Virus record (IMG/VR): IMGVR_UViG_3300012940_001453
Coordinates: 1-28,233 of that record
Source: a virus
Lineage: Duplodnaviria > Caudoviricetes
Reading direction: 5' to 3' (one strand)
Length of the DNA: 28,233 nucleotides
Numbering within the stretch: position 1 is the first letter of the stretch; the number at the start of each line of letters is the position of its first letter. Shown here in pieces: positions 1-28,233 of this stretch. The position numbers were made by a program, and so were the translations under genes. The notes under the pieces were generated by a model. The model was not told the DNA's origin. It made no database searches and was given only the letters and a program-made list of their open reading frames with translations.

Positions 1-753
1 ATGGTCGCGCCGTCTCCGAAGTTCCTCAAGTCCCATCCCGTCACCGCCAAGTGGGAAGGCGACTGGTCCGATCATCCCGAGGACCGGGGCGGCAAGACCA
101 AATACGGCATCACCCAGCCGCCGTTCGACCAGTGGAACGACATGCGTGGCTATCCCCGCCGACCGGTCGCCACCATCACCAGGGCCGAGGCCACCCAGCT
201 CTTTTTCGATGACTACTGGACGGCGGCGCGTTGCGAGGGCCTCGTGCCGGGCGTCGACCTCGCCACCTATGACGCCGCGGTCAATTCCGGAGTGAGCCGT
301 GCCCGCAAGTGGCTGCTCGCCTCGCTCGATCCGAAGAACGACCACGTCAAGACCATCAAGGGCATCTGCGCCAGGCGGCTGGGCTTCGTCCAAGGGCTCT
401 CGAACTGGAAGACATTCGGGCGCGGCTGGAGCAACCGCATTGCCGACATCCAGGCCACGGCAGTGGCCTTCGCGCTCGCCGCTGCCAACGACAATCCCGT
501 GGTGGTCGCGCACCTGGAGGAAGAAGCGAACCGCAAGGGCAAGGTGGCGGTGCGCCAGGCAACCGCCGCCAGCGGGTCGGCGCCGGCCGGCGCCGGTGCC
601 CTGGTCGGCGGCCACCTAGCCGACTGGTTCATGGTCGGCCTCGGGGCTGGCCTCATCGGGCTTGCCCTCTTCCTGGTCTGGCGCACGACCGTCAACCGCG
701 ACCAGGCCAAGGCCTTTGCCGACAAGGCCGGAGAGCTCGCCCATGCAGCTTGA
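1..753 (+). CDS. Endolysin, glycoside hydrolase family 108, with PG-binding segment and C-terminal hydrophobic helix
   Basis: WEGDWSDHPEDRGGKTKYGIT matches the GH108 EGGxxxxPxDxGGxTxYGIT motif. YDAAVNSG present. WKTFGRGWSNRI is PG_binding_3-like. Confidence 0.88.
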   Translation: MVAPSPKFLKSHPVTAKWEGDWSDHPEDRGGKTKYGITQPPFDQWNDMRGYPRRPVATITRAEATQLFFDDYWTAARCEGLVPGVDLATYDAAVNSGVSRARKWLLASLDPKNDHVKTIKGICARRLGFVQGLSNWKTFGRGWSNRIADIQATAVAFALAAANDNPVVVAHLEEEANRKGKVAVRQATAASGSAPAGAGALVGGHLADWFMVGLGAGLIGLALFLVWRTTVNRDQAKAFADKAGELAHAA

Positions 754-1321
754 ACAGGTTCTCCTCAGCCTGGGTGCGCCGATCCTGGCGACCATTATTT
801 CCAACAAGTTCGGCAAGGATGCGGGCGACCTTTCGCGCGTGGCCATCGAGGCGCTGGCGGAGGCCTTCGGCGTCCAGCCGACGCGCACGGCCATCGAGGA
901 TGCGGTGTTGCCCGGCGGCCCCGTGGTCGCCGAGCGGGTGGCGCAGGCCGAAGCGCGCATGGACCAGCTCATCCTCGCCCAGGCCGAGCTCCAGCGCGCC
1001 GGCAACGAACAGCAGGCAAAGACCAACGAGCTGCTGCTGGCTCCTCTTGATGCCGACAAGCCGACCTGGACCTGGTCGTGGCTCTACGCCTGGCAATGGT
1101 TCCTCATGGTCATCTGGGCCTGGACGCTGGTTCTCGTCCATGTAGCCAATGCCGGCCTGCGCCTGGCCGGCGAGTTCGGGGGCCTTCCGGCTCCGGACGT
1201 GCCCCAGCTCCTTACCCTTACGACCCTCTATCTCGGCCTTCACATGGGCGGCCACACCGTCCTCGAAATCGTGCGCAACGGCTTCGGCGGGCTGTTCTCG
1301 CGTAAGGGGGGCGCCGAGTGA
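743..1321 (+). CDS. Holin-like membrane protein
   Basis: ATG at 743 after GGAGAG overlaps the endolysin end. Two C-terminal hydrophobic segments (WLYAWQWFLMVIWAWTLVLV; LLTLTTLYLGLHMGGHT). Confidence 0.6.
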   Translation: MQLEQVLLSLGAPILATIISNKFGKDAGDLSRVAIEALAEAFGVQPTRTAIEDAVLPGGPVVAERVAQAEARMDQLILAQAELQRAGNEQQAKTNELLLAPLDADKPTWTWSWLYAWQWFLMVIWAWTLVLVHVANAGLRLAGEFGGLPAPDVPQLLTLTTLYLGLHMGGHTVLEIVRNGFGGLFSRKGGAE

Positions 1322-1644
1322 TGGAAGACGCATTGCGCGCCTGGGTGCCGTTGCTGCTCTCCATGGTCTCCCTGGGCGGGGCGCTGTGGTCGCTCCTGCA
1401 GAGCCCCGCCAAGAAGAACGCCGACGCCCTGGCAAAGACCAACGACAAGGTCGAGGCGATGGACCGTCGGGTGAGCACCATCGAGAGCGAAATGCGCCAC
1501 CTGCCTGACCGGGACGCCACCCACCGCCTGGAAATTTCTATCGCCGAGCTCAACGGGCGGCTCTCGACGCTCGACGAGCGCCTGAAGCCCGTCGCCGCAA
1601 TTTCCGAACGCATGCAGGAGCTCTTGCTTCGAGGTGAACGCTGA
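1318..1644 (+). CDS. DUF2730-like protein (Mu gp25-like): N-terminal TM plus coiled coil
   Basis: TM helix followed by RVSTIESEMRHLP...HRLEISIAELNG...MQELLL. Typical position. Start is 1318 (GTG) or 1321 (ATG). Confidence 0.75.
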   Translation: MMEDALRAWVPLLLSMVSLGGALWSLLQSPAKKNADALAKTNDKVEAMDRRVSTIESEMRHLPDRDATHRLEISIAELNGRLSTLDERLKPVAAISERMQELLLRGER

Positions 1645-1946
1645 TGGTCGACATGGATAGCCTCATCCGGGAGCAGGCCCGGCTCGTCATCCTCAAGGCC
1701 CTGGCCGCGCAGCCTGACGAAACCCTCAACTCCGACCTCATGGCACCCGAGCTGGAAGTGTTCGGCATCCGCCGGCCGCGCGCCTGGCTGCACGGCGAGT
1801 TCGAATGGCTGGCCGAAATGGGCGCCGTCACCTGCCGGCCGGCAGGCACCATCATGGTCGCCACGCTGACCGAAAAAGGCCACCGGCACCTGCAGCGGGA
1901 AATCGCCATCGAGGGCGTCAAGCGCCCGTCGCGCCCGGGGGAGTGA
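1644..1946 (+). CDS. Mu gp26-like winged-helix protein
   Basis: ARLVILKALA...LN...EWLAEMGAV...VATLTEKG...GVKRPSRP, with synteny. Confidence 0.75.
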   Translation: MVDMDSLIREQARLVILKALAAQPDETLNSDLMAPELEVFGIRRPRAWLHGEFEWLAEMGAVTCRPAGTIMVATLTEKGHRHLQREIAIEGVKRPSRPGE

Positions 1947-1950
1947 ACCG

Positions 1951-2583
1951 ATGGAAAAGCGGGGACGTGGCCGGCTCTCGTCGGTCGATCTGCTGCCGCC
2001 CGAGGCCGGCGACATCATCGTGTGGGCGGCCCAGGAGCTCTCGGCCCGCAATCGCACGCTCACCGACATCTATGCCGAGTTCCGGGACAAGCTGATTGCC
2101 CTGCAGGGGGAACAGGGGCTGGCCTTCGACATCCCCGCCTTCTCGTCTTTCCACCGTTACTCGGTGCGCCAGGCGGTTCTCGCCAGACGGCTCGAGGAGA
2201 CGCGGGCGATATCGTCCAACCTCGCGCAGCGCCTGGATGGCCTGGCCAGCGAGGACATGACCGTGATGGTGGTCGAAAGCCTCAAGACGCTGGTGTTCGA
2301 GATCATCGACCGCGGTGGCGAAGCCGGCTTCTCGCCCAAACAGGCCATGGAAATGGCGCGGGCGGTGCAATCCCTAGTGGCGACATCGCGCTTGTCCGAC
2401 GCGCACCGCACCAAGCTCCAGGCCGCCATCGACGCTTCGGCCGAGGACGCCATCGAGAAAGCCGCCGTGGTCGCCCAGGAGGCCGGCGTTTCTGCCGAGC
2501 GCATTGCCCAGATGCGCCGGGATTTCCTTGGAGTGCGGCCGAGGAAGGATGGCGACGCGCTCAAGCTGGATACCGACAAATGA
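1951..2583 (+). CDS. DUF3486 / Mu gp27-like terminase small subunit
   Basis: GRGRLSSVDLLP N-terminus and SSFHRYS. Lies upstream of the large terminase. Confidence 0.8.
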   Translation: MEKRGRGRLSSVDLLPPEAGDIIVWAAQELSARNRTLTDIYAEFRDKLIALQGEQGLAFDIPAFSSFHRYSVRQAVLARRLEETRAISSNLAQRLDGLASEDMTVMVVESLKTLVFEIIDRGGEAGFSPKQAMEMARAVQSLVATSRLSDAHRTKLQAAIDASAEDAIEKAAVVAQEAGVSAERIAQMRRDFLGVRPRKDGDALKLDTDK

Positions 2584-2867
2584 GCTGGCGTCAGCGTGCG
2601 GACCAGATCATCGCCAGTGTGGATGCGGCCCTGCCGGCCGACGCCGACCTGAAAGCCCGGAGGCGTGCGCTGCGCGCGGCCCGGCCATGGGACTTCGCCG
2701 GGACGAGCTGGGGTCGCAAGGTCTGGGGAGCGGCGGCGCGCCAGTACCTGGAGCGTTATGGCGACGGCCGTGCCCCCTCGATGCGAGGGCTGCCGCTCTC
2801 GCCGCTTGAAAGGATGCAAGCCAGGGCCGAACGGCGCCTGGGCAAAGCCCGGAGTTCGTCGACATGA
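2580..2867 (+). CDS. Hypothetical basic protein
   Basis: ATGA overlaps with both neighbours. MSWRQRADQII...SWGRKVW. Confidence 0.6.
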   Translation: MSWRQRADQIIASVDAALPADADLKARRRALRAARPWDFAGTSWGRKVWGAAARQYLERYGDGRAPSMRGLPLSPLERMQARAERRLGKARSSST

Positions 2868-3064
2868 ACGATGCAAAGGTCAAGGTGACCATAAGGCGCC
2901 CGGTCGAGCAGAAAGTTGCCGGGCCGCAGTCCTGCCCGAAATGTGCCGGCATCGGCCTGGTGCTCAAGCGCGTCTACCGCCGCCGCAATCGTTCGGTCTC
3001 CTCGATGGTCTTTGACCTCGACAGAAAGTGCCCGCATTGTCAGGGCACGGGGCGCCAGCCGTGA
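2864..3064 (+). CDS. Small zinc-finger protein (two CxxCxGxG repeats)
   Basis: CPKCAGIG and CPHCQGTG. ATGA and GTGA coupling to neighbours. Confidence 0.65.
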   Translation: MNDAKVKVTIRRPVEQKVAGPQSCPKCAGIGLVLKRVYRRRNRSVSSMVFDLDRKCPHCQGTGRQP

Positions 3065-4743
3065 CGACGCCCTTGCCCGAAATGCGCTTCACCGACCCGG
3101 TCTTGCCGCGCGTCCCCGAGCAGCTTCCCGAGGAGCTGACGCATGGCGGCCAGATTCCCGAGGACCTGGACCCTCTGGCCGAGGGCATCCTAATGGCTCA
3201 CCAGGCCGAGTGGATCGCAGACACCTCGGACTTGAAGCTGGGGGAGAAAGGGCGCCGGACAGGCATCACCTTTGCCGAAGCGCTCGACATGACGCTGATC
3301 GCCATGGCGCGGCGTTCGGCCGGCGGCATGAACTGTTTCTATATCGGCGACACACGCGATAAGGGCCGCGAGTTCATCGGCTACGTCGCCCACTTCGCCC
3401 GCACGGTCGCCAAGGAACTGGTGGCGGTCGAGGAGACGGTTTTCCTCGACCAGCGCGCGGACGGCACCGTCAACAACATCCCTTCGCTGCGCTGCCAGTT
3501 CGCCTCGGGTTTTCGTGTCGAAGCCCTGTCTTCTCGACCCGACAACATCCGCGGCCTGCAGGGGGCTGTCTGTATCGATGAAGCCGCGTTCCACAAGGAC
3601 GTGGCTCTGGTGCTCGATGCGGTCAACGCGCTGCTCATCTGGGGCGGCAAAATCCGCATTATCTCCACCCACAACGGGGTGCTGAACCCGTTCAACGAAC
3701 TGATCCGACAGGTGAAGGCGACCAGCAACCCGCCCTATAGCCAGCACTTCATTCCGTTTTCGAAGGCCGTTCAAAACGGGCTCTATGAGCGCACGTGCCT
3801 GGTCACGGGGCGCATCCCGACGCCCGAGGGCAAGGCGGCCTGGGAAAGGAAAATCCGCTCCTCCTATGGCGTGCGCGAGGCGGCGATGCGCCAGGAGCTC
3901 GATTGCATCCCAGCCGAGCAGGAAGGCGCGGCGCTGACCCGGGTGCAAATCGAAGCCTGCATGATCGATCACGTCCCGATTGTCCGCTGGGTGCTGCCCG
4001 ACGCCTTCCGCGACATGCCCGAGCACATCCGCAAGGTCGAGACGCGGGACTGGTGCGAAAAGCACCTCCTGCCGCTTCTGGCCAAGCTCGATCCCGACCG
4101 GCCGCATTATTTCGGCGAAGACTTTGCCCGCAAGGGCGATGCCACCGCCATCCTGATCGGCGCCGAGGAGCGCAACCTGACGCGCAGATCCCGGCTCCTG
4201 GTCGAGCTGCGCAACGTCCCGTTCGAAACCCAGCGCGACGTGCTGTTCTACCTCATCGAGCGCCTGCCGCGTTTCTCGGGCGGGGCGTGCGACGCCAACG
4301 GCAACGGCGCTTATATCGCCGAAGTCGCCCGCCAGCGCTTCGGCGCCCGGGTGCTGGAGGTCAAGGCCTCGGCCGAGTGGTACCGCATCAATTCGGTGCC
4401 TTATGTCGAGGCGATCGGCGACCGCACCATGTTGCTGCCGCGCGACGCGGACGTGCTGCGCGACCACCAGGCGCTCGCCTATGTCAACGGCATCATCAAG
4501 GTTCCTGACGATATGCGCTTCAAGGGCGAGGACGGCCTGGAGCGGCACGGGGACTCCGCCATTGCCGGCCTCATGTTCTGGTTCGCTACCAGCCAGGGCG
4601 CGGTCGAATACGACTATCAGGCGGTCAAGCCGCAGGACGCGGACCAATCGGGCCCGAAGGAAAGACCGGCGCGGGAGGAGGATGCGTTGCGCGACCCCTT
4701 CCAGCCGCCACTCGGCGCCGTGCTCAGAGGGAGCGTGTTCTAG
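3061..4743 (+). CDS. Terminase large subunit (Mu gp28-like)
   Basis: Walker A KGRRTGIT, Walker B VCIDEAAFH, coupling motif IISTHNG, nuclease motifs GEDFARKGD and HGDSAIA. GTG start overlaps the upstream stop. Confidence 0.93.
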   Translation: MTTPLPEMRFTDPVLPRVPEQLPEELTHGGQIPEDLDPLAEGILMAHQAEWIADTSDLKLGEKGRRTGITFAEALDMTLIAMARRSAGGMNCFYIGDTRDKGREFIGYVAHFARTVAKELVAVEETVFLDQRADGTVNNIPSLRCQFASGFRVEALSSRPDNIRGLQGAVCIDEAAFHKDVALVLDAVNALLIWGGKIRIISTHNGVLNPFNELIRQVKATSNPPYSQHFIPFSKAVQNGLYERTCLVTGRIPTPEGKAAWERKIRSSYGVREAAMRQELDCIPAEQEGAALTRVQIEACMIDHVPIVRWVLPDAFRDMPEHIRKVETRDWCEKHLLPLLAKLDPDRPHYFGEDFARKGDATAILIGAEERNLTRRSRLLVELRNVPFETQRDVLFYLIERLPRFSGGACDANGNGAYIAEVARQRFGARVLEVKASAEWYRINSVPYVEAIGDRTMLLPRDADVLRDHQALAYVNGIIKVPDDMRFKGEDGLERHGDSAIAGLMFWFATSQGAVEYDYQAVKPQDADQSGPKERPAREEDALRDPFQPPLGAVLRGSVF

Positions 4744-4746
4744 GAA

Positions 4747-6321
4747 ATGGCAGAGTTCTACAAAGCCCTGGTCGACCACCGGGGCCGGCCCATCGAGAAG
4801 AAGGTCCTCACCCAGGAGATTGCCGGTCCCTCCCTCACGGGCGTCCGCTCGCCGCTGTCGGGCACACCGGGGGACGGCCTCAACCCCGTGCGGCTGGCCA
4901 CGATCCTGCGCGATGCCGACCAGGGCAATCCCCAGCGGCAGCTTGAGCTCGCCGAGGTGATCGAGGAGCGGGACCTGCATTACCTGGGCGTGCTCGGAAC
5001 GCGGCGGCGCGCCGTCAGCCAGTTGGAGGTCACCGTAGAGGCCGCGAGCGAGGATGCCGGCGATGTCGAGCTCGCCGACATGGTGCGCGACTGGCTGCAG
5101 CGCGACGAGCTGCAGGACGAGCTCTTCGATATGCTCGATGCCATCGGCAAGGGCGTCTCCTTTACCGAGATCATCTGGGACACTTCGGAAGGCCAGTGGC
5201 TCCCCCAGCGCTTGGAATGGCGTAACCCGGCATGGTTCAAGGCCGATCGCCACGACCTCACCACGCCAATGCTCATCGGGGAAGGCGGCGAGCTGGAGCC
5301 GCTGCCGGGCGGCAAGTTCATCTGTGCCAATATCAAGGCCAAGTCCGGCCTGCCGCTGCGTTCGGGCCTGGCTCGGGTCGTTACCTGGGCCTGGATGTTC
5401 AAGGCCTTCGCCAACCGGGATTGGGCCATCTTCATCCAGAACTACGGCCAGCCCATCCGCATCGGCAAATATGGCTCGGGGGCCAGCCAGAAGGAAAAGG
5501 ACACCCTGTTCCAGGCGGTGGCCAACATCGCCGGCGACTGCGCGGCCATTATCCCCGAGTCCATGGTGATCGAGTTCGAAAGCGCCTCGGCCGCCAGCAC
5601 CACCGCGTCCGGCGACCTTTACCTGCAGCGCGCCAACTGGCTCGACCAGCAGGTGAGCAAGGCCGTGCTGGGCCAGACCGCCACCACCGACGCCATTGCC
5701 GGCGGGCATGCCGTGGGCAAGGAACATCGGCAGGTCCAGGAAGACATCGAGCGGGCCGACGCCAAGGCCCTGGCGGCCGTTATCAACCGTGACCTCATCC
5801 GGCCGTGGGTGCTCCTCGAGCGCGGGGCCGGCGTGGCGTTTCCGCGCCTCAAGATCGGCCGCAGCGAGGAAAAGGATGTGGAGCTCACGGTCAATTCCGT
5901 GGCCAGGCTCGTTCCCCTGGGCCTGCGTGTGTCCCAGTCCACCATGCGCGACATCATCGGCGTGCCCGAGCCCCAGAAGGGTGACGAGCTGCTGGGCCAG
6001 CCTGCTAGCGCCTCGCCCCCCGGCCAGGACAAGCCGGGCGAGCCGGCGCCGGAGCCCGAGACGCCGCCGGCGATGCATGCGGCCCGGGTCATTCCTGATG
6101 CCGGCGCCATCGCCCAGGAGGCAAACGGGCTGGCGGCCGCCGCTGAGGCCGCCTTGCTGGACGCCATTGCCGGGATCGTTGCGGCCACCGCGACGGCCGA
6201 GGACCGCGATGCCGCCATTCGCGCGCGCTGGCCTGGTCTGGCTCCCACCGAGCTCAAGGGCTTGATGGCCCGGGCGCTGGCGCTGGCGGAGCTCGCGGGG
6301 CGCGTCGATGCCGGCGGTTGA
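4747..6321 (+). CDS. Portal protein (DUF935, Mu gp29-like)
   Basis: EERDLHYLGVLGTRRRAV, DWAIFIQNYGQPIRIGKY, QVSKAVLGQTATT, EHRQVQEDI. Confidence 0.93.
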   Translation: MAEFYKALVDHRGRPIEKKVLTQEIAGPSLTGVRSPLSGTPGDGLNPVRLATILRDADQGNPQRQLELAEVIEERDLHYLGVLGTRRRAVSQLEVTVEAASEDAGDVELADMVRDWLQRDELQDELFDMLDAIGKGVSFTEIIWDTSEGQWLPQRLEWRNPAWFKADRHDLTTPMLIGEGGELEPLPGGKFICANIKAKSGLPLRSGLARVVTWAWMFKAFANRDWAIFIQNYGQPIRIGKYGSGASQKEKDTLFQAVANIAGDCAAIIPESMVIEFESASAASTTASGDLYLQRANWLDQQVSKAVLGQTATTDAIAGGHAVGKEHRQVQEDIERADAKALAAVINRDLIRPWVLLERGAGVAFPRLKIGRSEEKDVELTVNSVARLVPLGLRVSQSTMRDIIGVPEPQKGDELLGQPASASPPGQDKPGEPAPEPETPPAMHAARVIPDAGAIAQEANGLAAAAEAALLDAIAGIVAATATAEDRDAAIRARWPGLAPTELKGLMARALALAELAGRVDAGG

Positions 6322-6982
6322 GCTCCGGCCGCTTCCCTTCCAGGAAGCCATCGACTACCTGCGCCATCGCCTCGGGCTCTCCGAATCGGATTGGGCCGCG
6401 GTCATGCGCGGCGCCACCGCCGCGGCCGACGCCGCCATTGACCGCCAGATGGATGCCATGCGCCGGGACATGGTCGCCGCGATCGTCGAGATCTTCGAGG
6501 CTGGCGGCACCGTCGCCGATTTCCGCGACCAGTACGATGCCATTGCAGAGCGCTACGGCTGGACCTCGGCCGGCGATCCGGGCTGGCACTCACGCCTCAT
6601 CTGGCGGATGGAGGCCTTCGGCGCGCGGGCGGCCGGCCGCTGGGAACAGGGCCAGCGCCTGCAGCGGGCGAGCCCTGGGCGGCGCTACTATTTCCGCTAC
6701 GTCACCGCGGACGATGAGCGCGTGCGGCCGGCGCATGCCGCCTGGCACGGCATCATCCTGCCTGTCGATCACTGGTTCTGGCTGACCCATTGGCCGCCCA
6801 ACGGCTTCAACTGCCGCTGCGATATCGTCATCGTCACCGACCGCGACCTGTTGCGCTATGGCTGGGAGGTGACCGCGGACGATGACCCGCGCCTGGCCAA
6901 TCCACCGGACGATGGGTTTTCGGGCAATGTCGGCCTGGACTGGCAGCGGCTGCGCGGGGACAGCGCCGCGACCGAAAAATAG
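6308..6982 (+). CDS. Head morphogenesis protein (Mu gpF / SPP1 gp7 family)
   Basis: LPFQEAIDYLR and YVTADDERVRPAHAAWHG...FW...PPNGFNCRC. Confidence 0.9.
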   Translation: MPAVELRPLPFQEAIDYLRHRLGLSESDWAAVMRGATAAADAAIDRQMDAMRRDMVAAIVEIFEAGGTVADFRDQYDAIAERYGWTSAGDPGWHSRLIWRMEAFGARAAGRWEQGQRLQRASPGRRYYFRYVTADDERVRPAHAAWHGIILPVDHWFWLTHWPPNGFNCRCDIVIVTDRDLLRYGWEVTADDDPRLANPPDDGFSGNVGLDWQRLRGDSAATEK

Positions 6983-7089
6983 TTTGTAGCGAGGTCGAGC
7001 CGCGTTTAACGACCGCTGCATAAGCAAACGCCGCATCTGGACATTTCCCCCGCCGGAAGCGATCAGGAGCCGTCTGCGGCCCTTTGAGG

Positions 7090-7110
7090 GGCTTCGAAAC
7101 GGCTTCGAAA
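7090..7110. repeat. Tandem direct repeat GGCTTCGAAA x2 (11-bp period)
   Basis: GGCTTCGAAA-C-GGCTTCGAAA. Each unit contains the palindrome TTCGAA. Confidence 0.5.
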
Positions 7111-7118
7111 AAGCGGGG

Positions 7119-7550
7119 ATGGCGATGCACCGGCAAGTGGCGGCATTTTTCTTTGCGGCGGCGCTCCTGATCTTGCCCGGGGCGCCCATTTCCGCCGATC
7201 AGCCGAGCAATGTCGTCTCCGGCTTTTGCCCGGAAGGGCCGCGCGACAATTGCGTGGTTGATGGGGATACCTTCTGGCTCGGCGGCGAAAAGTTCCGCAT
7301 CGCCAATATCGACACGCCCGAGCTTTCGACGCCGCGCTGCAGCGCTGAACGCCGCCTGGCCCAGCGGGCGACCGGCCGTCTCCTGGAGCTCCTCGTCGGA
7401 CAGGACATCGCCATAGAGCGGCGGGGGCTGGACAAGTACGGCCGAACGCTGGCACTGGTCGCTGCGCAGGGCCGCGATGTCGGCGACGTGCTGGTGGCCG
7501 AGGGCCTGGCACGCGTCTGGGGCGGCCGGCGTCTTCCCTGGTGTAAGTAG
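7119..7550 (+). CDS. Thermonuclease (SNase-like) with N-terminal signal or TM segment
   Basis: VVDGDTF, RIANIDTPE, DKYGRTLA, LVAEGLAR. Hydrophobic N-terminus. Confidence 0.9.
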   Translation: MAMHRQVAAFFFAAALLILPGAPISADQPSNVVSGFCPEGPRDNCVVDGDTFWLGGEKFRIANIDTPELSTPRCSAERRLAQRATGRLLELLVGQDIAIERRGLDKYGRTLALVAAQGRDVGDVLVAEGLARVWGGRRLPWCK

Positions 7551-7559
7551 TCCAGGTCA

Positions 7560-7575
7560 CCGGAAGCGTTTCCGG
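7560..7575 (+). promoter_or_regulatory. Imperfect palindrome, candidate late-activator site upstream of protease I
   Basis: CCGGAAGCGTTTCCGG about 40 bp before ATG 7614, the position of the Mu late promoter PI. Confidence 0.4.
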
Positions 7576-7613
7576 GGCGTAAGCCTCTTTGACGTGCTGG
7601 CAGTGTCGCCGGC

Positions 7614-8744
7614 ATGGACAAGAGCGTCAATCAACTCCTCTATTCCCTTCATGCTGTCGGTTCCGCCGCTGGCGGGTCTGAATTTGCCCAGGGCCTGGCC
7701 CCCAACCTCGCCATGTGTTCGGCCCTCAATCTGCCGACCTCCGGCGAGGCCCCGGCCTGGGTTCACCTTCTGCCTGCCGGCGCGGTGATCCGCACCGCTG
7801 ATGGCCGTGGACCCTATCGCCTCACCGATGCGCAGGCCCTCGTCACCGCCTCGCTGCAGGCGGGCGAGCGCCTGGTGCTTGATGAAAACCACTCGACCGA
7901 TCTGGCCGCGCCACAGGGGCTCTCCGCCCCGGCCATGGGCTGGATCGTCGAGCTGCAGAGCCGGGCAGATGGCATCTGGGGAAAAGTGGAGTGGACCGAA
8001 GACGGAAAGCGCCTGGTCGCCGGTCGCGCCTACCGGGGAATTTCCCCGGTGATCGCCCACGACAAGTCCGGCGCCATCGTCGCGATCCTGAGGGCCAGCC
8101 TTGTCAACAAGCCCAACCTCAAGGGCCTCACCACCCTTCACCAGGAGAACGACATGACGCTGCTCAAGCGTATTCTTGAGGCCCTGGGCCTCCCCGAGAC
8201 CACGAGCGAGGACAACCTGGTCGCGGCAGTGACCACGATGCACCAGGCGCAGGGCCAGCACCAGACGGCGCTCCAGGCCCAGCTCGCCCCGATCGGCAAG
8301 GCCGCGGGCCTGACGGAAGGCGCCAGCGTCGAGGCCATCGTGGCTGCGATCGGCACGATGGCGGCCGGCGGCGACGGCAAGACCATCGTCGAGCTGCAGG
8401 CCGAGCTCACCAACGTAACCAACCGCCTCAACGCCCTCACGGACGACACGGCGCGCAAGGCCGCCACCGACTTCGTGGATGGCGCGATCAAAGCCGGCCG
8501 CGTCGGGGTGAAGCCGCTGCGCGATCACTACATCACCCGCCACATGTCCGATGCGGCGTCCGTCGTGAAGGAAATCACCGCTTTGCCGGCTCTGGGCGGA
8601 CGCATGCCCATGGTCGACCCGAGCACCCCGTCCAGCGGTCTCACGGCCGAGCAGGAAGCCGTCATCGAGCGGATGCAGCTCAACCGCGACGACTACCTCA
8701 AGACCCTCCAGGCCGAGCAGGCGCGCTCCGGCGTCCAGCTCTAG
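7614..8744 (+). CDS. Mu-like prohead protease I (with C-terminal scaffold region)
   Basis: WVHLLPAG, DGRGPY, LDENHSTD, APAMGWI, GIWGKVEWT, YRGISPV, ASLVNKPNL. Confidence 0.92.
   Translation: MDKSVNQLLYSLHAVGSAAGGSEFAQGLAPNLAMCSALNLPTSGEAPAWVHLLPAGAVIRTADGRGPYRLTDAQALVTASLQAGERLVLDENHSTDLAAPQGLSAPAMGWIVELQSRADGIWGKVEWTEDGKRLVAGRAYRGISPVIAHDKSGAIVAILRASLVNKPNLKGLTTLHQENDMTLLKRILEALGLPETTSEDNLVAAVTTMHQAQGQHQTALQAQLAPIGKAAGLTEGASVEAIVAAIGTMAAGGDGKTIVELQAELTNVTNRLNALTDDTARKAATDFVDGAIKAGRVGVKPLRDHYITRHMSDAASVVKEITALPALGGRMPMVDPSTPSSGLTAEQEAVIERMQLNRDDYLKTLQAEQARSGVQL
8154..8744 (+). CDS. Nested in-frame scaffolding protein (Mu Z-like)
   Basis: AGGAG SD at 8143-8147 before an in-frame ATG (MTLLKRILEALGL), directly after the protease domain. 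Helical Ala/Glu/Gln-rich product. Confidence 0.7.
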   Translation: MTLLKRILEALGLPETTSEDNLVAAVTTMHQAQGQHQTALQAQLAPIGKAAGLTEGASVEAIVAAIGTMAAGGDGKTIVELQAELTNVTNRLNALTDDTARKAATDFVDGAIKAGRVGVKPLRDHYITRHMSDAASVVKEITALPALGGRMPMVDPSTPSSGLTAEQEAVIERMQLNRDDYLKTLQAEQARSGVQL

Positions 8745-8792
8745 GCCCACCGCAACCGGGCGGCGGGCGCCGCCAAAGGAAGGACTGACACC

Positions 8793-9233
8793 ATGGCCCT
8801 CACCAAGGACCGCAACACTCTCCGCCGAGAAGGCGAGAACGCTGCCGGCGGGCTCGTCGCCGGCGTCACCGTCTTCGGCGGCGCGATCGTCATGCGCACC
8901 AGCGCCGGGTTTCTCACCAAGGGCCAGACCGCGACAGGTCTCGTCGGCGTCGGGTGTTCGGATGAACACAAGGTCGGCGGCGCCGTCAACGGCGATACGC
9001 GGCTTGAGTACCGGCCGGGGCGGTTCCTCCTCAAGAACTCGACTTCGACCGACGCCATCACCATCGCCGATATCGGCAAGCCTGCCTACGCGGTGGATGA
9101 CGAAACGGTGGCCAAGACCAGCGGCACCAATACCCGCTCCATCGCCGGTTTCGTCGAGGACGTGGACGCCGCCACCGGCGGGGTCTGGGTCCGTTTCGAC
9201 GAGGCGCTGGTCCAGGCCTTCCTCAACACCTGA
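8793..9233 (+). CDS. Putative capsid decoration or cement protein
   Basis: MALTKDRNT...ITIADIGKPAYAVDDETVAKT...GVWV. Lies between I and T, with a strong SD. Confidence 0.7.
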   Translation: MALTKDRNTLRREGENAAGGLVAGVTVFGGAIVMRTSAGFLTKGQTATGLVGVGCSDEHKVGGAVNGDTRLEYRPGRFLLKNSTSTDAITIADIGKPAYAVDDETVAKTSGTNTRSIAGFVEDVDAATGGVWVRFDEALVQAFLNT

Positions 9234-9261
9234 TCCCTTCGCGCTTTAAGGAGCGATTTCC

Positions 9262-10158
9262 ATGAAAGTCGTCAATTCGGACGTGCTGTCGGCGATTAAC
9301 ACCGGGTTCTCCACCGCCTTCCAGAACGGGCTTGCGCAGGCCCCCAGCCAGTGGACGCGCGTGGCGACCCAGGTTCCCTCCGTCAGTCGCGGCAACAACT
9401 ACGCCTGGCTGGGCGACCTGCCGGGCATGAAGAAGTGGATCGGCCCCCGCCAGCTCAGCGCGCTCAAGGTCTACAACTACTACCTGGAGAACGAGGACTG
9501 GGAAGACACGATCGTCGTCAAGCGCAAGGACATCGAGGACGACATGGAGGGCGTCTACGCCCCGCGCTTCTCGGCTATGGGCAAGGCGGTCGGAGCCTCC
9601 AAGGACACGCTGGTCTTCGCCGCGCTCAAGGGCGGGTTCGCCACCGAGTGCTACGACAAGCAGTTCTTCTTCGATACCGATCATCCGGTCCTGGATGCCA
9701 ACGGGCAGGAAATCACGGTCGCCAATACGGACGGTGGTTCGGGGGAATCCTGGTTCCTCATCGACTCCAAGCAGCCGATCAATCCCGTCCTCTTGCAGAT
9801 GCGCAAGGAAGCCCAGTTCGTTGCCCAGGATAATCCCTCGGACCACCGCGTCTTCATGAACGCCGAATTCGCCTACGGCGCCGATGGGCGTTGGACGGTC
9901 GGCTACGGCTTCTGGCAGTGGTGCTGGGGTTCCAAGCAGACCATCGATGCCGCCCACTACAAGACCGCCCGCGCTGCGCTGACCGGCATGAAGGGCGATT
10001 ATGGCCGCCCGATCGGCGTGCAGCCCGACCTCCTGGTCGTCGGCCCCAGCAACGAAGAAGCCGGTCGCAATCTCCTCACCTCCACCACCGGCGCGAACGG
10101 GGCAACCAACCCCTGGAAAGGCACGGCCGAACTGCTCGTCGTGCCCTGGCTCGCCTGA
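9262..10158 (+). CDS. Mu-like major capsid protein gpT
   Basis: YAWLGDLPGMKKWIGPR, CYDKQFFFDTDHPV, GYGFWQ, PDLLVVGP, VVPWL. Confidence 0.95.
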   Translation: MKVVNSDVLSAINTGFSTAFQNGLAQAPSQWTRVATQVPSVSRGNNYAWLGDLPGMKKWIGPRQLSALKVYNYYLENEDWEDTIVVKRKDIEDDMEGVYAPRFSAMGKAVGASKDTLVFAALKGGFATECYDKQFFFDTDHPVLDANGQEITVANTDGGSGESWFLIDSKQPINPVLLQMRKEAQFVAQDNPSDHRVFMNAEFAYGADGRWTVGYGFWQWCWGSKQTIDAAHYKTARAALTGMKGDYGRPIGVQPDLLVVGPSNEEAGRNLLTSTTGANGATNPWKGTAELLVVPWLA

Positions 10159-10163
10159 GTCCC

Positions 10164-10266
10164 ATCGCGGGGGCTCCTCCCATTCCTCCGCGATCCCGCC
10201 GGCCGTTGTCCCTGCGGTCGGCGGGTCTTCCGGGAAGGCTCCAGCCGGAGCCCTGCCGCAAGACCC
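10164..10266 (+). ncRNA. Candidate structured RNA downstream of gpT (three hairpins, CUCCUCCC loop)
   Basis: Stems 10164-10173/10185-10194, 10195-10205/10215-10225 and 10223-10229/10260-10266. Confidence 0.4.
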
Positions 10267-10282
10267 GAAAAGGAAGCGTCTC

Positions 10283-10756
10283 ATGACACAGCAGCTCGAC
10301 GACCTCACCAAGATCAAGGGCATCGGCACGGCAACCGCCGGTCACCTGGTCAAAGCCGGCATTTCCACCTTCGCGCTTTTGGCCGCGTCGTCGGTCGAGG
10401 CGTTGGGCAAGGTCGAGGGGTTGCCAGCAATGAAGGCACCCGAGTGGCCGGCCTGGATCGAGGAGGCGGGCAAGCTTGCCGCGGGCGGCGAGACCGGCAC
10501 CATCAATACCACCCCGAGCGAGAGCCCGAAGGGCGGCGGGGGCGATCCGGCCCCCGCCGCAGGCGCTCGCTACCAGGTGAGCGGACCCAAGGCGGGGCGC
10601 TGGCGCGCCGGCCTTCATTTCACGCCCGAGGCCCGCACCATCGAGGTCATCGGCGAGGGCGAGACGCCGGCGCCCGACGCCGCCATCGTCCAGGTCGACG
10701 AAACCTCCTTCGCGCGCATCAAGGCCGACCCCGCGCTTTCGGTGCGGCCGGCCTGA
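10283..10756 (+). CDS. Helix-hairpin-helix domain fused to Mu gp35/HI1506-like domain
   Basis: DDLTKIKGIGTATAGHLVKAGI (HhH), then GRWRAGLHFT...IKADPALSV. SD AAGGAAG. Confidence 0.75.
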   Translation: MTQQLDDLTKIKGIGTATAGHLVKAGISTFALLAASSVEALGKVEGLPAMKAPEWPAWIEEAGKLAAGGETGTINTTPSESPKGGGGDPAPAAGARYQVSGPKAGRWRAGLHFTPEARTIEVIGEGETPAPDAAIVQVDETSFARIKADPALSVRPA

Positions 10757-10759
10757 CCG

Positions 10760-10915
10760 AATACCCGAGCGCGCCCACCGACAGGCGCGATTTCCAAGGG
10801 CGAGCTGTAGCGGTGGGGCGGCTCGCCTGCCCAATTCCTTCCGTCGACCGAGCCCAAACCACACGGCGGAAGGTCGGCCCCGGCGTCAAAGAGTGACGCG
10901 TTTGCCGCCGGGGCC
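10760..10915 (+). ncRNA. Candidate structured RNA (four hairpins, predicted kissing loop)
   Basis: Four consecutive stems. Loop CACCG (10776-10780) is complementary to loop CGGTG (10811-10815). Confidence 0.45.
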
Positions 10916-10938
10916 AAACCAAATCAGGGACCTGACCG

Positions 10939-11367
10939 ATGGCCTATTGCACCCTTGCCCAGATGGTCGACCGGTTCGGCGAGGCGATGCTGATCGCTGC
11001 CACCGACCGCGGCGTGCTGGCGTCCGGAGAGATCGACCAGGCCGCCGTGGCGCGCGCGATCGCCGACGCCGGCGCGCTCATCGATGGCTATCTGGCCGCG
11101 CGCTACCGGCTGCCCCTCAACGCGGTTCCCGCCCTGGTCGAGAGCCTTGCCCTCGCCGTTGCCGCCTACAAGCTCCATCCGGACGTGAGCAGCGAGAAAA
11201 TCCGCCGCGACTACGAGGACGCGCTAAAGCAGCTCCTCCTGGTCTCGCGGGGCGAAATCCGCCTCGATGTCGCCGGCGTCGAGCCCGAGGGCACCGGCGC
11301 CAACGAGGTCATCACCAACCAGCCCGAACGCCCGCTCTCGGCCGCGACCATGAAGGGCTACATCTGA
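10939..11367 (+). CDS. Mu gp36 / DUF1320 head-tail connector
   Basis: MAYCT...AIADAGALIDGYLAARYRLPL...YEDALKQL. Confidence 0.9.
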   Translation: MAYCTLAQMVDRFGEAMLIAATDRGVLASGEIDQAAVARAIADAGALIDGYLAARYRLPLNAVPALVESLALAVAAYKLHPDVSSEKIRRDYEDALKQLLLVSRGEIRLDVAGVEPEGTGANEVITNQPERPLSAATMKGYI

Positions 11368-11900
11368 TGTCCGGCCTCACGATGGAGCTCAAGGGCGCCG
11401 ACGAAGCCCTGACGGCCCTCGGCCGCATCGTCGACCGGATCGACCATCCGCGCCCGCTCTATGACGAGCTCGGCCGGATGCTGGCCACGTCGACCGGCCA
11501 GCGTTTCGAGGACGAGGAAGACCCGGACGGCAACCCCTGGCCGAAGTCCATCCGCGCGCTCCTCGATGGCGGCAAGACGCTGACCGACAGCACGGCGCTG
11601 CGCGGTTCGATCACCTGGGAGGCCAGCGACACGGACGTGTCGGTCGGCACCAACGTCATTTATGCCGCCATCCACCAATTGGGCGGCATCATCACCGCCA
11701 AGACCTCGGCCGGGCTCCACTTCCAGATCGGGGGCGTCTGGGTCACCAAGGCGTCGGTCACAATGCCCGCGCGGGCGTTCCTCGGCGTCTCGGACGAAGA
11801 CGAGACCGAAATCCTCAACATCGCCGGCGAATGGCTCCTGGAGCCGGTGGGCGGCGCCGACGAGAGCACGCCGGCTTCCTCGGGAGGCGTCAATGCTTGA
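11367..11900 (+). CDS. Virion morphogenesis protein (Mu gpG-like, tail completion)
   Basis: RFEDEEDPDGNPW, LTDSTALRGSI, VGTNVIYAAIHQLGG, MPARAFLGVS. Confidence 0.9.
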   Translation: MSGLTMELKGADEALTALGRIVDRIDHPRPLYDELGRMLATSTGQRFEDEEDPDGNPWPKSIRALLDGGKTLTDSTALRGSITWEASDTDVSVGTNVIYAAIHQLGGIITAKTSAGLHFQIGGVWVTKASVTMPARAFLGVSDEDETEILNIAGEWLLEPVGGADESTPASSGGVNA

Positions 11901-12351
11901 GGCCGCGCTGCGCGAACGTCTCATGGCCAGGGTGCCCCGGCTGGAAAACCGGGTGCATCCGGCGGCCGACCTGACCGAACTTCTCAAACAGGGCGCATTG
12001 CCCCAGGCGCCGGCGTCGGCCTTCGTGGTACCGGCAGGGCTGCGCGCGGGCGGCGGCGAGAGTGGCGCCGGTGCTTTCACCCAGGAAGTGGACGAGGTGG
12101 TGGCGATCGTCCTGCACCTGCGCAGCCCCGGCGACGTGACCGGCGGCCGCCAGCTCCCGGACCTCGACAAGCTCGTCCTCGAAATCGTCGAGGCCGTCGC
12201 CGGCTGGGCCCCCGAGGACGAGGAGGACGTGACCTATCCCGTCATCGGCGTCTTCCGGCTGCTGCGCGGCCAGATCGCGCGCGTCACCGCCGGCGCCATC
12301 TTCTTCCAGCTCGAATTCGCCTGTCCCTGGCAACTGAGGGTCTTTCCATGA
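11893..12351 (+). CDS. Tail terminator-like protein (Mu gp37-like)
   Basis: ATG 11893 after GGAGG. PASAFVVP and EAVAGWAP. Lies before the tube gene. Confidence 0.7.
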   Translation: MLEAALRERLMARVPRLENRVHPAADLTELLKQGALPQAPASAFVVPAGLRAGGGESGAGAFTQEVDEVVAIVLHLRSPGDVTGGRQLPDLDKLVLEIVEAVAGWAPEDEEDVTYPVIGVFRLLRGQIARVTAGAIFFQLEFACPWQLRVFP

Positions 12352-12530
12352 GCCGCCCCAAAAACCCGTCGCAGATCCGCGACGACTTTCCCGCACCCGT
12401 CCTGCCGCCCGCCGGCGGCGTCTATGAGCGCCTGCCGGACGGTTCGGTCCGTCGCATCGAGGGGACCGACAATTTCGGCGAAGTGACGCCGCCCCAAACC
12501 CCTCTCGAAACGCCTTCGAAGGAGGCCTAG
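12348..12530 (+). CDS. Small hypothetical protein
   Basis: ATGA overlap and LPPAGGVYERLPDGS. Supplies the AGGAGG SD for the next gene. Confidence 0.6.
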   Translation: MSRPKNPSQIRDDFPAPVLPPAGGVYERLPDGSVRRIEGTDNFGEVTPPQTPLETPSKEA

Positions 12531-13466
12531 ATGCCCGCGCCGATCAAGTGGAAGTCCAAAATCTTCCTGGCCAAGATCGAGACCACCTATGGCGTCGATG
12601 CTGCCCCGACCGGCTCGGCCAACGCCATCCTGGCCGTGGGCGTTAGCCTGGTGCCGATGGAAGGCGACGACGTCACCCGTGACCTCGAATTTCCCTGGCT
12701 CGCCGCCCAGGCGATGATCCCCACGGGCCTGCGCGTGCGGCTGCGCGGCCGCATCGAGCTGGCGCCCTCGGGTACCGCCGGCACCGCGCCCGCCTGGGGG
12801 CCGATCCTGCGCATCTGCGGGGTCGGCGCCGTGGTCACCGCCGGCACATCCGTGGTCTTCGCGCCGATCAGCGACAACATGGAGTCGGCCACCATCCATT
12901 TCTGGATCGGCGGCACCCGCCACGTGATGAAGGGTTGCCGGGGAACGGGTACGATCCGGGCCAACGCCCAGGGCATCCCGTATTTCGAGTTCGATATCCT
13001 CGGGCTCTTCTCGACGCCCAGCGAGACGGCCCGGCCGACCCCGGACCTCACCGCCTTCAAGAAACCGCGCGTCGTCACCACGGCCAACAACGTCTTCACG
13101 GTCAATGCTGTGGCCCTCGTTATGCGCTCGTTCTCGATGAACCTGGGCAATGCGGTCGAACCGCGCCTGCTGGTGGGCAGCGAGTCCATCATCATCCCCG
13201 ACCGCGCCGAGCTGGTGCAAACCACCGTCGAGGCGACCCCGCTCACGACCTACGACCCCTACACGATCGCCGACCAGCAGACTTCGGTTCCGATCGTGCT
13301 CAAGCACGGGACGGTCGCCGGCAACATCTGGCAGCTCTCGGTCCCGGCCGCCCAGCAGAAGCGCCTCGCCAGCTTCTCGCAGAACCAGAACATCCTCGAA
13401 TGGCCGCTGGAATTCGTCCCCCAGCCCGTCTCGGGCAACGACCAGTGGACCCTCACGCTCACCTGA
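12531..13466 (+). CDS. Tail tube protein
   Basis: LAKIETTYGVDAAP, GTAPAWGPILRICG, GCRGT. Beta-rich 311 aa. No sheath gene nearby. Confidence 0.82.
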   Translation: MPAPIKWKSKIFLAKIETTYGVDAAPTGSANAILAVGVSLVPMEGDDVTRDLEFPWLAAQAMIPTGLRVRLRGRIELAPSGTAGTAPAWGPILRICGVGAVVTAGTSVVFAPISDNMESATIHFWIGGTRHVMKGCRGTGTIRANAQGIPYFEFDILGLFSTPSETARPTPDLTAFKKPRVVTTANNVFTVNAVALVMRSFSMNLGNAVEPRLLVGSESIIIPDRAELVQTTVEATPLTTYDPYTIADQQTSVPIVLKHGTVAGNIWQLSVPAAQQKRLASFSQNQNILEWPLEFVPQPVSGNDQWTLTLT

Positions 13467-13486
13467 CAAACCGGAGCCAACGCGTC

Positions 13487-13810
13487 ATGGCCTACAACAT
13501 CGACAAGACCCCGACCTTCACCGTTCCGGTGGAAGTCACCGACCCGGACGGGGAGACCGCCGACTTCCAGGCGACGTTCGTGGCTCTCGATATCCCGACC
13601 TTCGAAAAGTTCGACCTGGAACAGCCCGCCCAGTGCCTGGCCTTCCTCAAGAGGGCCACGCTCGGGGTGAGCGATGTCGTGGACGCGAACGGCAACGAGA
13701 TCGCCGATAGCGACGCGCTGCGCGACCGCCTTTTCGGCATGCCCTATATCCGGGTGGCGGCAGTCCGGGCGTACCTGGAAGGCATCACCAAGGCATCCCG
13801 GGGAAACTGA
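13487..13810 (+). CDS. Tail assembly chaperone (lambda G analogue)
   Basis: GGAG SD then ATG 13487. Ends ...SRGN with a slippery heptamer. Confidence 0.78.
   Translation: MAYNIDKTPTFTVPVEVTDPDGETADFQATFVALDIPTFEKFDLEQPAQCLAFLKRATLGVSDVVDANGNEIADSDALRDRLFGMPYIRVAAVRAYLEGITKASRGN
13801..13807 (+). other. Programmed -1 ribosomal frameshift site G GGA AAC
   Basis: X XXY YYZ heptamer immediately before the stop. The -1 frame continues into 13810..14205. Confidence 0.75.
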
Positions 13811-14205
13811 TGGCGGCGGCGCGCGCCTGGGCGGCCGGCACGCTCGCCGCCGATCGGCAGAAAGAACCCGAAGCGCTGGCCGACGCCCGCCGCTGGGGCT
13901 TCGACGAGGAGGCCATTGCCGGTCTCCTCGAGGAGCTGGGCGTCGCGGCGGTGGACTTCGCCGTCTGGGCCGTCAACGTCCCGGCCGTCAACGCCTTCCT
14001 CGCCGTCGCCAGCCAGTGGCGCACGGCGCTTGAACCCGTCGAAGGCGGCTTCCGGACGTACTGGGTCGGGCTCGACTATGCCGGCGCCGGCGTGGCCCTG
14101 GACAAGCTGGAGATAGCCGTCACGCCGCGCATCTGGGCCGACCTTTCCGTAATGGAGCTCGCCGCGCGCGCCGCGCTCAACGGGGAGACCGACGCATGGC
14201 TTTGA
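13810..14205 (+). CDS. DUF1799-like tail chaperone extension (lambda T analogue)
   Basis: VWAVN...FLAVASQWR...GLDYAG...LSVMELAA. Confidence 0.82.
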   Translation: MAAARAWAAGTLAADRQKEPEALADARRWGFDEEAIAGLLEELGVAAVDFAVWAVNVPAVNAFLAVASQWRTALEPVEGGFRTYWVGLDYAGAGVALDKLEIAVTPRIWADLSVMELAARAALNGETDAWL

Positions 14206-15959
14206 GGCTCGCGCTCGTCATCGATGGCAACCAGGACGGGGCCAAGAAGGTCCTGGAGGATACCGCCGGCGGCATCGAGAAGGTCAAGGACGCCGCGACC
14301 AGGGCGAGCGAGCCGCTTGGCAGCATGTCGGAGGGTATCGGTCAGATCAGCCGCAATGCCGAGGATGCCGGCTCGAAGGTCGGCGGCATAGGGGAAAGCG
14401 CGTCGGTATCCGGCGGCAAGTTCGACTCTTTGAAGACGCTGGCGCTGGGCGCCATCGGCGGCATCGCGGGCGGCTTCGTGACCGCGGGCCTGACGGTGGT
14501 TATGGGCGCGATCGGCGAAGCGGCCGTCGCGATGGCATCCAGCATCGTCTCGTCCGGACAGGACATCGAGGCGGCCTTGAGAAATCAGGCCGACCTCATC
14601 CGCGACGTGAAGGCGGCCTATGCCGAGGCCAACGGCGCGGCGTCGAGCTATGGCAACAATTCCCGCCAGTATTTGGCCTTCCAGGCCCAGCAGACGCTCG
14701 GCAAGCTCCGCGACGCCGACCAGCGAACCCAGTCGGAAGTCCTTTCGGGCGACCTGTTCGACCAGCTCGGCTTCATGGTCAATCCGTTCTCCCGGGGTTC
14801 GGGCATCGGTATCGATCAGGGATCGGCGATCTACGGCACCGCCTTCGAGGCCCCGGTGCGCGCCTTCCGCGAGGAGCTGCGCGACGGCACGGCCGACGCC
14901 ATCAAGTTCAAGAACGAAATCGCCGCGATCGGTGCCGCCTTGCCGGCCAGCGACGAGACGGGCCGTGCCATTGCCGAAAAGCTCCTGGCGGACGTTGATG
15001 CCCTGGCCAAGGTCCAGGAAGAGCTCAAACGCACCAGCGACGTCTACGAAGGCCTCAAGGGGGACGCGGAGGCCTCGGTAACCGCGCTCGGCGGCACGGT
15101 GGACAAGTACAAGGCCATTGGCGACCAGCTCGCCATTGTCCTGCCGATGGCGCGCGAGTTCACCAACCTCAACCTCGGCGGCGGGGTGGGCGTCATCAGC
15201 GTTCCCGGCCCGGGCGCCGGCGGCACGGGCGGCGGTGGCGGCTTCGCGGCCGGCGGCTACACCGGCGACATGGATGCCGGCGCCGTTGCCGGCGTTGTCC
15301 ACGGCCGGGAGTTCGTCGTCAACGCCGTGGCCACCGAACGCAACCGGCCGCTGCTGGAAGCCATCAACCGCGGCATGCCCGGTTTCGCCTCGGGCGGCTT
15401 CGGCGGCGGCACGCCGTATTCGACCGCCGGCGGCGGCTTCGGCCAGGTCAATGAGCTGCTGGGGAGCCTGGGAACGCTCAAGGGCGCGATCACCGAGGCG
15501 GCCAACATGTTCTTGCAACTCAAGAGCCCGCTGGAGGTCTTCGGCGGCGTGCTCTCGTCCGTGAGCCAGCGCTTTCTCGGCAAGGCCCTGGGCGCCGTCG
15601 AGGACGCGATTTTCGGCGGCAGCTCGGGCGGCGGCCTGCTGGGCGGCCTCTTCGGCGGCGTCAGCGCCGGAGTCATGCATACCGGCGGCGAGGTCGGCGG
15701 CGCCGCGATCATGCGCCAGGTGCCGACGGCGGCGTTCCTCAACGCCCCGCGCTTCCACAACGGCCTCTTCGCCGAGGACGAGTTTCCGGCGGTCCTGCAG
15801 CGCGGCGAGCGGGTCATTCCGCGCGGCGCGAGCCTGGGCGGCCAGACGATCAACAACTTCTATGTGTCCACGCCCAGCCCGCGGAGCTTCGCGCAGTCGC
15901 CCTCGACCGCCGCCCGCGGCGCGGCCCGGCTGGCGCGCAGCACCGGGAGGCATAGCTGA
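14196..15959 (+). CDS. Tail tape measure protein
   Basis: Ala/Gly-rich helical 587 aa after the chaperones. C-terminal FAAGGYTG...VVHGREFV and HTGG...PAVLQRGERV motifs. Confidence 0.85.
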   Translation: MALRLALVIDGNQDGAKKVLEDTAGGIEKVKDAATRASEPLGSMSEGIGQISRNAEDAGSKVGGIGESASVSGGKFDSLKTLALGAIGGIAGGFVTAGLTVVMGAIGEAAVAMASSIVSSGQDIEAALRNQADLIRDVKAAYAEANGAASSYGNNSRQYLAFQAQQTLGKLRDADQRTQSEVLSGDLFDQLGFMVNPFSRGSGIGIDQGSAIYGTAFEAPVRAFREELRDGTADAIKFKNEIAAIGAALPASDETGRAIAEKLLADVDALAKVQEELKRTSDVYEGLKGDAEASVTALGGTVDKYKAIGDQLAIVLPMAREFTNLNLGGGVGVISVPGPGAGGTGGGGGFAAGGYTGDMDAGAVAGVVHGREFVVNAVATERNRPLLEAINRGMPGFASGGFGGGTPYSTAGGGFGQVNELLGSLGTLKGAITEAANMFLQLKSPLEVFGGVLSSVSQRFLGKALGAVEDAIFGGSSGGGLLGGLFGGVSAGVMHTGGEVGGAAIMRQVPTAAFLNAPRFHNGLFAEDEFPAVLQRGERVIPRGASLGGQTINNFYVSTPSPRSFAQSPSTAARGAARLARSTGRHS

Positions 15960-16588
15960 TGGCCCAGCCGTTCTTTGATGACGTGGTGTTTCCGCTGCAC
16001 GTCTCGCGCGGTTCTTTCGGCGGCCCGGACTGGCCGGCCGAGATCGTCGAGCTATCGTCCGGCGCCGAGGAGCGCAACACCACAATCGCCCAGCCGCTGC
16101 GCCGCTACGAGGCCAAATACGGGGTGCGGTTCAAGCACGAAATCCACGAAATCCTCTCGCTCTACTACGCCTGCAGGGGACGGCTGACCGGCTTCCGCAT
16201 GCGCGACTGGAGCGATTATCGCTCCGGTCCTTCCAACCAGGTGCCGACCGCCAACGACCAGGCGCTGGGGACCGGCGACGGCGTCCAGGTGACGTTCCAG
16301 CTCTCCAAGCGCTACGCCTTTGCCGGGCACGTCTTCGACCGGCCTATCCGCAAGCCGGACGCCTCGACCATCCTCGTGGCGATCGACGGCATTTCGACCA
16401 ATGCCTGGACGCTCGACGCCGCCACCGGCCTCGTGACCTTCGACACGGCGCCGCTCGGGGGCGAGGCGGTCACCTGGGGCGGCGAGTTCCACGTGCCCGT
16501 GCGCTTCGATTGCGCGCTGGACCAGACCGTCACCGAAGGCCTCATCGAGCACATTCCCTCCATCGCCTTGAAGGAGCTGCCCCGATGA
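15959..16588 (+). CDS. DUF2460 distal tail protein (RcGTA g12-like)
   Basis: FDDVVFP, SGAEERN, GFRMRDWSDY, LGTGDG...FQLSKRY, FHVPVRFD. Confidence 0.9.
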   Translation: MAQPFFDDVVFPLHVSRGSFGGPDWPAEIVELSSGAEERNTTIAQPLRRYEAKYGVRFKHEIHEILSLYYACRGRLTGFRMRDWSDYRSGPSNQVPTANDQALGTGDGVQVTFQLSKRYAFAGHVFDRPIRKPDASTILVAIDGISTNAWTLDAATGLVTFDTAPLGGEAVTWGGEFHVPVRFDCALDQTVTEGLIEHIPSIALKELPR

Positions 16589-17475
16589 AGACGGTTCCGG
16601 CCGGACTTGCCGCCATGCTCGCCTCCGGGGTGACCACGCTTTGCCGCTGCTGGCGGGTCGAGCGCCAGAACGGGGCAGTCTTCGGCTTCACCAACCATGA
16701 CCAGCCCTTGACCTTCGGCGGGCTTTCCTACGAGCCCGAAAGCGGCTTCACCGCGGCCGAGAGCGAAACCCGCCTCGGCCTGGCCGTCGATACGCAGGAA
16801 GCCACCGGCGTCTTGAGCTCGGCCGCCATCACCGAGGACGATATCGCCCTCGGCCTTTGGGATGCCGCCAAGGTCACGGTCTATCTCGTCGACTGGACGG
16901 ACGTGGCCAACCGCGCCATCGAGCGGTCCGGGATCCTGGGCGAGCTCGGCCGCGGTCCGCTCGGCTTCGTCACCGAAGTGCGCGGGCTCGCCCATCACCT
17001 CAACCAGGAGACCGGCCGCACCTATCAGCGCCAGTGCGACGCCATCGTGGGCGATGGTCGTTGCGGGGTGAACCTCAACGCGCCCGCCTTCAAGGGCACC
17101 GGCGCCGTGATCGAAAGCGCCGGCTCGCGCTTCATCGCCGCGTCCGGCCTCGGGGGATTCGCCGCCGGCTGGTTCTCGCGCGGCGTCCTCGCCTGGGCGA
17201 GCGGGGCCAATGCGGGCGTCCGCGCCGAGGTCGATCGTCACATGCTGGCCGGCGGCGTCGCCAAGCTCACGCTCTGGCAGTCGGCCGGCGCGCCGGTCGC
17301 GGTCGGGGACACCTTCACCATCACCGCCGGGTGCGAAAACACCTGGACCATGTGCCGCGCCAAGTTTGCCAACGGCCTCAATTTCCGGGGCTTCCCTCAC
17401 ATCCCGGGCAACGACTTCGTGCTGTCGGTCAGCAAGAAGGATGCCCAGAACGACGGCGGGAGTTTCTTCAATTGA
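16585..17475 (+). CDS. DUF2163 baseplate hub (RcGTA g13-like)
   Basis: TTLCRCWRVER, GFTNHD, CDAIVGDGRCGV, AGCENTWTMCRAKFANGLNFRGFPHIPGND. Confidence 0.92.
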   Translation: MKTVPAGLAAMLASGVTTLCRCWRVERQNGAVFGFTNHDQPLTFGGLSYEPESGFTAAESETRLGLAVDTQEATGVLSSAAITEDDIALGLWDAAKVTVYLVDWTDVANRAIERSGILGELGRGPLGFVTEVRGLAHHLNQETGRTYQRQCDAIVGDGRCGVNLNAPAFKGTGAVIESAGSRFIAASGLGGFAAGWFSRGVLAWASGANAGVRAEVDRHMLAGGVAKLTLWQSAGAPVAVGDTFTITAGCENTWTMCRAKFANGLNFRGFPHIPGNDFVLSVSKKDAQNDGGSFFN

Positions 17476-17921
17476 TCCTTTCCGAACGCATCGTCATCGA
17501 AGCGCGCTCCTGGATCGGGACGCCTTACCGGCACCAGGCCAGCGCCAAGGGCCTGGGCTGCGATTGCCTGGGCCTCGTCCGCGGCGTCTGGCGCAACGTC
17601 ATCGGCCCCGAGCCCGAAACCGTGCCGGCCTATTCGCCCGATTGGGGCGAGACCAACCGCCGCGAACCGTTGCTCAATGCGGGCCGCCGGCACTTCATCG
17701 AACGGGACCTCCGCGACATCGCCCCGGGCGACGTGCTGCTGTTCCGCTGGCGTCCGCACCTGCCGGCGAAGCATTGCGCCATCCTCGTCGCCGGTCCCTA
17801 TGCCGATGGCGGCTCGATCGTCCACGCCTATGACGCCGCCGGCGGCGTTCACGAAAGCTACCTGGAGAGCTGGCGCGATAAGCTGGCCGCGGCCTTCTCG
17901 TTCCCGGTGGAGGAGGCATAG
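17472..17921 (+). CDS. NlpC/P60 cell-wall peptidase (RcGTA g14-like)
   Basis: ARSWIGTPYRHQAS...GCDCLGLVRGVW, AKHCAI, IVHAY. TTG start overlapping the upstream stop (TTGA). Confidence 0.9.
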   Translation: MILSERIVIEARSWIGTPYRHQASAKGLGCDCLGLVRGVWRNVIGPEPETVPAYSPDWGETNRREPLLNAGRRHFIERDLRDIAPGDVLLFRWRPHLPAKHCAILVAGPYADGGSIVHAYDAAGGVHESYLESWRDKLAAAFSFPVEEA

Positions 17922-20900
17922 ATGGCCACCGTTCTCCTCGGGATCGGCGGCCAGGTCTTGGGCGGCGCGCTCGGTGGGCCGTTCGGCGCGCTCATCGGCC
18001 GGGCCATAGGCGCCGTCGCCGGCGCCTATGTGGACCAGGCCATCGTCAACGCCATGACGCCGCCCCAGCACGGGCCGCGCCTCACCACCACCGATATCCA
18101 GACTTCGACCGAGGGCACCGGCATCACGCGCCTGGCCGGCCGCGTGCGAATCCCCGGTCAGGTGTTCTGGGCGACGCGCTTCGAGGAGCGCACCACGCGC
18201 ACCGGCGGCAAGGGCATGCCGTCGGGGCCCGTCACCATCGAATACAGCTATTACGGCAACTTCGCCGTGGGGCTTTGCGAAGGGCCGATCGCCGGCATCG
18301 GCCGCGTCTGGGCGGACGGCAAGGAAATCGACCAGACCCAGACCAGTTTCCGGGTCTATCGCGGCACCGATACGCAGATGCCGGACCCGCTCATCGCGGC
18401 CAAGGAAGGCGCGGCTCCGGCCTATCGCGGCCTTGCCTATGTCGTCTTCGAAGGCCTGCCCCTGGCCAATTGGGGCAACCGCCTGCCGCAGATGACTTTC
18501 GAGGTGTTCCGGCCGGTGGGAGACGCCGAAAAGACCATCCAGGGCGTGGCGCTCCTGCCGGGCAATGAGTTCGGTTTCGATCCCGAGCGCGTCGACCAGG
18601 TCAAGCCCGGCGGCAACGTGGCCGAGAACCGGCATACGCTCATCGCCGCCAGCGACTGGACGGAAGCGATGGACCGCCTGCAGCGGCTCATGCCTTCGGT
18701 CGGCAACGTGCTCCTGGTGGTGCCCTGGTACGGCGACGACTTGCGGGTGGGGAACTGTACGGTCCAGCCCTGCGTCGATGCCGGCGGCAAGACCACGACG
18801 CCGCATTCTTGGCTGGTGAGCTCCACCGGCCGCGCCGGCGCTAAGGTGGTTTCGTATGTCAACGGCTCGGCGGCCTATGGCGGCACCCCGAGCGATGCCA
18901 GCCTTTTGCGCTGCCTTGCCGACTTGAAGCGCCGCGGCCTCAAGGTGACGCTCCTGCCGTTCCTGATGATGGACGTGCCGGCGGGAAACACGAAGCCCGA
19001 CCCGTATTCGGGCGCATCGAGCCAGCCGACTTACCCCTGGCGCGGACGCATCACCTGCTATCCGGCACCGGGCCTGCCGGGCTCGCCGGACAAGAGTGCG
19101 GCCGCGGCCACTTCCGTCAACGCGTTCCTCGGAAGCGCCGCGCCCGGGGACTTCACGTCGACCGGTACCGGCGTTGTCTATTCGGGCCCGGCCGAGTGGA
19201 GCTATCGCCGCTTCATCCTGCACTATGCGCACCTGGCGCGCGCCTCGGGCGCCGTCGATAGCCTGCTGATCGGCTCGGAAATGATCGGGCTGACCCAGCT
19301 CCGCTCGGCCGCCGCCATCTATCCTTTCGTTGAAGGCCTCAAGACGCTGGCCGCCGATGTCCGCTCGATCGTCGGCGCCGGCGTCAGGCTGGGCTACGCG
19401 GCCGACTGGAGCGAATACAATTCGCACCGGCCGGCCGATGGCTCGAACGACCTCTACTTCCCGCTCGATGGCCTCTGGAGCCATGCCGCCATCGACTTCG
19501 TGGGGCTGGACAATTACCTCCCGCTTTCGGACTGGCGGGACGAACCAGGGCACCTCGACTATGACCCGGTGAACGGGCCGACCTCGATCTATGACCAGAT
19601 CTACTTGCGGGGGAATGTCCGGGGCGGCCAGGACTTCGACTGGTACTATGCGAGCGATGCCGACCGCGCCGCCCAGGTGCGCTCGCCGATCACCGATGGC
19701 GCCTATGGCAAGCCTTGGGTCTTCGCCCAGAAGGCCATCCGCGAATGGTGGGAGAACGCCCACTACAACCGGCCCGCCGGCGTCGAGGCGGGCACGGCGA
19801 CGAGCTGGGTGCCGCAGTCCAAGCCTATCCGCTTCATCGAGCTCGGCTGCCCGGCCGTCGACAAGGGCTCCAACCAGCCCAACGTCTTTCCGGACCCCAA
19901 GAGCTCCGAGAACGCCTTGCCGCACTTCTCGACCGGCCAGCGCGACGACCAGATGCAGCGGGCCTATCTTGAGGCGATGCTGGGCTTTTACGCCGACCCG
20001 GCCAACAACCCGGTTTCGAGCATCTATGGCGGGCGGATGCTCGACCTTTCCCGGTCCAATGTCTGGTGCTGGGACGTGCGGCCGACGCCGAGCTTTCCGC
20101 TCGATGACCGCTGGGGCGACTGGGCGAACTTCGAGACCGGCCACTGGATTTCCACCCGCATGGGTTCGGTGCCAGGTCGCGAGGGGCTGGCCTGGCTGCT
20201 CGATGGCGTGGGGTTCACCCAGCGCCTCATCGAGCCGCTGCCCGGCACCGTGGACGGCATCACCATCGGCGACGTGACTTCGGCCCGTTCGGTCCTCGAA
20301 GCGCTGATGGGCGTCTATCAGTTCGATGCCGTCGAGAGCGACGGGCTCATCAAGTTCATCGCCCGGCCGGGGCGGCGCCCGGTGCGCACGATCGACACGG
20401 GCGACCTCGTGGCGGCCGACAATGGCGGGGCGGCTTACCGGCTCACCCGTGGGCAGGAAACCGAGCTGCCGGTGGCGGTCAAGGTCCGCTATGGCGATTG
20501 GGCGCGCGAGGACCAGGCAGGCCAGGCCGAGGCCCGCCGAGCGACGACGATCAGCCGCAAGGTCCTGACCTCGACCCCGCCGGTGACCATGCCCAGCGGG
20601 CGCGCCCGCCAGATCGCCGAGGACGAGCTGCGCGCCGCCTGGGTCGGCCGCGAGCGTGCTTCTTTCAGCCTGCCACCTTCCAGCTTCGCGCTCGATCCGG
20701 GCGACGTGGTGGAGCTGGCCCCGGTGGGCTTGCAGCTTCGCCTTTCGACCATCGGCGCGGCCGAGGCGCGGTCGGTCGAGGCCTTCGCCGTCGAAACCCT
20801 CACCGGCGGTGCCGGCACCACGCCCGAGCCGCAGCCGCCGGCGCCACTCCCGGTGCTGCTCGCTTCCGTGCCGGTCTTCGTCGACGGTCCCTTGCTCACC

Positions 20901-21809
20901 GACGATGACCCGCCGCATGCCGGATACGTCGCCGGCATCGCCAAGCCCTGGGGCCAGGGCCTGGCCGTCTTCCGGTCCGAGACGGATTCGGGATTTGCGC
21001 TCGATACCCTCCTGACCCAGGGCGCCCGAGTGGGCGAGCTGCTTTATGACTTCTGGTCCGGCCCGACCGGCCGCTGGGACCAGGTCAACACCTGCCACGT
21101 GACGCTGCTCGCCGGCACGTTCTCCTCGGCCGAGGAAAGCGCCGTGCTCAACGGCGCCAACCCGCTCCTGGTCGAGAACGAAGACGGCGAATGGGAGCTC
21201 CTGCAGTTCACCTCGGCCGAGCTGATCGGGGAGCGCCAATATGTCCTTCGCGGACTATTGCGCGGTCAGCGCGGCACCGAGCACGCCATGCGCGCGCCCG
21301 TCGCCGCCGGCGCCCGGGTGCTGGCCGTGGACGGGTCGGTGAGCTCGACGGGCCTGCCGGCCGACCTCGCCGGATTGTCGCTCTATTGGCGCGTCGGCCC
21401 CGCCAGCCAGGATATCGGCTCGCCCGATTATGCCACCCAGCTCCGCACCATCGCCGGCAAGGGGCGGCGGCCGCTCGCGCCGTGCCAGGTCCGCGGTCGG
21501 CGCAATAGCGGGAACGGGGATTGGACGCTGTCCTGGGTGCGCCGCACGCGCCTGGGCGGGGACAGTTGGGACCAGACGGAGGTGCCGCTGGGCGAAGCCA
21601 GCGAAGCCTACGAGGTGCAAATCCTCTCGGGCCCGGGCGGGACCGTCAAACGGACCTTCATCCCGACCAGCCCCAGCCAGCTCTACACCGCCGCCCAGCA
21701 GGTGGCCGATTTCGGCTCCGCGCAATGGAGCTTTACCGCACGCGTTGCCCAGGTCTCGGCGACCTGGGGCGCCGGCATTTTCGAGGAGGCCTTGATATGG
21801 GTTCGATGA
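17922..21809 (+). CDS. Megatron / GTA TIM-barrel baseplate tail protein (RcGTA g15-like)
   Basis: FAVGLCEGPI, PAYRGLAYVVFE, YGGTPSD, YAADWSEY, DNYLPLSDWRD, LLRGQRGTE. Confidence 0.93.
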   Translation: MATVLLGIGGQVLGGALGGPFGALIGRAIGAVAGAYVDQAIVNAMTPPQHGPRLTTTDIQTSTEGTGITRLAGRVRIPGQVFWATRFEERTTRTGGKGMPSGPVTIEYSYYGNFAVGLCEGPIAGIGRVWADGKEIDQTQTSFRVYRGTDTQMPDPLIAAKEGAAPAYRGLAYVVFEGLPLANWGNRLPQMTFEVFRPVGDAEKTIQGVALLPGNEFGFDPERVDQVKPGGNVAENRHTLIAASDWTEAMDRLQRLMPSVGNVLLVVPWYGDDLRVGNCTVQPCVDAGGKTTTPHSWLVSSTGRAGAKVVSYVNGSAAYGGTPSDASLLRCLADLKRRGLKVTLLPFLMMDVPAGNTKPDPYSGASSQPTYPWRGRITCYPAPGLPGSPDKSAAAATSVNAFLGSAAPGDFTSTGTGVVYSGPAEWSYRRFILHYAHLARASGAVDSLLIGSEMIGLTQLRSAAAIYPFVEGLKTLAADVRSIVGAGVRLGYAADWSEYNSHRPADGSNDLYFPLDGLWSHAAIDFVGLDNYLPLSDWRDEPGHLDYDPVNGPTSIYDQIYLRGNVRGGQDFDWYYASDADRAAQVRSPITDGAYGKPWVFAQKAIREWWENAHYNRPAGVEAGTATSWVPQSKPIRFIELGCPAVDKGSNQPNVFPDPKSSENALPHFSTGQRDDQMQRAYLEAMLGFYADPANNPVSSIYGGRMLDLSRSNVWCWDVRPTPSFPLDDRWGDWANFETGHWISTRMGSVPGREGLAWLLDGVGFTQRLIEPLPGTVDGITIGDVTSARSVLEALMGVYQFDAVESDGLIKFIARPGRRPVRTIDTGDLVAADNGGAAYRLTRGQETELPVAVKVRYGDWAREDQAGQAEARRATTISRKVLTSTPPVTMPSGRARQIAEDELRAAWVGRERASFSLPPSSFALDPGDVVELAPVGLQLRLSTIGAAEARSVEAFAVETLTGGAGTTPEPQPPAPLPVLLASVPVFVDGPLLTDDDPPHAGYVAGIAKPWGQGLAVFRSETDSGFALDTLLTQGARVGELLYDFWSGPTGRWDQVNTCHVTLLAGTFSSAEESAVLNGANPLLVENEDGEWELLQFTSAELIGERQYVLRGLLRGQRGTEHAMRAPVAAGARVLAVDGSVSSTGLPADLAGLSLYWRVGPASQDIGSPDYATQLRTIAGKGRRPLAPCQVRGRRNSGNGDWTLSWVRRTRLGGDSWDQTEVPLGEASEAYEVQILSGPGGTVKRTFIPTSPSQLYTAAQQVADFGSAQWSFTARVAQVSATWGAGIFEEALIWVR

Positions 21810-21830
21810 CCCTTCGAAGGGGAGGCGTCG

Positions 21831-22610
21831 ATGGCTGAGACCGTCCGCCTCAAGCTGCCGCTGATGTCCGCCAGCCAGGCCCAAAAGCACGTGACCCACA
21901 ACGAGGCCATCACGATGCTGGACCTCCTGGTCGGCGTCATCCCGGTTCTCGACCGATCGCTGACCGCCGCGCCGGCGGCGAGCGATGGCGCGGTCTATAT
22001 CCTGGGCGGCGCCGGTACCGGCGGCTGGGCCGGCTACTCGGCCGGCGACCTCGCCCTGATGATCGATGGAAGCTGGCGCCGGGTGCTGCCTTCGGTCGGC
22101 ATGGTGGCGACGATCGCAGCCGAGGGCGGCCTGCAGGTCTATTGGACCGGCAGCCTCTGGGCGACCCTGGGCACTTCGTCTGGACGCAAGGTCAAGGCTG
22201 CCGCCACGTCCAGGACGAATGACGCGACGCTGGCCAGCGATCCGGATTTGCAGTTCGCGATGGCGGCCGGCGAGACCTACGCTATCAGGCTAAAAGTCTT
22301 CTTCACGGCGCCGGCGACGCCTGGCCTCAAGTTCGCCCTGGTCGGCCCGGCCAGCCCCACGCGCGTCCAGGCCGAGCGCCGGGTGCGCGCCCCGGGCGGC
22401 ACCACCGAGACCATTGCCGGCGACGATGTCTATACGGCGTCCACCGCCATCGCTGGCAACGCCACGGCCCACGGGTTTCTCACCATGGACATCGTGGTCG
22501 AGAACGGCGCAAACGCCGGCACCTTCGCTTTCCAGTGGGCGCAGAACGCGGCCAATGCCAACGCCTGCGCCGTCCGCGCCGGCTCGACGCTCGAATGGGC
22601 GGTGCTGTGA
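21831..22610 (+). CDS. DUF2793 tail fibre-like protein
   Basis: LKLPLMSASQAQKHVTHNEAI..LD N-terminus and GGAGG SD. Confidence 0.85.
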   Translation: MAETVRLKLPLMSASQAQKHVTHNEAITMLDLLVGVIPVLDRSLTAAPAASDGAVYILGGAGTGGWAGYSAGDLALMIDGSWRRVLPSVGMVATIAAEGGLQVYWTGSLWATLGTSSGRKVKAAATSRTNDATLASDPDLQFAMAAGETYAIRLKVFFTAPATPGLKFALVGPASPTRVQAERRVRAPGGTTETIAGDDVYTASTAIAGNATAHGFLTMDIVVENGANAGTFAFQWAQNAANANACAVRAGSTLEWAVL

Positions 22611-22957
22611 TGGCGACCGAGTTCCTGGCCGAGGTGCCTGACCTCGTCAAAGGCTATGACTGGTCCGTCGAGTTGGTCTTTGACGAGCCGACCTTTGCGC
22701 CCGGCGACGTGCTGCGCTCGGAAATCCGGCGCATCCCCACCGACGAGGCGCCGCTGGGTGAGCTCACCACGGCCGCCGGCACGCTGGCCGTCCTCGATGT
22801 CCGGACGCTCGCCCTCCGGGTCCCGGGCGCCATGAGCGCCGACTGGCTGGCCACTCGCATCCGCCTCGACTTCGCCCGCACCAACACCAGCCCGGCCGAG
22901 CTGCTGCCAGTGACGCTCGATGTCCCCGCAGTCCTGCCGATCACCCGGAGTTCCTGA
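22610..22957 (+). CDS. Hypothetical protein (possible fibre adaptor)
   Basis: TGATG coupling and a beta-rich 115 aa product. Confidence 0.6.
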   Translation: MATEFLAEVPDLVKGYDWSVELVFDEPTFAPGDVLRSEIRRIPTDEAPLGELTTAAGTLAVLDVRTLALRVPGAMSADWLATRIRLDFARTNTSPAELLPVTLDVPAVLPITRSS

Positions 22958-22958
22958 C

Positions 22959-23177
22959 ATGGCCGTGACCATCAACGTCCGCCCCCAGCGCGGGCTTTCC
23001 GCTTTCGAGATCGCGCAGCGCAACGGCTTTGGGGGCACCGAGGCCGATTGGCTGGCCCTCCAGGCGCAGCGCGTTTTCGTGCAACCCGCCGAGCCCGACG
23101 CGGCCGGACCCTTCCTCTGGGTCCAGACCGACATCGAGGGCGACGGCTTCACCTTCTGGTTCGAGGACGGAGAATGA
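22959..23177 (+). CDS. Small tail-fibre-associated protein
   Basis: GLSAFEIAQRNGFGGTEADWLA resembles the GxSAYExA..NGF.GTE.EWL motif of phage fibre and collagen-like proteins. Confidence 0.65.
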   Translation: MAVTINVRPQRGLSAFEIAQRNGFGGTEADWLALQAQRVFVQPAEPDAAGPFLWVQTDIEGDGFTFWFEDGE

Positions 23178-23413
23178 CCCTACGCAACGCTTTTGGGCCC
23201 TTGGCCCTGGACGCCACCCTGGCCGCCGGCCAGGTCCGCGACAATACCGGGACGATCGTCAGCCCCGGCAGCTACCCGCAGACGTTCGACTACTACGGGA
23301 CGGGCAAGCTCAAGACCATCACCTTCACCGACGGGGCCCACACCTGGGTCAAGACCTTCACCTGGTCGGGCGAGCGCCTGGCCACCATTTCCGCTTGGAT
23401 CAAGACAGCATGA
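23174..23413 (+). CDS. Small hypothetical protein
   Basis: ATGA overlaps at both ends and GGAG SD. TFDYYGTGKLKTIT...WVKTFTW. Confidence 0.65.
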   Translation: MTLRNAFGPLALDATLAAGQVRDNTGTIVSPGSYPQTFDYYGTGKLKTITFTDGAHTWVKTFTWSGERLATISAWIKTA

Positions 23414-24687
23414 ATTTCGATGATTTCTTTGTGGGGCTCTCCGCCCTGACCGTGCCGATGGGCAACGAGGCCGTCGCCGACAGCCTCAACCATTCGCTGG
23501 GCTTCAAGGCGCTCCAGCTCCTCAACCGCGCTCGCACCGGCGGCCTGCCCACGGTCATGGGCTCCCCGCCCACCGTCACCCTCAGCGCCAGCCAGGCCGC
23601 GACCACCATTTCGGGGGGCGTCCTCGTACGGACGGACGACGCAGCGCTGACGTTCACCTGCGCCTATCCGCGGTCGGTGGCGCCGAGCGGCGGCACGCCC
23701 TGGAATGGCTGGGTCAACGGTTACCCGCTCTACTACCCGGGCGGCGTTCGCCGCGCGGCCGGCGCCTATCTCGGCGGCACGATGCGCATTTCGTTCGGCT
23801 ATGGCGGGCGCTATCTCGACTGGCACCTGATGGGCATGGCGACCTCGGGCAAGGCCTTCCGCCTCTGGGTCGACGGGCAGGTCACCGAGGCGGACCCGTC
23901 CGCGCTCCTCACCGGGGACGCGACCTATCGCCGGCTCATCGTCGACCTGGGCAGCGCCAAGCCGCGCCTGCTCGAAATCGAGATCGACCAGAATATCCGG
24001 TTTGGGGGCCTGACGATCGAGCCGAACTACAACGTGTGGAAAGCGGCGCCGAGCTCGCCGCGCGTGGTCGTCATCGGCGATTCCTACACTGAAGGCCTGG
24101 GCGCGACCTACAACGTGAGCGGCTATTCCCGCCAGCTCGGCCAGCGCCTCGGCATCGCCGATATCTGGGCCCAGGGCGAGGGCAGCCTGGGTTTCCTCTC
24201 GACGGGCACGCAATCGGGCCTCACCGCCCGCCAGAAGCTCGATACGGACGTGACGGCCTACGCGCCCGACTGGATCGTGGTCGCCCTCGGCATCGCCGAT
24301 ACCGGCCAGACGCCTTCGGCCGTCCAGGCCGAGGCCGAGCTGTTCTTTGCCAAGCTCCTGGCGGACAATCCCGAGGCGCCGGTGACGGTTATCGGGCCGT
24401 GGCGCGCACCGGGCACCAATCCGCCCTCGACGATCTTTGACGCGGTGCGCCTGGCCGCAGCCGCCCAGACCGATGCCGTGGCGAGCAAGCGGCTCTTCTA
24501 CGTCGATACCCTGGCCGAGAACTGGCAGCAGATCGCCGGCCGCATCGGAGCCACCAGCGGCACGGGCAATTCGAACGTCTATATCGGCACCGACAACATT
24601 CACCCAGCCCAGGCCGGCCACGACTATCTCGGCCGGCGCGTCTTCGACGCCGTGACAACCCACGCCCGCGCGCTGGTTGCGGCCTGA
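23410..24687 (+). CDS. SGNH/GDSL hydrolase-domain protein (putative tailspike esterase)
   Basis: Block I VVIGDSYTEG, block II GEGSLG, block III LGIAD, block V DNIHP. Confidence 0.85.
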   Translation: MNFDDFFVGLSALTVPMGNEAVADSLNHSLGFKALQLLNRARTGGLPTVMGSPPTVTLSASQAATTISGGVLVRTDDAALTFTCAYPRSVAPSGGTPWNGWVNGYPLYYPGGVRRAAGAYLGGTMRISFGYGGRYLDWHLMGMATSGKAFRLWVDGQVTEADPSALLTGDATYRRLIVDLGSAKPRLLEIEIDQNIRFGGLTIEPNYNVWKAAPSSPRVVVIGDSYTEGLGATYNVSGYSRQLGQRLGIADIWAQGEGSLGFLSTGTQSGLTARQKLDTDVTAYAPDWIVVALGIADTGQTPSAVQAEAELFFAKLLADNPEAPVTVIGPWRAPGTNPPSTIFDAVRLAAAAQTDAVASKRLFYVDTLAENWQQIAGRIGATSGTGNSNVYIGTDNIHPAQAGHDYLGRRVFDAVTTHARALVAA

Positions 24688-24694
24688 TCGACCC

Positions 24695-24721
24695 GGGCCG
24701 TCCGTCGAGGACGGGCGGCCC
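24695..24721 (+). terminator. Strong hairpin after the tail operon (no U-tract; possible terminator or processing site)
   Basis: GGGCCGTCCGTC-GAG-GACGGGCGGCCC. Confidence 0.35.
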
Positions 24722-24857
24722 ACAGGGCGCGGTGAGCGCCCCGGAGCTGGGGGACTTAGTTTGGCGACCTTGACCCCCAAAGCAGCCAAGCGACCACTTC
24801 ACCCGCCACCTCGGCCGAGGCTCCAGGAGGGTGACACAGGATCGTTGTTGAAACCCT

Positions 24858-25067
24858 ATGGACGAGGTACGTTGCCGGTGCGGTGCTTTGCTGTTGCGCA
24901 TGACGCCGCTGGTCTCAGGCGAGATCGAAATCAAGTGCCGCCGATGCGGCAAACTCCATCATTTGAGGCCCGAGAGGTCCGCCGAACGCCGCGAGCGTCC
25001 CGACAGAGGACCCGACGCGTGTGGCTCTACATCCCCAAGACCTTTCTTCCGCAACCCCCGGCGCTAG
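24858..25067 (+). CDS. com: Com-family zinc-finger translational activator
   Basis: MDEVRCRCGALL...IEIKCRRCG matches the Mu Com pattern (IRC..C..LL...IEIRCPRC). Overlaps the start of the downstream modification gene. Confidence 0.85.
   Translation: MDEVRCRCGALLLRMTPLVSGEIEIKCRRCGKLHHLRPERSAERRERPDRGPDACGSTSPRPFFRNPRR
24984..25023 (+). promoter_or_regulatory. Com-binding hairpin and SD-sequestering structure at the methyltransferase start
   Basis: GAACGCCGCGAGCGTCCC followed by SD AGAGGA and GTG 25021. Alternative stem GCGTC (24995-24999) / GACGC (25014-25018) encloses the SD. Confidence 0.6.
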
Positions 25068-25941
25068 TCTCGCCGGCATTTCCCTCTGCGCCGGCGTCGG
25101 TGGGCTCGAGCTCGGCCTGCAGCTCGCCGAGCCCGGATACCGAACTGTTTGTTTTGTCGAGCGGGAAGCTGGAGCAGCGGCCACTCTCGTGGCCCGGATG
25201 GCAGACCAGGCCCTGGATGAGGCTCCTGTCTGGAGTGACCTTAGAACCTTCGACGGCCGCCCTTGGCGCGGCAAGGTTTCGCTCATCGCTGCCGGCTATC
25301 CCTGCCAGCCCTTCTCCTCGGCCGGGCTCAAGCTTGGCGCCGACGATCCGCGCCACCTCTGGCCCGAAGTCGCCCGGATCGCGCGCGAGACGGAGGCCGA
25401 ATGGCTCTTCTGCGAGAACGTGGAAGGCCACCTCAATCTGGGACTGCCCGAAGTCCTCAAGGACCTTCGGGGAATGGGCTACGAGGCTAAAGCAGGCCTC
25501 TTTTCGGCGCTTGAAGTCGGTGCATCCCACCTACGGCGCCGCATCTTCATTCTGGCCCACGCCGACCGCGGTGGCGGGCGGGAATCGGACGGAGCTGGAG
25601 TTCTCGACCAAGGGGCTGCGCTTCCGCGTGGCGACGGACCAGACCGGCAAGCAGGTCTCGCTGGCGACGGCTTCGCGCCTATGGACCCAGATGATGGTGC
25701 TGGCCCAGGCGCTGGGCATGCCGGTCCGGGACTTTGGGAGCTACCGCTTTTCCCGCCCGCTCCATTTGAGCTTGCGCGCTGGAACGAGGTCCTTACCCGG
25801 CGAATGGACCTGCAACCCGAACTTTTTGGACTGGATGATGGGCTGGCCTATCGGGTGGAGCGATCCCATGCGGCCGGTAACGGGGTGGTCCCTCTGGAAG
25901 CTGCGTATGCGTGGCGCACTCTGCGCGCTGCCTTTGGCTGA
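25021..25941 (+). CDS. DNA (cytosine-5)-methyltransferase, alpha polypeptide (motifs I-VIII and X)
   Basis: I SLCAGVGG, IV AGYPCQPFS, VI CENV, VIII HLRRRIF, X AGNGVVP. No motif IX in this frame. Confidence 0.9.
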   Translation: MALHPQDLSSATPGASLAGISLCAGVGGLELGLQLAEPGYRTVCFVEREAGAAATLVARMADQALDEAPVWSDLRTFDGRPWRGKVSLIAAGYPCQPFSSAGLKLGADDPRHLWPEVARIARETEAEWLFCENVEGHLNLGLPEVLKDLRGMGYEAKAGLFSALEVGASHLRRRIFILAHADRGGGRESDGAGVLDQGAALPRGDGPDRQAGLAGDGFAPMDPDDGAGPGAGHAGPGLWELPLFPPAPFELARWNEVLTRRMDLQPELFGLDDGLAYRVERSHAAGNGVVPLEAAYAWRTLRAAFG

Positions 25942-25948
25942 GGGGTGA
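25217..25948 (+). CDS. Overprinted +1-frame protein: putative methyltransferase beta polypeptide (TRD plus motif IX)
   Basis: Open +1 frame with WPTPTA and NPNFLDWMMGWPIGWSD. Third codon positions are almost all G/C over 25553-25735. Start codon uncertain. Confidence 0.65.
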   Translation: MRLLSGVTLEPSTAALGAARFRSSLPAIPASPSPRPGSSLAPTIRATSGPKSPGSRARRRPNGSSARTWKATSIWDCPKSSRTFGEWATRLKQASFRRLKSVHPTYGAASSFWPTPTAVAGGNRTELEFSTKGLRFRVATDQTGKQVSLATASRLWTQMMVLAQALGMPVRDFGSYRFSRPLHLSLRAGTRSLPGEWTCNPNFLDWMMGWPIGWSDPMRPVTGWSLWKLRMRGALCALPLAEG

Positions 25949-25956
25949 GAGAGAGT

Positions 25957-26058
25957 GGTCGCAGGCGGATTTCGAGTAACGGTGGGGGTACTCTCGCCCG
26001 CCTGCGACCGGAGGTTTGGTTTTGAGGTATGCACTTGCCGGGGGGAGTTACCCCGGCA
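25957..26058. terminator. Two inverted repeats between convergent genes (terminators or sRNA)
   Basis: GGTCGCAGGCGG (25957-25968) / CCGCCTGCGACC (25998-26009), and TGCCGGGG / CCCCGGCA (26036-26058). Confidence 0.45.
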
Positions 26059-26090
26059 GGTCTATTGGTAGCCCCGAGGGGCAGCCCGAT

Positions 26091-26576
26091 CTATTGGGAT
26101 TTATCCCGAGGAGCCATGCGGACCCAACCGCCTTGCTCCCCGCTCGGGTCAGAGTCGATCCACATCGTCCAGGTCTCCCCGTTGCGCAGGCGCATGAGCA
26201 GCCCAAACCAATCATCCTCTCGTATGACGGGCGAGACGATGAAGGCGCCTACGAGCGTCGGCAGCACGTGCTCAAACTGAAAGCGGGCATTGGTGATCTG
26301 GGGGGAATATCGCGTCTCCCAGACGAATTTTGCAGCTTCCAGGATCGTTCGTGCGCCGAGCTTGCGACAGATATTGGAGCGGTGCCGCGAGACCGCCGCC
26401 GGGCTGATGAGAAGGACGTTGCTTACCTCAACTAAGTCCCGTCCTTCGGCCGTCAGGTGGAGCACTTCGAGTTCGCGGTTGGTAAGCAATGCGAATGGTG
26501 ATGTGTCAAAGGTGTTCTGAAATAACATCATTTTTGGTGTGTGCCTCCCAAACGCCTCTAGCAAGGCACTTTTCAA
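26091..26576 (-). CDS. LuxR-family HTH protein with C-terminal extension
   Basis: LTNRELEVLHLTAEG....EVSNVLLISPAAVSRHRSNICRKLG. Start uncertain. Confidence 0.8.
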   Translation of the reverse strand: MKSALLEAFGRHTPKMMLFQNTFDTSPFALLTNRELEVLHLTAEGRDLVEVSNVLLISPAAVSRHRSNICRKLGARTILEAAKFVWETRYSPQITNARFQFEHVLPTLVGAFIVSPVIREDDWFGLLMRLRNGETWTMWIDSDPSGEQGGWVRMAPRDKSQ

Positions 26577-26682
26577 TGGCCGCCTCTATCGTGAAAAATG
26601 CCGATGCGACGGACCGTCCCAACCTCTGGCTTAGCAACGTGGACAGGGCTAGTGTGGCGGTGCTCAAGGGGGCGGAATATCC

Positions 26683-27273
26683 ATGACCGAACAGATGCCG
26701 GACGGCCTCAGGCGCGCGGTGGTAATCGTTGCGCTGCTCAACCTGGCCTATTTTTTCGTCGAGTTCGTCGTGGCCCTCAGGATCGGCTCGGTTTCCCTCC
26801 TGGCCGATAGCGTCGACTTCCTGGAGGACACATCCGTCAACCTGCTCATCGCGGTCGCGATGGGGTGGGCGCTGGCCACCCGGGCAAAGGTAGGAATGGC
26901 GCTGGCCGCCATCCTGCTTATCCCAGCCTTGGCCTTCCTCTGGGCGCTTTGGGGCAAGTTCACCAACCCGGTGCCGCCCGAGCCCTTCGCGCTGTCCTTG
27001 ACGGGTCTCGGGGCGCTGGCGGTGAACGTGACTTGCGCCTTCATCCTCGCTCGGTACCGCCACCATAAAGGCAGCCTCACCAAGGCGGCATTTCTCTCGG
27101 CGCGTAACGACGCACTGGCCAACGTCGCCATCATCGCGGCCGGGCTCATTACGGTGGTCTATCCCTCGATCTGGCCGGACGTAGTTGTGGGGCTCGGCAT
27201 TGCCGTAATGAACGCGGACGCCGCAAGGGAGGTCTGGAGCGCGGCGCGCGAAGAGCATCGCGCCCAAGCCTAG
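26683..27273 (+). CDS. Cation diffusion facilitator (CDF) family transporter lacking the cytoplasmic C-terminal domain
   Basis: SVSLLADSVDFLED, AFLSARNDALAN, WPDVVVG. About six TM helices in 196 aa. Confidence 0.88.
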   Translation: MTEQMPDGLRRAVVIVALLNLAYFFVEFVVALRIGSVSLLADSVDFLEDTSVNLLIAVAMGWALATRAKVGMALAAILLIPALAFLWALWGKFTNPVPPEPFALSLTGLGALAVNVTCAFILARYRHHKGSLTKAAFLSARNDALANVAIIAAGLITVVYPSIWPDVVVGLGIAVMNADAAREVWSAAREEHRAQA

Positions 27274-27335
27274 GACGACTCTCGACGAAGTTTTCCGTCA
27301 ATTGGGTTCGCCGCGCGCTTAGATCATTTCGCCTT

Positions 27336-27350
27336 GTTCTTCTTCCGTTC
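27336..27350 (+). promoter_or_regulatory. Alphaproteobacterial LexA (SOS) box
   Basis: GTTC-TTCTTCC-GTTC fits GTTC-N7-GTTC, just upstream of a -10-like TATGAT (27360-27365). Confidence 0.7.
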
Positions 27351-27372
27351 CCGGCGCGGTATGATCCCGATC

Positions 27373-28233
27373 ATGCCGAAAAATTCGAACATGCCCCGGC
27401 TGCCCTGGCAGCGCTCGAAATATGAGACCGGTGCCTTCGTCGCCTACCCGAACGGGGAGGAGAACGGGGACCAGTTCGCCTGGGTCGGCCCCTGGCAGAT
27501 GACCCGTCCCAAAGATGGCGCGTGCTGGCCTTACGGCATCTCCTGGAAAGGGCGCTTCCACTTCATCAGCAACGGAACCTCCAGCAAGCAAGGCTCGGCC
27601 GACGCGGCGACCGAGGCCTGGTGGCTTCATCTCGAAAAGACCGAGGGCTGGGTGAAACCGCCGCCGCCGCCACCTCCGCCGCCACCCGATCCGCACCTGG
27701 TCATGCTGGCCGAACACCGCAGGCACCGCATCGCCGAGATGATGACCATGGAGCTCTGGGACCTCTCGGACCACTACTATGCCTACCGGGACGCCGCCTC
27801 GGGCGCTGGCCCCAGCATTGAGGGCGACCGCGAGCTGGATCGAGAGAGCTGGGAGGCCGCGCAGGGCGCTTTCGTCAAGCGGTTCGGCCATATCGACCCG
27901 GATTTCCACTTCATGGACGTGCGGCTGATGGTCCTCAACGTAGGCGGCAAGACGCTGGACATCGGCAGCCGGGCACGCCTCGACGTGGTAGTGCACAGCT
28001 TCCATCCCGTCGATGGCTGGGTGAACTATTCAGTGCCCGGCTGGGCACCCACGCGCGGACCCGTGGAGCTCTTCGTCGGCCAGAAGCTCGTCCAGGAGGG
28101 CAAGTATTCTCTGGTCGGCGTGGTGACAGGCATCGAGCGCAACCCCGATTGGGGCATGGCCGTCACCCTTGACGGCGTCGGCCCATTGCTGATGCCCGTG
28201 TCCTGGCGCGCCATCCGGGCGGTCGAGGAGTAG
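27373..28233 (+). CDS. Hypothetical multi-domain protein with poly-Pro linker, probably SOS-regulated
   Basis: Long ORF with G/C-rich third positions and a run of 10 Pro codons at 27658-27687. Start could be 27361, 27373 or 27391. Confidence 0.7.
   Translation: MPKNSNMPRLPWQRSKYETGAFVAYPNGEENGDQFAWVGPWQMTRPKDGACWPYGISWKGRFHFISNGTSSKQGSADAATEAWWLHLEKTEGWVKPPPPPPPPPPDPHLVMLAEHRRHRIAEMMTMELWDLSDHYYAYRDAASGAGPSIEGDRELDRESWEAAQGAFVKRFGHIDPDFHFMDVRLMVLNVGGKTLDIGSRARLDVVVHSFHPVDGWVNYSVPGWAPTRGPVELFVGQKLVQEGKYSLVGVVTGIERNPDWGMAVTLDGVGPLLMPVSWRAIRAVEE

Follow-up and report, generated by a model that had tools for sequence, protein, structure and literature searches.

A methyltransferase gene read in two frames over its full length in the mom position of a Mu-like prophage: a strongly conserved layout that most likely encodes a two-chain enzyme

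M.EcoHK31I and M.AquI are described as exceptions among the characterised C5 methyltransferases in the accessible sections of PMC3404938. According to the accessible sections of PMC2836561, the beta chain of M.EcoHK31I is encoded in another frame of the alpha gene and activity in vivo requires the two of them; alpha by itself loses activity when the beta starts are removed, beta tolerates the loss of its first 42 residues, and the chains work from separate plasmids. The available parts of both papers place the target recognition domain in alpha (PMC2836561, PMC3404938). In M.AquI and in gp7/gp6 of mycobacteriophage Corndog the enzyme is divided between frames or genes, with motifs IX and X on the small part and the variable region at the end of the large one (PMC3404938, PMC4351075, available parts). 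The overlapping methylase segments of Corndog were noted and left unresolved, with a frameshift left open, in the part of PMC4351075 that was available. Two further systems bear on the present locus, each cited from the available portions of the papers. Com of phage Mu recognizes CC(N)2-3GAG in a hairpin loop beside a stem that hides the mom GUG (PMC6483171), and in those Mu-like prophages whose mom slot holds Hia5, Hin1523 or Nme1821 the adenine methyltransferases there are nearly non-specific (PMC3299994). GUGUG sites in E. coli reporters yield both frames at DtoStart values of 12/14 to 14/16 (PMC9841429).

The gene described here lies in a viral stretch of 28,233 nucleotides (Caudoviricetes; IMG/VR record IMGVR_UViG_3300012940_001453), which we call the window. 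The window covers the right half of a Mu-like prophage, in which genes for endolysin, gp27, portal, protease, gpT and tail come before com and the methyltransferase gene, and host-like luxR and cation-efflux genes lie downstream. Since com and then the methyltransferase stand at the Mu-like right end, the gene occupies the position of mom in Mu. A GDSL hydrolase gene immediately precedes com, and over 17922–24687 head genes of the Mu-like kind adjoin a tail module of gene-transfer-agent type (GTA_TIM, DUF2460, DUF2793). Two inverted repeats lie just 3' of the gene, near the likely prophage end, at 25957–25968/25998–26009 (12/12 paired) and 26033–26043/26051–26061 (10/11). No sigma-70-type promoter was found between 24600 and 26200. 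The 930-base methyltransferase gene is open throughout in two overlapping frames with starts two bases apart, and its coding features are as follows.

25021–25941, forward strand: alpha chain, 306 aa, with C5-methyltransferase motifs I–VIII plus X, unconserved filler standing in between
25019–25948, forward strand: beta chain, 309 aa, in the +1 frame and co-extensive with alpha; its translation is inferred from stop avoidance and frame-specific selection
25553–25735, forward strand: beta-selected middle, opening with WPTPTA, with a codon-phase switch in homologues; likely the target-recognition region
25814–25864, forward strand: motif IX equivalent in beta, NPNFLDWMMGWPIGWSD; pattern NP..WMMGWP.GW
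25876–25893, forward strand: motif X (GNGVVP) in alpha; G286, N287 and V289 are invariant in 68 alphas

Alpha reads LCAGVGG at 25084, GYPCQPFS, ENV, RRRIFILA and GNGVVP, which we take to be motifs I, IV, VI, VIII and X in the usual C5-methyltransferase numbering. Pfam PF00145 matched alpha residues 19–180 (E=1.5e-29), and the hallmarks of that family (motifs I, IV with PC, VI with ENV, VIII and X, and a Rossmann-type fold) are present. TIGR00675 gave 75.8 bits, below its cut-off of 100.65, because the match covers residues 20–180 only. The segment between motifs VIII and X is low-complexity, and alpha does not carry the recognition domain and motif IX that a single-chain PF00145 enzyme has there in one chain. 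Both the motif IX-like pattern and WPTP were absent from all 125 alphas searched and sit in the +1 frame; betas contain 0–6 WPTP repeats and alphas none. These repeats we presume to mark a recognition domain.

The +1 frame of the window is stop-free from 24677 to 25948 and matches phrog_1008 (E=1.7e-14); a beta profile matched 890 database proteins. W179 and T181 are at least 90% conserved across 68 betas. A preliminary description of this DNA, made from its letters alone, had listed the five alpha motifs, the low-complexity stretch lacking motif IX and an open +1 frame with WPTPTA at 25553 and a motif IX-like element, and all of these are there. It had also taken the G/C-rich third positions over 25553–25735 as the sign of a frame switch; the richness is real (57/61 beta third positions), but it is already found over motifs I–VIII (117/157 codons). 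Its picture of a gene within a gene did not hold: beta likely begins 2 nt before alpha and finishes 7 nt beyond the alpha end, and its N-terminal 178 codons are open and partly constrained. Beyond that description, we located the likely start of beta at 25019 and found that com overlaps both starts in the third frame.

We propose that this fully double-read and strongly conserved gene most probably encodes a two-chain enzyme, translated from a double start and switched by Com; the sequence comparisons make this reading highly probable. The openness of the second frame is not a trivial property of the alpha code. Five single-frame genes of the window, used as controls, have 5–21 stops each in their +1 frames, and 0 of 200 synonymous recodings of alpha motifs I–VIII kept the +1 frame open.

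To examine homologues, we collected 186 sequences, the window among them along with records of four named phages; a scan of genome contigs contributed only 2 loci. We set aside 3 sequences that lack PCQ, 8 in which alpha closes ahead of motif X, 8 truncated by a contig end, 2 lacking motif I and 10 on the reverse strand. There remained 155 with alpha motifs I to X in one frame, and collapse at 90% identity left 135 non-redundant homologues, which share ancestry so that counts among them are not independent events. The +1 frame had no stop from motif I to X in 131/135 and the +2 frame in 0/135 (12 stops versus 1397), as the preliminary description had expected if stops are avoided. Over motifs I–VIII alone, the +1 frame was open in 133/135, against 3.8 expected from synonymous recoding of alpha. 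Six reverse-strand loci, analysed separately, likewise had no +1 stop. The four exceptions were two internal-start forms, one stop in the middle region and one HNH-like insertion.

A second, reciprocal set was seeded by the motif-IX DNA pattern. It contained 241 loci, of which 2 were duplicates and 97 fell short of motif IV, leaving 142. The window's layout was present in 124 of these 142 viral loci with motif IV in view, and alpha was open across the beta-selected middle in 128/135 loci, against 7.5 expected and 2/135 for the third frame. The family is large: 4794 proteins among 8000 candidates scored matched alpha, some of which may be ordinary C5 methyltransferases. An estimated ~4800 and ~3200 stored viral stretches are hit by two motif-IX patterns.

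These data bear on whether the window holds an ordinary single-chain gene that recently became a pseudogene or was altered by a pair of compensating errors in sequencing or assembly. We regard this as extremely unlikely. The window comparison rests on assembled contigs and not on raw reads, which leaves some room for it. A contig from another study, however, covers 24800–25945 with 62 substitutions and no gap, which answers the concern about compensating indels raised in the preliminary description at the level of contigs, and the family data, with the same layout in 124/142 motif-IX-seeded loci, contradict it. A window-identical contig, possibly the window's own source, is likewise gap-free across the gene.

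To follow selection along the gene, we compared a 33-member cluster of equal length and counted divergence at alpha codon positions 1, 2 and 3. It was 0.05/0.04/0.21 over motifs IV–VIII, 0.08/0.02/0.02 over beta motif IX and 0.05/0.00/0.19 over motif X. In the middle it was 0.30/0.07/0.04: the alpha first position was the most variable there (0.29, with 0.04–0.07 at the third), and over motifs I–VIII and X the alpha third position was the most variable (0.19–0.21). Selection thus runs from alpha to beta and back to alpha along the gene. In 26 homologues that match the window in size, motif IX showed this trend again, and the middle was saturated. The middle of alpha is 4–30% identical among 41 close homologues.

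Divergence at four-fold sites of alpha over motifs I–VIII was 0.197, compared with 0.341 in a neighbouring gene and 0.342 at the beta four-fold sites in the middle, and it dropped to 0.04–0.10 in patches. These low values indicate that the N-terminal half of beta is constrained beyond stop avoidance; the constraint may partly act at the RNA level. Two plasmid methyltransferases beside NgoMIV-type nucleases, ordinary single chains, served as controls. The +1 frames of two ordinary single-chain methyltransferases scored 15–17 bits on the beta N-terminal profile, so part of the N-terminal similarity among betas is a shadow of alpha.

The overlap had been suggested to let the recognition region vary while alpha stays open. 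This idea found no support: the number of repeats does vary from 0 to 6, yet selection within the cluster is purifying, and the overlap adds a no-stop constraint. Of the proposed specificity chain, the second chain stood, and its role in specificity is putative: the published papers place the recognition domain of M.EcoHK31I in alpha, and the beta model has no structural match.

We modelled both chains. Alpha gave a pLDDT of 75.8, with residues 190–236 and 267–279 under 50; its best fold match was M.HaeIII (1dct, E=6.6e-14, 169 columns), and M.HhaI was also matched. Beta alone gave a poor model (pLDDT 59.3, pTM 0.28), with residues 98–139 predicted to be disordered, and neither PDB nor BFVD structures matched it at E<=0.001. 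The beta profile found no family in Pfam and, among PDB sequences, two weak matches to MS2 coat protein that we took as chance. A protein search with beta residues 255–296 for single-chain relatives returned 4 candidates, 0 of them with a Pfam domain. The ESM Atlas placed beta in a viral hypothetical cluster (0.92) and in DNA-methylase clusters (0.83); we did not count this, as a wrong frame over a real gene can score alike.

The missing fold match would suit a reading in which methylation, of low specificity, is the work of alpha alone and beta is a product in its own right, for instance a regulator or inhibitor, and the other methyltransferases of the mom slot are nearly non-specific in the accessible text of PMC3299994. 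This reading is improbable. Alpha has no motif IX, beta carries one where it canonically lies, after the variable region and before motif X, and the alpha chain of M.EcoHK31I is inactive once the beta starts are removed (PMC2836561, available part).

The signals at the 5' end of the gene are as follows.

24858–25067, forward strand: com, 69 aa, a Mu Com-like zinc-ribbon translational regulator (PF10122, E=1.9e-5; phrog_6417, E=7.1e-8)
24986–24998, forward strand: predicted Com-binding hairpin, with a 4-bp stem and a C-N3-GA-type loop with CC(N)2GAG, 33 bases upstream of the start
24988–25025, forward strand: predicted inhibitory stem, in which 24988–24993 pairs with 25020–25025 and covers the double start, in the minimum-energy and centroid folds
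25005–25010, forward strand: Shine-Dalgarno-like AGAGGA, presumably one site for both starts
25019–25023, forward strand: GTGTG double start, with beta GTG at 25019–25021 and alpha GTG at 25021–25023 (context GTGTGG, 25019–25024)

Position 25021 is the sole ATG, GTG or TTG of alpha between the upstream stop and motif I. From the GTG at 25019, beta begins WLYIP, which is the N-terminus of its family, and beta likely starts there. Among 136 open loci with enough flank, 131 have paired starts at −2 or +4: 51 at −2 (NTGTG), 76 at +4 (NTGNATG), 4 with both and 5 with neither. Collapse at 70% identity left 62/65 paired, and the mirror offsets of the pair occurred in 6/140. A −2 pair is automatic for any beta that starts with M-W, so the +4 class and the open N-terminal half weigh more. 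On the spacing scale of PMC9841429, hand counting from the AGGA register of the window gave a DtoStart of 14/16. In the −2 class, 31 of 41 loci with a ribosome-site match have it at 12–14, and 10 further loci have no match; such spacing is ordinary for any gene and is therefore compatible with dual initiation without proving it.

Like the dual initiation reported in E. coli (PMC9841429), the window has overlapping starts, one Shine-Dalgarno site and permissive spacing. The cases in the accessible text of that paper are reporters and, from E. coli, the genes pqiA, tamA and narQ, and methyltransferases are not mentioned there, whereas the window has frames of ~300 codons that are likely subunits of one enzyme.

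The beta chain might instead be made from an internal start as in M.EcoHK31I, with the GTG at 25019 unused or giving a dispensable extension. The EcoHK31I-type beta starts at alpha codon 104 and tolerates the loss of 42 residues (PMC2836561, available part). In the motif-IX-seeded set, beta is full length in 75/119 relatives and an internal start is obligatory in 44/119, and the N-terminal extension is therefore dispensable in part of the family. In beta of the window, residues 67 and 225 are in-frame ATG codons, and residues 98–139 are the ones predicted to be disordered. We nevertheless consider an internal start alone unlikely, because the +1 frame is open over motifs I–VIII in 133/135 close homologues, W2 is invariant in 68 betas (in a set picked for a W near the start) and alpha synonymous sites are suppressed in patches of the N-terminal part.

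For a direct comparison, we used a primer sequence from PMC2836561 to find the EcoHK31I-type gene in 81/5426 complete E. coli genomes, and examined one copy (L434:1998-2927). Its alpha has 309 aa, close to the 306 aa of the window, and matches the alpha profile (E=1.1e-27); its beta has 176 aa, begins in the +1 frame at alpha codon 104 and is preceded by stops in that frame. The RefSeq record of this locus annotates alpha only. M.EcoHK31I (E. coli, YGGCCR) and the window share the same layout: alpha carries motifs I–VIII along with X, and a +1 beta carries motif IX at the same place on the same DNA. The EcoHK31I-type beta scored weakly on the beta profile (11.6 bits), and motif IX aligned weakly, while the motif IX element of the window also matched an in-frame element before motif X in Maddy2 (E=2.6e-6). 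The two systems differ in that the window's beta of 309 aa probably co-starts with alpha, whereas the EcoHK31I-type beta has an internal start and lies wholly within alpha. EcoHK31I belongs to a restriction-modification pair, and the methyltransferase of the window is an orphan behind com. The recognition domain is placed in alpha of EcoHK31I in the available parts of the papers; in the window the middle is selected in beta and is unconserved and predicted to be disordered in alpha. As judged from sequence, the window is set apart from M.EcoHK31I by its full-length beta, the start that both chains share, its place behind com and the selection of the middle in beta. Overall, the comparative evidence supports well the view of the preliminary description that a two-chain, M.EcoHK31I-like methyltransferase occupies the mom slot.

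The family also contains layouts in which the frames hand over at other points. In two loci (L325 and L350), alpha ends past motif VIII and the repeats are joined by motifs IX and X in a long +1 frame, which gives the family a split of the M.AquI type; this resembles M.AquI and Corndog gp7/gp6, in which a C5 methyltransferase is likewise divided, whereas alpha of the window resumes with motif X (PMC3404938, PMC4351075, available parts). In mycobacteriophage Maddy2 (L190:1687-3081) and in L263, motif IX is in the alpha frame before motif X; the +1 frame of Maddy2 retains LPTP repeats and stops midway. From the Maddy2 and L263 layouts, the hand-over point seems to move in evolution. At L385, motifs I–VIII and IX lie in one frame and X in another, which suggests one frameshift, from a damaged copy or from faulty assembly. 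At L153, the beta frame carries an insertion at motif IX, an HNH-like zinc-finger ORF, and alpha stays open, recalling an out-of-frame HNH in a phage methylase in the accessible text of PMC11855218. Roseibium aquae (L003; G001:C20:2349-2699) has 3' and 5' fragments of a second gene copy beside an intact one.

Such relatives are what might be expected if the gene gave one polypeptide through two programmed frameshifts, +1 after motif VIII and back before motif X, or through a single shift from a different start: motif IX is in the alpha frame in Maddy2 and L263, motif X is in the beta frame in L325 and L350, the motifs follow the canonical order along the DNA, and a frameshift was left open for the split methylase genes of Corndog (PMC4351075, available part). 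Frameshifting nevertheless leaves unexplained the +1 frame open over motifs I–VIII, alpha open over the middle and a conserved second start, and the chains of M.EcoHK31I function from separate plasmids (PMC2836561, available part). We consider it very unlikely.

The second chain was thought to be missed by normal annotation. This is usually so: cultured phages phi1026b (gp67), a Vibrio phage, ABMM1 and S9-5 (loci L189:1513-2814, L191:1513-2235, L006:1525-2439 and L007:1438-2172) have an unannotated full-length +1 frame with NTGNATG starts. GenBank does annotate both frames in Paenibacillus phage Bloom, and the accessible text of the paper on those phages does not discuss the dual-frame layout (PMC6070908). 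The search, which covered literature outside subscription journals and REBASE, turned up no description of phage methyltransferases with full-length dual coding or a double start, and term searches of the available parts of PMC11855218, PMC9957025, PMC2884959, PMC8788219 and PMC8227390 found no full-length dual coding. The relaxed-specificity m5C enzymes of Paracoccus (PMC3925955, PMC6536676) were considered as characterised relatives and rejected, as Pyei1_p05 is a 673-aa protein of another type with no long +1 ORF.

The 3' end of com overlaps the alpha and beta starts in the third frame. Over 25019–25067 three forward frames are used at once, by the com end and the alpha and beta starts. A com gene lies upstream in 16/115 loci with enough flank, and its stop is 28–49 nt beyond the methyltransferase start in 12/16 com-linked homologues. 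A 4-bp stem closing a C-N2-4-GA loop was found in 11/17 com-linked loci (window included) against 2/105 others and 20/1727 background tiles, with a pattern defined after inspecting these loci. It sits 30–43 nt before the start in com-linked loci. The stem letters change in pairs (7 cells altered on both sides; 1/500 shuffles scored as high, which is not a probability), and the motif falls in two com frames and once after the com stop. The predicted inhibitory stem and the Com hairpin are mutually exclusive. The stem is no more stable than shuffled sequences (z −0.46), and no consensus structure emerged from RNAalifold for the region upstream of the start; the mean start pairing probability was 0.71 in 17 com-linked loci versus 0.58 in 33 others.

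As in the com-mom operon of Mu, a com gene and a DNA-modification gene stand at the right end, and a candidate Com hairpin with CC(N)2-3GAG lies upstream of the start beside a predicted stem covering GUG. The cargo differs: the window has a two-frame C5 methyltransferase in place of Mom or a single-chain adenine methyltransferase, and Com would gate two starts at once, unlike in Mu. Com likely gates both chains, to judge by these sequence features.

We propose that, late in the lytic cycle, Com would bind the hairpin at 24986–24998 and free the starts from the inhibitory stem. Ribosomes at the single Shine-Dalgarno site would then choose either GTG of GTGTG, and this choice would yield both chains from one mRNA in a fixed ratio. 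Alpha and beta would associate as in M.EcoHK31I, and the enzyme would methylate progeny DNA against host restriction, as genes of the mom slot do.

The two-frame layout has been proven for one E. coli enzyme; here it extends over the full length of the gene, mostly unannotated, in a very large phage family. We think it rather probable that in thousands of phages and prophages one fully double-read gene supplies both subunits of a methyltransferase, with overlapping starts behind one ribosome-binding site that set their ratio, that in Mu-like phages one Com RNA switch serves both frames, and that movement of the hand-over point has produced the single-chain, EcoHK31I-type, AquI-type and co-extensive forms. 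If so, a very common phage gene is half-annotated. Because the unannotated half likely sets sequence specificity, predicting specificity, modelling the structure and cloning from the annotated start would all fail; the last of these drops the start codon of beta. The family would be among the largest of full-length same-strand overlapping genes, and would show AUGUG/GUGUG dual initiation serving in nature to make two functional full-length proteins. It would also offer a test case for the use of dual initiation and for how long same-strand overlaps arise and persist.
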